Shown: positions 1-49,529 of the stretch, piece after piece
Layout of the letters: each line of letters begins with the position of its first letter
How positions within the stretch are numbered: position 1 is the stretch's first letter
Assembly (NCBI RefSeq): GCF_020630935.1
Contig: NZ_JAHDIG010000005.1
Span: forward strand, 64,001 to 113,529
Direction of reading: 5' to 3'
Length of the DNA stretch: 49,529 bases
Source of the DNA: Bernardetia sp.
GTDB lineage: Bacteria > Bacteroidota > Bacteroidia > Cytophagales > Bernardetiaceae
Made by a program: the position numbers and the translations under genes
The notes under the pieces: model-generated
Database searches by the model: none
Told to the model about the DNA's origin: nothing
The model's input: the letters and a program-made list of their open reading frames with translations, nothing else

Positions 1-3000
1 TTTCTTCTTTCTCTAACGTAAAATCTAGCGTCAAAACATCTGTAAATGGATTTGGGTAGGCCACAAAAACAGAATTGTTTTCTACATTATTGATGTTCCA
101 ATTTACCTTTTGAATATTAGAATAAGAAAAACTTCCATCTTTATCGATTTGTTTTAGACGGTAGTATGCTTGGTTACTCTTTAGTCCAATCCCTTTATCA
201 ATAAAGGAATAAGATGCCTTTGCTTCACTTGCTGAGATAGACTCATGCACTTGTCCGATAACTTTAAAATCCTTTTCATTAATAGAGCATTCTACTTCAA
301 AGCGACTATGATTTTTTCCCTTAGTTGTTGTCCAGTTCAAAATCGCATCTTCTTCAAACGGACTGACTTTAAAAGATGTAAAGGTAATAGGCAGAATAGT
401 AAATTCATCGTCAGCTCCAAGAGTAAAAGGACTAAATTCATTTACTGTGCCTGCACTCAGTACACCATCGTAAGGTGTGTTGATAAGTCCACCATTGAAA
501 TGGTCTCTCCAAATACTTCCATCCCAACGTACAACTTTTAAATCATTCTCTTCACCAACGGTACAGCTACGAGTATCTTCATAACTAAGAGTAACCACAA
601 CATTAGAAAGACCATTCGTCCTATCTAAGTTCCAATACTCACACTGTCCTACGTGATGAATTGTTACCTCTTTAGAAAATGGGTCATAAGGTGTTACTTG
701 ATGAATGTAGTTGGCTGTGAAATGGTCAGTGGTATTAGCAGGCGCAGAAATTCCGATAGGTGCGCCCCATCCATCATTTCCAACTGGAAAATCAAAAGCA
801 TCATTTCCTATTTTACGTACCCACATATCTGCATGGCTTTCATTAGTAGATATTGTTGAAATAGCATTATCTGGAAAAATAATAAGATGGTCATTGTCAG
901 CTCTAAAAACTCCATTTGTCCAAGTAGCAGAATTGTTTATTACAATATCTGTATTTTGTGTTCTTACTCCTGCACCTGTGTTGAGTATCACTAAATCATA
1001 GAACTGTAACCCTGTTGGAGGTGGAGTATTATCTTGATTTAAAGTTAATGAGGTAGAATTTAGTTGTCCTGTTAGTAAAAAATCATCATCAATAATATAT
1101 AAAGACCAAGTACCTACATATGTTCCTGCATACCCACTCCAATCTTCAATAGGTCTAAAACTGCCTGTTATTGGGTCGGCATATCCGTTGGGAGGTGTAG
1201 TAGCTGCACTCATCGTAAAAGTAACATTCTGATAATCTTGACCGAAACTACCCATATCTGCAGCCACTGTAAAAACAGTTCCATCTGGAGAAGCTAAGTA
1301 AATTTCTATATCATCATTATAAGAGTGGTCTAAATCAATAAATAAATTATTAATTCCTGTATAATTGCCTGCTGGAACATCAAAATTAACAACACGCACA
1401 TAATTTGAATTATAACCATTTAAATCACTTATATCAGTATTTGTTGATGTACCAAATCCACCACCACCACCACTGCCAACAGGAGGAATTGAAAGAGGCA
1501 GCGAAGCAGACGTAGGAAAAGTTACAGTGGGAGGGAGTATATACGAACTAGAACCTGTATGATTGATGAGTTGCAAAGAATTACCATCAAAGCGAATAGT
1601 AGAAGTATTAGGGTTATATGCTCCTTGATTGGTAAAGTTGCCTTCTAATCTAAATAATCCAGTATTTCCATTGAGCACTGCTGTATTATAATTCTGAAAA
1701 TCTCCTTCTACTATGAGAGTTCCATTCCCTACATTTATGACAGCATCAGTGTCATTGATAAGATTACCTTGAATGATAAGTGTTCCCCCATCAAGATTGA
1801 TAGTTCCTCTGTTGGTTACATCTCCATAAACTGTTAGTATCTGACCAGAATTAAAATTAAGGATACTACTAGGTTCTATTTGCAATGTACGACATTCATT
1901 AGCAGATATAGGTATATTCACAGGTACAGTATGAGGATTTATACATCCAATGATAACATTATCATCTAATGTAGGTACAGCATTGGTAATCCAAGTAGAG
2001 GCTGTATTCCAATTTCCACTTGTAGCAGAGTACACCGTACTAAAAGTATTTGGAACAGTAGTAAAGGATACTGTACCACTCACTGCTAAATCACTCAATT
2101 TTCCTTCTGTAACAGCATACACTCTATAGTAATATGTGGTATTGGGAGCTAAACCTGTAATTGTAGCTGAGGTCGTATTGGCAGGTAGTTGTCTATCAAA
2201 AGTATAGTTTACTCCATCAGTAGAACTGTAAAGTACTATGCCTACTTCATTGGATGCATTATCTGTCCAGTCTAGCACAAAAGATGTATTGCCAATACAA
2301 TTTGCTGTTACATCTATTTCTTGCCCAATAACTTCTTCTGGGTTAAAGACATATGTTCTTCTACTTCCGTTACTATTACTATTCAAAGCTGTTATAACTC
2401 CAGAAGGATATGTATTGCTTATCTCTGTTGTACTGACTGTATGATTGGATATATTTACAGATAAGAAGTCATTTCCTACCCCATCTACATAGCCTATGCC
2501 AATATTCCCTGCTGTAATTGTACCTGATGTTCCTTTTGTCATTCTGCCATAAACAAAAGTCATTTGCCCACTACTGATATCTACTGTTGGACGAGAAGTT
2601 TCTTGTATTCTCATCTCAAAACTCGCATCAGCACTTCCACTATTATGACTGACTCTCATATTATTGCATTGGACGATTAGTGTTCTTTGTGGTGCAGTCC
2701 CAATTATTTTGTACCTAATTTCGCCTGTCTGCCAGTCGCCTTCGTCTAATGTTCCTCCTGTGGTACTACTTGCCGAGAATGGGCATAGACGAGCGTGGTC
2801 TGGTATATTATAGGTATTGCCTTCTGAGAAAATTGGCGTAGAACCAAAACGAAGTACTCCATTTGTGTTTACATTAAAGGAGGTAAAGCGTTCTCCCATA
2901 AACCAAACTTCGAAGGGGATATTGACTACAGCACTAGCAGGAACATTGCCTGCTCCATCATTAAAATTAGTGTGATTAAGACCTGTGCCAATGAGGGTTG

Positions 3001-3133
3001 TCCATCCTCCTCCTGCTGTTAAGCTACCAGAGGTAGTAGTGCTAAACGCATAATTTGTAGCATCTTGTGCGTTTGCTCCAAATATAAAAAATAATATTAG
3101 ACAGATTGAAAGGTAAATAGTGTTCTTTTTCAT
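1..3133 (-). CDS. Large secreted surface protein, T9SS cargo (C-terminus runs off the window start); over 1044 aa with signal peptide, Fn3-like and proprotein-convertase P-domain-like segments, a Gly-rich linker and a C-terminal Por/T9SS sorting-domain motif
   Basis: Minus-strand ATG at 3133 gives MKKNTIYLSICLILFFIFGANA/QD, a typical signal peptide. Hand translation stays open through the spot-checked segments. The ORF is missing from the supplied track, which is consistent with it being open to the window edge. Near position 1 the frame reads ...VFVAYPNPFTDVLTLDFTLEK, the YPNP-type motif of T9SS C-terminal domains. A GGGGG linker and an FN3-like YYYRVYAV motif are present. Confidence 0.75.
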   Translation of the reverse strand, partial: MKKNTIYLSICLILFFIFGANAQDATNYAFSTTTSGSLTAGGGWTTLIGTGLNHTNFNDGAGNVPASAVVNIPFEVWFMGERFTSFNVNTNGVLRFGSTPIFSEGNTYNIPDHARLCPFSASSTTGGTLDEGDWQTGEIRYKIIGTAPQRTLIVQCNNMRVSHNSGSADASFEMRIQETSRPTVDISSGQMTFVYGRMTKGTSGTITAGNIGIGYVDGVGNDFLSVNISNHTVSTTEISNTYPSGVITALNSNSNGSRRTYVFNPEEVIGQEIDVTANCIGNTSFVLDWTDNASNEVGIVLYSSTDGVNYTFDRQLPANTTSATITGLAPNTTYYYRVYAVTEGKLSDLAVSGTVSFTTVPNTFSTVYSATSGNWNTASTWITNAVPTLDDNVIIGCINPHTVPVNIPISANECRTLQIEPSSILNFNSGQILTVYGDVTNRGTINLDGGTLIIQGNLINDTDAVINVGNGTLIVEGDFQNYNTAVLNGNTGLFRLEGNFTNQGAYNPNTSTIRFDGNSLQLINHTGSSSYILPPTVTFPTSASLPLSIPPVGSGGGGGFGTSTNTDISDLNGYNSNYVRVVNFDVPAGNYTGINNLFIDLDHSYNDDIEIYLASPDGTVFTVAADMGSFGQDYQNVTFTMSAATTPPNGYADPITGSFRPIEDWSGYAGTYVGTWSLYIIDDDFLLTGQLNSTSLTLNQDNTPPPTGLQFYDLVILNTGAGVRTQNTDIVINNSATWTNGVFRADNDHLIIFPDNAISTISTNESHADMWVRKIGNDAFDFPVGNDGWGAPIGISAPANTTDHFTANYIHQVTPYDPFSKEVTIHHVGQCEYWNLDRTNGLSNVVVTLSYEDTRSCTVGEENDLKVVRWDGSIWRDHFNGGLINTPYDGVLSAGTVNEFSPFTLGADDEFTILPITFTSFKVSPFEEDAILNWTTTKGKNHSRFEVECSINEKDFKVIGQVHESISASEAKASYSFIDKGIGLKSNQAYYRLKQIDKDGSFSYSNIQKVNWNINNVENNSVFVAYPNPFTDVLTLDFTLEKEE

Positions 3134-3287
3134 AAATTTGATGTATTAAGTTGAAATAATAAATAATAGCATTCATCCAAATAAATTTCAGAAGAACAAA
3201 ATCATTTAAAATATAAGATTTTAGCTGTCTTAGCTAATAGCTTTCTTCAAGTTGTAGGCGATCAATTATGAAAATAGAGTTAGAACA

Positions 3288-3437
3288 TCATCTAAAAAAT
3301 ATAGATGAATTGGTCTAGAATACTAACCATGAAACAAAAATTATTGGTGTCGCAATGTTAAGACAACAACGAAGGATATTTCTTTCCTAATTTTTGGCTC
3401 ACAGAATAGTAAATGTATATTAACATCTAGTATTCTA
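3288..3437. repeat. Structured intergenic element, copy 1: 7-bp hairpin (3288-3308) followed by a 10-bp terminal stem TAGAATACTA/TAGTATTCTA (3316-3325 / 3428-3437) enclosing a conserved core (TTGGTGTCGC..ATG.TAA.ACA.CAACGAA....CTCACAGAA.AGTAAAT)
   Basis: The core is about 75% identical to a second copy at 15083-15158. The terminal stems differ in sequence between copies but keep their pairing (covariation). Confidence 0.55.
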
Positions 3438-3631
3438 TAATTACATTACTCTGTTTCTTTATTATTAGTATAATGGGTTTAGTAAAAAAATAATTTTATT
3501 AATTAGTTTTCAATAACAATAGTGAAGGTCGTTTAACAAGTAAAAATAACTTGTGTATGGTTTATACTAAAATACAAAAAAAACATTGTACAACCAAATA
3601 TTTTTGAACATTTTTCATAAAAAATAAAGAT

Positions 3632-4429
3632 ATGTTTAGCACCGAATCCAATTCTTTTTATTCAGATTTAGACAAAATGTCTGTCAAAGAACTACTCACA
3701 AACATTAATACAGAAGATAAGAAAGTAGCCCTTGCTGTTGAAAAGGTTATTCCTCAAATAGAATCTTTAGTAATAGAAATAGTAGAGCGAATGAATACAG
3801 GAGGAAGACTTTTTTATATAGGTGCAGGAACAAGTGGTAGATTAGGAATTGTAGATGCTTCTGAATGCCCTCCAACGTTTGGTGTTTCGCATGGTTTGGT
3901 AGTGGGCATTATGGCAGGAGGAGATAAAGCCATACGCAAGGCTGTAGAGTTTGCTGAAGATGACAAAGAACAGGCTTGGAAAGATTTGTCTGAATATCAT
4001 CTCACTAAAAATGATACACTCATCGGAATTGCAGCCTCTGGAAGAACGCCTTATGTGGTAGGAGGATTAGAAGAAGCAAACAAAAACGGACTTCTGACAG
4101 GCTGTATTGTTTGTAATGAAGGTTCTGAAGTAGCACAAGCAAGTCAGTTTCCGATTGAAGTAATTGTAGGAGCAGAGTTTGTAACAGGCAGCACACGAAT
4201 GAAAGCAGGAACGGCTCAAAAATTAGTCTTGAATATGATTTCTACTTCAGTTATGATACAACTTGGCAGAGTAAAAGGCAACAAAATGGTAGATATGCAA
4301 CTCTCTAACCAAAAGCTCATTGAGAGAGGAACACGCTTTTTGAAAGAAGAACTCAACATTCCAGAAGAAGAAGCTAAAAAACTACTACTAAAATATGGAA
4401 GTGTGAGAGAAGTCTTGAATCAGTTTTGA
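3632..4429 (+). CDS. murQ: N-acetylmuramic acid 6-phosphate etherase
   Basis: 265 aa. SIS-domain motif GAGTSGRLG is present and the full-length pattern is typical of MurQ. Confidence 0.85.
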   Translation: MFSTESNSFYSDLDKMSVKELLTNINTEDKKVALAVEKVIPQIESLVIEIVERMNTGGRLFYIGAGTSGRLGIVDASECPPTFGVSHGLVVGIMAGGDKAIRKAVEFAEDDKEQAWKDLSEYHLTKNDTLIGIAASGRTPYVVGGLEEANKNGLLTGCIVCNEGSEVAQASQFPIEVIVGAEFVTGSTRMKAGTAQKLVLNMISTSVMIQLGRVKGNKMVDMQLSNQKLIERGTRFLKEELNIPEEEAKKLLLKYGSVREVLNQF

Positions 4430-5199
4430 ATCTTCCAAATTTTGGCAGCAGCTTCGGCTTGTCCATGAAGCATTTCTAAGCCGTGAATCGTTTTTGCACC
4501 TTTTTCTTTTCCTTTTTTTAGAAACTCAGTTTCTTCTGGATTATATACCAAATCGTACAGAAAATAGTTTTTATCAATTTTTGAATAATTTTCGCTGGAG
4601 AGTGGAGGAAAACTATCCATATTGGGGTACATTCCTAAAGGAGTGGTATTGATGATGAGTCTATATTGTTCAATTTCAATCTTTGAATAAGGAAAAGTTT
4701 TATAAGCAGAGTTGTCTTGAATTTCTTTTACAGAAGATGATGCAAAATCGAAAGAAATATTCAAATCTTCTAAGGCTATTTTTACTGCTTGTGCTGCGCC
4801 TCCTGTTCCTAAAACTAGAGCTTTCTTATCAAAAACAGTTTTAGAGCCAGTAAATAAAAAATTCTCTAAACTATTTTTGAAGCCAATATAATCTGTGTTA
4901 TAGCCTGTTGTTGTTCCATCTTCTTCTATTTTGATGGTGTTTACTGCTCCAATGCGCTTGGCTATTGGGTCTAGCTTGTCCAAAAATGGAATGACAGATT
5001 TTTTATAAGGAATAGTTACGTTTACTCCTCTAAGACTTACGTTTTCTCTTATTAGTTCTTCAAAATCTTCTATCTCTTCAAGTTCAAAAAGTTCATAGAC
5101 ATATCCATCTTCTTTTAAAAGACCAATTTTTTCAAATTTTTCTGTAAAGTATTTTTTAGAAAACGAGTGAGAGAGAGTTTTTCCAATAAGTCCGAACAT
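4420..5199 (-). CDS. aroE: Shikimate dehydrogenase
   Basis: 259 aa with LIGKTLSHSFS, GVNVTIPYK, GAVNTI, GYNTDYIG, LGTGGAAQA and NTTPLGM motifs. It overlaps the murQ 3' end convergently by 10 bp. Confidence 0.85.
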   Translation of the reverse strand: MFGLIGKTLSHSFSKKYFTEKFEKIGLLKEDGYVYELFELEEIEDFEELIRENVSLRGVNVTIPYKKSVIPFLDKLDPIAKRIGAVNTIKIEEDGTTTGYNTDYIGFKNSLENFLFTGSKTVFDKKALVLGTGGAAQAVKIALEDLNISFDFASSSVKEIQDNSAYKTFPYSKIEIEQYRLIINTTPLGMYPNMDSFPPLSSENYSKIDKNYFLYDLVYNPEETEFLKKGKEKGAKTIHGLEMLHGQAEAAAKIWKIQN

Positions 5200-5207
5200 A
5201 GCTTTTC

Positions 5208-5282
5208 AGTTTACAGTAAACAGTTATCAGTTACCAGTGCTAATTTTCTTGTTTACTGGTAACTGATAACTGCTAACTGATT
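5208..5282. repeat. Heptamer-repeat hairpin: (CAGTNNN)x5 at 5208-5242, 12-nt spacer, inverted (ACTGNTA)x4 at 5255-5282; contains a perfect 18-bp inverted repeat CAGTTATCAGTTACCAGT/ACTGGTAACTGATAACTG
   Basis: Read directly from the sequence. It lies between the aroE start and the tal stop, overlaps the tal stop codon, and probably serves as the tal terminator structure. Confidence 0.7.
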
Positions 5283-5938
5283 TACAGGTTTAATGATTTT
5301 GCATCTTCTAAGAATTTTGCAAGTCCTTTGTCTGTAAGTGGATGGTCTAAAAGACTCATAATTACATTGGCAGGACAAGTAACTACATCAGCACCTACTT
5401 CTGCACATTGCAAAAGGTGCATATTATGACGAATAGAAGCAGCTAAAATTTCTGTTTGGAAACCATAATTTCCAAAAATATCTACCATTTGTTCTATAAG
5501 TTCCATTCCATCTGCTCCTACATCATCTAGGCGACCAATGAAAGGAGAAACATACGTTGCACCTGCTTTGGCTGCCAAAATTGCTTGCCCAGCAGAAAAA
5601 ATAAGTGTACAGTTAGTACGAATGCCTTTTTCTGAAAAATATTTGATAGCACGAATGCCATCTTTTATCATCGGAACTTTCACAACAATTTTATTATCAA
5701 TTTCAGCAAGTTCTTCGCCTTCTCTGATAATATCTTTGTATTCTGTACTGATAACTTCTGCACTTACATTGTCATCTACAATATCACAGATGGCTTTGTA
5801 GTGGCTGAAAATAGCATTTTTACCAGTAATTCCTACTTTTGCCATAAGTGATGGGTTAGTAGTTACTCCATCTAAAACTCCTAATTCTTGACATTCTTTT
5901 ATTTCTTCAAGGTTGGCTGTATCTACGAAAAATTTCAT
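5282..5938 (-). CDS. tal: Transaldolase / fructose-6-phosphate aldolase family (short Tal-FSA type)
   Basis: 218 aa starting [15 protein letters not shown] with ..GVTTNPSL.., as in short transaldolases. Confidence 0.8.
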
Positions 5939-6146
5939 TGTTGTTTTCTTAAAAGTGAATGTTTTTTGATAGTGGGTAGCTATATATGATTATAAAACTT
6001 AAATCCAAGTCATTTCGTTTTACTAATCATAGTTGCTATATTTTTAAGTTTTACAAAGATGCGTTTTTTCTGTCAAAAAATCTGTTCTTATTTTTGTAAA
6101 TATTGAAAATCTCTTAACCTACAATTCTACATTTAAAAATTATACT

Positions 6147-6572
6147 ATGCATAATTTTCCAGTTCCTTCAGAGTTTCTCAAAAAACATGACCTTCGCAAA
6201 ACACCTTGTCGTATGGCTATTTTAGAATCTTTTTTGAGTGCAAAAACAGCCCTTTCACATCAAAATATTGAAGAACTTGTGGGAGAAGAATTTGATAGAG
6301 TTACTATTTATAGAACTCTCACTGCTTTCGAAGAAAAAGGGATTTTACACAAAGTACCCGATATGACAGGACAGGCAAAATATGCCCTTTGTGAGAGTAA
6401 CTGCGAGGAGCATCAACATAAGAAAAACCATGTTCATTTTAAGTGTCAAGAATGCCAAAATGTATATTGTCTTTCTCAGATACAACTCCCCAATCTGCAT
6501 CTTCCATCAGGATATAAGGTAAAAGAAGCTGAGTTTTTGCTAAGTGGAGTTTGCGAACAGTGTAATTTTTAA
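6147..6572 (+). CDS. Fur-family metalloregulator (Fur/Zur/PerR-like)
   Basis: 141 aa with DNA-binding helix RVTIYRTLTAFEEKGIL and C-terminal HQHKK.H..C..C ... C..C metal-binding motifs. Confidence 0.75.
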   Translation: MHNFPVPSEFLKKHDLRKTPCRMAILESFLSAKTALSHQNIEELVGEEFDRVTIYRTLTAFEEKGILHKVPDMTGQAKYALCESNCEEHQHKKNHVHFKCQECQNVYCLSQIQLPNLHLPSGYKVKEAEFLLSGVCEQCNF

Positions 6573-6735
6573 TCTAAAAAAGGGTAGAAATAACCTATTA
6601 GTTAGCTCCAATACATTCAAATATAAGATTCGATAGAAGGTGTTTCTTTCGGTAAGTTGTTGTTATTTTTCGACAAACAATCTGTTTTTTACGATAAAAT
6701 GTAAATTTTTTCTTATCTTTAAATAGATTAATATA

Positions 6736-6759
6736 CTAGCGATATATTATTATCGTTAG
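6736..6759. promoter_or_regulatory. Imperfect palindrome CTAGCGATATATTATTATCGTTAG (Fur-box-like GATA..ATTATC hexamers) 9 bp upstream of the 6768 ORF
   Basis: Arms CTAGCGATA / TATCGTTAG match 8/9. It contains GATATAT-T-ATTATC, which resembles the GATAAT/ATTATC Fur-box hexamers, and sits immediately downstream of a Fur-family gene. Confidence 0.35.
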
Positions 6760-6767
6760 TAAGGTAA

Positions 6768-7559
6768 ATGGCTATTCTTAAGCTAAAAGAAAAGGAATTT
6801 CTAAAAGACCTTACCATGAAACACTATTTTACTCTACTTTTTACGAAAAAAATAATACGATTTCTGACACTACTACTTATTCTATTGGTAGCCATGCCAG
6901 CTATTGACGTGCCTCAAGCAGAAGCACAAACAAAAAAAACAGGAAATTTTTTTACGAGAAGATTTAAAAGAAAGAATAAGTTTCAACGTAAATCTAAAAG
7001 TAGTACAGCTTTTCAGCGTAAACCTTTCAAGTGTTCAGAAGTGGGCAAGCAAAAAGTAAAGCAACTGAAAGTATCTAAAAAACAGCTTCGTAGATGGGAA
7101 GAAGAAAGATTAGTCAAGGCAGAGCAAGAGAGATTGAGAGAACAACGCCAAGCTAGAGTAACAGAAAAGAAGGAGGAAGTAGTTCTGACAGCTTCAACAG
7201 ATAATGATATTAGCCAAGTAGCAAAAAAGGAACACGAAAAAGTTAAGAAGACAGAACAAAAAGAAGAGTCCACTCCAAAAGGTTGGTATTCTTCTGAAAC
7301 ACCAGATGCTCCAAAAGTACCCCCTTTTCTCTTCAATCAGAAAAACGAAATAGAAAATCAGAGAAGTAGAGAAGAAGTAGAGACAGTAGCCAAATATTCA
7401 AGATTAGGGTATCTTATTGTCTTGAAAAGTAGTAATGAAAAGCAGCTTCAAAAGGCAAAAGAATACTTAATTTCTCTTGGGGCAGAAAAAGAAAATATCA
7501 AACTAGATTCCTCTGTATCTGACAAAGAAAATCAAGTTGAAATCAAGATAGAAAAATAA
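6768..7559 (+). CDS. Membrane-anchored, highly charged K/E/R-rich protein with a possible C-terminal SPOR-like domain
   Basis: N-terminal hydrophobic segment FLTLLLILLVAMPAI, a long coiled-coil-like charged region, and C-terminal ..GYLIVLKSSNEKQLQKAKEYLISLGAE.. which resembles a SPOR fold pattern. The true start may be the internal MKHYF. Confidence 0.45.
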   Translation: MAILKLKEKEFLKDLTMKHYFTLLFTKKIIRFLTLLLILLVAMPAIDVPQAEAQTKKTGNFFTRRFKRKNKFQRKSKSSTAFQRKPFKCSEVGKQKVKQLKVSKKQLRRWEEERLVKAEQERLREQRQARVTEKKEEVVLTASTDNDISQVAKKEHEKVKKTEQKEESTPKGWYSSETPDAPKVPPFLFNQKNEIENQRSREEVETVAKYSRLGYLIVLKSSNEKQLQKAKEYLISLGAEKENIKLDSSVSDKENQVEIKIEK

Positions 7560-7704
7560 AACAGATACTTGCAAGCTTTTACCCTTTCATTTCACAAAAT
7601 GGAAGGGTATTTTTTTGTAATGATATAAGTTTAGAAATGAGTACCTTTGCTTCATAATTCTAATTTCTGTCAGAACAAACACAAACAGCAATTTTATTTC
7701 AAAA

Positions 7705-8010
7705 ATGATTTTATACAACGTTACTGTAAATGTAGAAGATAGCATTCATAAAGACTGGCTCAACTGGATGAAAGAAACACATATTCCTGATGTGATGAAA
7801 ACAGGGATGTTTAAAGAAAATAAAATATTAAAACTGCTTTCCAAACTTCCCGAAGAGCAAGGAACAACGTATGCCATTCAATATTTTTGTAATTCCTTAG
7901 AAGATTTAGAAAACTATCAACAAAATTTTGCGCCCAAACTTCAAGAAGACCATGTTAAAAGATATGGCAACAAAGCGATAGCTTTTCGTACCATTTTAGA
8001 AGAAGTTTAA
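7705..8010 (+). CDS. DUF4286-family small protein
   Basis: 101 aa beginning MILYNVTVNVE, the typical DUF4286 N-terminus from Bacteroidota. Confidence 0.6.
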   Translation: MILYNVTVNVEDSIHKDWLNWMKETHIPDVMKTGMFKENKILKLLSKLPEEQGTTYAIQYFCNSLEDLENYQQNFAPKLQEDHVKRYGNKAIAFRTILEEV

Positions 8011-8178
8011 ATGAATGAACAATTAAAAATTGATGTTTTCATTCTAAAATCAGAATGCTAACTTCTAAAATTGGATTTTAAATTCTAGTCAAAGACAAGC
8101 CTTTAACCTACATTATTAAATAAATCAACTGGTCTTTTCCATTCTACAAATCTAAATTCTACCCTCTAAACTCAAGAT

Positions 8179-9453
8179 ATGGCAGAAATTCGTCCTTTCC
8201 GTGCTTGGCGTTACAACGCTTCTCTTACTTCTCAAATTCAAGATTTTACGTCTCCTCTTTTTGATGTTATTTCGCAAAAGCAACGAGATAAACTCTATCA
8301 AAATCCTTTAAACAGTATTCATTTATCTGTTCCATTAGGACAGAGTCCTGCCGATGATGCAAGAGAAACATTAGAAAAGTGGATAGCCGAAGGAACAATT
8401 ACGCAAGACGATAAGCCAGCCGTTTATGTTTATTATCAGTATTTTGTTTTGCCAGCACGCATTTCAAAGAAAAAAGAGTATTGTAGGAAAGGATTTATCA
8501 CGATGATAAAAGCATACGACTGGGAGGAAAACATAATTTTAAGGCACGAAAATACCATTCCTGCAGCCGTAAATGATAGAATTGAGCTTTTGGAAAAAAC
8601 AGCCTTGAATGTCAGTCCAACACACGGCTTGTATGGAGATGAAAAATTTGAGTTAGAAAAGTATATGGATGAGGCTATCAAAAATCCTATTTATGAAACC
8701 GAAGATTATCAAGGAGTTAGAGAGGTTTTTGCAAAGATAGATGACCCTAAAATTGTAGAAAAATTTGTAGAGAAAGTAAAGGATAAAGAAATAATCTTGG
8801 CAGACGGACACCACCGTTACGAGAGTTCGATGGTATATCGTCAGAAGAAAAAAGAAGAAAATCCGAATCATACAGGAAATGAACTTTACAACTTTCATTT
8901 GATGTATTTGACAAATTCTTATTCCAATGATTTGCGTATTTTGCCTACTCATAGGCTACTGACAGACTTAGAAATAAGCGAAGAAGAAATTGTAGAAAAA
9001 TTAGAGGAAGATTTTATTGTAAAGTCAGTAGAAAACTCATCGGATTTGAATGAAATGATTTGGGGAAAAAAGTGGGCTTTCGGACTTATTTTTTCTGAAA
9101 ATGCTTATAAAATCAGTTTAAAACCAGAAAAATGGGAAACCTTAGCATGGAAATTTCCAGAATCTGTTAAAAATCTTGACCTTACTGTTTTGCATTACTT
9201 CTTTATTGAAAAAATAATTGGAATTAAAGGCAAAGACCAGCGCAAGAGTACCAACATTCAGTTTGAAAGAAATTTTACAGACTGTGTAACCAAAGTTATA
9301 AAAGGAGAAGCTGATTTAGCTCTCATTACTAATGCCGTCACGATGCCAGAAGTGAAGGAAGTTTGTAAGTCGGGTTATACGATGCCACAAAAATCCACCT
9401 ATTTTTATCCAAAAGTGATTTGTGGATTTTGTTTTGCAAGCGTAGAAGAATAA
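8179..9453 (+). CDS. DUF1015-family protein
   Basis: 424 aa. The N-terminus MAEIRPFRAWRYN matches the DUF1015 hallmark, and the conserved DGHHR motif is present. Confidence 0.7.
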   Translation: MAEIRPFRAWRYNASLTSQIQDFTSPLFDVISQKQRDKLYQNPLNSIHLSVPLGQSPADDARETLEKWIAEGTITQDDKPAVYVYYQYFVLPARISKKKEYCRKGFITMIKAYDWEENIILRHENTIPAAVNDRIELLEKTALNVSPTHGLYGDEKFELEKYMDEAIKNPIYETEDYQGVREVFAKIDDPKIVEKFVEKVKDKEIILADGHHRYESSMVYRQKKKEENPNHTGNELYNFHLMYLTNSYSNDLRILPTHRLLTDLEISEEEIVEKLEEDFIVKSVENSSDLNEMIWGKKWAFGLIFSENAYKISLKPEKWETLAWKFPESVKNLDLTVLHYFFIEKIIGIKGKDQRKSTNIQFERNFTDCVTKVIKGEADLALITNAVTMPEVKEVCKSGYTMPQKSTYFYPKVICGFCFASVEE

Positions 9454-9496
9454 AAAATGGAACGAAAAAAATGAAATAGTTGTTCCAATAGAATCT

Positions 9497-9772
9497 ATGA
9501 AACACATCAATACACTTGAGCTAAAGTTTTATGATAATATAAAGGCTCATATTGCAAAAATTAAAGACAAAGAACGAGCAAATATAGAATATGTAAGTCT
9601 TAATACAGCTAAAATATCAATTGGTAAAGAGAGTAGTTATCAAGTAATTCGTAATTTTTATGAGTATTATGTGGATGGAAAATCCGTATATAGGCATATA
9701 TCCGAATACTATTGGAAGCAGAAAATCTCTAATAAAAACCTTAGTTATGATAGGCTGGATAGGCGCATTTGA
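9497..9772 (+). CDS. Hypothetical protein (questionable; overlaps the next ORF by 113 bp in another frame)
   Basis: 91-aa ORF in the track with no recognisable motif. Its 3' part is overlapped by the 9660 ORF, and a two-unit AATTCGT heptamer repeat (9645-9659) lies inside it. Confidence 0.25.
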   Translation: MKHINTLELKFYDNIKAHIAKIKDKERANIEYVSLNTAKISIGKESSYQVIRNFYEYYVDGKSVYRHISEYYWKQKISNKNLSYDRLDRRI

Positions 9773-10112
9773 CAACGAAATATCCGATTGGACAGAGATG
9801 AAAGATTTTTTGTTGGAGGAAATTACAAGAGAAGAAGCAATGAGCCAATTTCCAACAAAGAAAAATAAGGTTGAGAGCTTTATGGAATACAGAGAAAACT
9901 GTGAAAAGGACAAATGGCAAACTTTGTACGGTTGTACGTGTGGTGATTCAGGTTGTAGTGGTTTGGGGACAATTATTACAAAAAAAGAAGATTCTTATAT
10001 CTGGACTTTTGGAGAGGAAGAGAATGAACTACAATTTATATTTGAGGAAAGTCAGTACCGTATGGCTTTTCAAAAGGCTTTGAAAGAAATTCATTCAAAG
10101 TTAAAAAGTTGA
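9660..10112 (+). CDS. Hypothetical protein with a Cys-rich CTCGDSGCSG segment
   Basis: 150-aa ORF. An in-frame stop at 9645-9647 precedes the ATG. The heptamer repeat immediately upstream mirrors the arrangement in front of hflX. Confidence 0.45.
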   Translation: MSIMWMENPYIGIYPNTIGSRKSLIKTLVMIGWIGAFDNEISDWTEMKDFLLEEITREEAMSQFPTKKNKVESFMEYRENCEKDKWQTLYGCTCGDSGCSGLGTIITKKEDSYIWTFGEEENELQFIFEESQYRMAFQKALKEIHSKLKS

Positions 10113-10195
10113 TGTAAACAACTAACAAAAGCAGAAAAGTAGTGTTCAAAATACAAACTATTAAATGTCAAAGAATTATGAGTCTATAATTTATT

Positions 10196-10223
10196 CATTC
10201 GTAATTCGTAATTCGTAATTGAT
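10196..10223. repeat. Tandem heptamer array (ACGAATT-type, minus orientation): CATTCGT AATTCGT AATTCGT AATTGAT, ending 3 nt before the hflX ATG
   Basis: Read directly from the sequence. It belongs to the same family as the arrays at 29853-29880 and 45411-45445. Confidence 0.7.
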
Positions 10224-10226
10224 TTT

Positions 10227-11462
10227 ATGCTAGAAACTCAAAATACAAAAGTAGAAACTGCCGTTTTGGTAGGAATTGTCAATCAAACACAAACATTACA
10301 AAAATCACAAGAATATTTAGATGAATTAGAATTTTTAGCCGAGACCTTAGGCATCAAAACCATAAAAAGGTTTACTCAAACGCTTGATACGCCTGACACA
10401 AGAACCTTTGTACGAACAGGAAAAATAGAGGAGATTAGGGAGTTTATGGAAACTAAAGAAGTAGATACCGTCATCTTTGATGATGAACTTTCTGCTCGCC
10501 ACGTCCGAAATATTGAAAAGGAATTTGAAGGAAAACAAGTTTTTGATAGGGCAACACTCATCTTAGAAATCTTTAGGCACAGGGCGCAAACTTCACAAGC
10601 CAAAACGCAAGTGGAATTGGCTCGTTATCAGTATCTTTTGCCTCGCCTTACCAATATGTGGACACACCTTTCTCGTCAGCGTGGTGGTATCGGACAGCGT
10701 GGTGCAGGGGAGAAGGAAATTGAAACCGACCGTCGTATTGTTAGAGACAGGATTACGCTTTTGAGAGAAAAACTTCAAAAGATAGAAAAACAAGCTGAAA
10801 CCCGTCGCAAACAGCGTAATAAAGTGGTGCGTGTTTCTCTTGTGGGTTATACCAATGTTGGGAAATCTACACTGATGCGTCTCTTGACAGGTTCGGATGT
10901 CTTTGCAGAAAACAAACTCTTTGCTACTGTCGATTCTACGGTACGTAAAGTTTTTTGGGATGGTATTCCATTTCTACTTTCCGATACAGTAGGTTTTATC
11001 CGTAAACTTCCGACGATGCTGATTGAGAGTTTTAAATCTACGTTGCAGGAAATTGTAGAGGCTGATGTTTTGATTCATGTAGTGGATATTTCACATCCTG
11101 CTTTCGAAGAGCATATTAAAGTAGTACAGGAAACACTCCAAGAGCTAGGAGCAACTGACAAACCGACGCTTTTAGTATTCAATAAAATTGATGCTTATAC
11201 GCACGATGTAAATGTAGGTCAGAATTATTTGGTTTGTCCTCCAACACTTGAAGAACTCAAAGATTCTTACTTGGCTTCTGATAAGAAAAATACAGTTTTT
11301 GTTTCTGCTCACAACAAGGAAAACATCGACGAACTCAAAGACAAACTCTTAGAACTAATTGCAGCTCGTCATTTTCAGATTTATCCAAATTATGTGCGTC
11401 CAAATTATTATGCCGAAGAATATAACCCAAAAGATTATGGTATAAATGAGGAGGAGGAATAG
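10227..11462 (+). CDS. hflX: GTPase HflX
   Basis: 411 aa with an HflX N-terminal domain, GYTNVGKST (G1), DTVGF (G3) and NKID (G4). Confidence 0.85.
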   Translation: MLETQNTKVETAVLVGIVNQTQTLQKSQEYLDELEFLAETLGIKTIKRFTQTLDTPDTRTFVRTGKIEEIREFMETKEVDTVIFDDELSARHVRNIEKEFEGKQVFDRATLILEIFRHRAQTSQAKTQVELARYQYLLPRLTNMWTHLSRQRGGIGQRGAGEKEIETDRRIVRDRITLLREKLQKIEKQAETRRKQRNKVVRVSLVGYTNVGKSTLMRLLTGSDVFAENKLFATVDSTVRKVFWDGIPFLLSDTVGFIRKLPTMLIESFKSTLQEIVEADVLIHVVDISHPAFEEHIKVVQETLQELGATDKPTLLVFNKIDAYTHDVNVGQNYLVCPPTLEELKDSYLASDKKNTVFVSAHNKENIDELKDKLLELIAARHFQIYPNYVRPNYYAEEYNPKDYGINEEEE

Positions 11463-11505
11463 ATTATTTTGAAACAATAAAATTAGATTTTTAGTAATTT
11501 ACATT

Positions 11506-11534
11506 AAGGATAGGGTTTCCCTTATCCTTTTTTG
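11506..11534 (+). terminator. Rho-independent terminator after hflX (AAGGATAGGG-ttt-CCCTTATCCTT + T-run)
   Basis: Perfect 10-bp stem followed by TTTTTT. Confidence 0.7.
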
Positions 11535-11602
11535 TATGCAATGAAATATGTAGAGATAAGGCTTGCCTTATTTTAATTGAGATAGTAATTTTTTTAATAC
11601 AC

Positions 11603-13447
11603 ATGAGTCAGCCCAAATCTAAAGAAGAACTAAGAGAACATTTAAAAGATATTATTAGAAATATTCCTCGCCAACCTGGAATTTATAAGTACAAAGACGA
11701 AAATGGAGAAGTCATTTATGTAGGGAAGGCAAAGGAACTGCGTAAACGTGTGTCTAGTTATTTTACTAAGTCGCATCAATACGACCGAAAAACTCGCCAG
11801 TTGGTGCGTGAGATTAGAAATATTGAAATTACGATTGTAGATAGCGAGGCCGATGCACTACTATTGGAAAATAATTTGATAAAAGCACATCAACCCAAAT
11901 ACAATATCTTATTAAAAGATGGAAAGTCATATCCTTATATCTGCATAACAGACGAACCTTTCCCTAGAGTTTTTTCTACAAGAAATCCGAATAGAAATCA
12001 AGGGACGAATTATGGACCTTATACGAATGGAAAAACGCTTTATGCACTCAACGAACTTATCAAAAAACTCTATACTATTCGAACGTGCTACTATAATTTG
12101 AGTGAAGAGAATATAAAATCTGGAAAGTATAAGGTTTGTTTAGAATATCATATCAAAAACTGTAAAGGTCCTTGTGAGGGCTTGCAAAGCGAGGAAGATT
12201 ATTTAAAAGACATTGAGCAGATTCGAAATATTTTAGCAGGAAAAACAAGCAAAGCAAAAGAGTATTTCAAAGAAAAAATGAAAACGGCAGCCGAAAAAAT
12301 GGAATTTGAAGAGGCTCAAAAGGCAAAAGAAAAATGGGAAGCTCTGCACACGTATCAAAGTAAATCACTCATCACGAATCCAAATATTTCAGATACGGAA
12401 GTGATTGCGCTTTTGGAAGACGATGCGAATGTATATGTAAATTATCTCAAAATTGAAGATGGAAGTATTGTTTATACAGCCAATGAATCGTATAAAAAAC
12501 GTCTTGAAGAAACGTTAGAAGATATTTTGCCAATGGTTGCCGTAGAGTTTAGGCAGCGTTTTGGAAGTGAGGCGCAGCGAATTGTGAGTAATGTAGAGGC
12601 AGAAGTGCCATTGCCGAAAGTAGAAATTGTCAATCCAAAAATAGGAGATTTGAGAAAATTATTAGACCTATCCATCAAAAATGTAACCTATTTCAAAAAG
12701 GAAAGATTACGCAAAAAGTTAGATTTTGCAGAACGCAAACAAGAAAAAGGACTAGCAGCCGTAGAAGCACTGCAAAAAGATTTAGGTTTGAAAGAATTAC
12801 CTCTGCACGTAGAGTGTTTTGATAATTCTAACTTGCAGGGTACAAATCCAGTTTCTTCGATGGTTTGTTTTATGAATGGAAAACCATCTAAACGAAATTA
12901 TAGAAAATATCACGTCAAGACGGTGGAGGGAGCGAATGATTTTGCCACAATGTATGAGGTGGTGTATCGTCGTTATAGAAGGCTTTTAGAAGAAAAACAG
13001 CCATTGCCAAATCTAGTCATTGTTGATGGAGGAAAAGGGCAGCTAAGTTTTGGAGCGCAGGCACTCAAAGATTTAGATATTTATGGAAAAGTGCCGATTG
13101 TCGGTATTGCCAAGCGTTTGGAAGAAGTCTTTTATCCAGAAGACCAACATCCTATTTATATCAATAAAAAATCGCCTTCCTTGAAGCTTATTCAGCATCT
13201 TCGCAATGAAGCCCACCGTTTTGCCATTACCTTCCACAGAGATGTTAGAAGTAAAAATGCCCTTCGAAACCCACTAGAAAACGTAAAAGGAGTAGGAAAG
13301 GCAACTATTGAGAAACTGCTTTTAGAATATAAGTCTATTAAGAAAATTGCAAAAACACCAGATGCAGAGCTAAAGGAACTCATCGGTGCAAATCGTACTC
13401 GCTTGATTAAAGACTACATCAAAAATAATCCTGATTTGTTGAGTTAG
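11603..13447 (+). CDS. uvrC: Excinuclease ABC subunit C
   Basis: 614 aa with an N-terminal GIY-YIG motif (GIYKYKDENGEVIYVGKA), a UvrBC-interaction region and C-terminal RNaseH-like/HhH domains. Confidence 0.85.
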   Translation: MSQPKSKEELREHLKDIIRNIPRQPGIYKYKDENGEVIYVGKAKELRKRVSSYFTKSHQYDRKTRQLVREIRNIEITIVDSEADALLLENNLIKAHQPKYNILLKDGKSYPYICITDEPFPRVFSTRNPNRNQGTNYGPYTNGKTLYALNELIKKLYTIRTCYYNLSEENIKSGKYKVCLEYHIKNCKGPCEGLQSEEDYLKDIEQIRNILAGKTSKAKEYFKEKMKTAAEKMEFEEAQKAKEKWEALHTYQSKSLITNPNISDTEVIALLEDDANVYVNYLKIEDGSIVYTANESYKKRLEETLEDILPMVAVEFRQRFGSEAQRIVSNVEAEVPLPKVEIVNPKIGDLRKLLDLSIKNVTYFKKERLRKKLDFAERKQEKGLAAVEALQKDLGLKELPLHVECFDNSNLQGTNPVSSMVCFMNGKPSKRNYRKYHVKTVEGANDFATMYEVVYRRYRRLLEEKQPLPNLVIVDGGKGQLSFGAQALKDLDIYGKVPIVGIAKRLEEVFYPEDQHPIYINKKSPSLKLIQHLRNEAHRFAITFHRDVRSKNALRNPLENVKGVGKATIEKLLLEYKSIKKIAKTPDAELKELIGANRTRLIKDYIKNNPDLLS

Positions 13448-13955
13448 AGTACAACCTAAGTTCATTTCTTAACTGCTGCATATCTTCTTTTTTACCAATG
13501 TTGTACAAATATCTAAATATGGGTGTCATTATGATTGGAAAAACAGAAATAGAAGCTATATGTGACCAGTCAATATCCCATAAATAACGATTACCACTAA
13601 AACACTGGCGATACTCTATGCCAATAAAAACTCCATATAAATATCCTACCACAATAAGTAACATAACTAATCTGCCGAAACTATTGTATTTTGTAGTTAT
13701 AGATAGCTTTTCAATATTGTTTTCTTTTATAATTTGTCCAATAATTATAGGGTGAAAAAAATCATACAACCCATTATATTTCCAAATCTTAAAACCACTT
13801 TTAGTTACTTCTCCTACAAAACTTGTGTTTTTACTAAGTATAGTCCAAACGTGATTTAAAATATTGTCTTTACGTTCATTTTTTATACCCTTCCTAAAAT
13901 TTTCTAATGTTTGTTGTAGTGCCGTCATGTTTGTACATACGTATTTCTCCAACAA
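13419..13955 (-). CDS. Hypothetical membrane protein
   Basis: 178 aa with hydrophobic segments (LVMLLIVVGYLYGVFIGI, ISVFPIIMTPIF). Its 3' end overlaps the uvrC 3' end by 29 bp, convergently. Confidence 0.45.
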   Translation of the reverse strand: MLEKYVCTNMTALQQTLENFRKGIKNERKDNILNHVWTILSKNTSFVGEVTKSGFKIWKYNGLYDFFHPIIIGQIIKENNIEKLSITTKYNSFGRLVMLLIVVGYLYGVFIGIEYRQCFSGNRYLWDIDWSHIASISVFPIIMTPIFRYLYNIGKKEDMQQLRNELRLYSNSTNQDYF

Positions 13956-14001
13956 ATGTTAGTTAGAATAGACTTTTCTATAAATGATTACCTTTCTCTA
14001 A

Positions 14002-14931
14002 TTATTTTTTAGTGTAATATCCTTTCAGAGTGAGTCCTGTGTTGGTAATATTAAGCATTCCATTGGCTACTTTTTTTCCAAGTTGCAAAACAGGATTACT
14101 TTCTATTTTATTTCTCAATATTTCGTCAGCAGAATCGGCTTTTACAAGAGCTTCTCCAACCACTTTTTCGTTTTCTTCTTGTTTTTTAGGCTCTTCTTTG
14201 GATTCTTTTTCCTTTTTAGAATCTTGACTACCCTTAAAACGAGTAATACTTATTCCTGTTGTCAATACTTTTTGTTTTTTGAAACCAAACTTATTCATCA
14301 AAAAAGTAAGTGTTTTGGATGTGTAGTAAGATAAATGTTCTGGGTATTCAATGACATTATAATCAGCTTTGAGATAATAGCGCATCAAAGAATTGAAGTT
14401 TGGAGTCGTACAGTAAAATAAGCCCCCTTTTCTAAGAATTTTTTGAATGTGTGCTGTTTCTTCTAATGGATTGTTGATGTGTTCAATTACTTCAAAGGAA
14501 GTGATTACATCAAACATTTCTTCTTCATAATTATCTGAATCCAAAATTCCCCCATGCATTGTAATTCCTTTTTCTTTACAGATTTTGATGGCATCGGCAG
14601 AAAACTCTGTTCCATAAACTTCCCAACCTCTTTCTTTAGCTATATTCAAAAATAGACCAATTCCACACCCTACATCTAATATTTTTCCTGTTTTTCTGTA
14701 CTTTTCAAACTCATCTAAAAGTTCATGATAACGCATTACGGTAATCGGAGAAAGGTAATGTGCGCTGGCATAGTGTTCATAATAATCATTTAGTTCTTGT
14801 AATGTTGGAATGCGTCTGATAAATACAAAGTCACAGTTTTTACATTTTACCAAATAATGACGTTCATAGCCTTCAATGGGTTCTATTTTTTCACTTTCAC
14901 ACAAAAGACATTTTTTATGATATTCTATCAT
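14002..14931 (-). CDS. Class I SAM-dependent methyltransferase with an N-terminal zinc-ribbon and a K/E-rich C-terminal tail
   Basis: C..C...C..C at the N-terminus and the SAM-binding motif LDVGCGIGLF; 309 aa. Confidence 0.65.
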   Translation of the reverse strand: MIEYHKKCLLCESEKIEPIEGYERHYLVKCKNCDFVFIRRIPTLQELNDYYEHYASAHYLSPITVMRYHELLDEFEKYRKTGKILDVGCGIGLFLNIAKERGWEVYGTEFSADAIKICKEKGITMHGGILDSDNYEEEMFDVITSFEVIEHINNPLEETAHIQKILRKGGLFYCTTPNFNSLMRYYLKADYNVIEYPEHLSYYTSKTLTFLMNKFGFKKQKVLTTGISITRFKGSQDSKKEKESKEEPKKQEENEKVVGEALVKADSADEILRNKIESNPVLQLGKKVANGMLNITNTGLTLKGYYTKK

Positions 14932-15007
14932 CTTAATTTTTTTATTTGATTAGGATTTTTTTACAAATCAGAATCATTATCAAATTTTACTTTGCCAATG
15001 ATTTGTA

Positions 15008-15171
15008 TTTATCCATAGAGCAGTTTCAAGAAACTATTCTATGGATAAAATAATATAGAGTGCTGGACATGAGATAAAAAATTGTTGGTGTCGCTATGCT
15101 AAAACACCAACGAATGGTACTTTTTCCCTGTTCTGTGACTCACAGAACAGTAAATATCTATGGATGTCCAG
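15008..15171. repeat. Structured intergenic element, copy 2: 12-bp hairpin (15008-15049), terminal stem CTGGACAT/ATGTCCAG (15063-15070 / 15164-15171), conserved core 15083-15158 including a 7-bp stem TTGGTGT/ACACCAA and a perfect 23-bp palindrome CTGTTCTGTGACTCACAGAACAG (15128-15150)
   Basis: Homologous to 3316-3437, as detailed in the findings. Confidence 0.55.
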
Positions 15172-15215
15172 TACTCTAAAAATAATATTTTCTAGTTAAA
15201 TTTTTTATATAAAAT

Positions 15216-16337
15216 TTATTGCCTCTCCAAGTGTACATAGACAGGGAAATGGTCGCTATATCCTCCCAAATATTTCGGTCCTACATACATTCTGAACGGA
15301 TTTCCTTTGTATTTCCCTTCTTGTTCTTTCAAAAACTCTTGGTCATAGATATTTCCATCTACATAACGCCAGCCTTTTCCTCCATTATTTGCTACAAAAA
15401 ATCCTTTGTTGATGATAATTTGGTCAAGCATGTTCCAGTCGCCTCTATAATTGTATGTTCCCTTGCCTTCTTTTTCTAAAGAAGCAAGAACATTGAAGAG
15501 CTGTTTGTCTGTGAGGTCTGGCGAATCGACAGCTTGTAAACCTTTTGTTACGCTTTCGTTGAAAGGCTCATCGTTCAAATCTCCCATAAAAAGAATTTTT
15601 GCATTAGGGTCTTTTGCCTCTAAGTCATCTATAATCTGACGAGCTAACAAAGCAGAAGCCATACGTTTCGGACGACTTTTTTCTTCTCCTCCTCCTCTTG
15701 ACGACCAATGATTTACCAAAACGTGTATTTCTTCTCCCTCTAATTTTCCTGAAACTAACAATACATCTCTTGTCTTGTCGCCATCTGCTAGTTTTGTCTC
15801 ATAGTTTTTTGAAGAAGTAACCTTAAAAACAGTTTCTTTATAGAGAAGGGCTACATCAATGCCTCGCTCGTCTGGTGAGTCGTAATGCACATAATTGTAG
15901 CCATATTTTTTTAATTGTGGGTCATTGATTAAATCTTTCAATACTTTTTCGTTTTCTATTTCACAAATACCCATAATTTCTGCTCCATCTTCATCACCAA
16001 TCATACTGATAACTTTTGCAATTTTCTGAATCTTTTGCTCATATCGTTCTTTTGTCCACTTTTGTTTTCCACTTGGTGTAAAATCGTCATCAAAAGTGTT
16101 TGGGTCGTCTTCTGTGTCAAATAAATTTTCTACATTATAGAATGCAACGGTATGAACAGAGGGGTTATCGTTGTAAGGAGACGTATTTTCTATTGCTTCC
16201 TTAGCTAAATCAGCTTCTGTTTTGGGCATAGCTGTGTTTGCTCCATCATTATTTTCGTTTTCTGCTACATTTTTAGACGGCGAACAAGAAAATAAACAAA
16301 AACAGCTAATTAGAGAAAGTAAAAAAAACTTTTTCAT
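15216..16337 (-). CDS. Endonuclease/exonuclease/phosphatase (EEP) family lipoprotein
   Basis: 373 aa with a lipoprotein signal LISCFCLFSC and the EEP-fold motifs VAFYNVENLF and GDLNDEP...SDHFPV. Confidence 0.65.
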   Translation of the reverse strand: MKKFFLLSLISCFCLFSCSPSKNVAENENNDGANTAMPKTEADLAKEAIENTSPYNDNPSVHTVAFYNVENLFDTEDDPNTFDDDFTPSGKQKWTKERYEQKIQKIAKVISMIGDEDGAEIMGICEIENEKVLKDLINDPQLKKYGYNYVHYDSPDERGIDVALLYKETVFKVTSSKNYETKLADGDKTRDVLLVSGKLEGEEIHVLVNHWSSRGGGEEKSRPKRMASALLARQIIDDLEAKDPNAKILFMGDLNDEPFNESVTKGLQAVDSPDLTDKQLFNVLASLEKEGKGTYNYRGDWNMLDQIIINKGFFVANNGGKGWRYVDGNIYDQEFLKEQEGKYKGNPFRMYVGPKYLGGYSDHFPVYVHLERQ

Positions 16338-16375
16338 AGTATATTTTAAATGATTGAAAAATGAATTGAGATAAA

Positions 16376-18184
16376 TTAATTGACCTTCAGACCAATAAGT
16401 AAGACATCATCTACTTGGTCTTCATTTGCTCTCCATTTATTGAATGTAGTGCGAAATATTTTGTATTGCTCTTCCATAGGTTTGTGATGATTTTCGAAGA
16501 GCATTTTTTTGAACTTAGATTTCATAAACTTTCTCCCTTTTTTTCCACCAAACTGGTCTTGATAGCCATCAGAATAAAGATAAATGGTGGTAGGCTGACT
16601 TACATCTATAGTGTGTTTTTTAAAACATACTTTTCTGTTTTCGTAGAAAGCTCCTCCTATACTAGCATTTGTTCCTTTTATTTCGTGTAACTGATTGTTT
16701 TGAATATAAATAAGTGGATTTTTTGCTCCCACAAAGTCAATGGTCTGATTTTCTGTATCATAAACACATAATGATAAATCCATTCCATCACGATTTGCTG
16801 TAACTTTTTGTTGTAATGAATTAATAACCCCCTCATGTAGTTTTTGAGTTAATAAATGAGGCTCAGCAAGTGTTGCCTTGTTAGAAAATTGATTGAGCAG
16901 ATTGTATCCAATCATAGACATAATTGCCCCTGGTACACCATGTCCAGTACAATCCACAGCAGCAATCGCAATTCTCATATTTCCATCTATATCAACTTTT
17001 CTATCTAGCCAATAAAAATCCCCTGAAACTACATCTCTAGGTTTATAAAAAATAAATGAATCTGAAAATAGAGCTTTTACAACTGTTTTTGGAGGAAGAA
17101 TAGCATTCTGAATATGCTTTGCGTAGTTGATACTCTCATGCAAGGTTCTTGTTTTACTTTCTAAGGCAAGATACGAATGTTCTAAAGCCTTGTTTTGGGA
17201 GGCAATTTGTTCGGTTCGGCGTCTTACTTCTTTTTCTAATCGTTGTTCAGAATCTTGTAGTTTTTTATTGATATGATAAAGTTCTTCCATTGCTTGTTGC
17301 ATAATTTCTTCTTGTACAGCCATCTGCTCAGTTTTTTCCTGTAATTCTTCAAAAGACATTCTCATTACTTCTTCTTGCTCTTCTATTTGGCGAAGTTGGA
17401 TTTTATTTTCATCTACTTGTTTGCGTAATTTTTCCTCTTGTGCTTGTAACTCATTATTCTTAGCTATAATTTCTTTTTTATCGCTCTCTACTTGCCTAAG
17501 AGCATCTTGCAGCGATTTTTCTGTAAGAGCTAATTTTGCATTTTGTTTTTGGGTAATAGCATTGAGACTTTCTGTTTCTTGCAGCTTTTCTAAAAGCTCT
17601 TTTTCTGATTCTTGGTGATGTTTAGAAAGCGAGCCAACAAGTAATGCAATTACGAGAATCACCATGATGATAATCAGCGTAGAGAGAAGGTAATGTATAG
17701 TTGTAGGCAGAGATAAAAGTGGAGGGAGTAATTCGGTTTCTTGTAACCAAAACAAAGCAATAGCCGAAATAAGAGAGAAAATTAATAAAAGAGTAATCCG
17801 AATTCTATTTTTAACAGGATATAGAATAAATGGAGATACAGCTACTCCATAAAATAAATCATTTACTGTAGATTCTTTGCCTAAAAGAATACTAAAAGAA
17901 AATGAAGTTCCCCAAAAAAGCATAAAAGTAAATGTGCGAGCAACAGAATATAGCTTTTTTTTATTGAGATAAAGGCTCACTACAAAACCACACCCAATTA
18001 GAAAAATAAGCAGTGTTACTCTCCAATCTGTAAAAAAATGAATAATAAGAAAAGGAGGGACAAAAAATAGCACCAAAAAATTGATTTGGTTTAGCAGACG
18101 AATACGCTGACGCTCTACTCTTTCAATGGAAGAGTCTATCCCAAAAGCAGATATTTTTTGCCAATATTTTCTAATAAAACTCAT
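16376..18184 (-). CDS. PP2C/SpoIIE-type serine phosphatase with an N-terminal polytopic membrane domain and a long coiled coil
   Basis: 602 aa with about six N-terminal TM helices, a long Q/E/K-rich coiled coil, and a C-terminal PP2C region (SGDFYW..., DCTGHGVPGA, LYSDGYQDQ). Confidence 0.7.
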   Translation of the reverse strand: MSFIRKYWQKISAFGIDSSIERVERQRIRLLNQINFLVLFFVPPFLIIHFFTDWRVTLLIFLIGCGFVVSLYLNKKKLYSVARTFTFMLFWGTSFSFSILLGKESTVNDLFYGVAVSPFILYPVKNRIRITLLLIFSLISAIALFWLQETELLPPLLSLPTTIHYLLSTLIIIMVILVIALLVGSLSKHHQESEKELLEKLQETESLNAITQKQNAKLALTEKSLQDALRQVESDKKEIIAKNNELQAQEEKLRKQVDENKIQLRQIEEQEEVMRMSFEELQEKTEQMAVQEEIMQQAMEELYHINKKLQDSEQRLEKEVRRRTEQIASQNKALEHSYLALESKTRTLHESINYAKHIQNAILPPKTVVKALFSDSFIFYKPRDVVSGDFYWLDRKVDIDGNMRIAIAAVDCTGHGVPGAIMSMIGYNLLNQFSNKATLAEPHLLTQKLHEGVINSLQQKVTANRDGMDLSLCVYDTENQTIDFVGAKNPLIYIQNNQLHEIKGTNASIGGAFYENRKVCFKKHTIDVSQPTTIYLYSDGYQDQFGGKKGRKFMKSKFKKMLFENHHKPMEEQYKIFRTTFNKWRANEDQVDDVLLIGLKVN

Positions 18185-18325
18185 TTAATTCAGTTTCAGT
18201 ATGCTCTGATTAGAAAAATAAGAATTTCTATTCAAAATATAGTAGTAGTTGTAAGTTGTTTTATAGAATATAAATAGTTTTATATTCAAGTTAATCAGAA
18301 ATTTACTATAATTTATTGAATCTAA

Positions 18326-18362
18326 AAAACAAAAAAAACTCTTTCTCAGAAAGAAAGAGTTT
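18326..18362 (-). terminator. Rho-independent terminator downstream of the SDR gene (AACTCTTTCT/AGAAAGAGTT stem with a U-run on the minus strand)
   Basis: 10-bp perfect stem. The A-run at 18326-18336 on the plus strand is the T-run on the minus strand. Confidence 0.6.
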
Positions 18363-18416
18363 TCGACCTAACACACAAACACAAACAATAGAGAATTAGA
18401 TTCTCTATGTGTTACG

Positions 18417-19313
18417 CTATTTGATAGCAGGAATCTCCTGCTCTTGGGTTGCGCTTCCCAAGTCTTTTGAATTTCCTTTTTGAGCAATTTCATTTCTCCC
18501 AGTAAATTTACTCATTGAGCTATATACGTTAAAAATATTTCCTGCTAAGAAATCATATACTCGTGCTGGTAATACACCACGCAAGAATGGTACTAATTTT
18601 ACCATAAATGGCTCTTGAACTAAAATTTCATTTGTTTTTACAGCTTTAATTATCTCAGATGAGATTTCTTCTGGCTGCAAAAGAGGTGTAAGAAGTGGGG
18701 CAGATGCTCCACTAAACATACCTGTATCAATATAACCTGGCATTACCGTCGTTACGTGTAAATCAGTTTTCTGACGCTCATTAATCTGTTCTAATTCTAA
18801 ACGCAACGATTCAGACCAACCCAAAACTGCCCATTTACTACCTGCATAGACAGACATACGTGGGTTAGGCGTAAATGCAGAAGCAGAAGAAATATTTACG
18901 ATATGACCTGCTCCTTTTTTTATCATTCCAGCTACAAATGCTCTAGCAATGTGCATCACTCCCAAAACATTGATACGAACAGTTTTTTCAATATCATCGT
19001 AAGAATGGTCTTCAAAATGTTTACCTACTACAATACCAGCATTATTAAATAAAATATCTATTGTTCCTACTTCTAAGGCTACTTTTGCAGCAGCAGCTTG
19101 AATGCTTTCTAAGCTAGAAACATCTACTTTGTAAGTATGAACCTTATATCCTTTGTTTCCAAATTCTAAAGCTACCTCATCAAGTCCTTTTTGATTGATG
19201 TCCCAAATTACTAATTCAGAAGCACCTTCTTCCATGCACTTGCGTCCCATAATCTTCCCAATTCCACTTGCTCCTCCTGTAATGAGTACAATTTTATTTG
19301 ATATTCTTGACAT
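18417..19313 (-). CDS. Short-chain dehydrogenase/reductase (SDR)
   Basis: 298 aa with TGGASGIG, NNAG and the S...Y...K catalytic pattern. Confidence 0.8.
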   Translation of the reverse strand: MSRISNKIVLITGGASGIGKIMGRKCMEEGASELVIWDINQKGLDEVALEFGNKGYKVHTYKVDVSSLESIQAAAAKVALEVGTIDILFNNAGIVVGKHFEDHSYDDIEKTVRINVLGVMHIARAFVAGMIKKGAGHIVNISSASAFTPNPRMSVYAGSKWAVLGWSESLRLELEQINERQKTDLHVTTVMPGYIDTGMFSGASAPLLTPLLQPEEISSEIIKAVKTNEILVQEPFMVKLVPFLRGVLPARVYDFLAGNIFNVYSSMSKFTGRNEIAQKGNSKDLGSATQEQEIPAIK

Positions 19314-19450
19314 GATGATATAATAGTTTTGATTTAGAATTTCTTTGTTAAGTAAAATACTCAGTGTGCAAAGAATTTATATTAAACGATTTTCGTAAGA
19401 ATAAGTTATAAAAAATAAAAAATTTTTTCTAATTTGAATTTTTACACCTT

Positions 19451-20083
19451 TTATTTAAGCATTCTCTCAATCATTTTCCAATGCGTTATGAGTAAATCCT
19501 CTTTTGTAAGTGAAAAATAATGTTCTATAATATTTATTTTTCGCTTCATGACCTGCAAAACACCCGTAAACTGACTCCAAAGTACAAAAGCTGTCTCAAA
19601 TGGATTGCCTTGTTCAGTAATACTGCCATCTTTTATACCTTCTTTGATGGCTCTTACCAAAATAGAAATCACAGCATTTCCTTCTTCTAAAGCTTGCAAC
19701 GACTCGGTTTCAGCAGAAGCTAGATTAAATGTATCGTTTTCATAATCTAAAATAGTTGTAAAGTAATTCGGATATTTTTCTGAAAACTCAACATACGTCT
19801 TTCCTACAATAATCACTTTCTCATAGCCAGAATTTCCTTCTTTGATAGCTTCACGCAGCATTTTTTTAAGGATAATGAAACCTCTTAAAATAATGGCTCT
19901 ATACAATTCTTCTTTACTTTTGAAATAAAGGTATAATGTTCCTTTACTCAACTCTGCTGCTTTGGCGACTTGTGCCATAGTAGCCACTGAAAAACCGTGT
20001 TTGAAAATTACGTCTTCGGCTGCATCAACGATCGCATTTCTTCTATGCACCCTTTCTCGTGCCTTTCGTTCTGCTATTCCCAT
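19451..20083 (-). CDS. TetR/AcrR-family transcriptional regulator
   Basis: 210 aa with the N-terminal HTH FSVATMAQVAKAAELSKGTLYLYF. It lies upstream of the SDR gene on the same strand. Confidence 0.8.
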   Translation of the reverse strand: MGIAERKARERVHRRNAIVDAAEDVIFKHGFSVATMAQVAKAAELSKGTLYLYFKSKEELYRAIILRGFIILKKMLREAIKEGNSGYEKVIIVGKTYVEFSEKYPNYFTTILDYENDTFNLASAETESLQALEEGNAVISILVRAIKEGIKDGSITEQGNPFETAFVLWSQFTGVLQVMKRKINIIEHYFSLTKEDLLITHWKMIERMLK

Positions 20084-20135
20084 TGAAAATTTTAAATTCT
20101 AGCTAATTTGTGTGTTTATTGTAATGATTTTGAAA

Positions 20136-20150
20136 ATGACTGACGGTCAT
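20136..20150. promoter_or_regulatory. Candidate TetR operator ATGAC-tgacg-GTCAT, nested in an outer TTTGTGTGTT...AACACAAA inverted repeat (20108-20164), 53 bp upstream of the TetR start
   Basis: Palindrome read directly; the position is typical of autoregulated TetR genes. Confidence 0.4.
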
Positions 20151-20426
20151 TATATGAACACAAATATAATATAAAGGTTTTGAATTACAATAACTTTTTG
20201 TGAAAAAAACTGAATTATTTTTTAAAAATAAAGTTTGTAACTCTCTTTTTATCAGTAAATTAGGCGTTTTGGTGTTGTGAAGCTATAAACTATTAGATTT
20301 TATTGGAAATAAAGTAATGATCAACTGAAAATGACTAAGAGTTTTTTTAGAGGTAATTATTGCGTTTGTACTCCATATCAAATCATATAGCCAATTTCAG
20401 TAGATTTATAGGTTAGAAATTCCCAT

Positions 20427-21134
20427 TTACTGTAAAAGCAATTTTTTTCCGTATTTTTTATCTAATTCTGTAAAAGCAATTTGTCTTTTAGAAGAAGTCT
20501 TCGAAACTCTTACTTTATCAGCCATTTTTTTGTATTCTTTAATAAGATTTTTCTCTTCTTGTGGTTCAAAGAAGTAAATATAACCCGCTGTCATTCCCTT
20601 CATCGTATCTTCTTCGTCATTGAGGTCAATAAAATCTCCTAAAAAAGGAATAAAACGGAAAAACATCAAGAAGTTCATATTGACAGGGTTTTTGTCTATC
20701 GTTTGAGCTAATGTTTTATCTACAATAGCAATTTCTTGTCCTTTATTTACTCCCAAAATATCATCAAAATAAATAATGCCTTCCTCTACATCTATATCAA
20801 CAATTCTGAAAAGAGAGGTGTACGATTTTTCAAATGAAGGCACAAACTTGTTAAGTAAAGAAATCTCTTCTGCTTCTTTTTGTTCTTCTAAGAAAATTTC
20901 ATACGACTTGTATTTATTTACTTGTTGTTCTAAAAGAACATAATCTATAAAACATTTTTGATGCTCGTTGGTAGCAAATTGTATTTTTGTAGCATTATCA
21001 TTTCCTAAAACACTACCAAATGCTGGCACAGCTTCTTGTATAAAATATCCATTATAAGCATCAAAAACAGCTTGAAGGCTTTTCGTCATATCTTGTCCAA
21101 ATGTCTTGTAATAACTTAGCGTGTAGTCTTCCAT
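20427..21134 (-). CDS. Hypothetical protein divergent from recA
   Basis: 235 aa with no recognisable motif. It shares the recA upstream region that carries the duplicated palindromic element. Confidence 0.5.
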   Translation of the reverse strand: MEDYTLSYYKTFGQDMTKSLQAVFDAYNGYFIQEAVPAFGSVLGNDNATKIQFATNEHQKCFIDYVLLEQQVNKYKSYEIFLEEQKEAEEISLLNKFVPSFEKSYTSLFRIVDIDVEEGIIYFDDILGVNKGQEIAIVDKTLAQTIDKNPVNMNFLMFFRFIPFLGDFIDLNDEEDTMKGMTAGYIYFFEPQEEKNLIKEYKKMADKVRVSKTSSKRQIAFTELDKKYGKKLLLQ

Positions 21135-21265
21135 AGTTCTATATCTATAAAAATTTGTTTTTAATAAAAATTGTCAAAACCTAATAGGCTTGCAAAAATA
21201 CGAAAAATAATAGCGATACAGCTTCAATGAAAGCAAAAGAGAGTCGCTCAAAATAAATTTCAAAT

Positions 21266-21329
21266 TATTTTTTACAACGTACATCATTTACGTTCTGCTC
21301 TATTTATTTTGTAGTATCCTTATAAGAAG
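21266..21329. promoter_or_regulatory. recA-upstream repeat, copy A (about 60 bp) carrying the palindrome AACGTA-N7-TACGTT (21276-21294) and a TTTG/TA-rich promoter-like segment
   Basis: About 95% identical to copy B, which lies 139 bp downstream. Confidence 0.5.
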
Positions 21330-21406
21330 AGGTAATCAAATGACAAGTATAGCAGTTGAAACAGTTTTTGAGAGAAAACAAAAAATTAATGTTTTTTTAG
21401 AAAAAA

Positions 21407-21468
21407 TATTTTACAACGTACATCACTTACGTTCTGCTCTATTTATTTTGTAGTATCCTTAGAAGACA
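21407..21468. promoter_or_regulatory. recA-upstream repeat, copy B, palindrome at 21415-21433, ending about 58 bp before the recA ATG
   Basis: Near-identical to copy A, with two substitutions in the aligned core. Confidence 0.5.
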
Positions 21469-21525
21469 AAAGGAAAATTCAATTTTGTAAATTATTTATC
21501 ATACTTATATATATACATTTCAATT

Positions 21526-22677
21526 ATGGCAAAAGGAGCTGACGACAACAAGAAAAAACTAGAGGCTTTGAAAGTAACTCTAGCAAAACTAGACAAAACC
21601 TACGGCAAAGGAACAGTTATGAAACTAACTGACGACAATGTAGTAGATGTTCCAAGTATCTCAACAGGTTCATTAGGACTTGATATTGCACTCGGCATTG
21701 GAGGACTTCCTCGTGGTAGAGTAGTAGAAATTTATGGACCTGAATCTTCTGGTAAAACAACACTTACACTACACGCCATTGCAGAAGCACAACGCCAAGG
21801 AGGATTAGCTGCATTTATCGATGCAGAACATGCTTTTGATAGAGTGTATGCTCAAAACTTAGGCGTAGATTTGGATAATCTTCTTATCTCACAGCCTGAT
21901 AGTGGTGAACAAGCCTTAGAAATTGCAGAGCAGCTTATTCGTTCAACAGCGATTGATATTGTAGTTATTGACTCGGTAGCTGCACTTGTTCCAAAAGCAG
22001 AATTAGAAGGCGATATGGGAGATTCTAAAATGGGTCTGCAAGCACGTCTAATGTCACAAGCACTTCGTAAACTGACTGGTGTAATCAGCAAAACACAGTG
22101 TACTTGTATCTTCATTAACCAACTTCGTGATAAGATTGGGGTAATGTTTGGAAGCCCAGAGACTACAACAGGTGGTAATGCTCTCAAATTTTACTCTTCT
22201 GTACGTTTGGATATTCGTCGTATTGGTGCAATCAAAGATGGCGACAAAATTACTGGTAACCGTACTCGTGTGAGTGTGAAGAAAAACAAACTTGCTCCTC
22301 CATTCAAACAAGTTGAGTTTGATATTATGTACGGAAAAGGTATCTCTAAGGCAGGTGAAGTCTTAGATTTGGCAGTAGAACTTGACGTAGTGAAAAAATC
22401 GGGTTCTTGGTACTCTTACGGAGACAACAAACTCGGACAAGGACGTGATTCTGTAAAAGCTCTTATCGAAGAAGATGAGGCATTAATGGCAGAACTTGAA
22501 GAACAACTTCGTGAGCTAGATAAAGCCAACAATACGGCTGGAAAAGACTCAAAGTCTTCTAAAAAAGATAATAAAGCAGAAAAAGCTATCAAAGCTACTG
22601 CTGAAGTTCAGAATGAAGACGAAGACAGCGACGAAGATTTTGTCTTTGAAGACGAAGAATTAGAAGATGGAAAATAA
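21526..22677 (+). CDS. recA: Recombinase RecA
   Basis: 383 aa with Walker [10 protein letters not shown] and an acidic C-terminal tail. Confidence 0.95.
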
Positions 22678-22741
22678 TCATCTATCTCTAATTCGCTCAA
22701 TTTTAATTATGGATTTACTTCATCTATTTGTTTGATATATC

Positions 22742-22775
22742 AAAAGCCTTCCTGCACTGTGGGAAGGCTTTTTCT
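22742..22775. terminator. Bidirectional rho-independent terminator between recA and the convergent Omp85 gene (AAGCCTTCC...GGAAGGCTT with flanking A/T runs)
   Basis: 9-bp perfect stem with an A-run on its 5' side and a T-run on its 3' side. Confidence 0.65.
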
Positions 22776-25249
22776 TAGAAAGGATAGCCAATCGCAATAT
22801 TCAATACTAAATTATCTCTACGCCAATTCCTATCTCTAACATTGATTTGCTTTCTTACCCAACGTTCGTTTTCTGGAAGCCACGGCTTACTAAGAGGAAA
22901 AGCAACATCAAAACGAAGTACAAAAAAAGTAACATCAAGACGAAGTCCAGCACCCACACCCACAGCAATATCATCCAACAAGTCGTTAGGCTTAAATAAA
23001 CCTCCTTCACGGTTAGGGTCTTCTTTAACGAGCCAAACATTACCAGCATCAGCAAAAACAGCACCTTTGAAAACACTATAAATCGGAAAACGATATTCTA
23101 TATTTGCTTCCAAACGCATATCTCCTGTTTGGTCGTAGAAAAGCCCACTCGTACTGTCTTTGGTAATGTACGAACCTGGTCCGATAGAACGAGCTTGAAA
23201 GGCACGAATACTGTTTGCTCCTCCTGCAAAAAACTGCTTTGTATAGGGCAAAACACTTGCATTTGCATAAGGAAGTCCTACACCAGCAATAAAACGAGTA
23301 GCTATTTTGTGATGTGTTTCTTCATTGAAATTGAAATAATATCTAAAATCTATATCTGCACGAGCATATTGAGCATAAGGTTCGCTTAAAATAGTGTATG
23401 GATTTTCGCCAGTTGCTTTTCTTGAACTTAACAAACTTTGGATTCCATACGCTATATTTCCTCCTATGTCAATGTTTCCATTAAAGAAAATATGGTTTTT
23501 ATTTTTTCTAGTATTTTCATCTACTCCTGCTGCACTTTGATAAGTAAATGAGTAATTTCCTCCTAAAATAAACTGATTTTGAAAACTTCTTTGTAATAAT
23601 GGGTTGTCTCCAATAGCTTCATTAAAAAGACTTGTCGTATCCATTAAACGAACATAGTTGATAGAAATAGGATTGAAACGATGTGTTTTGGTTGCTGTTT
23701 CTTGCCATTGATAGCCAAATTGAGCTGTTGAAGAAAGCAAACGAAAATAATTTACCCTATTGAGCAGTCGTATATCTCCTTGATAGACTGTTTTGGGAAC
23801 ATACTCTTGTGCCAAGCGAGGAATTTTGATAGGAGTGATAAAACGAGGAACATAAACTTCTAATCCTGCCCCAATTTCATAGGAATATAATCCGTTTTGT
23901 TGGTTGGGTTGTTCAATGTTTTCATTTGCTGTCCGTCCACTAATTTGTGTTTCAAAACGTCCATCCAATCTGACTACTAAAAGCTCTGCACCACGAAAAG
24001 CATTTTTGTTTCTGTAACTTAGATTTAATCCCGGTCCTACAAAGTTATTGGATTTAGACACTACATCTAATTCTGCTCTAAATGATTTTCTTTTTGCAGG
24101 CACCATTTGTATATAGGCATCTAAGTAACCTTCATTACCCACAGAATCCACAGGTTTGTAACGAATATCAGCAAATTTTAAAGCTCCTAATCCCATCAGT
24201 TGTTTGAGAGTTTGCTCATGTCTTTGTGCTGAATAGAGCGAATCTGGTTCTAGGAAAATGGAACGAGCTAGTATTTCTGGACGAAACTGACAACCATCCA
24301 TCATACAATAAAAAGTAGAATCTCCTTCTAGTTTGCCTACTCTAGTTAATTTTTGAGGGTTGGCAAGTGATTCCATTCCCATTTCATAATTAGGAAATAA
24401 AAATACATTTCTAATTCGATACGGTTTGCGTGCAATGTCAGGCATTTTATCTTTTACTTGCATATACACATTCATTTGCCTGTCTCCTACGGTTGAATCT
24501 ACTTTATAAATCAAAAATTTATTGCTAAAATAAAAATAACCTCTTTCTTTTGCATAGTCGTTCATTCTTTCTCTTTCTTGTTCTAAGAGAGAGAAATTAT
24601 AAGGCTGATTTGTTTTCAACAGTGTTTCTTTCTGTGCATTATTCAGCACATTGCCTAAAGGGTCTGGTTCTTTTGGAAAATTAATAGAATCTAATCTATA
24701 AGGTTGATAAACGGTAGCTGTATAAACTATCTCTGCTTTTTTTCCCTTTTGTTTTACTTCGCTAGAAGTTTCTGCTTGAAAATGTCCGTTTACATAAAGT
24801 CTATTCAGAACAAGTTTGCTGACACGTTCTTCATTGATATCAGCCAACAAAACAGGAGGTTTCCCAATTTTTGTCATAACCCAATGTTTAAAACCTTTTT
24901 CTTTTTCTGTATAGAAAGTGTTATAAAAGGCAAGTTGGGGACGCATCCACAAAAATTTGCTATTGGGTTCTGGAGCTAAAACTTCTTCTGCTTCAGTTTT
25001 TACTCTTTTTTCTTCTGGAATATCTCCTTCCTTTTTATCCCATTTGATTTCACCTCCAGTGTAAAGAGGATTCTCCTTTGTGATTTTGCTAAGACCTGTA
25101 CAACCACTAAAAAAAATAAGCAAGCATAAAGTAGTGAAAATTGAGACAGAAAAATGATTTACGAAAGAGTTAAAAATGTTTCGCATTAGTAAGTTTGAGA
25201 ATGATGAAAAATAGAAAAGCAAAAAATAACGTTGCTCTTGTTTCAACAT
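22775..25249 (-). CDS. Omp85/BamA-family outer-membrane protein (BamA/TamA-like)
   Basis: 824 aa with a lipobox/signal ...FFSGC, a large periplasmic region, and a C-terminal beta-barrel ending ...AIGYPF. Confidence 0.55.
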   Translation of the reverse strand: MLKQEQRYFLLFYFSSFSNLLMRNIFNSFVNHFSVSIFTTLCLLIFFSGCTGLSKITKENPLYTGGEIKWDKKEGDIPEEKRVKTEAEEVLAPEPNSKFLWMRPQLAFYNTFYTEKEKGFKHWVMTKIGKPPVLLADINEERVSKLVLNRLYVNGHFQAETSSEVKQKGKKAEIVYTATVYQPYRLDSINFPKEPDPLGNVLNNAQKETLLKTNQPYNFSLLEQERERMNDYAKERGYFYFSNKFLIYKVDSTVGDRQMNVYMQVKDKMPDIARKPYRIRNVFLFPNYEMGMESLANPQKLTRVGKLEGDSTFYCMMDGCQFRPEILARSIFLEPDSLYSAQRHEQTLKQLMGLGALKFADIRYKPVDSVGNEGYLDAYIQMVPAKRKSFRAELDVVSKSNNFVGPGLNLSYRNKNAFRGAELLVVRLDGRFETQISGRTANENIEQPNQQNGLYSYEIGAGLEVYVPRFITPIKIPRLAQEYVPKTVYQGDIRLLNRVNYFRLLSSTAQFGYQWQETATKTHRFNPISINYVRLMDTTSLFNEAIGDNPLLQRSFQNQFILGGNYSFTYQSAAGVDENTRKNKNHIFFNGNIDIGGNIAYGIQSLLSSRKATGENPYTILSEPYAQYARADIDFRYYFNFNEETHHKIATRFIAGVGLPYANASVLPYTKQFFAGGANSIRAFQARSIGPGSYITKDSTSGLFYDQTGDMRLEANIEYRFPIYSVFKGAVFADAGNVWLVKEDPNREGGLFKPNDLLDDIAVGVGAGLRLDVTFFVLRFDVAFPLSKPWLPENERWVRKQINVRDRNWRRDNLVLNIAIGYPF

Positions 25250-25273
25250 CTATGAAATGATTTTGTTTGGCGA

Positions 25274-25311
25274 ATAAAAAAAGAGAGTTCAGAATATCTA
25301 AACTCTCTTTT
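25274..25311 (-). terminator. Rho-independent terminator after the 25319..25705 gene (AAAGAGAGTT/AACTCTCTTT stem with a T-run on the minus strand)
   Basis: 10-bp stem with an adjacent A-run on the plus strand. Confidence 0.6.
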
Positions 25312-25318
25312 ATTAATT

Positions 25319-25705
25319 CTATTCTTCATTTGGATAAGGCACAAAAACAAAACGAGTAAACTGCTCATCTATCACAAAAAGACAGCAAAACTCCTCTGGG
25401 TTTTTGTAAGCAGCCTTAAAACGTTGGCTTCCTTCTTCATCTAAGATATTTCTCTGTTCAAACTCTTCTAAAAACGAAGCATAATAATCCCATTCAAGCT
25501 GTGGCATATCTGCTTTAGAAAATAAAATTTGTCCGATGGGCTGTGGGGCTTTACAGATAGGAAATACTGGATAATCTGAAAAACCTCTTTTCTTGATTTG
25601 ATAGGCAGCTTCTTTTAAGTTATCTGCAATCTTGACAAAGTTGGTAGTTAGTTTTCCTAAATATTTAAAATCTAGTTCTGCGTCGTTGTAGTCTTCTATT
25701 TCCAT
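25319..25705 (-). CDS. Hypothetical cytoplasmic protein
   Basis: 128 aa with no recognisable motif. Its 5' UTR carries a five-unit heptamer array. Confidence 0.5.
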   Translation of the reverse strand: MEIEDYNDAELDFKYLGKLTTNFVKIADNLKEAAYQIKKRGFSDYPVFPICKAPQPIGQILFSKADMPQLEWDYYASFLEEFEQRNILDEEGSQRFKAAYKNPEEFCCLFVIDEQFTRFVFVPYPNEE

Positions 25706-25710
25706 TTCTA

Positions 25711-25745
25711 ATCAGTTAGCAGTTACCAGTAATCAGTAACCAGTT
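25711..25745. repeat. Tandem heptamer array (NNNCAGT)x5: AATCAGT TAGCAGT TACCAGT AATCAGT AACCAGT
   Basis: Same CAGT-type family as the 5208-5282 hairpin. It begins 6 nt upstream of the start codon of the 25319..25705 gene, just after the M28 peptidase stop. Confidence 0.7.
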
Positions 25746-25754
25746 TATATTTTT

Positions 25755-27176
25755 TTAGCGAATAACTTCTCTTGGAAAGCTCACAATACTTTCGTGTCCG
25801 TTTTCATCTACGGCAGCTACTCCAAAGAGATAATTATCAATAACAATATTTTCAAGTACAAAGGTAATTTGTTCTTCTGTCTTTTCCTCATAAAATTCTT
25901 TAGGAACAAAACGAGCATATTGCCACTGTGGAGCAGTTGTTTCTCTCCAGTAGATTTTATAGCCAACGATAGTAGAATCTTCGTCTTTTAGTTTATCCCA
26001 AGAAAGTGTTGTGGAAGGCTGCACAGCACCACCAATTTTTACATTTTGAGGAGAAAGTGGCGACCAGCCTAAGTTTGCCAACACAATTGCATTGACAGCC
26101 GTAAGTTTATTGAGATACTCAAAATTGACTCCTTCTACTACATCGCCATATTTTATTCCATTTTCTTCTCTAATATCTTGGTGCTGACGGTTATAATTTT
26201 CGTGGCTTTCCATAATTCTGACACCAGCAAAACCTGCATCGTTAAAAGGTCGGTGGTGTCCTCCACGTCCAAATCTATCCAAACGATAAATCATTGTTGG
26301 ATTCATCTCTGGCATATATTTTTTTGTAGTAGAGTGAATATAACGGGCGAGCTGGCGAGAAATACCATCAATTTCGCCTCCGTAATAGCGTCTTCTATTT
26401 CTTTCTTTTTCGGTTTCTGTAACAGGCGTAGGCTCTGAGAAAATACGGAAACTTCTGTTATCAATCACGCCATCAATTCCTTCAATGTTTCCAATCATAT
26501 CATTATTTATCACTCCAATAATATCCCAACCATCTTTTTTTGCTTGTTCTGCCATAAACTTTCCTCCAAAAAGTCCTTGTTCTTCGCCTGAAAGTGCAGC
26601 AAAGGCAATGCTGTTTTTAAATTTATTTTTAGAATGAGATTTTGAAAGAACTCTTGCAGCCTCTAAAATTCCTGCTACACCTGTGGCATTATCATTCGCT
26701 CCAGGGGCATCAATCGTAAAATTAGTAACATCTGAAGCACGAGAATCTATATCTCCAGACATAATAGCATAACTATTTGGATTTTGAGTTCCCTTCAATA
26801 CAGCAATTACATTGACTACCCAAACATCTTTTATAATGCGTTGGTTTGCTCCTTTTTCTAATAAATTTCTTTGATAATAGACTTCTAAACAGCCATCACA
26901 GTCTTTTGATATTTTATCAAACTCTGCTTTTATCCATCTTCTAGCTGCTCCAATTCCACGAGTTTCAGAAATCGTATCTGAAAGCGTATGACGAGTGCCA
27001 AAATCGGCTAATTTTCTGACGTGGCTTTCTACATTTTCAGTAGAGATATTTTCTATGATATCATAGACTTTTGAGTCATATTCTGGGCTTGAAGTGGTAT
27101 TTTGAGCAAATAATGAAGTAGAAATGAATGTACAAAAAAATAGTATAGATAATAAAGGGAATTGGTAGAGTTTCAT
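25755..27176 (-). CDS. Secreted M28-family metallopeptidase (aminopeptidase) with a C-terminal Fn3-like domain
   Basis: 473 aa with a signal peptide, the M28 motifs SIAFAALSGEEQGLFG and NNDMIGN, and C-terminal ...YKIYWRETT. Confidence 0.75.
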   Translation of the reverse strand: MKLYQFPLLSILFFCTFISTSLFAQNTTSSPEYDSKVYDIIENISTENVESHVRKLADFGTRHTLSDTISETRGIGAARRWIKAEFDKISKDCDGCLEVYYQRNLLEKGANQRIIKDVWVVNVIAVLKGTQNPNSYAIMSGDIDSRASDVTNFTIDAPGANDNATGVAGILEAARVLSKSHSKNKFKNSIAFAALSGEEQGLFGGKFMAEQAKKDGWDIIGVINNDMIGNIEGIDGVIDNRSFRIFSEPTPVTETEKERNRRRYYGGEIDGISRQLARYIHSTTKKYMPEMNPTMIYRLDRFGRGGHHRPFNDAGFAGVRIMESHENYNRQHQDIREENGIKYGDVVEGVNFEYLNKLTAVNAIVLANLGWSPLSPQNVKIGGAVQPSTTLSWDKLKDEDSTIVGYKIYWRETTAPQWQYARFVPKEFYEEKTEEQITFVLENIVIDNYLFGVAAVDENGHESIVSFPREVIR

Positions 27177-27240
27177 TTTGGGTTAGTATTTTTTAAGCAT
27201 AAAGAGCCAAACGGAGATAAAATAGTCGTTTCATAGTAGA

Positions 27241-27281
27241 AATATAATAAAAAAAATGACATTACTTTCAAAAGAAAATAA
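27241..27281 (-). terminator. Rho-independent terminator after tuf (ATGACATTA/TAATGTCAT stem with a T-run on the minus strand)
   Basis: 9-bp stem and an A8 run on the plus strand. Confidence 0.65.
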
Positions 27282-27337
27282 TGTCATTTTATATATGATG
27301 TATTAATCGTATTTCTTACCTAAAGTAAGAAGTTAGA

Positions 27338-28522
27338 TTAAAGAATTTCAGTTACCTGACCAGCACCTACTGTACGTCCACCTTCACGGATAGCGAAACG
27401 AAGACCTTTTTCCATTGCGATAGGCTTGATAAGCTCAACTGTGATAGTGATGTTATCACCTGGCATTACCATTTCTACGTTTTCTGGAAGTTCAATAGCA
27501 CCAGTTACGTCAGTTGTACGGAAGTAGAACTGTGGGTTATATCCTTTAAAGAATGGAGTGTGACGACCACCTTCTTCTTTCTTCAATACGTAAACCTCAG
27601 CTTTGAATTTAGTGTGAGTAGTTACTGTACCTGGTTTAGCGATTACCATTCCACGCTTGATTTGCTCTTTATCAACACCACGTAAAAGGATACCAGCGTT
27701 ATCACCAGCTTCTGCAGCATCTAATAATTTACGGAACATCTCTACACCAGTAACAGTAGATTTGATAGGAGCTTCGCCTAATCCTAAGATTTCAACTGGC
27801 TCACCTACTTTGATAGCACCACGCTCTACACGACCAGTAGCAACAGTACCACGACCTGTGATAGAGAATACGTCCTCAACTGGCATCAAGAAAGGCTTGT
27901 CAGTAATACGAGGAGGCAATGGAATACCTTCATCAACAGAAGACATAAGAGAAAGAACAGTATCAACCCACTTGCCTTCGCCGTTCAATGCACCAAGTGC
28001 AGAACCTTGAACAACAGGGATGTTGTCACCGTCAAATTCGTAGAAGCTCAAAAGCTCACGAATTTCCATTTCTACAAGCTCTAAAAGTTCTTCGTCATCT
28101 ACCATATCTACTTTGTTCATGAAAACAACGATAGCAGGTACACCAACTTGGCGAGCTAAAAGGATGTGTTCACGAGTTTGAGGCATAGGACCATCAGTAG
28201 CAGCTACTACTAGGATAGCACCGTCCATTTGAGCAGCACCTGTAACCATGTTTTTAACATAATCGGCGTGACCTGGACAGTCTACGTGAGCGTAGTGACG
28301 ATTTTCAGTTTCGTACTCTACGTGAGAAGTGTTGATAGTGATACCACGCTCTTTTTCTTCAGGAGCGTTGTCAATTGAATCAAAACTACGAGCAGCAGAG
28401 TGACCTGCGTCTGCTAATACTTTTGTAATTGCTGCAGTTAAAGTAGTTTTACCGTGGTCAACGTGACCAATAGTTCCGATGTTTACGTGAGGTTTCGCTC
28501 GGTTGAAGGTTTCCTTAGCCAT
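27338..28522 (-). CDS. tuf: Elongation factor Tu
   Basis: 394 aa with [18 protein letters not shown] and NKVD; EF-Tu throughout. Confidence 0.97.
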
Positions 28523-28611
28523 CTTAACAAAGATTTAAAATAGTATGAGAATAGTATGAAAAGATAATTCTTAAAATAAAATATAGTCTTGATACACTAG
28601 AGCTTTCATAG

Positions 28612-28683
28612 AGCCAACGATGGGAATTGAACCCACGACCTCTTCCTTACCAAGGAAGCGCTCTACCCCTGAGCTACATCGGC
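28612..28683 (-). tRNA. tRNA-Thr (anticodon GGT)
   Basis: Cloverleaf read by hand: GCCGATGTAGCTCAGGGGTAGAGCGCTTCCTTGGTAAGGAAGAGGTCGTGGGTTCAATTCCCATCGTTGGCT. Both the T-arm GTGGG-TTCAATT-CCCAT and the acceptor stem GCCGATG/CGTTGGC require G-U wobble pairs, and the anticodon loop is CTTGGTAAG. Confidence 0.85.
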
Positions 28684-28835
28684 TTATAGCACTATACAAA
28701 CTTTCCATACTCTATTATCTTTATTTAAAATTTTGAAAATTTTAAAATCAGAACATAGTGAAAAGTTTGTATTCAATTAGTGTTATCTAATGCTGCTATA
28801 AAAAATACCAATAGTTACGTATCAGATTATATTTG

Positions 28836-28908
28836 AGCGAGAGACGAGGCTCGAACCCGCGACCTACAGCTTGGAAGGCTGTCGCTCTACCAACTGAGCT
28901 ACTCTCGC
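28836..28908 (-). tRNA. tRNA-Gly (anticodon TCC)
   Basis: GCGAGAGTAGCTCAGTTGGTAGAGC...anticodon loop CTTCCAA...TTCGAGC T-loop, acceptor stem GCGAGAG/CTCTCGC. Confidence 0.85.
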
Positions 28909-29016
28909 TTATTAATTTAGATTGAAATTAAAATTAATTTCAAAATTTGGTTTTGTTTGATATGAATCAAATATTTATTCCTAATGAATAAATGATAGTT
29001 TAATGAAAACTATTTG

Positions 29017-29099
29017 TGGGGGGAGCAGGATTCGAACCTGCGAAGAAATTAATCAACGGATTTACAGTCCGTCCCAGTTGGCCGCTTTGGTATCCCCCC
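29017..29099 (-). tRNA. tRNA-Tyr (anticodon GTA), long variable arm
   Basis: GGGGGGATACCAAAGCGGCCAACTGGGACGGACTGTAAATCCGT...GCAGGTTCGAATCCTGCTCCCCCCA; type II tRNA with an 83-nt length. Confidence 0.85.
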
Positions 29100-29357
29100 A
29101 ACTGAATTTGCTTTGTTTTTAACACTTAGTTTGTGTGTTAAAGCGAGTGCAAAAGTATAGACTTTATTTTTACAATCCAAATTTTTGAGTAAAAAAAATG
29201 AATTATTTTTTTGTTACCTCGTTTAAAGAAGCTGCAAAGCACATTTTGTAGTCTTTGTTTGTATAATTCGTTTTGATAATTTTTCGTTCCATTTTTTTTA
29301 AAAACAGAACGAAAAATTAAAATATTTTACAACACCTAACCTTTTGTTAGAGTCTTT

Positions 29358-29729
29358 TTAGTTTCCTGCTTTTCCGTCTTCATTTGGATCAGAAGGATTA
29401 GTTACTTCATTTTGTTCTAATTGAGTTCCTCCATCAAGTTGATTTGGAACAACTTGTTCTTTGGCTTTCTCAATGTTTGGACTGATATAAGTTGGTGCTT
29501 TTGCATCTGTAAGGAGAGTTGCTCCAATACTTCCAACAAAAACAATAGCTATAAGTGTCCAAGTAATTTTTTCCATTATGTTAGTAGTGTTTTTTGCTCC
29601 CATAATTTGGTTTGCTCCTGCACCTCCAAATTCTTTAGAGATTCCACTACCTTTTGGTTCTTGAGCTAGTACGACTACCATCAGAAGAATAGCAACAAAA
29701 AGTACTATGCTTATTAAAACGTATAACAT
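29358..29729 (-). CDS. secG: Preprotein translocase subunit SecG
   Basis: 123 aa with an N-terminal TM helix, ..AQEPKGSGISKEFGGAG.., a second TM helix and a low-complexity tail. Confidence 0.7.
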   Translation of the reverse strand: MLYVLISIVLFVAILLMVVVLAQEPKGSGISKEFGGAGANQIMGAKNTTNIMEKITWTLIAIVFVGSIGATLLTDAKAPTYISPNIEKAKEQVVPNQLDGGTQLEQNEVTNPSDPNEDGKAGN

Positions 29730-29852
29730 ATATTTTGCTTTTACTTTATATCTCGGATTTCAAATTTTGATTTTCTCAAACGTATATGTTTCTGCTTTTA
29801 GAAATTATTTGAGGTTGCAAAGGAACTACTTTTTTATGTAAAATCAAAGAAA

Positions 29853-29880
29853 AATTACGAATTACGAATTACGAATTCTT
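29853..29880. repeat. Tandem heptamer array AATTACG AATTACG AATTACG AATTCTT
   Basis: Three perfect units plus one degenerate unit, between the secG start and the DUF1343 stop. Confidence 0.75.
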
Positions 29881-29964
29881 AAATTGTTGATTAACAATAG
29901 TTTTTTGTGTCCTTATTTAGTCAAAATTTAATTAAAGGCAAGTCATTTTGAGGTATTTTTTTAT

Positions 29965-31233
29965 TTATTCAAAATCTTGATAGAGCAAATATTTTTTTCT
30001 CATTTTTTTATAGTTTTCCAAATTTTCTTGCCAAGTAGCTTTAATTTCTTGCTCTGATTTTCCTTCTTTTATTTGAGCTTGCAATTTTTCATTTCCTGCT
30101 AACGTATTGAAGTAAGAGTTGAAGAAATTACTTTCTAATTCATTTTTTTTCATTATTTCATAGAAATTTAGAATAGGCTTCAAGGAGAAATTACCTTCTA
30201 ATTCATTTGGAGTGTATTTTATTCCATAACACAACTTATCTTGAAAAGGTGGATATTTTGCACCTTCATTGGGGATGGGGGTAAATGAGATGTTAGAATT
30301 TTCCTTTGGGAATTTTGGATGTCCTGTTACTTCAAAAGGAAAATCTGTTCCACGTCCTACACTCATAGTTGTTCCTTCAAATAAACACAAAGAAGGATAA
30401 AGCAATATTGAACTTTGAGTTGGGAGGTTGGGCGACGGAGCAATTTTCAATGTATATCTGTCTTTATGAGAATAGTTTTGGCAAGGAATGACGATTAAAT
30501 TTTCTCCTAATTGGTTTTGATTTTTGAGCCATTTTTCTCCTTCAATCATTTTGGCAAGTTCGCCTACTGTTAGTCCATGAACGATGGGAATTGGGTGCAT
30601 TCCAACAAAAGATTTGAATTTTTCTTCTCTGATGCAGCCATCTATATAAAAACCATTAGGATTTGGACGGTCTAAGATAATTATTTGCTTATCATTTTCA
30701 GCAGCAGCTTCCATACAATAGTCCATCGTACTGATATAAGTATAAAATCTTGCGCCTACATCTTGAATATCGAAGACTAGAACATCAATATTTTCTAGTT
30801 GCTCTTTTGTTGGTTTTTTATTTTTCCCATAAAGTGAAATTATATCAATTCCTGTTTTGGTGTCTTTTCCATTTTTTATAGTTTCCCCTGCACTAGCAGT
30901 TCCACGAAAACCATGTTCTGGAGCAAAAATAGTTTGAATATTAATTTGATTTTCTATTAGGAAATCTACTAAATGTATTGAGTCTTGCTTATTATCAATC
31001 ACAGAAGTATGATTGACAATCATTCCGACACGTTTATTTTTTATTTTATCGAAATATTTTTCTGTTTGTTCTGCACCTATGACTACTAATTTTGGTTCAA
31101 TATCTTTATCAATAACTTCTTTTTTCTGAATTTGAGTAGTGTCATTTTCTTTTGATATCGCCATTTTATTATTAGAGCTACAAGAAAAAAATAACAATAG
31201 TATTGGAAATATATAGATAAAGGGCAGTTTCAT
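29965..31233 (-). CDS. DUF1343-family protein (YbbC/NamZ-like exo-N-acetylmuramidase family), secreted/lipoprotein
   Basis: 422 aa with a lipobox signal LLLFFSC. Overall conservation fits DUF1343, and murQ is also in the window. Confidence 0.6.
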   Translation of the reverse strand: MKLPFIYIFPILLLFFSCSSNNKMAISKENDTTQIQKKEVIDKDIEPKLVVIGAEQTEKYFDKIKNKRVGMIVNHTSVIDNKQDSIHLVDFLIENQINIQTIFAPEHGFRGTASAGETIKNGKDTKTGIDIISLYGKNKKPTKEQLENIDVLVFDIQDVGARFYTYISTMDYCMEAAAENDKQIIILDRPNPNGFYIDGCIREEKFKSFVGMHPIPIVHGLTVGELAKMIEGEKWLKNQNQLGENLIVIPCQNYSHKDRYTLKIAPSPNLPTQSSILLYPSLCLFEGTTMSVGRGTDFPFEVTGHPKFPKENSNISFTPIPNEGAKYPPFQDKLCYGIKYTPNELEGNFSLKPILNFYEIMKKNELESNFFNSYFNTLAGNEKLQAQIKEGKSEQEIKATWQENLENYKKMRKKYLLYQDFE

Positions 31234-31415
31234 TTTGTATAGTCTAGGTAAGGAAATATTTTGAAAAAAATGTTAGAACTAAATTTTGCTTCAACAAACA
31301 TTTTAAAAAAAAAATGGTTGGGAAGTAGTTACTACTATTTAAAATTACTATTTTTATCGTCTAACAGAAAATAATTTTCAATATTCCATTTTTTCAACTG
31401 AAACTTTTATCCCTC

Positions 31416-31997
31416 GTGAACAAACAAAAAATTATAGAACAAATTAAGAGCTATTTTGGAATAAATGCTCTAACAAAAGAAGTACAGATTTATATTGATT
31501 TAAAAAGAGAAATTGTCAAAACATCGGTAGTTGATGGTTCTGCAAAGGCTATTCATGGAGCAATTAAGGGAATTGGTTTTTTGTTTCTAGGACTTTGTAT
31601 TTTTCTGTTTTTAAACTTAATGTTGGGCTTTGGTATTAGTGAATGGTTTTTTAGAGGGAAATATTGGACAGGTTTTTCTATTCTGACGGGTTTTTATGTT
31701 TTGCTGGCTATTATTTTTGCAGCCTTGCAATCTATGATTAAAAGAAAAGTGGAAGATGGTATAGAAAAGGGCATAAAAGGAACTCCTTTAGAACTCAAGA
31801 CCATTCCTCAAATATTATATCCTAACTCTGAAACTCGTAAAAATATAGAGAAAGGAATAATGAAGGAGGATGTGCGTCATGAAAAAGTATCTCCTTCTCT
31901 GACTGAGGAAGAAGCAAAAAAAGCTCTTATAGAACAAGTAAACGAAGAAACTGAAATGCTAAATGAACAAATAAAGAAGGATATAAAAGGCGAATAA
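31416..31997 (+). CDS. Hypothetical membrane protein (two central TM helices, charged coiled-coil tail); GTG start
   Basis: 193 aa with GIGFLFLGLCIFLFLNLMLGFGI and FSILTGFYVLLAIIFAAL. No in-frame ATG is available at the N-terminus, so the start is GTG. Confidence 0.45.
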   Translation: MNKQKIIEQIKSYFGINALTKEVQIYIDLKREIVKTSVVDGSAKAIHGAIKGIGFLFLGLCIFLFLNLMLGFGISEWFFRGKYWTGFSILTGFYVLLAIIFAALQSMIKRKVEDGIEKGIKGTPLELKTIPQILYPNSETRKNIEKGIMKEDVRHEKVSPSLTEEEAKKALIEQVNEETEMLNEQIKKDIKGE

Positions 31998-32053
31998 TAG
32001 CTACAATTATATAACCTTTTTTATATTTTTTACCTTACACTATTTTTTTAACG

Positions 32054-32524
32054 ATGAACAAATCATTAGAAGCACATAAACAAGAATTACAAAACTTGCA
32101 AGCTGCTCACACAAACGAACTAAAAGAGCAATTAGGAGATACAAAAAATGTAACAGTCAATGTTGCCAAACTAGCTTTAATAGGTGGAGCTTCGGCTTAT
32201 GTAGGTATTAAACTAACTGGGTTTGTTTTGGGGAAAGTATTTGGAAAAAAGAAAAACAATGAACCACAAGTCATTTATCTACAAGCACCAGAAAGTACTT
32301 CCTCAAATAAAAGTTATAAGAAGGAAAAAGCAAAAAAATCCTTTTGGAAAGGTATTGCAGCCTCTGCTTGGGCAACTTTATTGCCTTTAGCGACTGCGTA
32401 TGCAAAAAAAGAAGGATCTAAGGTAGCAGAAAAACAGCTTCAAAAGTTATTAGAAAAATATAAAAACCAAATTCCTATGGAAAAACTAGAAAAACTAGGT
32501 TTGGATAAGTTTTTCAAATCATAA
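32054..32524 (+). CDS. Hypothetical membrane-associated protein (coiled coil, one TM helix, Lys-rich)
   Basis: 156 aa with LALIGGASAYVGIKLTGFVLGKVF; co-directional with the 31416 gene 56 bp upstream. Confidence 0.45.
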   Translation: MNKSLEAHKQELQNLQAAHTNELKEQLGDTKNVTVNVAKLALIGGASAYVGIKLTGFVLGKVFGKKKNNEPQVIYLQAPESTSSNKSYKKEKAKKSFWKGIAASAWATLLPLATAYAKKEGSKVAEKQLQKLLEKYKNQIPMEKLEKLGLDKFFKS

Positions 32525-33514
32525 TTCTTTTGAAATAATGTAATCATTTCTTTCAGTAGAATGAATAACAATCATTTCTGCAATAAAACCTGCTAGGAAA
32601 AGCTGTGTTCCGACACCAATAGCTAAGAGAGAAATATAAAAAATAGGCATATCGACAGGCTCACGAACGTGTATTCCCAAGAATTTTTCTAGCAAGAGCC
32701 AAAAAGCAATTCCAAATCCGATAAAGAAAGAAAGCAAACCCAATGTACCAAAAAAGTGCATTGGTTTTTTCTTGAAACGTGTGATAAAGGTAACAGAAAG
32801 AAGGTCTAAAAGTCCGTTTGTGAAGCGTTCTAATCCAAATTTTGTACTTCCAAACTGTCTTGCACGGTGTTCGACTACTTTTTCACCTATTTTTGTAAAG
32901 CCATTCCATTTTGCCAACACAGGAATATAACGATGCATTTCGCCATAGACATTTAATGTTCGAACAACATCAATTTTGTAGGCTTTTAGTCCACAGTTAA
33001 AATCATTGAGCTTTATTCCAGAAAAGGCACGAGTGGCTGCATTGAAAAGTTTGGTAGGAAGCGTTTTGGAAAGTGGGTCGTGGCGTTTTTTCTTCCAACC
33101 CGAAATTAAATCATAGTTTTGATTTTTAATTAGGTCGTAGAGTTCTGGAATTTCATCTGGACTGTCTTGTAAGTCTGCATCCATTGTAATTACGACTTCG
33201 CCTTTTGCTACTCTAAAACCTGCATCTAAGGCTGCCGATTTTCCATAATTTCTTGAAAAACAGATTCCTCTAACATTAGCATTTTGAGATGAAATTTCTT
33301 CAATAACTTTCCAAGATTTATCTGTACTTCCATCGTTTATAAAAATAATTTCATACGAAAAATTATTTTTCTCCATTACTTTTACAATCCATTCGTGCAG
33401 AGGAGGAAGCGATTCGTCTTCATTGAAGAGAGGTATAACAATAGAAATTTGTAAAGGAGTAAGGTCAGACATACTTTGAGAGAAAAGATAAAATAATTCG
33501 TGTATTTTTGTCAA
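32519..33514 (-). CDS. Family 2 glycosyltransferase (polyprenyl-phosphate sugar transferase, GtrB/ArnC-like) with C-terminal TM helices
   Basis: 331 aa with SIVIPLFNEDE, DGSTD, DADLQD and a two-helix C-terminal membrane anchor. Confidence 0.75.
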   Translation of the reverse strand: MTKIHELFYLFSQSMSDLTPLQISIVIPLFNEDESLPPLHEWIVKVMEKNNFSYEIIFINDGSTDKSWKVIEEISSQNANVRGICFSRNYGKSAALDAGFRVAKGEVVITMDADLQDSPDEIPELYDLIKNQNYDLISGWKKKRHDPLSKTLPTKLFNAATRAFSGIKLNDFNCGLKAYKIDVVRTLNVYGEMHRYIPVLAKWNGFTKIGEKVVEHRARQFGSTKFGLERFTNGLLDLLSVTFITRFKKKPMHFFGTLGLLSFFIGFGIAFWLLLEKFLGIHVREPVDMPIFYISLLAIGVGTQLFLAGFIAEMIVIHSTERNDYIISKEL

Positions 33515-33563
33515 GACAAATTTACATACTAAAATAGATAAACGCTGATTTTTATTCTAAATT

Positions 33564-34082
33564 ATGAAAAAAACAACCATTCGTAGAGCCACAGAAAAAG
33601 ATGTTCCTCAAATTTTTGAACTGATTGTAGAGTTGGCAATTTATGAAAAAGCTGAACATGAGGTAACTACAACACCAGAGCAGATGCTTCTTGATGGCTT
33701 TAGTTCGACTCCCTCCTACGGAGCAATCGTGGCAGAGCAAGAAGGGAAAATTATAGGTTTCTCATTGTTTTATATTCGTTATTCGACATGGAAAGGACGC
33801 TGCTTATATTTAGAAGATTTTTTGGTAAATGAAGAATATAGAGGAGAGGGCATAGGAAAGCTACTTTTTGAAGCTACTATTTTAGAAGCCAAAAAACAGA
33901 AGACTAACATGATGACGTGGCAAGTATTGGATTGGAATACACCAGCCATTAAGTTTTATGAACGTTGGGATGCTACTCTTGACGGAGAATGGATAAACTG
34001 TAAATTCTACCAAGACTACTTGGATAACTACAAAGTAAGATTTTTAGATAAATTGGATAAAAGCAAGGTTTTTTTAGATTAA
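33564..34082 (+). CDS. GNAT-family N-acetyltransferase
   Basis: 172 aa with the acetyl-CoA-binding motif EEYRGEGIGKLLF. Confidence 0.75.
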   Translation: MKKTTIRRATEKDVPQIFELIVELAIYEKAEHEVTTTPEQMLLDGFSSTPSYGAIVAEQEGKIIGFSLFYIRYSTWKGRCLYLEDFLVNEEYRGEGIGKLLFEATILEAKKQKTNMMTWQVLDWNTPAIKFYERWDATLDGEWINCKFYQDYLDNYKVRFLDKLDKSKVFLD

Positions 34083-34107
34083 ATTGCTTTTCTGATTTAG
34101 AAAAAAA

Positions 34108-34662
34108 TTATTTTCTTCCTCTTGCATTGGGTGTTTCATTTCGTGTAGGAGGAGGACTCATATCCAAAGGACTAGGAATATCATTGAGACTTTCTGTAAC
34201 GCCAAATCGCTTCATCGATTCTTTATTGTAAGCAACAGCTGCCAGTTCGGGCGTATCATAAACACCTAAATAAATGCGTTCGCCTTGGTCGTAGATGATG
34301 GCTCTGTATTTTTTTCCATCTTTCGAAACACCTCTATAATTATTAGGAGTATGGTTGGTTTGGTGGCGACGAAGCTCAGACATAGTAGCCCACTCTAGGT
34401 TATCTATTTGGCAGTTTAGTTTGTTAGAATCCAACATACGAACAAATAGCCTCTTGTCTGTATCTTGTTTCTTTACAAAGTTATCAGCCAATATTTTGTG
34501 CATATAAAGCGTCTGAATTTTGCCAAACTTCATTTGTTGAAGTACAGCATAGCCAGCAGAATGTAAACGCCAACCTTCGTGGATTCCTTTTTTTCGTAGA
34601 AATAAGAAGCCCTGACGGCAGAGTTTTACTTTTTTATCGGAATTGGTAAGGTCTATATGCAT
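34108..34662 (-). CDS. HNH (HNH_3-type) endonuclease domain fused to an AP2 DNA-binding domain; homing-endonuclease-like
   Basis: 184 aa. The N-terminal half has the HNH_3-like pattern ..GY.V...K.....H.......VRMLDSNKLNCQIDNLE..T. The C-terminal half has AP2 signatures YRGVSKDGKKYRAIIYDQGERIYLGVYDTPELAAVAYN. Confidence 0.65.
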   Translation of the reverse strand: MHIDLTNSDKKVKLCRQGFLFLRKKGIHEGWRLHSAGYAVLQQMKFGKIQTLYMHKILADNFVKKQDTDKRLFVRMLDSNKLNCQIDNLEWATMSELRRHQTNHTPNNYRGVSKDGKKYRAIIYDQGERIYLGVYDTPELAAVAYNKESMKRFGVTESLNDIPSPLDMSPPPTRNETPNARGRK

Positions 34663-34854
34663 GACAGAATAGGAATAATTTTAGTGAGGATGTTTTTCAA
34701 TTACAAAAGTACAAAATTGCGACTAAAATAAGTAGTAGATGTGAGCAAATACCTACTAATAAAGCGTTTAGAACCTCATAAGTTATATCAGAATAAATCA
34801 TGACATAGTCATTTTTATTTCTATTCTGTCAGTTATTTTTCAAGACATATAAGT

Positions 34855-35367
34855 CTAGCTGTTATCAGCATTCTTTACTAGTGCTGGTGTTACTTCTGGA
34901 ATAGGAAGCGAATCGCTATCTTTAATTGTATTGAGAATAACAAGAGTTTGCATATTATCCACTTCAGCAATTTCGCTAATCTTATTCATAATAAGGCTTT
35001 GGTAAGAGTCAATATCTTTAGAAACTACTTTCAAAACATAATCGCTAGAACCTGTAACATAATGACATTCTACAATTTCGTCAATTTCCTGTACTTGCTT
35101 CACAAAACTCTCATTACTTGCTTTGTTGTGCTTGTTTAGTTTCACACTTACAAAAGTGGCTACTCCCAAGCCTAGTTTTTGAGCATCCAAACGAGCATGA
35201 TAACTTTGTATATAGCCAGCATTTTCTAATTTCTTTACTCGCTCAAGTGTAGGAGCTGGAGAAAGGTTGATGTCTTTAGAAAGTTGAGCATTTGTAATTT
35301 TGGCGTTTTCTTGTAGGATTTCCAAAATCTGTTTATCTATGTGGTCTATTCTATAGTGCAATGCCAT
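34855..35367 (-). CDS. Lrp/AsnC-family transcriptional regulator
   Basis: 170 aa with the N-terminal HTH ILQENAKITNAQLSKDINLSPAPTLERVKKLE and a C-terminal RAM domain. Confidence 0.8.
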   Translation of the reverse strand: MALHYRIDHIDKQILEILQENAKITNAQLSKDINLSPAPTLERVKKLENAGYIQSYHARLDAQKLGLGVATFVSVKLNKHNKASNESFVKQVQEIDEIVECHYVTGSSDYVLKVVSKDIDSYQSLIMNKISEIAEVDNMQTLVILNTIKDSDSLPIPEVTPALVKNADNS

Positions 35368-35518
35368 AAGTCAAAATTTCAAGTTAGTTTTTATATGTAA
35401 ATAACGCATACCAACCAGTAAACGTTTTAATTAAGACACAAAATTATATAAAACTTTAATTAGATACTAACCAAATAAATGAAGTTTTTGGACTATATAG
35501 CATTATAATCTTTGGAAA

Positions 35519-37360
35519 TTATGTGTCTGAGGGCAACCAAAAGGAGAAAGTAGCTCCCTGTTCTGGCTGACTTTCTACCCAAATTTCTCCTTTATGAGCT
35601 TCTATAAACTCTCTACAAATAGCAAGTCCTAGCCCAGAACCTTTTTTATCGCCTTCTAACTCTGGTTCAGGAACTTGAAAATATTTTTCAAATACTTTTA
35701 GGTGATACATTTCAGCAATTCCTTTTCCTTTGTCGCTTACAGAAAAAGTAATTCCTCCTTCATCTGAAAATATACTTAATTTTACCTTTGACTTTGTTGG
35801 AGCATAACGAATTGCATTTGTCAAGAAATTGATAATAACCCATTTCAATTTGTCAATATCTGCAAAAAATATAGATAAATTGGTTGCAATATCCGCTTCT
35901 ATTGTTACTCGTTTTTGTTCTGCTGCTACTTTTACAGCTTGCATCACATAACTCAATACGCTTTCCAGTTCGACAGGTTGCAGATTTATTTTTATTTTTC
36001 CTGCTTCTATTTGAGATAGTTGGAGTATCTCGCCTGTAAGGGCAAAAAGTCGTTCAGTAGCTTGTTCTATATCTCCGACTAAGTCGTCTTGGTCTTCATT
36101 TAGCTCACCTATTCTCTTGTCTCTTAGTAGGTCTATACTTAATCGTGTGGCAGCTAAAGGAGTTTTTAGCTCGTGAGAAATGGTCGCTATAAAATGAGTT
36201 TTGGCTGCATCCATTTCTGTGAATTTCGTAACATTTTTTAGAATGATGATAAACCCAGAGAGGTCTTCGGTTTCGGGAAGGCTAATCACTTGCCTAGAAA
36301 AAAATAAATCTCTATCAGAAGAAGGAATTTTTACAGTCTTTTCTGCAAATAGTTTTCCTTTGCTCACTTCCATTAAATCTACCATAATATGATACAAAAT
36401 ATCATTATTTACCAATAGGTCTGGAATATATACATCAACTGCCTCCTCTTCCGACATATCAAGTAAAATTTCAGCTACTTGATTCATAAAAATAATTTTA
36501 TTTTGTGCGCTTATTCCGATGATTCCATCTTGAAGATGTTCTATAATAGCTTCAGTCCGTCTTTTTTCAATTAAGAGATTACCCAAATTTATGCTTTCAA
36601 ATTCAGCTATTTTTTTAGACATTTTATTGAAGGAGGTAGCAAGTTTGGCAAATTCATTTGTAGAGCCTACGTGTAAGCGAGCAGAATAATCTTTCTTACT
36701 CATCTGCTCTATTGCTAAACGAAGGTCATTTAAAGGTTTGGTTAGATATACAGGAAAATAAAAAATAAAACCAACCGTAATTAGTACACAAAAACCTCCT
36801 ATGATAGCCATATAAAGCAATGCTTCTTCTGTGTCTTTTTGGATAGAATCGTTTTTTTCTATGACTTTATTCTGATTAATTTCTCTAAGTTTATCTAAAT
36901 ACTCTCTTACAGGTAAAAAATTAAGTCTTAGTTTGGAATAATAAAGACTCATATTGGGTAGTGTGACTGTGGCATCTTGTCTTGTCTCATCGAAGTCTTT
37001 TACCAACTTATCATATCCTCTTGATAAAGAATCTAAATATATTTTTTCTTCCTCACTCTGCACTGTTAGATATAAAGAATCAATATAAGCAACTGTTAGA
37101 ATATCAGATTTTTTATAATCTCCGTAATTAAAACCTTGTTGCGCCACATATCGAAGTTGAGATGAAGATACTCCTTGAAATGATTCTGTGAGATGACGAA
37201 TAAAAAATAGTGTTTGGTAATTTTCTTTCAGAATCTTATTAGATGAAGTAGAAAGACTAGTCAAATAAAAAACAGACACACCACTAATAAGAATAATAAT
37301 TCCTAATAGAAATAGTAACCCTGTTGTTATGCGTGTACGTAAAGATGACTTAAATCCCAT
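35519..37360 (-). CDS. Membrane sensor histidine kinase (two TM helices, HAMP, PAS-like, HisKA, HATPase_c)
   Basis: 613 aa with the H-box ATISHELKTPL and the N, G1 and G2 boxes (NAIRYAP, DKGKGI, GSGLGLAI). No adjacent response regulator, so it is an orphan. Confidence 0.8.
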   Translation of the reverse strand: MGFKSSLRTRITTGLLFLLGIIILISGVSVFYLTSLSTSSNKILKENYQTLFFIRHLTESFQGVSSSQLRYVAQQGFNYGDYKKSDILTVAYIDSLYLTVQSEEEKIYLDSLSRGYDKLVKDFDETRQDATVTLPNMSLYYSKLRLNFLPVREYLDKLREINQNKVIEKNDSIQKDTEEALLYMAIIGGFCVLITVGFIFYFPVYLTKPLNDLRLAIEQMSKKDYSARLHVGSTNEFAKLATSFNKMSKKIAEFESINLGNLLIEKRRTEAIIEHLQDGIIGISAQNKIIFMNQVAEILLDMSEEEAVDVYIPDLLVNNDILYHIMVDLMEVSKGKLFAEKTVKIPSSDRDLFFSRQVISLPETEDLSGFIIILKNVTKFTEMDAAKTHFIATISHELKTPLAATRLSIDLLRDKRIGELNEDQDDLVGDIEQATERLFALTGEILQLSQIEAGKIKINLQPVELESVLSYVMQAVKVAAEQKRVTIEADIATNLSIFFADIDKLKWVIINFLTNAIRYAPTKSKVKLSIFSDEGGITFSVSDKGKGIAEMYHLKVFEKYFQVPEPELEGDKKGSGLGLAICREFIEAHKGEIWVESQPEQGATFSFWLPSDT

Positions 37361-37733
37361 GTTGAAGAACAGATAAACAAAAAATGTATCTGATGTTAGT
37401 TTTTGCTATTTTAGTTTTATAAAAATGACTGATAGCTTTAAATACCATCAAATATACAATAAAAAAATAGATTTAGTTTAATGGAGATTTTCAAAACTCT
37501 CCTATTATCAATTTTACAATATGCTAGTAATACTAACTTGAAGTACTATAATGATGTTTTTGTTTTTAAAAATAATTTTGACTGAAAGTTATTGATTTTT
37601 TCTATGTCCATTTGAATTAAACATTTTTATCTGACTTGCTCACAGTTGAAATTAGTTTATTCAAACTCTCTAAAAATTGCTACTTTTGTGTAATCAAATT
37701 CTAAATCGTTTTTCAATTCGCATTATCTAAACT

Positions 37734-39962
37734 ATGGAAATCACGACAACCGAAACAGCACAAAAATTAGGTCTTACAGCAGAAGAATTTACAAAAATTG
37801 AAGAAATATTGGGCAGAAATCCAAATTTTACTGAACTAAGTATTTTTTCTGTGATGTGGTCAGAACACTGTTCTTATAAAAACTCTATTGTTTGGCTCAA
37901 AACACTTCCCAAAAAATCGGACAGAATGCTCGTAGAGGCAGGAGAAGAAAATGCTGGCTTGGTAGATATTGGAGATGGTTTGGCATGTAGCTTCAAAATA
38001 GAATCTCATAATCACCCTTCAGCACTAGAGCCTTATCAAGGTGCTGCAACAGGCGTAGGAGGAATAAACCGTGATATTTTTACAATGGGTGCAAGACCGA
38101 TTGCACAGCTAAACTCTCTTCGTTTTGGAAAAATTAGCTCTCCCAAAACACAGTGGCTCGTTCGTGGTGTAGTAAAAGGAATCGGAGATTATGGAAATGC
38201 GTTTGGTATTCCGACAGTAGGTGGAGAAGTGTTTTTTGATGAGTGTTATAATGTAAATCCACTCGTAAATGCTTTTTCGGCTGGAATCGTAGAAACAGAC
38301 AAAATTGCTTCGGCTACTTCTCATGGCGTAGGAAACCCAGTCTATATCGTTGGTTCGGCTACTGGAAAAGATGGTATTCATGGAGCTTCATTTGCTTCAA
38401 AAGATATTTCTGATGATTCTATCAAAGACCTTCCTGCCGTACAGGTAGGTGACCCTTTCCAAGAAAAGCTACTTTTAGAAGCCACTTTAGAAGCCATCGC
38501 CACAGGACATTTAATAGGTATTCAAGATATGGGAGCAGCAGGAATTACCTGCTCAACTTCTGAAATGAGCGCAAAAGGCGAACATGGAATGAAAATCTAT
38601 TTGGATAAAGTTCCGACACGCCAAAAAAATATGCAGCCTTTTGAAATTTTGCTTTCTGAATCACAAGAACGTATGCTCATTGTTATTAAGAAAGGAAAAG
38701 AAGCTGAATTAGAAGCCATCTTCAAAAAATGGGATTTGAACTGTGAGAAAATTGGAGTGGTTACAGATACGAAACGATTAGAATTTTATGTAGGCGATGA
38801 GCTTGTAGCAGACGTTCCAGCCAATGACTTAGTATTGGGAGGTGGTGCGCCAGTTTATCACAGAGAATATACAGAACCAGCCTATTATCAAGAATTTCAG
38901 CAGTTTCATATAGATGAAATAGAAGAACCAGACGAAGATAAATTACCAGAAATTGCTAAATTCCTCATCGGACATCCAAATATTGCCTCTCGTCGTTGGA
39001 TTGCAGAACAGTATGATTCTATGGTCGGAACAGCAAATACTTCTACCAATCAGCCGTCTGATGCAGCGATTGTAAATGTAAAAGGAACAGATAAAAATAT
39101 TGTTATTTCGGTAGATTGTAATTCTCGTTATGTCAATGCTGACCCAGAACAAGGTACAATGATTGCCGTTTCAGAGGCTGCAAGGAACATTGTTTGTAGT
39201 GGTGGCGAGCCTGTCGCAATTACCAACTGTTTGAATTTTGGAAATCCGTATATTCCAGAAGTATATTGGCATTTTGTGGGAGCGATAAAAGGAATGAAAG
39301 CAGCGTGTGAAAAACTAGGTACGCCAGTAACAGGAGGAAACGTGAGTTTTTATAATCAGTCTTCTGATGAAGGTCCTGTTTTTCCAACTCCAACTATCGG
39401 AATGTTAGGACTTTTAGATAACATTGACCTTAAAATGACACTTGATTTTAAAACCGAAGGCGATATTATTTATCAACTAGGAACTTCAAGAAACGATATT
39501 TCTTCATCAGAATATCTTTATTCGTACCATAAATACAAGGCTTCTCCTGCTCCATATATCGATTTGGAAGAAGAGTCTAATCTACAACAAACTGTTTTAG
39601 AGCTTATCAAAAACAAACTTATTGTGTCTGCTCACGATGTTTCGGATGGTGGACTTTTCGTAACACTAACTGAATCTGCAATGGCTGCAAGTAAAGATTT
39701 AGGTTTCTCTGTCAAAACTACCTCTCATAAAGTTCGTAAAGATGCTTTTTGGTTCGGAGAAAGCCAAAGTAGAGTAGTCGTTTCGGTTGCTAAAGACAAA
39801 AAAGAAGAATTTGAAGCGATGCTAAGAGTAAAAAATGTAGATTTTTCAGAGCTTGGAAGTGTAGTTTCTGAAAAAGTTTGTCAAGTAGATGGAACGATTT
39901 GGCTCTCAGTAGAAGACGCAAGAGAAGAGTTTGAGGCTACTTTGCCAAAGTATTTGAATTAA
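37734..39962 (+). CDS. purL: Phosphoribosylformylglycinamidine synthase subunit II (FGAM synthase, PurL)
   Basis: 742 aa with duplicated AIR-synthase-like domains and the ESHNHPS motif. Confidence 0.85.
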
Positions 39963-40030
39963 AATATAGAATAGGCTTTAGCCTGCTGATTTAATAACTT
40001 ACTGAAAAGGATACAGTTTTTTAGAATTCT

Positions 40031-40669
40031 GTGTCCTTTTTTGCTAAAACAAATTTACTGACTATGAATTACAAAGTGGAAATGGTAGAGCAGAGCGAAC
40101 AAATAAAAAGGTTTTATCTTTTAAAGAATGAAAGTTATCTAACTTTTAATGAAGTGTTTGAATTATGGCAAGCAGATGACAATTTTATTACTTTCTATAT
40201 AAATACTCTAATAAACTTTGATTACAAGGCTTTTCATTGGGAGCATCCCTGTTTGGAAGAACCTTTTTTGGATAAAAAATATGAATGTACAATAACAAAA
40301 AGTAAAAGACTAGAAGCAGCTTCTGTCAATGAAGAAGCATTCAAAGAACACATTTATACAAACGAATGTGTCATTGATTTTATGAATTTGGGCAAGAATG
40401 CAAGACTTATTATTCCCTCTAAAAAAACTGATAAAGAAGTGTATAATCACTTAGGAAAATTCATTAGGGCAGCTCCAAAAGAACAAATTATGGAAGTGTT
40501 CAAAAGAACTGGAAAGCTAGTAACAAAAGAAATTAAAGAAAATGGAAAAATTTGGCTCAATACGGCAGGTCTAGGAGTAATTTGGCTGCACATTAGACTA
40601 GATACAAAGCCTAAGTATTATAAAACAAGAAAATATAAAGACCCTAATTTTTTGAATACAATTGAATAA
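40031..40669 (+). CDS. Hypothetical protein, first gene of a two-gene cassette; conserved-looking C-terminal motif WLNTAGLGVIWLHIRLD
   Basis: 212 aa. I recognise no family. It is translationally coupled to the next ORF by an 8-bp overlap. Confidence 0.5.
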   Translation: MSFFAKTNLLTMNYKVEMVEQSEQIKRFYLLKNESYLTFNEVFELWQADDNFITFYINTLINFDYKAFHWEHPCLEEPFLDKKYECTITKSKRLEAASVNEEAFKEHIYTNECVIDFMNLGKNARLIIPSKKTDKEVYNHLGKFIRAAPKEQIMEVFKRTGKLVTKEIKENGKIWLNTAGLGVIWLHIRLDTKPKYYKTRKYKDPNFLNTIE

Positions 40670-41312
40670 TACACCTAAAGTCAATACTATATTTGACCTA
40701 ATTGAATTAAGACCTGCAATGTATCTTGGAAAAAATAGCATTACGCTAATGGATGTTTTCTTGACGGGATATAATTTTGCTTGTTATTCTAATGACATAA
40801 CACAACAAGAAACTTATCCTCTTTTTTGGTATTTTCATGAGTGGGCTATGGAAAAATATGGCTGGACAAGTTCGGTTGCAGGTTGGAAAAATATAATACT
40901 ACAAGGAAATGAATACGATGAAGCAAAGGCTTTAACTGTATTTTTTGAAATGATAGACGACTTTAAAAAACTTCGTCCTATTTCTTGTGAGTATGTAGAG
41001 TTAAATGAAAGAAATCTGAAATTTCATTATTCAGACTTGTGTAAAACAAAAAGATATAATTTTAGCTCAAAAATTCATCTGCCAGTATATGAAGAGGCTG
41101 ATGAGATATTAATAATAGAGCATTCTCATGACTTTGGTTATTCTATCTTTGTTACTCATCAAAACAGACTAATGGGCTATGATTGGAGGGAACGTTTTAA
41201 GAACTTGCAACAAGCTAAGTCACAGGTAAAACGTTTATTTAACACAAATGAAGAGCAATGGCAATTGTTTGAAGGAAATTTATTAGAAAAACTAAATGAT
41301 ATATTGAGATAA
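40662..41312 (+). CDS. Hypothetical protein, second gene of the cassette (TTG start overlapping the upstream stop)
   Basis: 216 aa. The start is TTG at 40662 (the track shows M). No family recognised. Confidence 0.45.
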   Translation: MNNTPKVNTIFDLIELRPAMYLGKNSITLMDVFLTGYNFACYSNDITQQETYPLFWYFHEWAMEKYGWTSSVAGWKNIILQGNEYDEAKALTVFFEMIDDFKKLRPISCEYVELNERNLKFHYSDLCKTKRYNFSSKIHLPVYEEADEILIIEHSHDFGYSIFVTHQNRLMGYDWRERFKNLQQAKSQVKRLFNTNEEQWQLFEGNLLEKLNDILR

Positions 41313-41341
41313 AACGTATTAATCTTCTAAAAAACAAAAAA

Positions 41342-41369
41342 AGCCATCCAAACTGGATAGCTTTTTTTA
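41342..41369. terminator. Bidirectional rho-independent terminator (AGCCATCCA-aact-TGGATAGCT + T7) shared by the cassette and convergent icd
   Basis: 9-bp stem with one mismatch, a T7 run downstream and an A-run upstream. Confidence 0.65.
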
Positions 41370-41397
41370 TACTTACAAAATGAAAAGACTAATATTT

Positions 41398-42852
41398 TTA
41401 TTGTCCTTGCCCTAGAGAGTAACCACGTTCTCCGTCGAAAGTACAAAGATTTTCTGTTTTGATGATGTCAAAACCTGCTTTATCTACTACATTCATCAGA
41501 GAAATAATATCTGAATTTTTGACAGGAGCTTCGCCATCTTTTTGGAAACGACAACGCCAGTGGTCTGTACAGAATGTTTCTTCAAAACCATTAGGATACA
41601 CTTTCAAACCACGATTAGTAACCATTTTGAGTTTCAAACCTTCATACTCACATTTTACAAGCGCATCACCTAAAACATTTGCATTTTTATTGCCATTTGC
41701 TTCTGTCCATTGTAAGAAAACATCTACCCCCACTACTTCTTTCTTAGCTTTCTTCGTAGAAACTGGTTTGGTAGCAATTTGCTTTCCTGTGTCATACGTT
41801 ACAGCATTAAGTTGAGTAGGCTTTTGTCCCATTCTCTCCACTACTGCATCTGCAAATTCTTTTGTACCTACTTTTTTAGTACTTGTTCCTTCTTTGAAAA
41901 TATCATACGTATGAACGCCGTCTTCCATTGTTTTGAGCCAAGCATTGTGTGCTTTCTCTGCTGCTTCTGGCTGACCGATATAAACAAGCATTTGGATTGC
42001 TCCTAATAATAATCCAGAAGGGTTAGCCATATTCTGACCTGCACGACGTGGCGCAGAACCGTGAATTGCCTCAAACATAGCAATTCCGTCTCCGATATTT
42101 GCCGAGCCAGCCAAACCAACAGAACCTGTGATTTGTGCAGCTACATCAGAAAGAACATCACCATAAAGGTTAGGCATTACGATAACGTCGAAGTTTTCTG
42201 GAGTATCAGCCATTTTTGCTGCTCCTATATCAATAATCCAATGTTCGTTTTCAATTTGAGGATATTCTGCTGCAATTTCATCAAAAACTTTGTGGAACAA
42301 GCCATCAGTAAGTTTCATGATGTTGTCTTTTGTAAAACAAGTTACTTTCTTACGACCATATGCTACTGCATATTCGAAAGCATAACGAACAATTTTCTCA
42401 CAACCAGGGCGAGAGATAAGTTTCAAACATTGTGTTACTTCGTCTGTCTGACGGTGTTCGATTCCTGCATACAAATCTTCCTCGTTCTCACGAATAATTA
42501 CCACGTCCATTTTAGGATGTTTTGTAGAAACATAAGGGTGGTAAGAGATACAAGGACGCACATTTGCGTATAAACCTAAAGTTTTGCGAGTAGTTACGTT
42601 CAAACTCTTAAAACCTCCACCTTGAGGAGTAGTGATAGGTGCTTTTAAGAAAACTTTCGTACGACGAAGAGAATCCCACGCTTCTGGTGCAATACCAGCT
42701 GAGTTTCCTTTCATATATACTTTCTCTCCGATTTCAATTTCTTCAATGTCAAGTTGTGCGCCAGCAGCTTCAATAATTTTGATAGTTGCGTCCATAATTT
42801 CAGGACCGATGCCATCGCCGTGTGCTACGGTAATTGGAGTTTTTACGCTCAT
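41398..42852 (-). CDS. icd: NADP-dependent isocitrate dehydrogenase
   Basis: 484 aa. The N-terminus PITVAHGDGIGPEIM and overall conservation match the beta-decarboxylating dehydrogenase family, with a C-terminal extension of about 70 aa. Confidence 0.85.
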   Translation of the reverse strand: MSVKTPITVAHGDGIGPEIMDATIKIIEAAGAQLDIEEIEIGEKVYMKGNSAGIAPEAWDSLRRTKVFLKAPITTPQGGGFKSLNVTTRKTLGLYANVRPCISYHPYVSTKHPKMDVVIIRENEEDLYAGIEHRQTDEVTQCLKLISRPGCEKIVRYAFEYAVAYGRKKVTCFTKDNIMKLTDGLFHKVFDEIAAEYPQIENEHWIIDIGAAKMADTPENFDVIVMPNLYGDVLSDVAAQITGSVGLAGSANIGDGIAMFEAIHGSAPRRAGQNMANPSGLLLGAIQMLVYIGQPEAAEKAHNAWLKTMEDGVHTYDIFKEGTSTKKVGTKEFADAVVERMGQKPTQLNAVTYDTGKQIATKPVSTKKAKKEVVGVDVFLQWTEANGNKNANVLGDALVKCEYEGLKLKMVTNRGLKVYPNGFEETFCTDHWRCRFQKDGEAPVKNSDIISLMNVVDKAGFDIIKTENLCTFDGERGYSLGQGQ

Positions 42853-42986
42853 GTGTAGTTAGGGTTTATTGGTTAGTAAAAAAAATGATATTTTTTTATG
42901 CAATCGTAAAGATAGTATTTTTTGATATTTATTCCGATTTCTGGGTGTATGACAAATTTTCCTGTTTATAAAACATTCAATATTTC

Positions 42987-43205
42987 GTTGCTCTGCAACT
43001 CTACTTTTTTCTGTACTTTGTTTTATTCTACCAACAGAACGTTGCTCTGCAACTTGTGTTGTAGTAAGGGTAGAAACGCCAGCTACTTTAAGCAGAAAGC
43101 TAATAAAAAAGTGTTTTTTGTAAAAAAAAGCATAGAAAAAGTTGCAGCGCAACCTCATATTTGTAGAATGGATTATCATAATTTCTTTGGGAGTTGCAGC
43201 GCAAC
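42987..43205. promoter_or_regulatory. Cluster of four 15-bp palindromic sites, consensus CGTTGCKCTGCAACT (core GTTGC-N3-GCAAC): 42987-42999 and 43041-43053 forward, 43141-43153 and 43193-43205 reverse; spacing 54/100/52 bp
   Basis: Read directly. The sites lie in the 740-bp divergent icd/acyl-CoA dehydrogenase intergenic region. Confidence 0.5.
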
Positions 43206-43591
43206 GAAATGTAAAGGATATTTTTTTGCTATACAACAAAAAGAGATTTTTGTCGTACACCCCCAATTTCTTACTGCTTCAAAACCATCCCACTTTCAAC
43301 TGACCTAAAGTCATTGCAATGATTTTTAAAAATATCATTTGATTCTATCAAAAAAATAATTTCTACCTAGTTTTTATTTGCTTAGAAAGAAGGCTGACAA
43401 AATTAATTCATAATTTTTTAAAAAAATATCGATTTTTTTCCAACATTATTCGTCGTGCATACGTTTATTTTACTAAATTTGTCAGAATGGTATGCAAGCA
43501 TACAAAAAAATATTTCCAATAATAACTAACTATTTGAAATACAGTTAGTTGTGGTAAGAAAATCAAATCAAAACATCTAAATAAAAAATAT

Positions 43592-45415
43592 ATGTCAAAC
43601 GTAGCAGAACAAGAAGCGTTGAAAGAAGCCCTAAGAGGAGGCGAATTTTTAATTAAAGAATCTTCAGCAGATGATATTTTTATCCCTGAAGAATTTTCTG
43701 AAGAGCAGCAGATGATGGCAAAAGCCACTGATGACTTTGTAAATATGGAAATTACTCCTATTGCAGAGAAAATTGATAAAATGCAAGACCCAGAGCTTAT
43801 GCCTTCACTTCTTACTAAGGCTGGCGAACTTGGTCTTTTGGGGATTGGTGTACCAGAAGATTTAGACGGACTTGGAATGAGCTTCAACACAACTATGCTT
43901 ATTGCAGATGTTGTAGGTTCAGCAGGCTCTTTCTCAACAGCTTACGGAGCGCACACAGGAATCGGAACACTTCCAATTTTGTATTATGGCAACGAAGAGC
44001 AAAAGAAAAAATATATTCCTAAACTAGCTACTGGTGAGTGGAAAGCGTGTTACTGTTTGACAGAGCCAGATGCAGGCTCGGATGCAAACTCTGGAAAAAC
44101 TAAGGCAGTTTTGTCAGAAGATGGAAAATATTATTCTATCACTGGACAGAAAATGTGGATAACAAACGGTGGTTTTGCTGATGTATTTATTGTATTTGCT
44201 CGTATTGAAGACGATAAAAACCTTACAGCATTCATCGTAGAGCGTAATTATAACGGAATTACAATGAACGAAGAAGAGCAAAAACTAGGCATCAAAGGTT
44301 CTTCTACTCGTCAGATATTCTTCAACGATACAAAAGTTCCTGTTGAGAATATGCTTTCAGAGCGTGGTAATGGTTTCAAAATCGCTGTAAATATTCTTAA
44401 CATCGGTCGTATCAAATTGGGTGCTGGCGTATTGAATGGTTGTCGCCAAGTGATTCGTTATTCTGTTCGTTATGGAAATGAGCGTAAGCAGTTTAATACT
44501 CCAATTTCTTCTTTTGGAGCAATCAAGTATAAATTAGCTGAAATGACTGCTCGTAACTATGCGACAGAATCGTTGTGTTATGCAGCAGGTCAAGATATTG
44601 ACGACCGTATTACATATTTGCGTAAGTCAGGTATGGATGCAGCAGAATCTAAGCTCAAAGGTGTAGAAGAATTTGCCATTGAGTGTGCGATTGCTAAAGT
44701 ACACGGTTCTGAAACATTAGATTACTGTGTAGATGAAGGCGTACAGATTTATGGTGGTATGGGATTCTCTGAAGATGCTCCTATGGCTCGTGCGTATCGT
44801 GATGCACGTATTGCACGTATTTATGAAGGTACGAACGAAATTAACCGTATGCTTTTGGTAGGAATGATTTTACGTCGTGCTATGAAAGGCGATTTGGATG
44901 TTCTTTCACATGCAAAAGCAGTAGGAAAAGAACTTCTTCAAATGCCTGCACCAGCAAATATTGACCGTACACAACCATTTGCAGCAGAAAAAGAACTTAT
45001 TTCTCGTATGAAGAAAGCTGTTTTGATGGTAGCAGGAAAAGCTGCTCAAACATTTGGTCCAAAACTTAATGATGAGCAAATTCTTTTGATGGCTGTTGCT
45101 GATATGATTATTGAAGTATATGCAGCAGAAACGTCTATTATGCGTGCTGAAAAATTAGTTCGTCAGCATGGAGAAAGTGTAGATGGAATCAAAGCTAAAT
45201 TGGCGAAACTTTATCTTCAATTAGCTGTAAACAAGTTAGAGCAAAAAGGACGTGAAGCGATTTCTTGTTTCTCTAAAGGCGATGAGATGCGTGTTCTTTT
45301 GATGGGCTTGAAGCGTTTTACTAAGCACGAGCCAATCAATCAGCGTGAACTTCGCCACGAAATTGCAGACCACATGATTGAGAAAAATGATTATGCGTAT
45401 AAACTTTGGGCGTAA
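43592..45415 (+). CDS. Acyl-CoA dehydrogenase (long FadE-like form)
   Basis: 607 aa with CLTEPDAGSDA, ACAD middle and C-terminal domains, and an extended C-terminal region. Confidence 0.8.
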   Translation: MSNVAEQEALKEALRGGEFLIKESSADDIFIPEEFSEEQQMMAKATDDFVNMEITPIAEKIDKMQDPELMPSLLTKAGELGLLGIGVPEDLDGLGMSFNTTMLIADVVGSAGSFSTAYGAHTGIGTLPILYYGNEEQKKKYIPKLATGEWKACYCLTEPDAGSDANSGKTKAVLSEDGKYYSITGQKMWITNGGFADVFIVFARIEDDKNLTAFIVERNYNGITMNEEEQKLGIKGSSTRQIFFNDTKVPVENMLSERGNGFKIAVNILNIGRIKLGAGVLNGCRQVIRYSVRYGNERKQFNTPISSFGAIKYKLAEMTARNYATESLCYAAGQDIDDRITYLRKSGMDAAESKLKGVEEFAIECAIAKVHGSETLDYCVDEGVQIYGGMGFSEDAPMARAYRDARIARIYEGTNEINRMLLVGMILRRAMKGDLDVLSHAKAVGKELLQMPAPANIDRTQPFAAEKELISRMKKAVLMVAGKAAQTFGPKLNDEQILLMAVADMIIEVYAAETSIMRAEKLVRQHGESVDGIKAKLAKLYLQLAVNKLEQKGREAISCFSKGDEMRVLLMGLKRFTKHEPINQRELRHEIADHMIEKNDYAYKLWA

Positions 45416-45445
45416 TTTAATTACGAATTATCAATTATAAATTAC
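45411..45445. repeat. Degenerate tandem heptamer array (NNAATTA)n: GCGTAAT TTAATTA CGAATTA TCAATTA TAAATTA CGAATTG
   Basis: It overlaps the acyl-CoA DH stop codon and belongs to the same AATTACG family as 10196-10223 and 29853-29880. Confidence 0.55.
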
Positions 45446-45470
45446 GAATTGATAGTTCATATACAATACA

Positions 45471-45518
45471 AAAGCCTTACAGATTTTCCTTTTTGGAATT
45501 TTTGTAAGGCTTTTTTAT
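45471..45518. terminator. Bidirectional terminator hairpin (AAAGCCTTACA...TGTAAGGCTTT with a nested TTCC/GGAA stem, flanked by A/T runs)
   Basis: 11-bp outer stem followed by T6 and preceded by an A-run, between the convergent acyl-CoA DH and 45569 genes. Confidence 0.6.
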
Positions 45519-45568
45519 ACAATTAATCAAAACAATATAATTCAAAATGTAATTCTTTGATAACTGAA

Positions 45569-46348
45569 TTACGCCTCTTTAATAAACCTAACAAGTTGTC
45601 TTGCTTGGTTGAGAAATTGAGCATCTTCTGAAAGAGAGGCTATTTTATTTTCAGTTTGTTTGACAAGTGCTTGATGATTAGTGTTCATCTGAACATTCAA
45701 AGTTTCAAAATTCTGACGAATTTGTCGCATCGATTCTCTAAGTTCTTGTATTTCATTATCTTTTTTACTTATCCAAGAAGTTGGATTTTCGTGGTTTAGT
45801 TTTTCAGCAATCATATCTACCTTATATTTCAAATCTTCCAAATCCATCGTAACTTTATTGATGTCTTCTCTAGGATATTTTATACGTTGGCTCATGTTTG
45901 AAAGGCGATACGAAATGTATTCATACATTCTTACTGAAGGGCGAAGAGCTGTGAGGGCAAGTGCAAAAGCTGCTCCCACATAACCTACTACACTAACACC
46001 TGTTTTGGCTAAAAAGTACAAGCCAATAGCTGACAAAATATGTAGAAAAATAGCAACAAAAAGATACGTTTTGGATATTTTATTAGCGTACTCAACATCA
46101 ATATTTTCGACACTAATTCCTGTATTTTGAGATTCTTTTACATCTGATAAAATTTCTTTTGCCTTAAAGTGCATATTCCAAGGAACTGTGGTGATGAGCA
46201 GTAGCCACCAAAAACAACCTACTCCGATTGCCCAATCCATAAAATCACCTGTTGGAATATTAAGCCATTTCAAAACAGCAAAAACAATCAAAACTAAAAA
46301 GGTAATGCCCACTAAAGATGCGCTAATGTCTGAGGATGATTTTTTCAT
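45569..46348 (-). CDS. Hypothetical membrane protein (four N-terminal TM helices, C-terminal coiled coil)
   Basis: 259 aa with N-terminal LVGITFLVLIVFAVL and WAIGVGCFWWLLLITTV, and a C-terminal heptad-rich segment. Confidence 0.5.
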   Translation of the reverse strand: MKKSSSDISASLVGITFLVLIVFAVLKWLNIPTGDFMDWAIGVGCFWWLLLITTVPWNMHFKAKEILSDVKESQNTGISVENIDVEYANKISKTYLFVAIFLHILSAIGLYFLAKTGVSVVGYVGAAFALALTALRPSVRMYEYISYRLSNMSQRIKYPREDINKVTMDLEDLKYKVDMIAEKLNHENPTSWISKKDNEIQELRESMRQIRQNFETLNVQMNTNHQALVKQTENKIASLSEDAQFLNQARQLVRFIKEA

Positions 46349-46461
46349 AAAAATTAGTGATAAATGGTTAGTGATAAATTATTTGTAAGTAGTGAACAAG
46401 TAAATCATATTTTCATTCATTTACCACTTACAATTAGCTTCGCTGAATAAATATTTTACAA

Positions 46462-46737
46462 TTAACTTTCGTAATCTTTCAAAACTCTTTCGGTCTTAGC
46501 ATTTTTGATGCGATTAATAACTTTGTCGCTTTCGTGGTCGTCTCTGATGGTTTTGGCAAGTGTGAAGGCTGAACCTACTGTAAAGACCATTCCCATAAGC
46601 AAAAAGCCTTTTATCCACCAATCCGCTGGAAGATAGGCTATTCCTGCGCCTGTTCCTACGAAAGCAAATAAAAATGAAATCCACGTTTGGATTCTCCAAG
46701 CTGCTGTATTTTTTTGATGTAATTCTGTGTTGTCCAT
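46462..46737 (-). CDS. Small two-helix membrane protein, YiaA/YiaB (two-helix) domain-like
   Basis: 91 aa with WRIQTWISFLFAFVGTGAGIAYL and GFLLMGMVFTVGSAFTLAKTIRDDHE. The YiaAB-like assignment is tentative. Confidence 0.45.
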   Translation of the reverse strand: MDNTELHQKNTAAWRIQTWISFLFAFVGTGAGIAYLPADWWIKGFLLMGMVFTVGSAFTLAKTIRDDHESDKVINRIKNAKTERVLKDYES

Positions 46738-46929
46738 AATAAAAGTTTATTTTTGTGTAGCACACACTTTATTGAGTAAATGATAAAATGAAGTATAATA
46801 GTTTTATTATGCTTAACGAGTAATTAAGTAGTCTGTTGAACTATAAAATTAAAAAACTGACTTTTGATAATGGATATAAATTGTTATTAAAATAAAATTA
46901 TTCAGATTTTAAATGTAAAAACCGATGTT

Positions 46930-47652
46930 ATGAAATTGATTTTTTTTCTAAAAATAATACTGCTGACTTTTTTGTCTATGAGCTTTATGTTCATATTTGG
47001 AGTAGCTAAGGCACAACAAACAGAACAGCAAAATAGTCAAAATCAAGCCTTGCCACCCAAAAAAACAGCTATTTCATTTACTCCAAATTATATTTTTCGC
47101 TCTACTTTACAAGTTGGAGTGCAGCGTTTTAATAAATATCAAGACCGAAGTTTTAATTTGTATGGTGCAATTACAGGATTAAATAATGATTTTTTGGAGG
47201 AAACAGGATATGCAGCAGAGGCACAATATCGATTTTATGTCAAGCGTTTTAAAGTGCGTACAAATCTGAATGAAAAGTCATATCAACAAGGAATTTATGT
47301 GGGAGTTTGGGCAAGAGGAGAGCAGTTTGAGCAAAAATATGACTACGAAAATATTTCTTATTTCGACCATGCAGGAAGAGAACGCTTTGTCAGCTATACA
47401 GGCACACAAGATATAGAGGCATTGAGTGGAGGTATTCAGTTTGGTTTTCAGCAGACATTTGCAAAATATTTCTTCTTTGACTTGTACGTCGGTGGAGGAT
47501 ACAGAGGCACAAATATAGAAACACAAACAGAATTTCAGAATACAGAACAAGCACAACATCAAGAAATTATGCGTTGGCATAACGGAATTTTTGATAGAGG
47601 TTATAAAGGAGTTTTACCAAGAGCTGGTTTTGCATTGGGAGTAGTTTTTTAA
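46930..47652 (+). CDS. Putative outer-membrane beta-barrel protein
   Basis: 240 aa with a signal peptide, alternating aromatic/aliphatic strands, and a C-terminus ...GFALGVVF with the aromatic terminal residue typical of OMPs. Confidence 0.5.
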   Translation: MKLIFFLKIILLTFLSMSFMFIFGVAKAQQTEQQNSQNQALPPKKTAISFTPNYIFRSTLQVGVQRFNKYQDRSFNLYGAITGLNNDFLEETGYAAEAQYRFYVKRFKVRTNLNEKSYQQGIYVGVWARGEQFEQKYDYENISYFDHAGRERFVSYTGTQDIEALSGGIQFGFQQTFAKYFFFDLYVGGGYRGTNIETQTEFQNTEQAQHQEIMRWHNGIFDRGYKGVLPRAGFALGVVF

Positions 47653-47733
47653 ATGATTTTCTCAAACAGTTTTTCGATGCTTTTGGTTTGTGTAAAAACA
47701 TATCCTCAATGACGGTTACTAAACCCAAATCCT

Positions 47734-49227
47734 ATGAAAAATACGCTCATTTGGCTTCGCAACGATTTACGTCTCAATGATAATCCTGCTTTAAAGAAAG
47801 CATTTCAGACTGGAAATAACGTTTTTGTTGTCTATATTTTTGACGACCATTATTTTCAAAAAACTGAACTCAATTTACCCAAAACAGGCATTTTTAGAGC
47901 CAATTTTTTATTAGAGTCTATACAAGACCTCAAAAAAAGACTACAAGAATATAATTCTGACCTTTTTATTTACAAAGGAAAAACAGAGGAAATTTTACCC
48001 AAACTGGCAAAAAAACTGGAAGTAGAAACCGTCTTTAGCTCAAAGGAAATAACTTTTGAAGAAATAAATTTGAAAAACAAAGTTAAAGGTGTTTTAGAAA
48101 AAGTAGATGTAAAGCTAGATGTAACGTTTCAACAAACTCTTTTTGAGGAAGAAGAATTGCCATTTACTCTTAGCGATTTGCCAAACGTGTTTACAAATTT
48201 TAGAAAGAAAGTAGAGAAAGAATTGGCAGTTTCAAAACTGATTCCTATTCCAAAAGAATTAGAGAAATTAAAGGAAACGGAAGAAAATGACTTTTTAAAT
48301 CAATTAGAAACAACTGAAGTTCCTACTCTCAAAGATTTTGACTTTTCAGCATCAGAAATTAATTCATTACACAATCCAAAAGCTGTTTTGAAATACGAAG
48401 GAGGAGAAACGGCAGCATTAGAGCGTCTGAACTATTATCTTTTTAAATCAGATTTGCTTCAAACCTATAAAGAAACACGCAACGGACTTTTAGGAGGTGA
48501 TTATTCGTCTAAATTTTCAGCGTGGTTGGCAAATGGCTGTATTTCTGCCAAAACGATTTGGAACGAAGTAGAGCGTTATGAAAACGAAGTAAAGAGCAAT
48601 AAATCTACCTACTGGCTGAAGTTTGAACTGCTTTGGAGAGAATATTTTAAGTGGATAGCCAAAAAATATGGCAATAAAATTTTCTTGTTGGAAGGAATGA
48701 AAGATGATGAAAACTTAGAGAAAATCTATGGAAAAGACAGAGAAAATCTGAAAAAACACTTTCAAAACGACCAAAACAAGAAGCTATTTGAAAAATGGAA
48801 AACTGCCAAAACAGGCATCCCGTTCATAGATGCCAATATGAAAGAGCTAAACGAAACAGGTTTTATGTCGAACAGAGGAAGGCAAAATGTAGCTTCTTTT
48901 TTGGTAAAAGACCTAAAACTAGACTGGCGATGGGGAGCTTCGTATTTTGAAACTAAGCTGATAGACTACGACGTTACGAGTAACTGGGCAAACTGGGCGT
49001 ATGTGGCTGGCGTAGGCAACGACCCAAGAGAAAACCGTTATTTTAATATCATCAAACAGGCAAAAGACTATGACGAAAATGCTGATTTTGTCAAACATTG
49101 GTTGCCACAGCTTTCAGATGTTCCAATTAATTTAGTGCATACACTCTACCGACTTACGCCCAAAGAACTGGAAAAGTACGAGGTTTCGTTAGGTGGAAAT
49201 TACCCTTATCCGATTGTGAAACTTTAA
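47734..49227 (+). CDS. Cryptochrome-DASH / deoxyribodipyrimidine photolyase family protein
   Basis: 497 aa. The N-terminus LIWLRNDLRLNDNPAL and C-terminal FAD-binding motifs (TG.P..DA.M..L..TG...NR.R) are present. Confidence 0.8.
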   Translation: MKNTLIWLRNDLRLNDNPALKKAFQTGNNVFVVYIFDDHYFQKTELNLPKTGIFRANFLLESIQDLKKRLQEYNSDLFIYKGKTEEILPKLAKKLEVETVFSSKEITFEEINLKNKVKGVLEKVDVKLDVTFQQTLFEEEELPFTLSDLPNVFTNFRKKVEKELAVSKLIPIPKELEKLKETEENDFLNQLETTEVPTLKDFDFSASEINSLHNPKAVLKYEGGETAALERLNYYLFKSDLLQTYKETRNGLLGGDYSSKFSAWLANGCISAKTIWNEVERYENEVKSNKSTYWLKFELLWREYFKWIAKKYGNKIFLLEGMKDDENLEKIYGKDRENLKKHFQNDQNKKLFEKWKTAKTGIPFIDANMKELNETGFMSNRGRQNVASFLVKDLKLDWRWGASYFETKLIDYDVTSNWANWAYVAGVGNDPRENRYFNIIKQAKDYDENADFVKHWLPQLSDVPINLVHTLYRLTPKELEKYEVSLGGNYPYPIVKL

Positions 49228-49289
49228 TTACCAAAAACTGTCAAGGCACTTCTAAAGTGTCAGACAGTTATACACAAGTAAAACAACTA

Positions 49290-49529
49290 TGAAAAATATC
49301 TACCTACTACTTTTCTTGCTAATCTTCTCATCCCAAAATACTTTCTCTCAAGACTACACCAAAATAACAGCTAGTGAGAAATCTAAAATGGTGATGTATG
49401 GAGGGTATTATCCTTATTCTTTGCTTTTAGAAAGTGGAAGCGACACGCTTTATTTACAACAGAAAGGTTTATATTTAATTTTTGAAGAAGGAAAATTATT
49501 ACAAGTAGATAAAGAAGGAGGCAGCACAA
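49290..49529 (+). CDS. Secreted hypothetical protein, 5' part only (runs off the window end)
   Basis: ATG at 49290 gives MKNIYLLLFLLIFSSQNTFSQDYTK, a signal peptide, and the frame stays open to the window end. Confidence 0.4.

Follow-up and report, generated by a model that had tools for sequence, protein, structure and literature searches.

The two structured intergenic elements in the 49.5-kb stretch of Bernardetia sp. DNA analysed here (hereafter the window) are best explained, with a probability of roughly 0.78, as ageing copies of a non-autonomous fold-back repeat of ~122 bp with a REP core, rather than as a conserved RNA gene. This reading rests on the hairpin at the centre of the element, which is dispersed, flanks genes for RAYT-like proteins (REP-associated tyrosine transposases) in relatives and has the stem of a published REP, and on the absence of the element at syntenic loci, which together argue for a repeat. 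The sequence-only reading of this DNA had described a structured repeat, as yet unnamed, whose ends pair and whose copies differ in a compensatory manner, and that description holds. Of the two identities it offered, a small RNA or a miniature element, it is the second that fits; its preference for a structured RNA over a transposed repeat was not borne out, given the syntenic absence and the RAYT-flanking, published REP core.

Extent and fold of the two copies

An nhmmer profile recovered both copies (E 4.7e-35 for copy 1 and 1.4e-39 for copy 2), and the profile together with two degenerate-pattern scans, for which a shuffle control gives 0.00 and 0.11 expected matches, placed exactly two copies in the 49.5 kb. 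A core of about 75 nt had been noticed at these two places; it is 76% identical between the copies, and their homology extends beyond it to the whole element (3316-3437 against 15056-15178), with 89 of 123 aligned columns matching in the whole-unit alignment, or 74% of ungapped columns. Beyond the element ends the sequences of the two copies are unrelated. Each copy consists of an outer stem around two hairpins, of which we call the first P2 and the second P3, as laid out below.

3316..3437, plus strand (the orientation of the earlier reader): copy 1, composite palindromic element of ~122 bp, the more decayed copy
3316..3325, plus strand: copy 1 outer 5' arm TAGAATACTA, the perfect complement of 3428-3437
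3341..3376, plus strand: copy 1 REP-type hairpin TTATTGGTGTC-GCAATGTTAA-GACAACAACGAAGG, a pattern match with one stem mismatch and a diverged loop
3387..3409, plus strand: copy 1 second hairpin P3, degraded, as read from the alignment and the sequence
3428..3437, plus strand: copy 1 outer 3' arm TAGTATTCTA, pairing with 3316-3325
15056..15178, plus strand: copy 2, composite element, the well-preserved copy
15056..15070, plus strand: copy 2 outer 5' arm TAGAGTGCTGGACAT, 15 bp with 15164-15178
15081..15117, plus strand: copy 2 REP-type hairpin, stem GTTGGTGT/ACACCAAC (15084-15091 / 15104-15111), loop CGCTATGCTAAA
15128..15150, plus strand: copy 2 second hairpin P3, a perfect palindrome CTGTTCTGTG-ACT-CACAGAACAG, seen in sequence and fold
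15164..15178, plus strand: copy 2 outer 3' arm ATGTCCAGTACTCTA, with one G-T against the 5' arm
3288..3308, no strand assigned: small hairpin upstream of copy 1 with a 7-bp stem and a 7-nt loop, outside the repeat
15008..15049, no strand assigned: imperfect palindrome upstream of copy 2 with 20-nt arms, outside the repeat

The terminal inverted repeats bound a unit of 122-123 bp. They had been taken as perfect in both copies, which is correct for the 10 bp of copy 1; those of copy 2 are longer than reported, at 15 bp, and include one G-T. They had also been taken to differ between the copies, and they do so at three of ten shared pairs, two of them double changes (A-T to G-C) and the third a single-sided one (A-T to G-T), but the arms are homologous position by position and not unrelated. 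The ends of this family read TA-GAGTGCTGGACAT..., and the TA that flanks copies 1 and 2 on both sides could be either a TA duplication or a piece of the palindrome itself. Both hairpins upstream of the copies had been called perfect; the one at 3288-3308 has a 7-bp stem, but the arms of the palindrome at 15008-15049 are only 90% complementary. The two have no homology to each other, and neither has a T tract.

Predicted folding energies are -26.4 kcal/mol for copy 1 (z -3.2 against shuffles, plus strand) and -48.5 kcal/mol for copy 2 (z -6.8). P3 of copy 1 departs from that of copy 2 by two mismatches, one U-G and one compensated pair. No Rfam family claims the element: at gathering thresholds Rfam recognised nothing in the window beyond its three tRNAs, and at E<=10 it returned noise and nothing credible. 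There is likewise no conserved open reading frame within the element, the 10-codon frame of copy 1 being frameshifted in copy 2. A small ORF or leader peptide was rejected on this ground and because the loop of the inner hairpin always contains TAA, one Ignavibacteria variant reading HHHHMH...LLVSLR*; the variable positions, moreover, are three apical nucleotides of the loop and not the third positions of codons.

The inner hairpin and its REP identity

What is conserved is the inner hairpin TTGTTGGTGT-CGCTNCGCTAAA-ACACCAACAANGG, roughly 38 nt, which occurs at about 48 distinct sites in Bernardetia plasmids and metagenomes, essentially all of them intergenic. The P2 pattern gave 66 matches in 56 sequences (the set comprising 51 metagenome loci, five other loci and the window), or 50 after removal of duplicates, and two of these 50, in L011 and L031, have a different loop and are chance matches. 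Bernardetia replicons were matched in plasmid searches through P2 only, and the flanks beyond the inner hairpin are unrelated among copies.

The hairpin spans 36-37 nt with a stem of 8-13 bp, and 92% of cells are paired over 40 copies. Variation in the loop is confined to three apical nucleotides, which a GC/GC mini-stem of 2 bp closes off, and the pair at the stem base takes all four Watson-Crick types (GC 13, UA 8, CG 4, AU 3). Between Runella, Bernardetia-like genomes and Ignavibacteria the stem shows unusually strong conservation. Its invariance in the metagenome set is partly by construction, as the metagenome pattern fixed most of the stem, and is supported independently by matches of the covariance model R1 and by the Runella entry discussed below.

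Above noise, R1 matches the window only at copy 1 (40.3 bits, E 5e-9, over 3333-3381) and copy 2 (58.2 bits, E 1e-14, over 15074-15122). On 200 kb of Bernardetia replicon it found eight matches, about seven of them short- or variant-loop forms and all intergenic. The short-loop variants have compensated stems (GTCGGTG/CACCGAC, GTTTGTG/CACAAAC) and mostly GNRA-like loops (GGGA, GCAA and GAGA, mostly GGGA) on the sense strand of the model, and some short variants carry TGTC or CGTC at the foot. With the CGTC-tagged REP superfamily (PMC3733652) there is a resemblance only, as the hairpin departs from it in stem length, in the AT-first rule and in the CCA tail. A covariance model of all copies had been proposed as a check of the RNA reading; R1, which was built on the hairpin copies described above, does reveal stems that are compensated in relatives.

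A literature search with the hairpin sequence returned no match. Table S1 of Quentin et al. 2018 (PMC6006769) lists under RAYT subclass 2.6 the Runella slithyformis protein AEI49282.1 with the REP TGATGCCGTTGTTGGTGTTATCACCAACAACC, and the same paper describes the subclass as mostly Bacteroidetes with atypical REPs that lack GTAG. The REP-sense strand of our hairpin is the minus strand of the window, on which it has a foot (C)TGCCGTT, the stem GTTGGTGT/ACACCAAC and the loop TTTAGCGNAGCG; the conserved GG(C)AG is the hairpin foot on this reading. The Runella REP is like the hairpin family in its foot GCCG and its 10-bp stem GTTGTTGGTG/CACCAACAAC, and the canonical GTAG tag is missing from the hairpin family as it is from subclass 2.6: no GT[AG]G guide tetranucleotide stands at the hairpin foot, where canonical relatives carry GCCG(TT). 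By comparison with the Runella REP, the window copies have a 12-nt structured loop (C-GC-NNN-GC-TAAA) in place of a 4-nt one, an altered foot (CCATTC and CCTTC on the REP-sense strand) and a position inside a ~122-bp unit that is bounded by inverted repeats and holds a second hairpin; nor was a RAYT found in the window.

Candidate enzymes lie beside the hairpin elsewhere. The metagenome contig L061 encodes (ORF 773-1286) a protein of 171 aa in which an HUH motif (MPNHIHL) is accompanied by C-terminal tyrosines and which matches the NCBIfam REP-associated tyrosine transposase profile with E 5.6e-19 over positions 10-145 of 146, at 68.5 bits against a curated cut-off of 80 and thus below it, and has weak matches to Pfam Y1_Tnp and to ISDra2 TnpA structures in the PDB. 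Its gene is bracketed within about 50 nt by inverted hairpins at 687-735 (minus) and 1343-1391 (plus), which score 66-67 bits. A second contig, L033, encodes a protein 40% identical to that of L061 (ORF 260-766), with three short-loop variants upstream of the gene and one downstream, inverted. Like the REPs of subclass 2.6 REPtrons, the hairpin is extragenic and multi-copy and, in these two contigs, stands inverted around a RAYT-like gene. Of the traits of a REP, the window copies show the short imperfect palindrome (about 21-65 nt in REPs), whereas inverted REPs around a RAYT are seen in relatives only. The RAYT-like tnpA at L008 3960-4430 and the RAYT homologues of Bernardetia plasmids were rejected as cognate enzymes, other palindromes flanking them. 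That these plasmid homologues go with other palindromes and that the foot of the window hairpins departs from GCCGTT count against reading the element as a repeat, as do the lack of a RAYT in the window, the sub-cut-off score of the L061 protein, the small number of composites, the want of a clear target-site duplication or an autonomous partner, and the wobble pairs, all described here and below.

REPINs and BIMEs of Pseudomonas and E. coli are also composite palindromes built from REPs that fold into larger hairpins. True inverted dimers of this kind exist among the relatives, where Ignavibacteria contigs (L014, L025, L057) carry the hairpin at high density as inverted dimers of about 125 nt. 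The window element differs from REPINs in combining one REP hairpin with an unrelated second hairpin and unrelated outer arms, and its tag is not GTAG.

Genomic setting and composite relatives

Both copies are intergenic, as had been reported. Copy 1 lies between the gene of a T9SS-type large secreted protein (minus strand, start 3133) and murQ (plus strand, 3632); copy 2 lies between a SAM-dependent methyltransferase gene (minus strand, start 14931) and the 3' end of a gene of the endonuclease/exonuclease/phosphatase family (minus strand). MurQ of the window is 84-87% identical to that of Bernardetia spp. and the gene order is as in B. litoralis, which marks the source as a Bernardetia-like member of the Cytophagales. 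Copy 1 is identical in a strain contig from Logan (L004) that is itself 99.7% identical to the window, and is missing from the syntenic 391-nt spacer of B. litoralis DSM 6794, which retains the order T9SS protein-murQ-aroE-tal-fur and gives no model match there. Copy 2 is missing from the syntenic nuclease-methyltransferase spacer of a sister species (L062), which measures 86 nt against 284 nt in the window, the flanking methyltransferase being 89% identical. The empty and filled spacers are too diverged to be aligned for placing the insertion point.

A third composite, at 5284-5395 of a Cytophagales MAG (L002), is 86.5% identical to copy 2, shares its P3 exactly, lacks the 5' arm and lies between hslU and floA; it was the sole exact-pattern match among 185,579 species genomes. 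Absence of both copies at syntenic loci, together with a copy at an unrelated locus in L002, befits an element that is gained and lost rather than a gene. Known 122-bp composites number three (two in the window and one in L002), and high copy number is a property of the hairpin core only. Scans of a phage collection and two scans of viral contigs found no match to the element.

The module that the window copies share with other elements consists of P2, a short linker, TTTTTCC and the palindrome. It recurs with different ends in a sister family from Bernardetia and metagenomes (L005, L006 and L021), whose units of 136-150 bp carry the same hairpin and a 44-nt palindrome, end in GAAGTTGTTTAAGAATAG and are flanked by 3-bp direct repeats (AAA, AGA, ATA). 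The same terminal inverted repeat bounds an IS5-family insertion sequence at L007 13833-14771 with the target duplication ATG, and we therefore identify the sister elements as MITEs that carry a REP. The sister family is like bacterial MITEs in that an autonomous element of the IS5 family matches it and its target duplications measure 3 bp; the window family is unlike them in that no autonomous partner was found and no duplication is separable from its palindromic ends. An autonomous element with the TAGAGTGCTGGACAT end was searched for in 0.8 Mb of sequence, which yielded only a solo arm (L009 16728). In their general build the composites recall Correia/CREE of Neisseria, Nezha and ERIC (PMC3733652), which also measure 100-150 bp, have no ORF, lie between genes, fold back strongly and have terminal inverted repeats and TA ends. 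Truncated or chimeric copies occur in L002, L015 and L035, and no convincing hidden inverted repeats were found around solo hairpins outside the two composite families.

The hairpin is also a target. On a Bernardetia replicon (L008), an IS110-family element splits it exactly between ACACCAAC and AACGGC, and the 5' non-coding end of that element repeats 11 nt of the left target, AACACCAACAA, in guide-like fashion. Both the precision of the insertion and the guide-like repeat are shared with REP-targeting IS110 elements such as IS621 and ISPpu9/10 (PMC11208160). The L008 case differs in that it affects a relative and not the window copies, and the putative bridge-RNA role is a reading of the sequence alone. 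A general association of the hairpin with IS110 was rejected, since it holds at one locus only and is there an insertion into the hairpin.

Mechanism, alternatives and significance

The copies largely behave as those of a transposed repeat, as shown by the non-syntenic copy in L002, the dispersed hairpin and the terminal repeats and target duplications of the sister family; such behaviour had been named beforehand as the outcome that would speak against an RNA. A RAYT may recognise the hairpin as folded single-stranded DNA, cut beside its foot and rejoin, and this reaction would account for the spread of solo hairpins and inverted dimers. The hairpin would also be carried in miniature elements bounded by terminal inverted repeats and moved in trans by DDE transposases, a route to which the IS5-type ends and 3-bp target duplications of the sister family point. 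For the whole 122-bp unit we lean somewhat towards movement by a transposase that recognises the terminal repeats rather than by a RAYT. The altered foot in both copies and the state of copy 1 suggest ageing, possibly immobile relics.

Under this repeat reading the compensated ends would arise from a need of both ends or arms to match, whether for one protein or for DNA fold-back, and not from RNA function. Compensated ends therefore do not separate an RNA from a mobile element, because both ends would fit one transposase and a REP hairpin folds as single-stranded DNA. The REP literature describes frequent G-T pairs in REPs.

A more elaborate scheme, speculative and in our view rather doubtful, is that a subclass 2.6 REP hairpin spreads both through its own HUH transposase and by hitch-hiking in MITEs moved by unrelated DDE transposases (with IS5-type ends, and possibly of a TA-duplicating family in the window), its companion palindromes being kept perfectly complementary by fold-back copying.

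If the element instead acts as a cis-acting RNA, it would be a leader, attenuator or 3' stabiliser regulating the adjacent gene, which we consider improbable. Read on the minus strand, both loci do present the order element, hairpin, gene, ending in the T9SS gene (start 3133) and the methyltransferase gene (start 14931), and REPs in other bacteria have been reported to stabilise mRNA or terminate transcription (PMC3733652, PMC6006769). The two downstream genes, however, are functionally unrelated, the hairpins in between share no homology and lack a T tract, and the same minus-strand reading runs into the 3' end of hslU in L002. No neighbouring gene recurs among the 50 hairpin copies, and the orthologous genes do not have the element in front of them. 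A minus-strand riboswitch or leader was likewise rejected, since the genes that would follow it are unrelated and L002 does not keep the arrangement. It is possible for a mobile repeat to have a lesser effect of this sort, in which the RNA hairpin in read-through transcripts may stabilise or terminate near its neighbours (murQ, methyltransferase).

The sequence-only reading's own preference corresponds to a small structured RNA family, whose ~120-nt plus-strand transcripts would act in trans as sRNAs or form an RNA-level module and whose stems would be kept by RNA folding; this we consider very improbable. It would account for the strong predicted folds, for the four Watson-Crick pair types at the hairpin base, for the GNRA-like loops that prevail among short-loop relatives on the sense strand of the model and for the lack of a claiming Rfam family. 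In the outer stem and P3, changes that are compensatory or lead to G-U pairs also suit the plus strand, and the wobble pairs in the copy 2 outer stem, in copy 1 P3 and at the hairpin base (U-G) fit that strand only. Yet the minus strand folds about equally well (z -3.2 for copy 1, -6.95 for copy 2), and the orientation of the hairpin is random relative to transcription, with flanking-gene orientations of ++ in 10 cases, +- in 6, -+ in 9 and -- in 13. An RNA gene would also be expected to persist, and the element is not kept at syntenic loci in the sister species or in B. litoralis, and exists in truncated and chimeric forms. Nor did a conserved promoter or terminator emerge: outside sequence is unrelated between copies, and scans made with a sigma-70-type consensus that does not cover Bacteroidota promoters showed neither locus enriched in promoter-like or terminator-like sites and picked up no terminator. 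Finally, transposase genes have the core hairpin beside them, and as a REP it is already in the literature.

A double-stranded DNA site for a host protein (a nucleoid-associated protein, gyrase or a recombinase), kept by selection and not by transposition, is highly improbable: the unusual stem conservation and the binding of gyrase, IHF and Pol I by E. coli REPs (PMC6006769) would suit it, but it leaves the presence and absence at syntenic sites, the RAYT-flanking arrangement and the terminal-repeat and target-duplication structure of the sister family unexplained and so fits a secondary role only. An integron attC site was rejected, as the sequence does not fit the R'/R'' consensus.

The element, then, is a REP/MITE-like repeat of a known kind and a fairly ordinary finding. 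Recognising it strikes out a false sRNA candidate and lets two loci be annotated concretely. Bernardetia-like genomes and Ignavibacteria join the single Runella REPtron for which this REP type was on record, and a REP hairpin is shown embedded in miniature transposons with unrelated ends. The precise IS110 insertion with its matching guide-like segment adds a natural target-guide pair outside Proteobacteria. Current understanding is not overturned; the value lies in the annotation of Bacteroidota repeats and in a small example of the interplay between REPs, MITEs and IS110 elements. If true, the REP-in-MITE route would explain the identity of the stem across classes, which is unlike ordinary, species-specific REPs.

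The REP hairpin as cargo and as target

The REP hairpin at the core of the family is also the internal cargo of three MITEs of 136-150 bp, which share an 18-bp inverted repeat with an IS5-family insertion sequence and have 3-bp duplications AAA, AGA and ATA. The elements, in comparison loci L005, L006, L007 and L021, are as follows:

L007 13833-14771, IS5-family insertion sequence, 3-bp duplication ATG
L005 2972-3107, MITE carrying the REP hairpin, 3-bp duplication from this set
L006 15351-15500, MITE carrying the REP hairpin, 3-bp duplication from this set
L021 2063-2202, MITE carrying the REP hairpin, 3-bp duplication from this set
L005 3037-3080, L006 15424-15467 and L021, 44-nt internal palindrome, the second hairpin of these MITEs

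The 44-nt palindrome is perfect in each of the three copies, and between copies it differs at 3-7 positions per half. Every one of these differences is mirrored in the opposite half. Post-insertion drift would not produce such a pattern, which suggests fold-back copying or homogenisation of the arms.

In Bernardetia sp. Wsw4-3y2, a REP hairpin has itself been entered by another element:

L008 45389-46790 (NZ_CP147018.1, about 95.4-96.8 kb), IS110-family element within a REP hairpin

The insertion point is exactly the ACACCAAC / AACGGC junction. AACACCAACAAG, identical to the top strand of the left target, is present in the 5' non-coding end of the element, a match that, judged from sequence, the left target guide of a bridge RNA would be expected to show.

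Solo hairpins and inverted dimers

A solo REP hairpin at about 4000 in comparison locus L016 lies 7 nt past a permease-type gene. The window's T9SS protein has a 57%-identical homologue on its other side, with 204 nt between the hairpin and the homologue's 3' end. The equivalent convergent junction in B. litoralis spans only 40 nt, and this looks like another presence/absence case.

Five Ignavibacteria metagenome contigs (L014, L023, L025, L030 and L057) carry the hairpin as inverted dimers of about 125 nt, in which a long-loop form (inner stem GTTAGC/GCTAAC) is followed by a 30-nt spacer and then the short form, at densities of up to one per 1.5-2 kb. Whereas REPs are usually biased towards 3' ends, these dimers lie between divergently transcribed genes in 6 of the 7 copies scored.

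Other palindromes and RAYT-like genes

In the window, the spacer that separates the genes for shikimate dehydrogenase and transaldolase holds one further palindrome:

window 5203-5279, long palindrome, imperfect, with 92% complementarity between its 25-nt arms

Window 42980-43210 holds a cluster of small palindromes, four in number, that follow the pattern (A)GTTGC(T/A)(C/G)(T/C)GCAAC, two of them adjoined by TTTGTAGAA; they are a second REP family of the window, bearing the canonical GTAG tag. The same palindrome flanks a RAYT-like tnpA (Pfam Y1_Tnp) in Wsw4-3y2 (L008 3960-4430).

Directly 3' of the right-hand REP at the RAYT-like locus L061, 99 nt of the gene (residues 57-89) are repeated (1392-1490), representing either an assembly fold-back or another fragment of the gene into which a REP has intruded. 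Further recurrent palindromes are present at L067 2300-2410 and 3010-3120 and at L007 44340-44380. One, ACAGGGTT(TT/AA)AACCCTGT, adjoins hairpins of the family in L005 (about 2920-2940) and in L010 (about 10380). Two more, CACGCTTCTGAGGAAGCGTG and GTTCAGTTCCTCAGAACTGAAC, recur in Wsw4-3y2 and flank another RAYT-like gene. A short-loop hairpin of the window's REP-core family directly adjoins one of these two, which gives mosaic (BIME-like) spacers.

Follow-up and report, generated by a model that had tools for sequence, protein, structure and literature searches.

TAACTGA-type heptamer arrays in a Bernardetia genome: a conserved tal–aroE hairpin that is not an ordinary terminator, and a candidate class of mRNA elements

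Between the tal and aroE genes of a Bernardetia sp. contig lie two facing arrays of seven-nucleotide units predicted to fold into a long hairpin, and a third array, without a partner, precedes another gene in the same 49,529-nt stretch of DNA (hereafter, the window). What such arrays are, and whether the hairpin ends tal transcription, as the initial annotation supposed, are the questions addressed here. Tandem heptamer arrays have been described in bacteria since about 1990; to our knowledge, no function has ever been demonstrated for them.

Because all of the genes concerned lie on the minus strand, the arrays are read on the mRNA either as ACTGNTW (forward) or as NNNCAGT (reverse) (Table 1). 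On the plus strand, the sequences are CAGTTTA CAGTAAA CAGTTAT CAGTTAC CAGT for 5207-5238, ACTGGTA ACTGATA ACTGCTA ACTGATT (containing TAACTGA, TAACTGC and TAACTGA) for 5255-5282, and TCAGTTA GCAGTTA CCAGTAA TCAGTAA CCAGTT for 25712-25745. On the mRNA, the tal–aroE spacer runs TAA-A-TCAGTTA GCAGTTA TCAGTTA CCAGT, loop, ACTGG TAACTGA TAACTGT TTACTGT AAACTGA-AAAGCT-ATG, and the spacer between the M28 peptidase gene and the 128-aa ORF runs ...AAACTGG TTACTGA TTACTGG TAACTGC TAACTGA-TTAGAA-ATG. The initial annotation had described five CAGTNNN units facing four ACTGNTA units, and this arrangement was confirmed, as was the first array itself, although it starts at 5207 and not at 5208. Complementarity between the two arms (5214-5238 and 5255-5279) is 92%, with perfect pairing over the inner 18 bp, in agreement with the proposed 18-bp inverted repeat. 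The claimed overlap with the tal stop codon holds for the repeat, which touches it by one base, but not for the predicted stem, which excludes it. A second array of five units of one repeat family had been placed in the 5′ leader of the 25319-25705 gene, just after the M28 stop codon; it was found there with the same period of 7.

Table 1. Positions of the arrays, the predicted hairpin and the neighbouring genes in the window.
Feature	Position	Strand	Remarks
aroE-like gene, shikimate dehydrogenase family, 259 aa	4420-5199	minus	ATG 5197-5199
Forward-orientation array, hairpin 3′ arm	5207-5238	minus	ends 6 nt before aroE ATG
A-rich hairpin loop, 16 nt	5239-5254	minus	minus-strand sequence AAACAAGAAAATTAGC
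Reverse-orientation array, hairpin 5′ arm on mRNA	5255-5282	minus	1 nt after tal stop codon
Predicted intercistronic RNA hairpin	5214-5279	minus	24 pairs, 20 consecutive; without U-tract
tal/fsa gene, 218 aa, TAL_FSA	5282-5938	minus	stop codon 5282-5284
824-aa ORF, orthologues with Omp85/POTRA domains (BamA-like)	22775-25249		downstream of 128-aa gene
Conserved hypothetical protein gene, 128 aa, without Pfam domain	25319-25705	minus	downstream of lone array
Lone forward array, without inverted partner	25712-25745	minus	ends 6 nt before 128-aa ORF ATG
M28 peptidase gene	25755-27176	minus	stop codon 9 nt upstream of lone array on mRNA

Tandem Repeats Finder called period 7 for all three arrays, and 7 is also the commonest tandem period in the window. 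Each array holds four or five ACTG/CAGT cores at strict 7-nt spacing. The ACTG core is intact in 14 of 14 units and position 6 is conserved along with it, variation being seen at positions 5 and 7. Exact TAACTGA accounts for four of the 14 units, and the others lie one or two bases off. The three-unit CAGT-N3 pattern CAGTNNNCAGTNNNCAGT matched the window eight times, against an expectation of 0.00 from 100 dinucleotide shuffles, and no ACTG-N3-ACTG doublet occurs in the window outside the three arrays. In 79 other Cytophagales, the 1.37 Mb surrounding tal contained not one array of at least three units; a second control, 0.76 Mb of metagenomic Bacteroidota loci, contained two. No Rfam 15 family reached its gathering score at either array locus, where only sub-threshold matches to generic hairpins appeared; the whole window yielded only three tRNAs.

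The arrays have a close counterpart in the literature. MacGregor (2015, Front Microbiol 6:1397) described 169–170 sets of TAACTGA direct repeats in the 'Maribeggiatoa' BOGUAY genome; 147 of 170 point to a start codon, most of these stop only a few nucleotides short of it, and the start codons that follow forward sets have no ribosome-binding site (PMC4679880). The same repeats occur in 15 Cyanobacteria and five Bacteroidetes, among the latter Flexibacter litoralis DSM 6794, now Bernardetia litoralis (PMC4679880). This strain carries 14 sets, of which 12 are forward and lie 1–43 nt before a start codon (PMC4679880), and one reverse set of seven, TAA-(TCAGTTA)7, directly follows the stop codon of Fleli_3883 (PMC4679880 Suppl. 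Table 5). The B. litoralis spacers ...TTACTGATTACTGGTAAT TGATAACTGATAACTGA and ...ATTACTGATTACTGGTAAT TGATAACTGATAACTGA (PMC4679880 Suppl. Table 5) have the same unit mixtures and the same placements as the window arrays. Since the window itself comes from a Bernardetia, and units and placements match those of B. litoralis, its arrays are very probably a further instance of the family described by MacGregor, that is, TAACTGA-type (ACTG/CAGT-core) heptamer repeats. Tandem units, forward arrays before start codons, a reverse array after a stop codon and the taxonomic range all agree with this assignment. [quoted passage not shown] Neither ATG that follows a forward array (aroE and the 128-aa ORF) has a GGAGG-like motif. 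What the window holds is not a new kind of element but a described heptamer family in a genus from which it had already been reported.

Shared with the MacGregor repeats are the heptamer and its one-base variants, the genus, the mixed "split" units, the forward placement without a Shine-Dalgarno (SD) sequence and the reverse placement after a stop codon. The window units are more degenerate (ACTG-N-T-W), and the window has an inverted pair, an arrangement that occurs once in the 170 BOGUAY sets and was not reported for F. litoralis. No function was demonstrated in that study, which proposed binding by S1, Csp or CsrA-like proteins (PMC4679880); the idea, put forward for the window from its sequence, that the family may be a modular element in RNA or an array that binds protein agrees with these proposals. 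Unlike the present analysis, the earlier paper treats neither cross-species conservation nor covariation.

More distant relatives are also known. In 1990, Mazel et al. reportedly described cyanobacterial STRR heptamers of the types CCCCAGT, CAACAGT and TTGGTCA. These resemble the window arrays as tandem intergenic heptamers, two of them with a CAGT core, but differ in their G/C-rich variable triplets, their phylum and their long arrays, and have served mainly as fingerprinting targets. Calothrix heptanucleotides are mentioned by Rehm et al. (PMC4692102). That study (2015, PLoS One) reported GGGAATC, or (GGGANTN)n, heptamer arrays in Xanthomonas and Nostoc, with positions 1–4 and 6 conserved, counted about 70 inverted pairs in convergent orientation per genome and found no function for them (PMC4692102). 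These arrays are transcribed. Like the window arrays, they consist of heterogeneous heptamers, are intergenic, include inverted pairs and share the polarity, one strand after stops and the complementary strand before starts. Unlike them, they belong to other phyla and have a G-rich core that forms G-quadruplexes; in the window units the core holds a single G or C, and there are neither G-runs nor a series of at least four G-tracts for a quadruplex. Inverted heptamer arrays are therefore not unusual in themselves, given the Xanthomonas pairs (PMC4692102), and the notion that a hairpin built of heptamers is exceptional was not borne out, a point to which the census described below also speaks (81 convergent pairs against one divergent pair among the matches listed).

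The minus-strand RNA of positions 5190-5295 folds at -37.1 kcal/mol (z = -6.46; none of 200 shuffles folds as well). The foot of this hairpin lies 2 nt after the tal stop codon, no more than 14 nt separate its stem from the aroE ATG, and the spacer with the stem is 32% G+C. A very stable hairpin a few bases after a stop codon is what likens it to intrinsic terminators, and the initial annotation took it for the probable tal terminator, in which folding of the inverted arrays within the nascent RNA would make the polymerase let go just after tal. The resemblance ends there: the stem is AT-rich, 24 bp long and without a U-tract, the 3′ arm being followed on the minus strand by AAAAGCT and the aroE ATG, so that a start codon lies at most 14 nt beyond the stem. 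A terminator scan of the window did not call this hairpin, whereas ordinary terminator-like hairpins flanked by A- and T-tracts occur at 45466-45518, 41336-41368 and 25275-25315. Moreover, the adjacency of tal and aroE and the spacer-filling hairpin are kept in six genomes, as expected for an operon, and an array of the same family stands without a partner at 25712-25745. Its predicted structure is no better than that of shuffles (z = -0.01), and a single-orientation array without structure cannot be a terminator. The tal–aroE hairpin is thus real, but it is not an ordinary Rho-independent terminator, a role that we rate as very unlikely. For annotation, the lesson is that a strong hairpin after a stop codon need not be a terminator. 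Judging from the short spacer (82 nt from stop to start, compared with 49 nt between M28 and the 128-aa ORF) and the synteny, tal and aroE are probably co-transcribed.

In a protein search, the window's aroE product proved identical (100%) to an NCBI "Bernardetia sp." protein and had homologues at 74–78% identity in B. litoralis and three further Bernardetia genomes; a metagenome scan with aroE gave a best match of 53% identity and no close relatives. The order tal then aroE is kept only in the Bernardetia clade, namely in one of 80 GTDB relatives (the metagenome-assembled genome (MAG) L122) and in four named Bernardetia genomes, and because it occurs in only one of those 80 relatives, the spacer can be compared only within this clade. 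In all six genomes of the clade, the window included, an inverted pair of heptamer arrays fills the tal–aroE spacer. The orthologous loci therefore hold heptamer-array hairpins and not ordinary terminators and, together with the documented presence of the TAACTGA family in another Bernardetia species, they speak against a local coincidence, the outcome that had been named as refuting the annotation. The six predicted folds lie between -25.6 and -34.5 kcal/mol (z between -3.4 and -7.9), and the stems, as read from the folds, begin 2–11 nt after the tal stop codon and end 5–14 nt before the aroE ATG in every case.

The units that build these hairpins differ. They are CAGTTAN/ACTGNTW in the window, TTAGTGA/TCACTAA in B. 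litoralis, ABR2-2B, Wsw4-3y2 and OM2101, and GGGAATT-like, recalling the arrays of Rehm et al., in L122; three unit types among six spacers count against a selected element. Five of the six spacers could be aligned over 23 pairs, with 87.8% of cells paired. In these five sequences, six pairs have changed on both sides, compared with zero or one in controls with slid partners, and the covariation score was reached by none of 500 shuffles. On this small alignment, the hairpin appears to have been kept across the genus with compensatory changes while its unit sequence was replaced. The complementarity of a palindrome can also be held by templated DNA repair, without selection on RNA. As for the unit types, the idea that each genome maintains one heptamer family by concerted evolution was rejected, since the L122/L292 MAG has GGGAATT-type units at tal–aroE and ACTG-type units at the second locus.

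Conservation at the same site bears directly on the possibility that the hairpin is a REPIN- or MITE-like mobile element, two inverted repeats moved together by a transposase encoded elsewhere. An intergenic pair of inverted arms separated by a spacer does resemble REPINs (PMC3116915, PMC3337134), and REP sequences too are intergenic inverted repeats whose stem-loops stand between co-transcribed genes, often near stops (PMC3116915). Short-read Logan contigs for tal and for the 128-aa protein break at both arrays, as contigs do at multi-copy repeats, which hints at many sets dispersed in the genome. A REP, however, is a unique palindrome whose head is conserved; RAYT transposases mobilise such elements, which occur in hundreds of copies, whereas the window arms are internally periodic tandem heptamers with no known transposase. 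Only two loci were found in 49.5 kb and none in the 20-kb neighbourhoods of relatives, and there was no sign of a target duplication. In six genomes the hairpin occupies the same orthologous position, and in five it is alignable, which argues that it was inherited and not newly inserted; a mobile element is most improbable.

The lone array was compared among the window, Bernardetia sp. OM2101 and two MAGs (four species). Only one of its 34 columns varies; in the adjacent gene, 17 of 30 third-codon positions do (Fisher p = 1.8e-6). Four of the six positions of the linker between array and ATG vary, and the spacer upstream, towards the M28 gene, is not alignable across the four species. A second sequencing sample had the identical five units, and neither phase variation nor change in unit number was seen between the two samples or among the four species. 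Near-invariance and constant unit number argue against a hypermutable or neutral repeat, and the comparison indicates purifying selection on the lone array at the nucleotide level. That forward arrays are selected to be unstructured was considered as well and found no support at this second locus, whose leader is as structured as shuffles (z = -0.01). At other genes, arrays proved less stable: neither the ATTCGTA array upstream of hflX nor those upstream of fur show conservation from one species to another, which counts against general selection on such arrays.

A wider census places these two loci in context. An IMG/VR scan for five CAGT cores at 7-nt spacing returned at least 120 unrelated contigs with G+C contents of 34–74%. 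Array pairs within 150 nt were oriented CAGT...ACTG 81 times (in 29 contigs) and ACTG...CAGT once among the matches listed. Of the 309 arrays among those matches, 194 had a gene boundary no more than 30 nt away on the ACTG-3′ side, compared with 47 on the opposite side. Also among the matches listed, unit position 6 was a pyrimidine in 86% of units, and AAA followed 27% of CAGT arrays. One contig (L047, 1000-1140) has the layout stop-(NNNCAGT)5-loop-(ACTGNNN)5-SD-ATG, the same as tal–aroE. Since an SD sequence can sit between array and ATG in high-GC contigs, the arrays are not SD substitutes everywhere. Among the IMG/VR matches listed, partner arms had an identity of 0.46 at the variable positions and non-partner arms one of 0.58; partner arms are thus no more complementary than non-partner arms, and perfect pairing is not a general property of the family. 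The proposal that partner arms are always selected for perfect pairing finds no support in the same figures. A phage tblastn search and a Pfam scan of the array-rich contigs of about 60% G+C gave nothing useful on their taxon.

Could the arrays be functionless simple-sequence repeats, heptamers favoured by replication slippage that drift in permissive spacers and form a hairpin only incidentally? Heptamers are the most over-represented class of long simple-sequence repeats in many bacteria, an excess that has been ascribed to slippage (Mrazek 2007, as cited in PMC4679880 and PMC4692102). Period 7 is, as noted, the commonest in the window, the hflX and fur arrays have been gained and lost between species, and one and the same spacer carries three unit types. 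Neutral decay would not, however, be expected to leave the ACTG core intact in every unit or to produce the 81-to-1 polarity among the matches listed, and it sits poorly with the lone array (1/34 versus 17/30, with constant unit number in four species and two samples) and with a hairpin retained through compensatory changes. Slippage is probably the source of the arrays, but it leaves selection at two loci unexplained, and as a full account we consider it unlikely. The invariance of the lone array and the retention of the hairpin suggest that some arrays are functional and not slippage debris.

Selection could also act on the DNA, through operator-like heptads bound by a protein in a 7-bp register or through a cruciform site. 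The preference for convergent orientation seen here resembles the way in which the omega repressor binds heptad arrays. In favour of such a role are the four-base core and position 6 conserved at strict 7-bp spacing, the convergent orientation preferred over the divergent one among the matches listed, and reporter experiments in Nostoc in which deletion of other heptamer arrays changed promoter regulation (bioRxiv 10.1101/2022.06.06.494920). Against it stands the placement of the arrays, directed towards start codons in 147 of 170 BOGUAY sets (PMC4679880) and in the same way here, which fits an RNA-level reading. Stop-to-start gaps of 82 or 49 nt leave little room for a promoter, and no binding protein is known. 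The Bacteroidetes promoter consensus TAnnTTTG was not seen when the tal–aroE spacer was read by eye. A DNA-level element is accordingly judged quite improbable.

Taken together, the arrays appear to be selected cis-acting mRNA elements at translation-initiation regions. The joint proposition that they belong to the TAACTGA family and include a selected RNA-level element, and that the hairpin is not a terminator, is one that we hold with moderate confidence. We know of no trans-acting factor for heptamer arrays, and this counts against it. What goes beyond the published description is a near-invariant forward array in four species and a hairpin kept genus-wide despite replacement of its units. 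Bacteroidetes make no use of SD sequences and tune initiation through the structure of the mRNA close to the start codon (PMC6847099).

At the second locus, where sequence is conserved without structure, recognition by a protein or by the ribosome is suggested; the lone array probably acts through its sequence, most likely as a 5′-leader platform that binds either the 30S subunit together with S1 or a protein specific for single-stranded RNA. At tal–aroE, the reverse and forward arrays would pair into the 24-bp intercistronic hairpin, and a stem of -26 to -37 kcal/mol located 5–14 nt from the ATG should block independent initiation on aroE. The hairpin would thus most likely gate aroE translation. 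A ribosome halted at the tal stop codon would, with its usual footprint, cover the foot of the stem. A ribosome terminating on tal might accordingly melt the stem, and such translational coupling is the most economical option, since the stem would block the aroE start and its foot would lie under that ribosome. Alternatively, RNase III might cut the long duplex and free the aroE leader; a perfect duplex of at least 20 bp is a plausible substrate for this enzyme. After cleavage, tal would be left with a protective 3′ stem, and protection of the tal 3′ end may be a secondary effect. REP elements, which have roles in mRNA stability and translation, offer a working model for such an intercistronic hairpin. 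Either mechanism, coupling or processing, is proposed tentatively, as a possibility suggested by the position and stability of the stem. Replication slippage would then have created the arrays and changed their unit type, with selection keeping particular arrays. The functional question can be put directly to experiment, B. litoralis DSM 6794 being cultured and having a complete genome.

A far broader conjecture, to which we give little credence, is that CAGT-core arrays constitute a polar cis-regulatory code across phyla, in which ACUG would mark 5′ leaders and CAGU 3′ trailers. Both types might be read in a 7-nt register by a dedicated or ribosome-associated single-strand RNA-binding factor. 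If true, Bacteroidota, Cyanobacteria and Beggiatoaceae would have a level of translational control that does not depend on SD sequences. Being complementary, the ACUG and CAGU types could pair in cis or in trans; cis pairing would give intercistronic hairpins that couple the translation of neighbours, as at tal–aroE, and trans pairing would link different mRNAs. Within the window, 16 nt in the leader of the 128-aa gene are perfectly complementary to the array in the tal trailer.

The window also contains a second family of heptamers, with the unit AATTACG, or ATTCGTA as its reverse complement. Its sites follow the same polarity rule as the TAACTGA-type arrays, in which ACTG-type units lie just before a start codon and CAGT-type units just after a stop codon on the mRNA strand: three ATTCGTA units end 6 nt ahead of the hflX ATG at 10227, and AATTACG-type units begin 3 nt past the stop of an acyl-CoA dehydrogenase gene ending at 45415. 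Spacers of B. litoralis likewise open with 'TAA ATTACGA...' (PMC4679880 Suppl. Table 5). The array before hflX is missing from B. litoralis and from L122, the closest GTDB relative. In MAG ERZ25039505 contig_18598 (L292 2378-2410), the M28 peptidase stop is followed immediately by (ATTACGG)4, which shares one spacer with the conserved ACTG array located farther downstream.

Positions of heptamer sites and genes in the window
Feature	Position	Strand
AATTACG/ATTCGTA site	10197-10220	
128-aa ORF	25319-25705	
Three tRNA genes	28612-29099	minus
AATTACG/ATTCGTA site	29853-29877	
AATTACG/ATTCGTA site	45419-45450	

No Pfam domain occurs in the 128-aa ORF that follows the conserved array; 441 homologues were recovered across Cytophagales at E <= 1e-10, and in all four genomes examined the ORF has the M28 peptidase gene on one side and a BamA-like (Omp85/POTRA) gene on the other. 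Part of its leader (25712-25732; UAACUGCUAACUGAUU) is perfectly complementary over 16 nt to the tal trailer array (5255-5281; mRNA AAUCAGUUAGCAGUUA). This match is missing from relatives with different unit types at tal-aroE, and it may merely reflect a common repeat family. In sample SRR27418455, Logan short-read contigs end exactly at both window arrays (L001, end 4975; L202, start 1). The second array is crossed intact in a contig from SRR14415275 (L203).

Among the matches listed for at least 120 IMG/VR contigs with five CAGT cores at 7-nt spacing, inverted arrays were ordered CAGT...ACTG in 81 pairs, versus a single ACTG...CAGT pair. Hairpins of equal stability are expected from either order. 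Five of these contigs (L039, L047, L067, L078 and L113; 57-62% G+C) carry CAGT-core arrays at extreme density, reaching at most 12 five-unit matches per 7 kb. A super-repeat of 50-57 nt, GATCAGT GATCAGT GGCCAGT GATCAGT AAAGGCAAAGGCAAAAGAAAGT, occupies 5212-5401 of L047. For these five contigs, a phage search gave no match and Pfam matches were almost nil.

Further heptamer arrays were observed in relatives. Two spacers of L122 (7562-7687 and 10664-10805) hold inverted arrays of GGGAATT/GGAAATG-like units, with TRF periods of 14 and 21; these units are similar to the G-rich GGGAATC heptamers known from Xanthomonas and Nostoc. In Bernardetia sp. OM2101, a perfect (GGAAATG)4.7 array (L289 8993-9025), reading CATTTCC on the mRNA strand, adjoins the fur start codon. 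The other species show only degenerate traces at this position.

Follow-up and report, generated by a model that had tools for sequence, protein, structure and literature searches.

The recA locus and its upstream repeat

The window analysed in this study is a 49,529-nt (49.5-kb) stretch of DNA from Bernardetia sp., with a G+C content of approximately 34%. Bernardetia belongs to the family Bernardetiaceae in the order Cytophagales of the Bacteroidota. The RecA encoded in the window was 100% identical to Bernardetia sp. RecA, and recA is transcribed divergently from a DUF7986-like gene. A repeat search of the region between the two genes revealed a two-copy direct repeat of 66 nt with 92% identity and an offset of 139 bp (21262-21327 and 21401-21466). 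As shown in Table 1, the copies were designated A and B. When they were aligned at the 139-bp offset, 56 of 58 positions were identical, and the mismatches were located at 21287 (T/C) and 21323 (T/G). When the 391-nt intergenic region was shuffled 200 times, repeats with two or fewer mismatches reached at most 19 nt. A near-identical duplication with two mismatches and this offset had been reported in a preliminary description of the same DNA and was confirmed here. The palindromes AACGTA-N7-TACGTT, which the description had placed at 21276-21294 and 21415-21433, were found with no mismatches at these two positions and nowhere else in the window. Its end of copy B, about 58 bp before the recA ATG, agreed with our value of 57-59 nt, but its start of that copy, 21407, was about 2 nt too early.

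Table 1. Coordinates of the features at the recA locus of the window
Feature	Coordinates	Strand	Basis or remark
DUF7986-like gene	20427..21134	-	divergent from recA
-7 box of the DUF7986-like gene, TATTTTTG	21193..21200	-	conserved
Candidate distal promoter module, copy A	21270..21327	+	58 nt, 2 mismatches to copy B; ungapped alignment
Dyad A, ACAACGTA-CATCATT-TACGTTCT	21274..21296	none	CGTA 21278-21281, TACG 21289-21292, centre 21285
-7 box of module A, TTATTTTG	21304..21311	+	Bacteroidota consensus TAnnTTTG
Predicted transcription start of module A	~21316-21319		
Spacer between modules	21328..21408	+	A/T-rich, poorly conserved
Candidate proximal promoter module, copy B	21409..21466	+	repeat and 20-module alignment
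Dyad B, ACAACGTA-CATCACT-TACGTTCT	21413..21435	none	CGTA 21417-21420, TACG 21428-21431, centre 21424
-7 box of module B, TTATTTTG	21443..21450	+	
Predicted transcription start of module B	~21455-21458		predicted leader of ~70 nt
recA	21526..22677	+	ORF list; RecA Pfam domains; would be served by both modules

Neighbouring genes and sites were also examined. The preliminary description had suggested that the palindrome perhaps also controls the divergent DUF7986-like gene. Such control is not needed, as this gene has its own conserved -7 box. The gene was rejected as a target or regulator because of this conserved promoter, and it was not beside recA in 4 of the 8 Bernardetia genomes or assemblies examined. 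Just upstream of its -7 box, a block CTGTATCGCTATTATT was conserved in B. litoralis, OM2101, L090, and L247 (box and block within 21193-21232, minus strand), and this block may be a separate regulatory site. A TetR gene at 19451-20083 was rejected as the regulator because its synteny with recA is not conserved.

An exact match to the CGTA-N7-TACG core was also found outside this locus, in CGTAATTTAATTACG at 45411-45425. The match includes part of the stop codon of an acyl-CoA dehydrogenase gene, lacks a -7 box, and is surrounded by repeated AATTACGAATT words between convergent genes. We therefore rejected it as a functional site; the match is probably due to chance or to a terminator region. 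Three tRNA genes (28612-29099, minus strand) adjoin the elongation factor Tu gene (27338-28522).

Each copy joins a dyad to a -7 box at fixed spacing

Both copies were found to contain the same module, in which the dyad core CGTA-N7-TACG is followed by 11 nt and then by the -7 box. The core can also be read as CGTAA-N5-TTACG, and the dyad extends over 15-23 bp. The -7 box of the window matched 7 of the 8 positions of TAnnTTTG, and a perfect TAATTTTG was present in most relatives. The TTTG-containing segment that had been called promoter-like in the preliminary description is thus real and corresponds to the Bacteroidota -7 box. Copy A was then aligned without gaps with 19 other modules from 9 further genomes or assemblies. 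In these 20 units, GTA and TTACG of the dyad were invariant, and C preceded GTA in 95%. An A and a T in the spacer, TCT past the right arm, and T and TTTG of the -7 box were also invariant.

The gap between TACG and the box was 11 nt in the 20 Bernardetiaceae modules and in L091, L092, and L258 (Rapidithrix). In the metagenome loci described below, which number at least 120, the spacing was set by the search pattern, and about ten sites were independent of that pattern. Box-independent sites were present in L092, L143, L160, and L166 and in the degenerate middle unit of L090. When the loci were searched with the operator core only, all five additional intergenic sites (5/5) carried a box or near-box at 11 nt. 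If transcription begins about 7 nt past the -7 box, the centre of the dyad would lie near -33. Rigid spacing between an operator and the promoter box is typical of activator-dependent promoters (PMC13004042), which suggests that the module is an activator-type promoter. The -33 element TTTG/TTG, about 19 nt upstream, was absent from the modules. Among 44 other candidate promoters of Bernardetia, however, just 6 had it, and because of this rarity we dropped its absence as an argument for an activator.

The arms of the dyad were compared among relatives. They were AACGTA/TACGTT or TACGTA/TACGTT in Bernardetia and ACCGTA/TACGGT in Hugenholtzia and in L088. This is a symmetric change from A-T to C-G at the fifth arm position, which keeps the dyad and represents a single evolutionary event, so that its statistical weight is low. 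When the partner arm was slid by 1-3 columns, pairing fell from 82% to 12-40%. The repeat ACGTAC-N7-ACGTTC, which the preliminary description had offered as a second reading of the palindrome, is excluded by the symmetric change, since in Hugenholtzia and L088 the inverted repeat alone survives. The symmetry suggests that the dyad is the binding site of a dimeric regulator.

The module is conserved and multiplied upstream of recA in Bernardetia

The recA loci of relatives were obtained via exact RecA proteins. Seven other Bernardetia genomes or assemblies carried two or three tandem modules upstream of recA. Two copies were found in B. litoralis DSM 6794 and L089, and three in Wsw4-3y2-type strains, OM2101, ABR2-2B, and L090. 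A single module was present at recA in Hugenholtzia roseola, the MAGs L088 and L091, the JGI contig L092, and Rapidithrix thailandica (Flammeovirgaceae). Among the matches listed, the dyad was absent before recA in 80 more distant recA loci (RecA identity ≤80%), and three of these 80 had the published CTAA-N5-TTAG box instead, at a variable distance from the recA start. No module was seen at other Bernardetia genes in approximately 240 kb of Bernardetiaceae sequence.

The history of the copies was examined by comparing flanks and cores separately. For the 15-nt flanks of each unit, the best match was the unit at the same position in another Bernardetia species, and the upstream flank of copy A in the window was identical to the middle-copy flanks of two other strains. 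For the 44-nt cores, the best match was the sister copy within the genome, with 98% identity here. Since the flanks are orthologous by position and the cores are alike within each genome, the duplication is older than the species, and concerted evolution acts on the cores. Gene conversion probably keeps the cores alike. The preliminary description had left the choice between a recent duplication and selection on a duplicated operator-promoter unit; the comparison supported a selected site-promoter unit and not a recent accident.

The spacing between modules varied from 106 to 154 bp among genomes, and a constant helical phase was not seen. Cooperative looping between the copies was rejected on the basis of these spacings. 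The variable spacing without a common phase favours independent promoters over a looped array.

Two further arrangements were observed in relatives. In the Bernardetia-like metagenome contig L247, a recA-type module is followed after about 25 nt by the start of a transposase gene encoded on the other strand, at the place where another module or recA itself should lie. This may reflect an IS insertion or a rearrangement. In Rapidithrix thailandica (L258, 9716-10000), the module lies 285 nt 5' of the recA ATG, and the recA leader has a strong hairpin CAGACTTCTGAAG...CTTCAGAAGTCT with a T run in the loop, which looks like an attenuator.

The module precedes damage-type genes in metagenomes

The pattern of dyad plus box (19 fixed bases) was found in at least 120 metagenome loci. 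In 70 non-redundant metagenome units, the consensus was A-S-A-n-CGTAAATAGnTTACG-t-TCT, and positions left free by the pattern were also conserved (spacer A 0.91, G 0.80). In viral contigs, the operator-only pattern (15 bases) matched 45 times. None of the 45 carried a -7 box, as expected by chance, and they were rejected as real sites. A perfect AGAACGTA-N7-TACGTTCT was observed in one phage lineage (L098, L102, L104, and L136), apparently within coding sequence and with no -7 box.

Among the matches listed, the median distance from the box to the first downstream ORF was 23 nt. The downstream gene encoded a member of a 105-aa family in 30 of 101 cases, and the next most frequent products among these matches were RecA (18), an IS1595 transposase (12), a 156-171-aa family (10), and a 316-aa family (4). 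C5 DNA methyltransferases (3), Bcp (2), DinB (1), and SbcD (1) were also found. The targets of the module thus include repair and damage genes elsewhere in Bacteroidota, and within Bernardetia recA alone was seen. Other DNA-damage genes had been named in the preliminary description as places to look for the palindrome. In metagenomes the module was found before recA, dinB, and sbcD, and in the window the dyad was absent 5' of uvrC (11603) and of the photolyase gene (47734). The distribution suggests that the dyad marks a widespread DNA-damage-type gene set of Bacteroidota, of which we found no description in the literature searched.

Several of the downstream families have features of their own. 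The protein of about 105 aa is encoded monocistronically, has no Pfam match, and often ends in KQIRA (L139, L149, L156, L171, L176, and about 25 further loci); it may be a damage-induced small effector. In the IS1595-family transposase genes, the module lies inside the left end of the element (L138, L140, L148, L159, L198, L208, and others), and transposition may be tied to the same signal as recA. In L147, L179, L182, and L236, a second small gene comes after that of the 156-171-aa family, and a photolyase-like gene adjoins. A homologue of this second small gene is one of the site-driven genes beside the WYL gene in L248.

Genes for HTH-WYL-WCX proteins co-occur with the site

Candidate regulators were sought near the sites. 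The motif-bearing loci, approximately 0.93 Mb in total, contained four HTH-WYL-WCX genes, and recA loci that lack the motif (1.5 Mb) contained none. In L143, the WYL gene is within the site-driven operon, and in L248, two site-driven genes directly follow it. The WYL gene of L236 is 3 kb from the site, and that of Hugenholtzia (L087) is 4.3 kb from recA. The closest relatives of the site-adjacent WYL proteins with solved structures were PafBC, which was the best match, and DriD-type chains. The co-occurrence predicted a module in WYL-positive Rapidithrix, and it was found at recA.

A candidate cognate HTH-WYL-WCX gene was thus present in Hugenholtzia, Rapidithrix, L143, L236, and L248, but none was found in Bernardetia: none of all 95 matches to the Bernardetiaceae WYL queries was from Bernardetia in a shared-word search that can miss relatives below about 30% identity. 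Since a WYL regulator was sought in Bernardetia and not found, no family membership is claimed for it, and we do not file its module as a proven member of the DriD/DdaA family. The co-occurrence of WYL genes and sites could also be due merely to shared mobile or defence islands.

Comparison with promoters of WYL activators

The module has the form of a WYL-type site, with a dyad of 15-21 bp, CG-containing arms, and a spacer of 5-7 bp; this is a likeness of form and not of sequence. It also overlaps the -35-equivalent position, and its distance to the -7 box is constant across the 20 Bernardetiaceae modules, L091, L092, L258, and all five independent sites. DriD of Caulobacter crescentus binds ATACGAC-N7-GTCGTAT over the -35 position, with the same spacing to the -10 element in all of its promoters, among them those of didA, bapE, recJ, and dnaG (PMC13004042). 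The likeness extends to the pseudo-palindrome with a 7-bp spacer, the CG-containing arms, the promoter-fixed site, and a target set of damage genes with a small protein. DriD is an HTH-WYL-WCX protein, as are the products of the genes near the module sites. The half-site differs (TACGAC versus AACGTA here), the phylum is another, and a Bacteroidota -7 box takes part here. The WYL gene was not detected in Bernardetia. Tandem multiplication of a whole promoter is not mentioned in the parts of the DriD paper considered here (PMC13004042).

DdaA, a WYL activator of Moraxellaceae, recognises CGWCA-N5-TGWCG, and recA, repair genes, and restriction-modification systems are under its control (PMC12392091). 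When CGWCA-N5-TGWCG is compared with CGTAA-N5-TTACG, both have the same 15-bp CG...CG frame and there is one difference per arm. Restriction-modification systems belong to the DdaA regulon, and DNA methyltransferase genes are among the targets of the module. However, the sites of DdaA precede the start by about 50 bp (PMC12392091), whereas the centre near -33 is predicted here; the taxa are unrelated, and the regulator of the module is a candidate. In Actinobacteria, recA is activated independently of LexA by PafBC at RecA-NDp promoters, where the regulator site is joined to the -10 element at a fixed distance, and PafBC was the best solved-structure match of the WYL proteins beside the sites. 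RecA-NDp is non-palindromic and PafBC is a heterodimer, in contrast to the symmetric dyad of the module.

Proposed mechanism

We propose that each copy of the repeat is a complete, factor-dependent recA promoter. A dimeric DNA-binding protein would bind the dyad and act with RNA polymerase at the usual position of the -33 element. By analogy with the single-stranded DNA-sensing WYL activators DriD and DdaA, this protein would turn on recA after DNA damage. In Bernardetia, the whole module would have been amplified to two or three tandem copies, of which the window has two. The tandem copies would probably work as independent promoters that sum to a higher recA output, with gene conversion homogenising their cores. 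In this proposal, protein binding, activation rather than repression, induction by damage, the transcription starts, the additive effect of the copies, and the identity of the Bernardetia protein are the predicted elements. The repeat is most likely a factor-dependent promoter that responds to DNA damage and has been amplified in tandem, and we give the whole explanation a probability of roughly 55%.

Comparison with LexA systems and alternative explanations

The preliminary description had considered the palindrome a plausible SOS/LexA-type operator. The damage-type gene set elsewhere (recA, dinB, and sbcD) agrees with the first part of this suggestion. A LexA-type repressor operator is not supported, given the mismatch to the known boxes, the lack of an S24 gene near any of the at least 120 sites, and the rigid spacing. 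The canonical LexA boxes (E. coli CTGT-N8-ACAG and Cheo GAAC-N4-GTTC) resemble the dyad in being palindromes upstream of recA, but their sequence and spacing differ on direct reading, as had been stated earlier. Canonical LexA is reported to be absent from Bacteroidetes (PMC8565304). The palindrome also matched neither of the two published Bacteroidetes LexA motifs. CTAA-N5-TTAG did not occur in the window, and neither this box nor GGA-N5-TCC was found before recA in L081-L092. No S24 protein was encoded in the window.

CTAA...TTAG dyads were observed 5' of uvrC in some Bernardetia (L090, 3797-3809; L081, ~5900; L085, ~7990). In L090, CTAATTGGATTAG lies 117 nt before the uvrC start. These dyads resemble the published L2 LexA box, and none was present upstream of uvrC in the window (11463-11602).

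The non-canonical LexA boxes (PMC8565304) are nearer to the module. They come from the same phylum, have recA and dinB among their targets, and form a dyad with a 5-bp spacer if the present one is read as CGTAA-N5-TTACG; B. litoralis has two such regulators. The arm of the present dyad differs at the near-universal C, there is no S24 gene near the sites, and the spacing to the promoter is rigid here. GTAA/TTAC arms occurred in none of the 126 published L2 sites, and the outer arm position was C in nearly all of them. GTAA-N5-TTAC was therefore rejected as a plain variant of the published L2 LexA box, being absent from the published sites and having no S24 gene nearby; it was kept as part of a rival explanation.

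This rival holds that the dyad is an SOS-like operator, at which a repressor cleaved or inactivated on damage covers the -33 position of each recA promoter. The repressor could be one of the two L2-group LexA paralogues of B. litoralis with a diverged specificity. B. litoralis DSM 6794 does encode two L2-type homologues, WP_014797619.1 and WP_014799686.1 (PMC8565304, Table S9), paralogy is linked with motif divergence, and a diverged site of the dyad-N5-dyad type has been validated (PMC8565304). CGTAA-N5-TTACG and CTAA-N5-TTAG have TAA-N5-TTA and the 5-bp spacer in common. Occupancy over -33 can repress, the set of recA, dinB, and sbcD resembles an SOS regulon, and the failure to find a WYL gene in Bernardetia is in keeping with a repressor, within the identity limit of that search. 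However, LexA-type regulators are usually autoregulated, and when the window, the Bernardetiaceae loci, and the at least 120 motif loci listed were searched with an HMM of 13 published C-terminal domains, no S24 or L2-type regulator gene was detected. G was present at the outer arm position in 0 of 126 published L2 sites. Published boxes lie at -26, -98, and -104 from the recA start in three distant relatives, whereas the present dyad is fixed to the -7 box. We consider repression of this kind unlikely, although it is the rival that fared best.

A promoter read by an alternative sigma factor, in which dyad and box form one composite element with no separate regulator, would account for the rigid spacing and for the coherent set of downstream genes. 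It is quite improbable, because TAnnTTTG, which forms the downstream part, is the housekeeping -7 motif of Bacteroidota, and because the two-fold symmetric dyad and its symmetric change fit a dimer and not sigma region 4. GAAC...CGTT elements are 12 nt apart in the dyad. ECF-type promoters have elements of this type 16-17 nt apart.

We also considered whether the repeat works as RNA, namely as a hairpin in the 5' leader, a small RNA, or a leader peptide. Transcripts from module A would include dyad B and could form a 6-bp hairpin, and a 37-codon ORF at 21340-21453 (MTSIAVETVFERKQKINVFLEKIFYNVHHLRSALFIL), with GAGG upstream, reads into copy B. No Rfam match above chance was obtained, the leader folded no better than its shuffles (z = 0.38), and in single-copy species the dyad is upstream of the -7 box and would thus not be transcribed. 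Neither the ORF nor the spacer is conserved in relatives, so that the ORF was rejected as a leader peptide, and a role as RNA is very improbable. The near-identity of the copies could also be explained by a recent, neutral duplication or by a mobile element (MITE or att remnant) without a regulatory role, but this is equally hard to sustain, since tandem copies are present in every Bernardetia genome examined, the flanks orthologous by position indicate an old duplication, the unit occurs at recA only in the window and the loci instead of being scattered, and conservation falls on the positions of the dyad and the -7 box.

Implications

The non-canonical LexA system, with its two motifs, is the only DNA-damage control system of Bacteroidota that we found in the literature searched. 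It is reported to be absent or unassignable in several clades. CGTA-N7-TACG is a third motif, which is abundant in metagenomes, and its fusion to the promoter recalls the WYL activators of Caulobacter, Acinetobacter, and mycobacteria.

A broader interpretation of the activator-type promoter, which we put forward tentatively and at somewhat less than even odds, is that many Bacteroidota have a LexA-independent damage regulon. A WYL activator resembling DriD and DdaA would act on CGTAA-N5-TTACG fused to the -7 box. Bernardetia seems to lack the WYL gene; it would have retained the site for another protein or a diverged one, and its recA promoter would have been multiplied in tandem. If this is true, the regulon would comprise recA, dinB, sbcD, DNA methyltransferases, IS1595 transposases, and two families of small proteins, and it would either accompany or replace the non-canonical LexA system that was described in 2021.

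If confirmed, these results would provide a testable recA regulon in Cytophagales and other Bacteroidota, with a 15-bp site, a candidate regulator family, and a target list that includes two uncharacterised protein families and damage-linked IS1595 transposases. Bernardetia poses a puzzle, as the candidate WYL regulator is not detectable where the module is multiplied. At the same time, it would represent a clean example of a whole regulated promoter that has been amplified in tandem and homogenised by gene conversion.

Follow-up and report, generated by a model that had tools for sequence, protein, structure and literature searches.

The window (the whole stretch of Bernardetia sp. DNA that was analysed, 49,529 nt) carries short tandem arrays of the heptamer AATTACG at gene boundaries, and so raises the question of what such arrays are, how they arise and whether they do anything for the genes beside them. 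Heptamer repeats were first recorded in bacteria in 1990 and abound in several phyla, with no function or reader established for any of them. For the window itself the result is mostly one of tidying up: the arrays are ordinary members of their class, one reported site is spurious, and the arrays are very unlikely to be phase-variation switches.

Heptamer arrays in the window

Three sites carry arrays of AATTACG or close variants, and a fourth resembles one. These sites and their surroundings are as follows:

29853–29880, minus strand: array A, perfect at 29853–29877, with a variant unit up to 29880
29358–29729, minus strand: secG, flanking array A
29965–31233, minus strand: NamZ/DUF1343 gene (namZ), flanking array A
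10197–10220, plus strand: array B, perfect, 3.4 units in the stop-containing CGTAATT orientation
10153–10226, plus strand: conserved 74-nt block upstream of hflX, containing array B, from alignment with L121
45411–45450, plus strand: array C, degenerate; an inverted unit CGTAATT, then AATTACG AATTATC AATTATA AATTACG AATT
45466–45518, no strand given: long hairpin with a T-run, between the convergent genes 43592–45415 (plus) and 45569–46348 (minus)
9643–9656, plus strand: not an array but coding sequence (V-I-R-N-F), in a gene of ~205 aa (9497–10112) that is frameshifted near 9750

Array A holds 3.6 perfect AATTACG units at 29853–29877 (TRF), with AATTCTT as the next, variant unit on the plus strand; read on the minus strand, which is the coding strand of both neighbours, it is a perfect (AATTCGT)3AATT. 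It lies 88 nt downstream of the namZ stop and 124 nt upstream of the secG ATG, a conserved secG promoter-like block follows directly downstream, and array A, being upstream of that block, may stand outside any UTR. Array B, ATTCGT(AATTCGT)2AATT, has the opposite orientation to array A on the plus strand and ends 6 nt before the hflX ATG (10227). Array C (4.6 degenerate units, TRF) opens with the inverted unit CGTAATT, which supplies the TAA stop codon (45413–45415) of the acyl-CoA dehydrogenase gene. It is placed in the putative 3′ UTR of that gene, ahead of a terminator-like hairpin: a predicted 12-bp hairpin (45425–45458) takes in part of the array, and the long hairpin beyond it, missed by the simple terminator scan and kept in relatives, looks like a bidirectional terminator marking the end of the 3′ UTR. 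The 116-nt segment that contains both array C and the long hairpin (45405–45520) folds at -37.1 kcal/mol (z = -8.8).

An earlier note on this DNA had reported four sites as far beyond chance. The claim of a real, non-random 7-nt family at gene boundaries is borne out, but for three of the four sites. A 2-unit AATTACG pattern with up to two mismatches matches seven times in the window against 0.54 expected, a count reached by none of 100 shuffles; period-7 arrays number eight against 0.47 expected from Markov-1 simulations, other periods stand near baseline, and period 7 is the only repeat period over-represented. Non-coding DNA, some 14% of the window, holds all robust arrays, including all three AATTACG arrays. 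At the level of individual sites, the array described at 29853–29880 in the secG/DUF1343 gap, as three perfect units plus a variant, is confirmed, and the degenerate array said to overlap the acyl-CoA dehydrogenase stop at 45411–45445 is real, with its extent now 45411–45450. The array before hflX, given as four reverse units at 10196–10223 ending 3 nt before the ATG, exists in the reverse orientation, but the gap is 6 nt and the fourth unit, AATTGAT, is a variant.

The remaining site, described as two units at 9645–9659 immediately before the ATG of an ORF at 9660, is coding sequence. ORF 9497–9772 aligns to full-length homologues right across 9643–9656 (E = 2e-28), where GTAATTCGTAATT codes V-I-R-N-F within the conserved motif VIRNFYEYY; the 9660 ATG is no genuine start codon. 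Deletion of one unit would join ORF 9497–9772 and ORF 9660–10112 into 202 codons; a 7-nt slippage frameshift at this point was nevertheless rejected, since the homologues keep the 9497 frame through and past the repeat and the frameshift lies about 100 nt downstream, near 9750.

AATTACG arrays are very probably heptanucleotide simple-sequence repeats, of the same class as the STRR, LSSR and TAACTGA repeats. Like STRR and LSSR, they are built of 7-nt units set head to tail beyond chance expectation, are intergenic with several loci, and vary between species at the same locus. The class includes the cyanobacterial STRR and heptanucleotide long simple-sequence repeats (Mazel 1990, Mrazek 2007), the GGGAATC and GGGGAYT repeats, and the GGGAATC repeats of Xanthomonas (PMC4692102). 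STRR and LSSR share with AATTACG the heptamer period, intergenic enrichment, many loci per genome, and the occurrence both of direct arrays and of inverted pairs that converge; at a given locus, related species differ in array length and sequence. The units described there are G-rich or otherwise distinct (CCCCAGT, TTGGTCA, CAACAGT, GGGAATC), and AATTACG is unable to form G-quadruplexes and extends well beyond cyanobacteria and into phages. The AATTACG unit is unnamed in the searchable literature, where 12 of its 14 possible rotations returned unrelated primers and motifs.

Another member of the class occurs in the same genus. TAACTGA heptamer direct repeats are found in Beggiatoaceae, Cyanobacteria and five Bacteroidetes, including Flexibacter (now Bernardetia) litoralis DSM 6794, and in Bernardetia they are reported to sit just upstream of start codons (MacGregor 2015, PMC4679880). 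As with AATTACG, they are tandem 7-nt units, usually in two to six copies, intergenic, and distributed over a similar range of phyla; they lie in a stop-containing 'forward' orientation a few nucleotides upstream of starts that have no Shine-Dalgarno (SD) sequence, with occasional inverted or post-stop sets. The units themselves are unrelated, AATTACG is unmentioned in PMC4679880, and of the window's three AATTACG arrays a single one, array B, adjoins a start codon.

Searches for known elements at the arrays were negative within their scope. Scans for sigma-70 promoters and terminators around the three arrays, of a kind ill-suited to Bacteroidetes promoters, gave nothing above shuffle level. 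No Rfam family overlaps an array, the matches in the window being three tRNAs (28611–29099), and Rfam likewise gave no array match in 18 cyanobacterial loci.

Conservation and copy number among relatives

The three arrays have different histories in related genomes. Array A is absent from the orthologous position in all four congeners compared (L125–L128). Array B has the same sequence and copy number in L121 and L122 as in the window (three assemblies at hflX) and is missing before hflX in L123 and L124, its presence tracking HflX identity: present at 94%, absent at 84–87%. At the site of array C, relatives carry three AATTACG units (L339–L348), one (L349) or a degenerate form (L350). The copy number of the array C homologue is identical in 10 assembly contigs, which together with the three assemblies at hflX make a small sample that may comprise repeated samplings of one strain, and a JGI scan for variants matched three contigs (two being L339 and L341), all alike in copy number and spacing. 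A metagenome scan for variants of the hflX leader with one to five units found no match. HflX of the window has no exact match on record, and the photolyase-family protein encoded at 47734–49227 has one only in a 2.6-kb contig, so that neither extended the source-genome sequence.

It is at hflX that conservation can be set against a neutral yardstick. The 74-nt block upstream of the gene differs from L121 at three positions (96% identity), and the third codon positions of hflX in the same comparison are 66.7% identical. Array B is unchanged at 24 of 24 positions and in copy number against that 66.7%, from which the probability that 24 neutral sites would all remain unchanged is approximately 6e-5. 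This conservation covers the whole block rather than array B alone, and the constraint could therefore be that of a promoter. In structure prediction the hflX leader with array B folds poorly (minimum free energy -3.4 kcal/mol, z = +1.36), with 191 of 200 shuffles folding at least as well. At hflX, the site to which this comparison was applied, array B forms an AU-rich stretch, predicted to be unstructured, directly 5′ of the initiation region, as expected of an A/U-rich enhancer or standby site. The hflX leader does not have the A-rich context of its relatives, including the A at -3, a base that favours initiation in F. johnsoniae.

Distribution across genomes and phages

Outside the window, (AATTACG)3 occurs in at least 120 genome loci from at least 10 phyla, where we estimate about 0.3 occurrences for a random 21-mer. 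The matches listed, 120 other genome loci, contain 129 intergenic arrays, another 10 within heuristic ORFs, and 15 whose closeness to a locus end prevents classification. Among the matches listed, in which taxon frequencies are not quantitative, (AATTACG)3 is best represented in Nostocales. In viral contigs, AATTACG gives 64 matches against 22, 6, 5 and 5 for four control heptamers of the same composition, and against 12 and 1 for two one-mismatch neighbours; it is 3–60 times commoner there than the control heptamers. Array-bearing genomes and phages span 24–67% GC, and the ends fall exactly on AATT in between 55 and 84% of arrays, where 14% would be expected. Many unrelated heptamer units adjoin AATTACG arrays in other genomes.

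The stop-containing orientation is found close to a start at hflX (6 nt) and in Bernardetia sp. ABR2-2B, where (CCGTAAT)3, oriented as at hflX, stops 4 nt short of a different gene's ATG; it is not seen in this position for arrays A and C. The genome loci among the matches listed show no strand bias, either before starts (9 vs 6) or after stops (30 vs 32), whereas in viral contigs TAACTGA arrays have a strong one (72 vs 3 after stops, 14 vs 0 before starts). When taxa are split post hoc, arrays of non-cyanobacteria lying within 20 nt upstream of the ATG of a long ORF favour CGTAATT by 10 to 1 among the matches listed; cyanobacteria have few start-proximal arrays, in the opposite orientation (0 vs 5, again among the matches listed).

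Three arrangements recur in the wider set. Firstly, the 65% GC phage contig IMGVR_UViG_3300009868_000138 places an array followed by the SD-like run GGGGAGG at eight junctions, with a stop codon visible before the array at five of the eight and a start codon after the SD-like run at three; a siphovirus tail operon also carries AATTACG arrays in its interior. Secondly, both bacteria and phages have arrays paired with an inverted copy, (AATTACG)n-loop-(CGTAATT)n, which are predicted to fold as hairpins (-29.6 kcal/mol, z = -5.5). Thirdly, Nostocales arrays are followed by a common terminator-like sequence (AAGAAAGTCAGATTT..TCTGGGTTTT) whilst the flanking genes are non-orthologous; the possibility that these arrays with a common downstream flank are orthologous loci was rejected, their flanking genes being unrelated. 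A gene family common to the 64 array-bearing viral loci, which might encode a candidate binding protein, did not emerge, none being present in more than six of them.

Origin and function

The best explanation overall, to which we give a little less than an even chance, is that the arrays are slippage-born, AU-rich spacers in the untranslated regions of mRNAs, free of structure and of start codons. Its two parts differ in strength. An origin by slippage is probable: arrays would arise and change length through replication slippage seeded on AATT-N3-AATT, from which AATT-bounded ends, gain and loss between species and the decay of old arrays would all follow. Over-representation of heptamers in intergenic regions, and slippage as a hypothesis for it, have been put forward previously (PMC4692102). 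An RNA-level function as spacer or enhancer is distinctly more tentative. Under this reading, arrays in transcribed untranslated segments would act as AU-rich spacers; a direct repeat of AATTACG is unable to self-fold, its unit contains no AUG, GUG or UUG, and in the CGUAAUU orientation it presents UAA in all three frames. At hflX, array B would form a translation-initiation leader in an organism that does not use Shine-Dalgarno pairing, holding the start region open and clear of rival start codons; a single-strand RNA-binding protein, S1 for example, might also use it as a platform. Downstream of acyl-CoA dehydrogenase, array C would be 3′-UTR filler between the stop codon and the terminator, and inverted array pairs would serve as intercistronic hairpins. 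Of the three functions suggested in the earlier note, that of UTR or translation-modulating elements is the best supported, by an hflX leader filled to -6, predicted to be unstructured and conserved, and by the phage layout. Also in favour of an RNA-level role are the ABR2-2B array, the post hoc 10-to-1 orientation of start-proximal arrays in non-cyanobacteria and the arrays within the siphovirus tail operon; the lack of strand bias over the genome loci listed and the 0 vs 5 of cyanobacteria speak against it.

Known translation signals offer partial parallels. Initiation in Bacteroidetes is SD-independent, and both mRNA structure and the avoidance of AUG around the start tune it (PMC6847099); the AUG-free AATTACG unit matches that avoidance. 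A/U-rich translational enhancers and ribosome standby sites lie 5′ of the initiation region (PMC2176067, PMC5934652), and array B is alike in being an AU-rich, predicted-unstructured segment directly upstream of it; the array of the GC-rich phage sits immediately 5′ of the SD, as an A/U-rich enhancer would. Known enhancers, however, are not built of tandem heptamers and lack a fixed unit, and the hflX leader differs further in its missing A at -3.

Chief amongst the alternatives is a neutral by-product: heptanucleotide microsatellites generated by a 7-nt slippage bias of the replisome, tolerated in intergenic DNA and functionless. This is rather unlikely. In its favour, presence and absence are lineage-specific at hflX and secG, array C has decayed, there is no global strand bias, unrelated heptamers abound beside AATTACG arrays elsewhere, the AATT-bounded ends are expected from slippage on an AATT-N3-AATT seed, and a polymerase-footprint hypothesis is already in the literature. 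Against it stand the perfection and constant copy number of array B whilst one third of synonymous sites changed, the 3–60-fold excess of AATTACG over matched heptamers in viral contigs, its presence in genomes and phages from 24% to 67% GC, and the stereotyped pairing of array and SD-like run at eight junctions of the 65% GC phage.

The spacer reading has a difficulty of its own, in that a purely physical role does not explain the recurrence of this particular unit across phyla. A more ambitious version, which we consider improbable, would make (AATTACG)n a specific cis-acting module of many phyla and phages, whose 7-nt register would be recognised by some conserved part of the gene-expression machinery that binds single strands (e.g. 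S1, or another OB-fold or RRM protein). The signatures that would point to such reading are the AATT-bounded ends, the excess over matched heptamers, the arrays at almost all gene junctions of 65% GC phages and the conserved hflX leader. The HutP antiterminator binds sites of the form (UAG-N4)3, and cold-shock domains bind as one protein per 6–7 nt. Both combine a 7-nt register on single-stranded RNA with an oligomeric or multi-copy protein. This is a resemblance only, and neither type of protein is known to have a link with AATTACG. To our knowledge, cyanobacteria, the richest carriers of AATTACG, do not have classical cold-shock proteins. For TAACTGA repeats, cold-shock proteins have been discussed as candidates (PMC4679880). 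Were the module real, it would be a portable intercistronic or leader element setting translation or mRNA fate irrespective of genome GC. A single AT-rich unit with fixed ends, found in at least 10 phyla and in phages of 24–67% GC, in any case makes a compact testable system, with the hflX leader and the phage operon as its starting points.

The half-site reading of the earlier note, taken as double-stranded DNA operators on which a small dimeric protein would bind adjoining 7-bp heptads cooperatively and control the secG and hflX promoters, is a doubtful proposition. The model is the omega repressor of plasmid pSM19035, a ribbon-helix-helix protein that binds WATCACW heptads in direct or inverted arrays. 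Omega operators of inc18 plasmids resemble AATTACG arrays in their contiguous 7-bp units, direct and inverted, read cooperatively on duplex DNA. The position of array A beside the conserved secG promoter-like block, that of array B within the conserved 74-nt block, the lack of global strand bias, which fits a duplex site, and the 21 bp of three units, equal to two helical turns, all agree with this idea. The omega heptad is a different one, however, plasmid-specific and with a known cognate protein; no candidate binding protein was found here, with no gene family in more than six of 64 viral loci, and at least 10 phyla plus diverse phages are too broad a range for one specific regulator. Many AATTACG arrays, moreover, are not at promoters but lie within operons between stop and SD or start, or between stop and terminator, where a promoter operator is unexpected.

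Very unlikely, too, is a derivation from small dispersed repeats, perhaps mobile, of which the arrays would be parts or remnants, or from hairpin modules for RNA processing or termination; the heptamers would then be one arm of something larger. The common terminator-like flank of Nostocales arrays at non-orthologous loci, the hairpins formed by inverted AATTACG pairs in bacteria and phages, and the hairpin within array C suggest such an origin; but arrays A and B are each a lone direct array, without an inverted partner or significant structure and sharing no flank other than GATTTTA, no transposase or other mobility gene accompanies the arrays, and Rfam gave no match in the window or the 18 cyanobacterial loci. 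Least credible of all are slipped-strand contingency loci, a reading raised in the earlier note; on this view, copy-number changes would heritably and reversibly switch or tune a neighbouring gene. Slippage can in principle readily affect perfect tandem repeats, species differ in unit number at array C and at the transaldolase/aroE TAACTGA array described below, and contig breaks are frequent at such arrays, yet there is no length variation at hflX (window, L121 and L122) or in the array C homologue (10 assembly contigs, plus three JGI matches, two of them the same records), the arrays are short (3–4 units), the neighbours are housekeeping genes (hflX, secG, acyl-CoA dehydrogenase; also namZ) and none is of surface or virulence type, and no array lies within any ORF whose frame a change of 7 nt would disrupt, the 9643 case being ordinary coding sequence.

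A second heptamer family, of ACTGNNN/TAACTGA type and absent from the earlier note, is also present in the window, at two places:

5203–5238 and 5255–5279 (together 5203–5279), minus strand: TAACTGA-type inverted arms, between the transaldolase stop (5282) and the aroE ATG (5199)
25713–25744, minus strand: TAACTGA-type array, (ACTGNNN)4.5, in forward orientation on the gene strand

No rotation of AATTACG matches TAACTGA, and AATTACG therefore falls outside this family. The array at 25713–25744 ends 7 nt before the ATG (25705) of ORF 25319–25705. The two arms at 5203–5279 are predicted to pair as a hairpin with a stem of ~20 bp (-37.1 kcal/mol, z = -7.1); read along the gene strand, the forward arm stops 9 nt short of the aroE ATG, with its last two to three units outside the stem. 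The transaldolase/aroE array is kept in L123 and has grown in L124 to at least 7.7 perfect units; the arm beside the transaldolase gene ranges across species from 3.5 degenerate to at least 7.7 perfect units.

Heptamer arrays in the window

Three of the four (AATTACG)n sites that the earlier note had placed at gene boundaries are real arrays (A, B and C below), the fourth, at 9643-9656, being coding sequence. Its statement that the family lies beyond chance holds: a two-unit pattern with up to two mismatches gives 7 matches against 0.54 expected, with 0 of 100 shuffles reaching 7, and in a scan of periods 4-12 period 7 alone was over-represented (8 arrays against 0.47 expected from Markov-1 simulations). 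By simple ORF selection the window is about 86% coding, and every robust array falls in the remaining 14%; single AATTACG copies outside arrays number nine, slightly more than an expectation of 6.2 that counts every copy. An Rfam scan of the window returned no family overlapping any array, its only matches being tRNA-Thr(GGT), tRNA-Gly(TCC) and tRNA-Tyr(GTA), an ordinary minus-strand cluster in the secG-tuf gap (28611-29099). The published heptamer family of Bernardetia (Flexibacter) litoralis, of TAACTGA type (ACTGNNN), is also present, at 5203-5279 and 25713-25744.

Heptamer arrays in the window
29853-29877, array A: perfect, 3.6 units of AATTACG, between namZ and secG
10197-10220, array B: perfect, 3.4 units, orientation opposite to array A, directly upstream of hflX
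45411-45450, array C: degenerate, in the gap that separates the acyl-CoA dehydrogenase stop codon from a long shared hairpin with T-run
5203-5238 and 5255-5279: inverted TAACTGA-type arms in the transaldolase-aroE gap, pairing into a hairpin whose stem is about 20 bp
25713-25744: direct TAACTGA-type array, 7 nt upstream of the ATG of ORF 25319-25705

Arrays A and B both read (AATTCGT)3AATT, except for the first base of array B. The first unit of array C is inverted (CGTAATT) and holds the acyl-CoA dehydrogenase stop codon; both convergent genes at this locus terminate GCG TAA TT, each stop codon forming part of a CGTAATT unit. The stop codon of gene 45569-46348 (minus strand) is the site of a one-base overlap between TAACTGA and AATTACG (TAACTGAATTACG, 45561-45573).

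The site at 9643-9656 was rejected as an array: the alignment of the 9497 frame with homologues runs on without interruption across the supposed repeat (E = 2e-28 to the database protein P0362), where GTAATTCGTAATT supplies the codons for V-I-R-N-F, and VIRNFYEYY is identical in P0364. Removal of one 7-nt unit here joins ORF 9497-9772 to ORF 9660-10112. Nor is the ATG at 9660, taken by the earlier note as a start codon, a start; a real frameshift near 9750 (at about 9745-9755) breaks the gene. Gene 9497-10112 belongs to a family of about 205 aa (homologues of 200-210 aa among the protein-cluster representatives searched) with conserved motifs VIRNFYEYY and YGCxCGxxGCxG, and has no Pfam or NCBIfam match. 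The 100% identical P0361 (121 aa) covers only its C-terminal 121 aa, and the split may reflect either pseudogenisation or an error of assembly.

AATTACG arrays in other bacteria and in viral contigs

Exact (AATTACG)3 occurs at more than 120 genome loci, against a chance expectation that we estimate at about 0.3 (a 21-mer in 596 Gb), and the matches listed span Cyanobacteria (mostly Nostocales), Bacteroidota, Ignavibacteriota, Acidobacteriota, Chloroflexota, Planctomycetota, Verrucomicrobiota and others. With gene calls that are heuristic outside the window, 129 of the arrays listed are intergenic, 10 lie within heuristic ORFs and 15 near locus ends, and flanking gene pairs are convergent in 35 cases and divergent in 12. 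No overall strand bias was found among these matches, either before start codons (9 vs 6) or after stops (30 vs 32); under a taxon split made post hoc, the CGTAATT orientation just 5' of start codons was found in 10 vs 1 outside cyanobacteria and 0 vs 5 inside. Inverted pairs and adjoining arrays of other heptamers are common at the loci listed, and array ends are strongly phased, 55-84% stopping exactly on AATT (CGTAATT reading) against 14% expected. AATTACG arrays are members of the heptamer-repeat class, with a non-random unit and fixed ends. At the Nostocales loci L006, L077, L063, L101, L116, L050 and L023, the arrays are followed by a common sequence of about 40 nt, AAGAAAGTCAGATTT..TCTGGGTTTTG, which is terminator-like, resembling a hairpin with T-run, and is flanked by non-orthologous genes; this sequence pattern suggests a dispersed composite repeat element.

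Viral contigs allowed the unit to be compared with controls. Heptamer arrays are common generally, and AATTACG is a preferred unit.

Exact three-unit matches in viral contigs (counts, that of TAACTGA above all, may include many related phages)
AATTACG, target unit: 64
TAACTGA, known family: 107
AATTAGC, same-composition control: 22
ATATACG, same-composition control: 6
ATTAACG, same-composition control: 5
ACATTAG, same-composition control: 5
AATTACC, one-mismatch neighbour: 12
GATTACG, one-mismatch neighbour: 1

The viral contigs with AATTACG arrays range from 24 to 67% GC, and no gene family is common to more than 6 of the 64 loci. In a siphovirus tail module (PHROG matches), one array comes after the major tail protein gene, and (AATTACG)4-loop-(CGTAATT)4 inverted pairs occupy two more intercistronic gaps, with a predicted hairpin of -29.6 kcal/mol (z = -5.5). 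Such intercistronic hairpins of the siphovirus tail operon, with four to five units in the second arm, lie at:

L150, 5825-5899 and 9607-9680
L163, 1488-1562 and 2993-3075

Each hairpin in L150 is followed by agcgaac(a/g)aagagagcgac and then ATG; these structures might be RNA-processing or stabilising sites. A different layout is seen in IMGVR_UViG_3300009868_000138 (L145 and L153; 65% GC), which has at least 10 AATTACG arrays, every one on the same strand, within 17.7 kb. At the eight junctions examined the array is followed by an SD-like GGGGAGG, with a stop codon seen before the array at five of them, and at three a start codon seen beyond GGGGAGG; AGGAATT arrays adjoin these AATTACG arrays.

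Conservation and turnover in Bernardetia

The NamZ and acyl-CoA dehydrogenase of the window have 100% identical counterparts on a 113.5-kb contig of a Bernardetia sp. Two metagenome contigs whose HflX is 94% identical to that of the window (L121 and L122) carry exactly the sequence and copy number of array B. Between the window and L121, hflX DNA is 86% identical (66.7% at third codon positions), and the 74 nt 5' of the ATG show 3 differences, with array B identical at 24 of 24 sites, for which the probability at the synonymous rate is about 6e-5. Upstream of these 74 nt the two sequences are unrelated. The conserved leader, array B included, starts exactly at the edge of a DUF1015-hflX slot that varies among Bernardetia lineages, holding the frameshifted gene in the window (9454-10152), a Uma2-family gene in L121 (4350-5111) and no gene in L123 (9713-10000) or L124. 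The block upstream of hflX is under constraint. More distant relatives (L123 and L124, HflX 84-87% identical) have an A-rich leader in place of the array.

Array A is missing at secG in four congeners, B. litoralis DSM 6794 among them. In the window it borders, on the left, a promoter-like block kept by all four. An operator of heptad-spaced sites in duplex DNA, conceivable for array A especially, is an improbable reading of the family. At the array C position relatives carry AATTACG units in differing number and state of decay, and in one 95%-identity lineage ten contigs, which may be one strain sampled repeatedly, are mutually identical there; a metagenome scan for the homologue of array C matched three contigs, two being the same records as before, with uniform spacing. 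In Bernardetia sp. ABR2-2B a different gene is preceded by (CCGTAAT)3, with 4 nt separating the repeat from the ATG. The same genome has scattered single or double CGTAATT-like units (ATAATTCGTAATT, GTCATAATT, GTCGTAATT; L350, 4680-4775) in the 150 nt preceding an alanine dehydrogenase gene, perhaps what is left of a decayed array. Sequence comparison thus depicts arrays that arise, expand and decay on a species time scale and are stable among close strains, at least one being under constraint. Slipped-strand contingency loci, which the earlier note had offered as a candidate function, are very improbable: copy number is the same in the window, L121 and L122 at hflX, and the same among the ten lineage contigs at the array C position.

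Possible roles and the TAACTGA-type family

The CGUAAUU reading places UAA in all three frames and contains no AUG, GUG or UUG, and direct AATTACG arrays have no predicted structure. If transcribed, the arrays would work as AU-rich, start-codon-free and structure-free spacers: at hflX the spacer would be an initiation leader, and in phages its place would be 5' of the SD, where it might serve a single-stranded-RNA-binding protein as a platform. Initiation in Bacteroidetes proceeds without SD pairing and is tuned by mRNA structure, A at -3 and avoidance of AUG near the start (PMC6847099). The main rival is that the arrays are neutral products of slippage, a possible though less favoured reading; polymerase slippage has been hypothesised for heptamers, which are in excess in intergenic DNA and form inverted pairs (PMC4692102), and the rival must be set beside the unit preference and the constraint at hflX. 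Deletion of heptamer repeats near recO in Nostoc reportedly altered reporter behaviour (preprint 10.1101/2022.06.06.494920). A search of the open-access literature for 12 rotations of AATTACG found no paper naming the unit.

For TAACTGA repeats, translational regulation via S1, cold-shock proteins or CsrA has been proposed (PMC4679880). Both TAACTGA-type loci of the window have the 'forward' orientation beside a start codon, read on the gene strand, the pattern that MacGregor (2015, PMC4679880) gave for Flexibacter litoralis; the transaldolase-aroE hairpin has a predicted fold of -37.1 kcal/mol (z = -7.1). In viral contigs (L221-L327) TAACTGA arrays show extreme strand bias, with UCAGUUA-sense arrays within 20 nt after a long-ORF stop codon (72 vs 3) and UAACUGA-sense arrays before start codons (14 vs 0), counts that related phages may inflate, many contigs coming from one sample series. 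The array upstream of aroE is kept in L123, and the L124 contig opens, immediately behind the transaldolase gene, on at least 7.7 perfect units of CTGATAA (1-54); the assembly breaks within this expanded array, whose counterpart in the window is the degenerate arm at 5255-5279.

Follow-up and report, generated by a model that had tools for sequence, protein, structure and literature searches.

Short hairpins associated with Y1 transposases are well known from REP, REPIN and RAYT systems and from IS200/IS605 elements. In REP systems, short extragenic hairpins, including inverted pairs that fold into a longer hairpin (REPINs), flank a low-copy Y1 HUH gene and also occur elsewhere as gene-less copies, and the repeat sequence varies by transposase lineage. 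One criterion for a REP is a GTAG-type tetranucleotide 0-2 nt 5' of the palindrome (PMC8266576), another is dispersal in tens to hundreds of copies per genome, and the REP/RAYT transposase is of class 2 (TnpA_REP). IS200/IS605 elements (e.g., IS608 and ISDra2) combine a Y1 transposase with subterminal hairpins near a conserved short sequence; ends of the IS608 type have the same orientation on one strand, and IS elements occur as near-identical multiple copies. Among REPtrons, the closest to the system described here is the Marinomonas REPtron Mb, in which REPs with 5-bp stems are concentrated near tnpA (PMC8266576; PMC3116915). A further group of Y1 HUH proteins, subclass 1.2, has the signature Y---Q--HH and has been described as generally without typical flanking secondary structures (Quentin et al., 2018; PMC6006769). 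No REP-like module specific to subclass 1.2 was found in the literature searched.

The locus compared with these systems lies in a 49.5-kb stretch of Bernardetia DNA, referred to below as the window, and consists of four short palindromes between two divergent genes. The reading preferred here, with a probability of about 0.7, is that the quartet is a gene-less, inverted pair of modules from a family that accompanies subclass-1.2 IS200-like tnpA genes, i.e., a non-autonomous REPIN-like copy.

Anatomy of the palindrome quartet

The two genes are icd on the minus strand (41398-42852; 484 aa, with Iso_dh and Isocitrate_DH_C_bact domains) and an acyl-CoA dehydrogenase gene on the plus strand (43592-45415; 607 aa), whose product matches WP_291721589.1 of Bernardetia sp. 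(Cytophagales) at 100% identity and those of relatives at 88-95%. The gap between the two genes measures 739 bp, in line with the 740 bp given by an earlier sequence-only reading of this DNA. It holds the only four sites of the form GTTGC-N3-GCAAC (GTTGCNNNGCAAC) in the window, starting at 42987, 43041, 43141 and 43193, where 0.01 would be expected; none of 100 shuffles reached four. Copies 1 and 2 are forward (CGTTGCTCTGCAACT) and copies 3 and 4 reverse, with the loop GCT, so that the region 42987-43205, with spacings of 54, 100 and 52, is symmetric about a centre near 43096. The 15-mer CGTTGCKCTGCAACT is exact in three copies; in copy 3 its first C is replaced by G. The sequence-only reading had described this symmetric arrangement of two copies per orientation with the same spacings, and all the facts it stated were verified.

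The symmetry goes beyond that description, as three nested pairs of inverted repeats span 42943-43262. The outermost pair (I5; 25 nt, 76%) forms the left and right arms of a large imperfect palindrome (42943-42967 and 43238-43262, both annotated on the plus strand), which are paired in the DNA fold. The second pair (I6) joins 42982-43001 to 43191-43210 with 95% complementarity over 20 nt. Its left part is the outer hairpin unit of the left half-module, ATTTC-GTTGCTCTGCAAC-TC (42982-43001, plus strand; copy 1 at 42987-42999), and its right part covers the outer hairpin unit of the right half-module, GTTGCAGCGCAAC-GAAAT (43193-43210, plus strand; copy 4 at 43193-43205). The innermost pair (43025-43055/43139-43169; 31 nt, 81%) covers the two inner units. 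On the left (43026-43053, minus strand), hairpin copy 2 (43041-43053) is followed by GT and the box TCTGTTGGTAGAA (43026-43038); on the right (43141-43168, plus strand), hairpin copy 3 (43141-43153) is followed by CTC and the box ATATTTGTAGAA (43157-43168). An A/T-rich centre of 87 nt (43054-43140) separates the half-modules.

Alignment of six half-elements, from the window and from two metagenomic relatives (L158 and L170), defined the repeating unit, and the quartet is two inverted copies of this two-hairpin module of about 75 nt, with H on the right and its reverse complement H' on the left (H'-87 nt-H). Module H comprises a hairpin with a 5-bp stem and a 3-nt loop (GTTGC-KCT-GCAAC in the window), 3 nt, a box T-N-TTKGTAG-N-A (ATATTTGTAGAA in that alignment), about 24 to 25 nt, a second hairpin of the same stem, and a G. 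Two mirror ORFs over the element (42859-43266, minus strand, and 42922-43308, plus strand) have no Pfam match and were rejected as by-products of the palindrome. Whereas a classical MITE has terminal inverted repeats and a target-site duplication, the window element has inverted arms; ATTTC is found at both of its edges (about 42937-42941 and 43267-43271), which makes a duplication possible but is weak evidence for one, since the match is A/T-rich and, at only 5 nt, too short to count.

Folding of a single strand as RNA (42970-43225) yields one long hairpin (z = -6.4 for the plus strand and -4.8 for the minus strand), as does folding of 42940-43265 as DNA (z = -6.3). This strong predicted fold on both strands would suit an element acting as RNA, whose transcribed hairpins or foldback of about 230 nt would serve as a terminator, insulator, stabiliser or small RNA, like some REPs. 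The hairpin covariation described below fits RNA equally, and in three of the related loci (L158, L170 and L200) a stem of about 19 bp arises from the two central hairpins, with a U-rich run after it. An RNA-level role is nevertheless improbable: no Rfam family matches the element at the gathering threshold or at E up to 1 (one chance-level match lies outside it), single stems are just 5 bp, the element is upstream of both neighbours and not at a 3' end, and its consistent partner is the gene of a DNA transposase. Three minus-strand tRNA genes at 28612-29099 are the only Rfam matches above the gathering threshold in the window.

Orthologous loci in relatives

The dehydrogenase locus was compared in five relatives (L122, L123, L124, L126 and L127) and the icd locus in L129, L131, L133-L136 and Bernardetia sp. 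Wsw4-3y2. None of the five has a counterpart of 42935-43297 upstream of the dehydrogenase gene, none of the latter has one upstream of icd, and the loci fetched contain no GTTGC-N3-GCAAC site. The icd and dehydrogenase genes each retain a separate conserved upstream block on either side of the element. In BLAST comparisons, homology on the icd side ends at 42934 (conserved block 42853-42934) and that on the dehydrogenase side begins at 43298, which leaves a lineage-specific segment of 363 bp (42935-43297) holding the whole element. A Logan contig that is 100% identical to the window (L121) starts at 43291, the edge of this unique segment.

These comparisons bear on the proposal of the sequence-only reading that the palindromes are an operator array, bound by a dimeric or tetrameric looping factor that controls one or both of the divergent icd and acyl-CoA dehydrogenase genes. 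The quartet does resemble operator arrays at divergent promoters, with dyad-symmetric sites clustered far beyond chance, a spacing of 52-54 bp that approximates five helical turns, a position between divergent genes, and a box by the inner palindromes that is similar to the Bacteroidota -7 box TAnnTTTG. However, operator sites would be kept at orthologous promoters, and absence of the motif from the corresponding regions of relatives, which that reading had itself named as evidence against an operator, is what was found at all icd and dehydrogenase upstream regions examined. A separate conserved block remains upstream of each gene, and that of the dehydrogenase gene includes its own conserved palindrome (GTATGCAAGCATAC). 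Furthermore, the same module adjoins transposase genes, nqrA, Uma2 genes and a thiolase gene, its stem bases differ between lineages and covary, and no gene adjacent to the quartet encodes a regulator. An operator array is therefore very unlikely.

The dehydrogenase upstream block, which is conserved in all Bernardetia examined, contains a -7-like TAAATTTG (43474-43481) bracketed by GTGCATAC (43455-43462) and by the palindrome GTATGCAAGCATAC (43490-43503). As a candidate operator of the dehydrogenase gene, this site is preferable to the quartet. The blocks of relatives have an additional GTATGCAAATTCATAC further downstream, which the window lacks.

The neighbours of icd differ in every Bernardetia relative fetched. 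Two relatives share left-hand synteny with the window (glycosyltransferase to purL), and in both the interval from purL to the dehydrogenase gene lacks the block 40043-43297, i.e., the DUF6940 gene, a 216-aa ORF, icd and the element. As the interval differs in both, 40043-43297 is specific to the lineage of the window. The purL-dehydrogenase interval is a variable hot spot, with the DUF6940 gene, the 216-aa ORF and icd here, genes for a PemK toxin, a Bro-N protein and an acetyltransferase in one relative (L126:7349-9610), and about 0.5 kb of non-coding DNA in another (L127:9077-9585). In L131, where Icd shows 90% identity, icd lies between two direct repeats of 80 nt (9824-9903 and 11608-11687; 86% identical). 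At the end of each is GTTCCGTAGGAAC-ttt-ATATTGGTAGAA, one hairpin plus box with a different stem type. This unit also lies about 1.8 kb upstream of the dehydrogenase gene in B. litoralis (L124:8163).

Related modules beside transposase genes and elsewhere

A plasmid BLAST search with the element matched one record, the 600-kb replicon of Bernardetia sp. Wsw4-3y2, in which 33 bp separate a quartet from the start of an IS200/IS605-family tnpA gene (156 aa). This protein scores 94 bits against Pfam Y1_Tnp and 75.5 bits against NF033573 (cut-off 55), and 41 bits, below the cut-off of 80, against the model for REP-associated tyrosine transposases (NF047646). A scan of 600,000 of the 601,782 bp (all except the last 1.8 kb) found this one quartet and one stray intragenic match. 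The replicon has a second tnpA, 78% identical to the first, with inverted H-like modules on both sides (stems GCTGC...GCTGC, same box GTAATATTTGTAGAA); the order TerC-tnpA-ABC and the flanking modules are common to this second tnpA and strain ABR2-2B.

A closer link to the window is given by L213, which contains the tnpA gene for WP_291720916.1 (88% identical to the first Wsw4-3y2 tnpA). The run that produced L213 also gave a contig 100% identical to part of the window, and the protein shares a taxid with the protein of the window. This places a cognate tnpA in the sequencing run and taxid of the window; the link consists of this shared SRA run and taxid, on separate contigs. Upstream of this tnpA are, in order, ATTTCGTTGCGATGCAACTC, CTACAAACAGGACGTTGCGATGCAACT, 29 nt, AGTTGCAGAGCAAC-aag-ATATTTGTAGAA and AGTTGCAGAGCAACG, i.e., forward, forward, reverse and reverse, as in the window, with near-identical flanks. 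The 20-mer at 42982-43001 recurs there except for its loop, the left inner unit of the window (43026-43053) matches CTACAAACAGGACGTTGCGATGCAACT, and the 29 nt are the equivalent of the 87-nt centre.

In Flavobacterium, a tnpA 66% identical is arranged as H-tnpA-H'-29 nt-H, again with a 29-nt centre, with stems GCCTC/GAGGC and GCTCC/GGAGC and the box CTGTTTGTAGAA. It lies with its modules between a fadB-like gene and a thiolase gene (L215:1423-2182), at the same place in 16 contigs, and one module is 34 nt from the thiolase start. The occurrence of modules before a beta-oxidation gene in both Flavobacterium and the window may be coincidence. More distant homologues (40-42% identical), in a Pirellulaceae genome and on a Persicobacter plasmid, have inverted, looser hairpin arrays on both sides, the Pirellulaceae array including AGTTGCGAAGCAAC. 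Hairpins of these loci (L079:2040-2860 and L218:380-1040) include, e.g., AGTYGCGAAGCRAC and CGATGGGT-N4-ACCCATCG. These arrays are REPtron-like, in lineages without an earlier report for subclass 1.2.

The associated TnpA proteins share the HUH motif (DHxH), WQ, the Y motif Y---Q--HH and a conserved C-terminal tail. They form a family of about 153 aa with 63-70% identity across Bacteroidota, mostly with one contig per cluster. Signature, WQ, length, tail, low copy number and distribution in Bacteroidota all agree with subclass 1.2 (PMC6006769). In contrast to that description, conserved hairpin modules flank the subclass-1.2 gene in Bernardetia and Flavobacterium, and hairpin arrays do so in Persicobacter and the Pirellulaceae genome. 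The modules of the window are homologous to those adjoining subclass-1.2 tnpA genes.

Gene-less copies also occur, in contexts unrelated to icd or fatty-acid genes. A metagenome scan with a K-loop pair pattern returned 61 loci, among which only L158 and L170 are true relatives. Each has four copies, spaced 51/56/52-54 and arranged H-43 nt-H'; nqrA lies about 0.9 kb downstream of the quartet in L158, and that in L170 lies between Uma2 genes, with GmrSD-like genes nearby. Single modules with other stems and without tnpA occur in L126 and L134. Another candidate, L192, was rejected as it is actually a 19-bp tandem satellite. No GTTGC-type quartet occurs in about 210 kb of other relatives' loci; the tally for this type is one in the 600-kb Wsw4-3y2 replicon and one in the 49.5-kb window, and module loci of all stem types number roughly ten in about 860 kb of Bernardetia-lineage DNA.

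A scan of species genomes for GTTGCNNNGCAAC-N(30-60)-GTTGCNNNGCAAC gave only unrelated repeats among the matches listed, namely REP-like extended palindromes, tandem repeats and CRISPR arrays from many phyla. The pair pattern is too generic because its core tips many unrelated REP-like and CRISPR repeats. Such GTTGC-N3-GCAAC tips occur in unrelated repeat families of other phyla (L001-L120 and L137-L199; e.g., L151, L004, L096 and L059), for example as GTAGGCCGGTTGCGCTGCAACCGGCCTAC in high-GC contigs, as AGAGACGTTGCAMTGCAACGTCTCT in inverted doublets of Saprospiraceae and others, and in CRISPR-like arrays of a Methanoperedenaceae genome; many of these repeats contain a stable mini-hairpin of the GCGAAGC type. 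Two viral pattern scans revealed no relative of the element (one pattern matched nothing and the other matched only two unrelated repeats), nor did a phage BLAST search, and a literature search for the motif strings found only unrelated primer sequences.

Two mirror arrangements of the half-modules occur: the window, L213 and Flavobacterium have H'-centre-H, and L158, L170 and L200 have H-centre-H'. Mirror arrangements in different genomes, together with promoter-like boxes enclosed by nested inverted repeats, might point to an invertible promoter switch, in which the repeats are invertase sites flipping a promoter-bearing segment. This is most improbable, given that one inversion does not interconvert the two arrangements, that the annotated flanking genes include no recombinase, and that the consistent partner gene encodes a Y1 transposase, not an invertase.

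Pairing, box and origin of the window copy

Covariation was assessed in an alignment of 18 modules with six stem types. Pairing holds in 96.7% of cells across both hairpins, and five of the ten stem pairs change on both sides (T-A to C-G; G-C to T-A, A-T or C-G). The covariation score of 0.452 compares with 0.173 after shuffling, none of 500 shuffles equalled it, and slid controls reached at most 0.15. Lineages thus differ in stem bases while compensating changes keep the pairing, and the box is unchanged. The same loop is usual in both hairpins of a half-module (AGC/AGC, AGA/AGA, ATC/ATC; e.g., L202:3750-3930 vs L210:28340-29035), and stem type differs from one tnpA paralogue to the next, which suggests that the hairpins evolve in concert with their transposase.

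Invariant or nearly so in the 18 modules are the first G, the closing C-G pair and the box T-N-TTKGTAG-N-A, with conserved positions T21, T23, T24, G26, T27, A28, G29 and A31. The box overlaps the Bacteroidota sigma-A -7 consensus TAnnTTTG (PMC9723704); the boxes of the window face outward with a partial likeness to it, and near-matches on the Wsw4-3y2 plasmid are often upstream of genes. A plain -7 element was rejected as the sole explanation, since the TA is present in just 4 of the 18 modules and GTAG follows TTTG in all. On the model of REPs, with their GTAG, and of IS608, with its guide tetranucleotides (PMC8266576), the box probably serves mainly in recognition, in cleavage or as a guide, and its pattern of conservation suits recognition better than a plain promoter.

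With REP/REPIN-RAYT systems the modules share the short extragenic hairpins in inverted pairs that form a longer one, the position around a low-copy Y1 HUH gene, the gene-less copies and the variation of the repeat with transposase lineage, and their GTAG tetranucleotide is invariant. With IS200/IS605 elements and their miniature derivatives they share the Y1 transposase and the hairpins near a short conserved sequence with a putative cleavage or guide role, and the H-centre-H' quartets resemble an H-tnpA-H' unit minus the gene. The sequence-only reading had named a REP-like repeat family as its alternative, which comes close, although the copy number in the DNA covered is low and not in the hundreds that it associated with such a family. 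This low copy number counts against a REPIN-like copy, and several other features do so as well. In canonical REPs, GTAG immediately precedes the stem on its 5' side; here it follows hairpin 1 at about 10 nt on the 3' side and precedes hairpin 2 by about 28 nt. The ends of IS608-type elements lie on the same strand, but the modules around tnpA are inverted. Compensatory change in a palindrome would also be expected from a co-evolving dimeric protein that binds double-stranded DNA, and the family has two arrangements, H'-centre-H and H-centre-H'. The unit also differs from REPs and REPINs in having two hairpins and a 12-nt box and from class 2 systems in its subclass-1.2 transposase. Its tnpA paralogues in Wsw4-3y2, only 78% identical and one of them syntenic with ABR2-2B, differ from the near-identical copies of IS elements.

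If the quartet is a REPIN-like copy accompanying subclass-1.2 tnpA, its hairpins would form on single-stranded DNA and be bound by a dimer of the transposase, as for IS608/ISDra2 and REP/RAYT. The window itself has no tnpA; the likely source of the transposase is WP_291720916.1, presumably encoded elsewhere in the same genome. Cleavage would occur in or near the invariant GTAG box, acting as a cleavage or guide element as in those systems. We infer that the element is mobile: the window copy may have transposed in, or may have come along with the rearrangement that joined icd to the dehydrogenase gene. It would then lie at the junction made when icd moved beside that gene, and H'-H is the expected look of a junction between two H-X-H' units or of a circle junction. 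The copy may be a fossil, possibly inert now, and any effect on icd or the dehydrogenase gene would be a side effect.

Implications for subclass 1.2 and for Bernardetia

The module linked to subclass 1.2 thus has two hairpins of 5 bp and a GTAG box of 12 nt, flanks tnpA as inverted copies and is low in copy number. The finding removes a false lead, as there is no new icd or fatty-acid regulon at this locus, and it points out GTATGCAAGCATAC (43490-43503) as a better place to look for a dehydrogenase operator. Its interest is for mobile-element specialists and not as a regulon lead. Subclass-1.2 IS200-like proteins, described as having no DNA partner, gain a concrete candidate partner, and if the hairpin plus GTAG box is the substrate, recognition of very short hairpins by a (semi-)domesticated single-strand transposase becomes testable.

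A wider proposal, tentative and rather doubtful at present, is that subclass-1.2 Y1 proteins and the two-hairpin/GTAG-box module form a distinct REPtron-like system from Bacteroidota to Planctomycetota, missed earlier on account of its 5-bp, lineage-variable stems, whose modules would act as portable cassettes that reshape promoters and shuffle genes locally. It is prompted by modules that precede a thiolase gene in Flavobacterium and the acyl-CoA dehydrogenase gene in the window, and by the movement of icd between Bernardetia genomes. The finding also raises the question of whether these modules contribute to the heavy gene shuffling between Bernardetia genomes.
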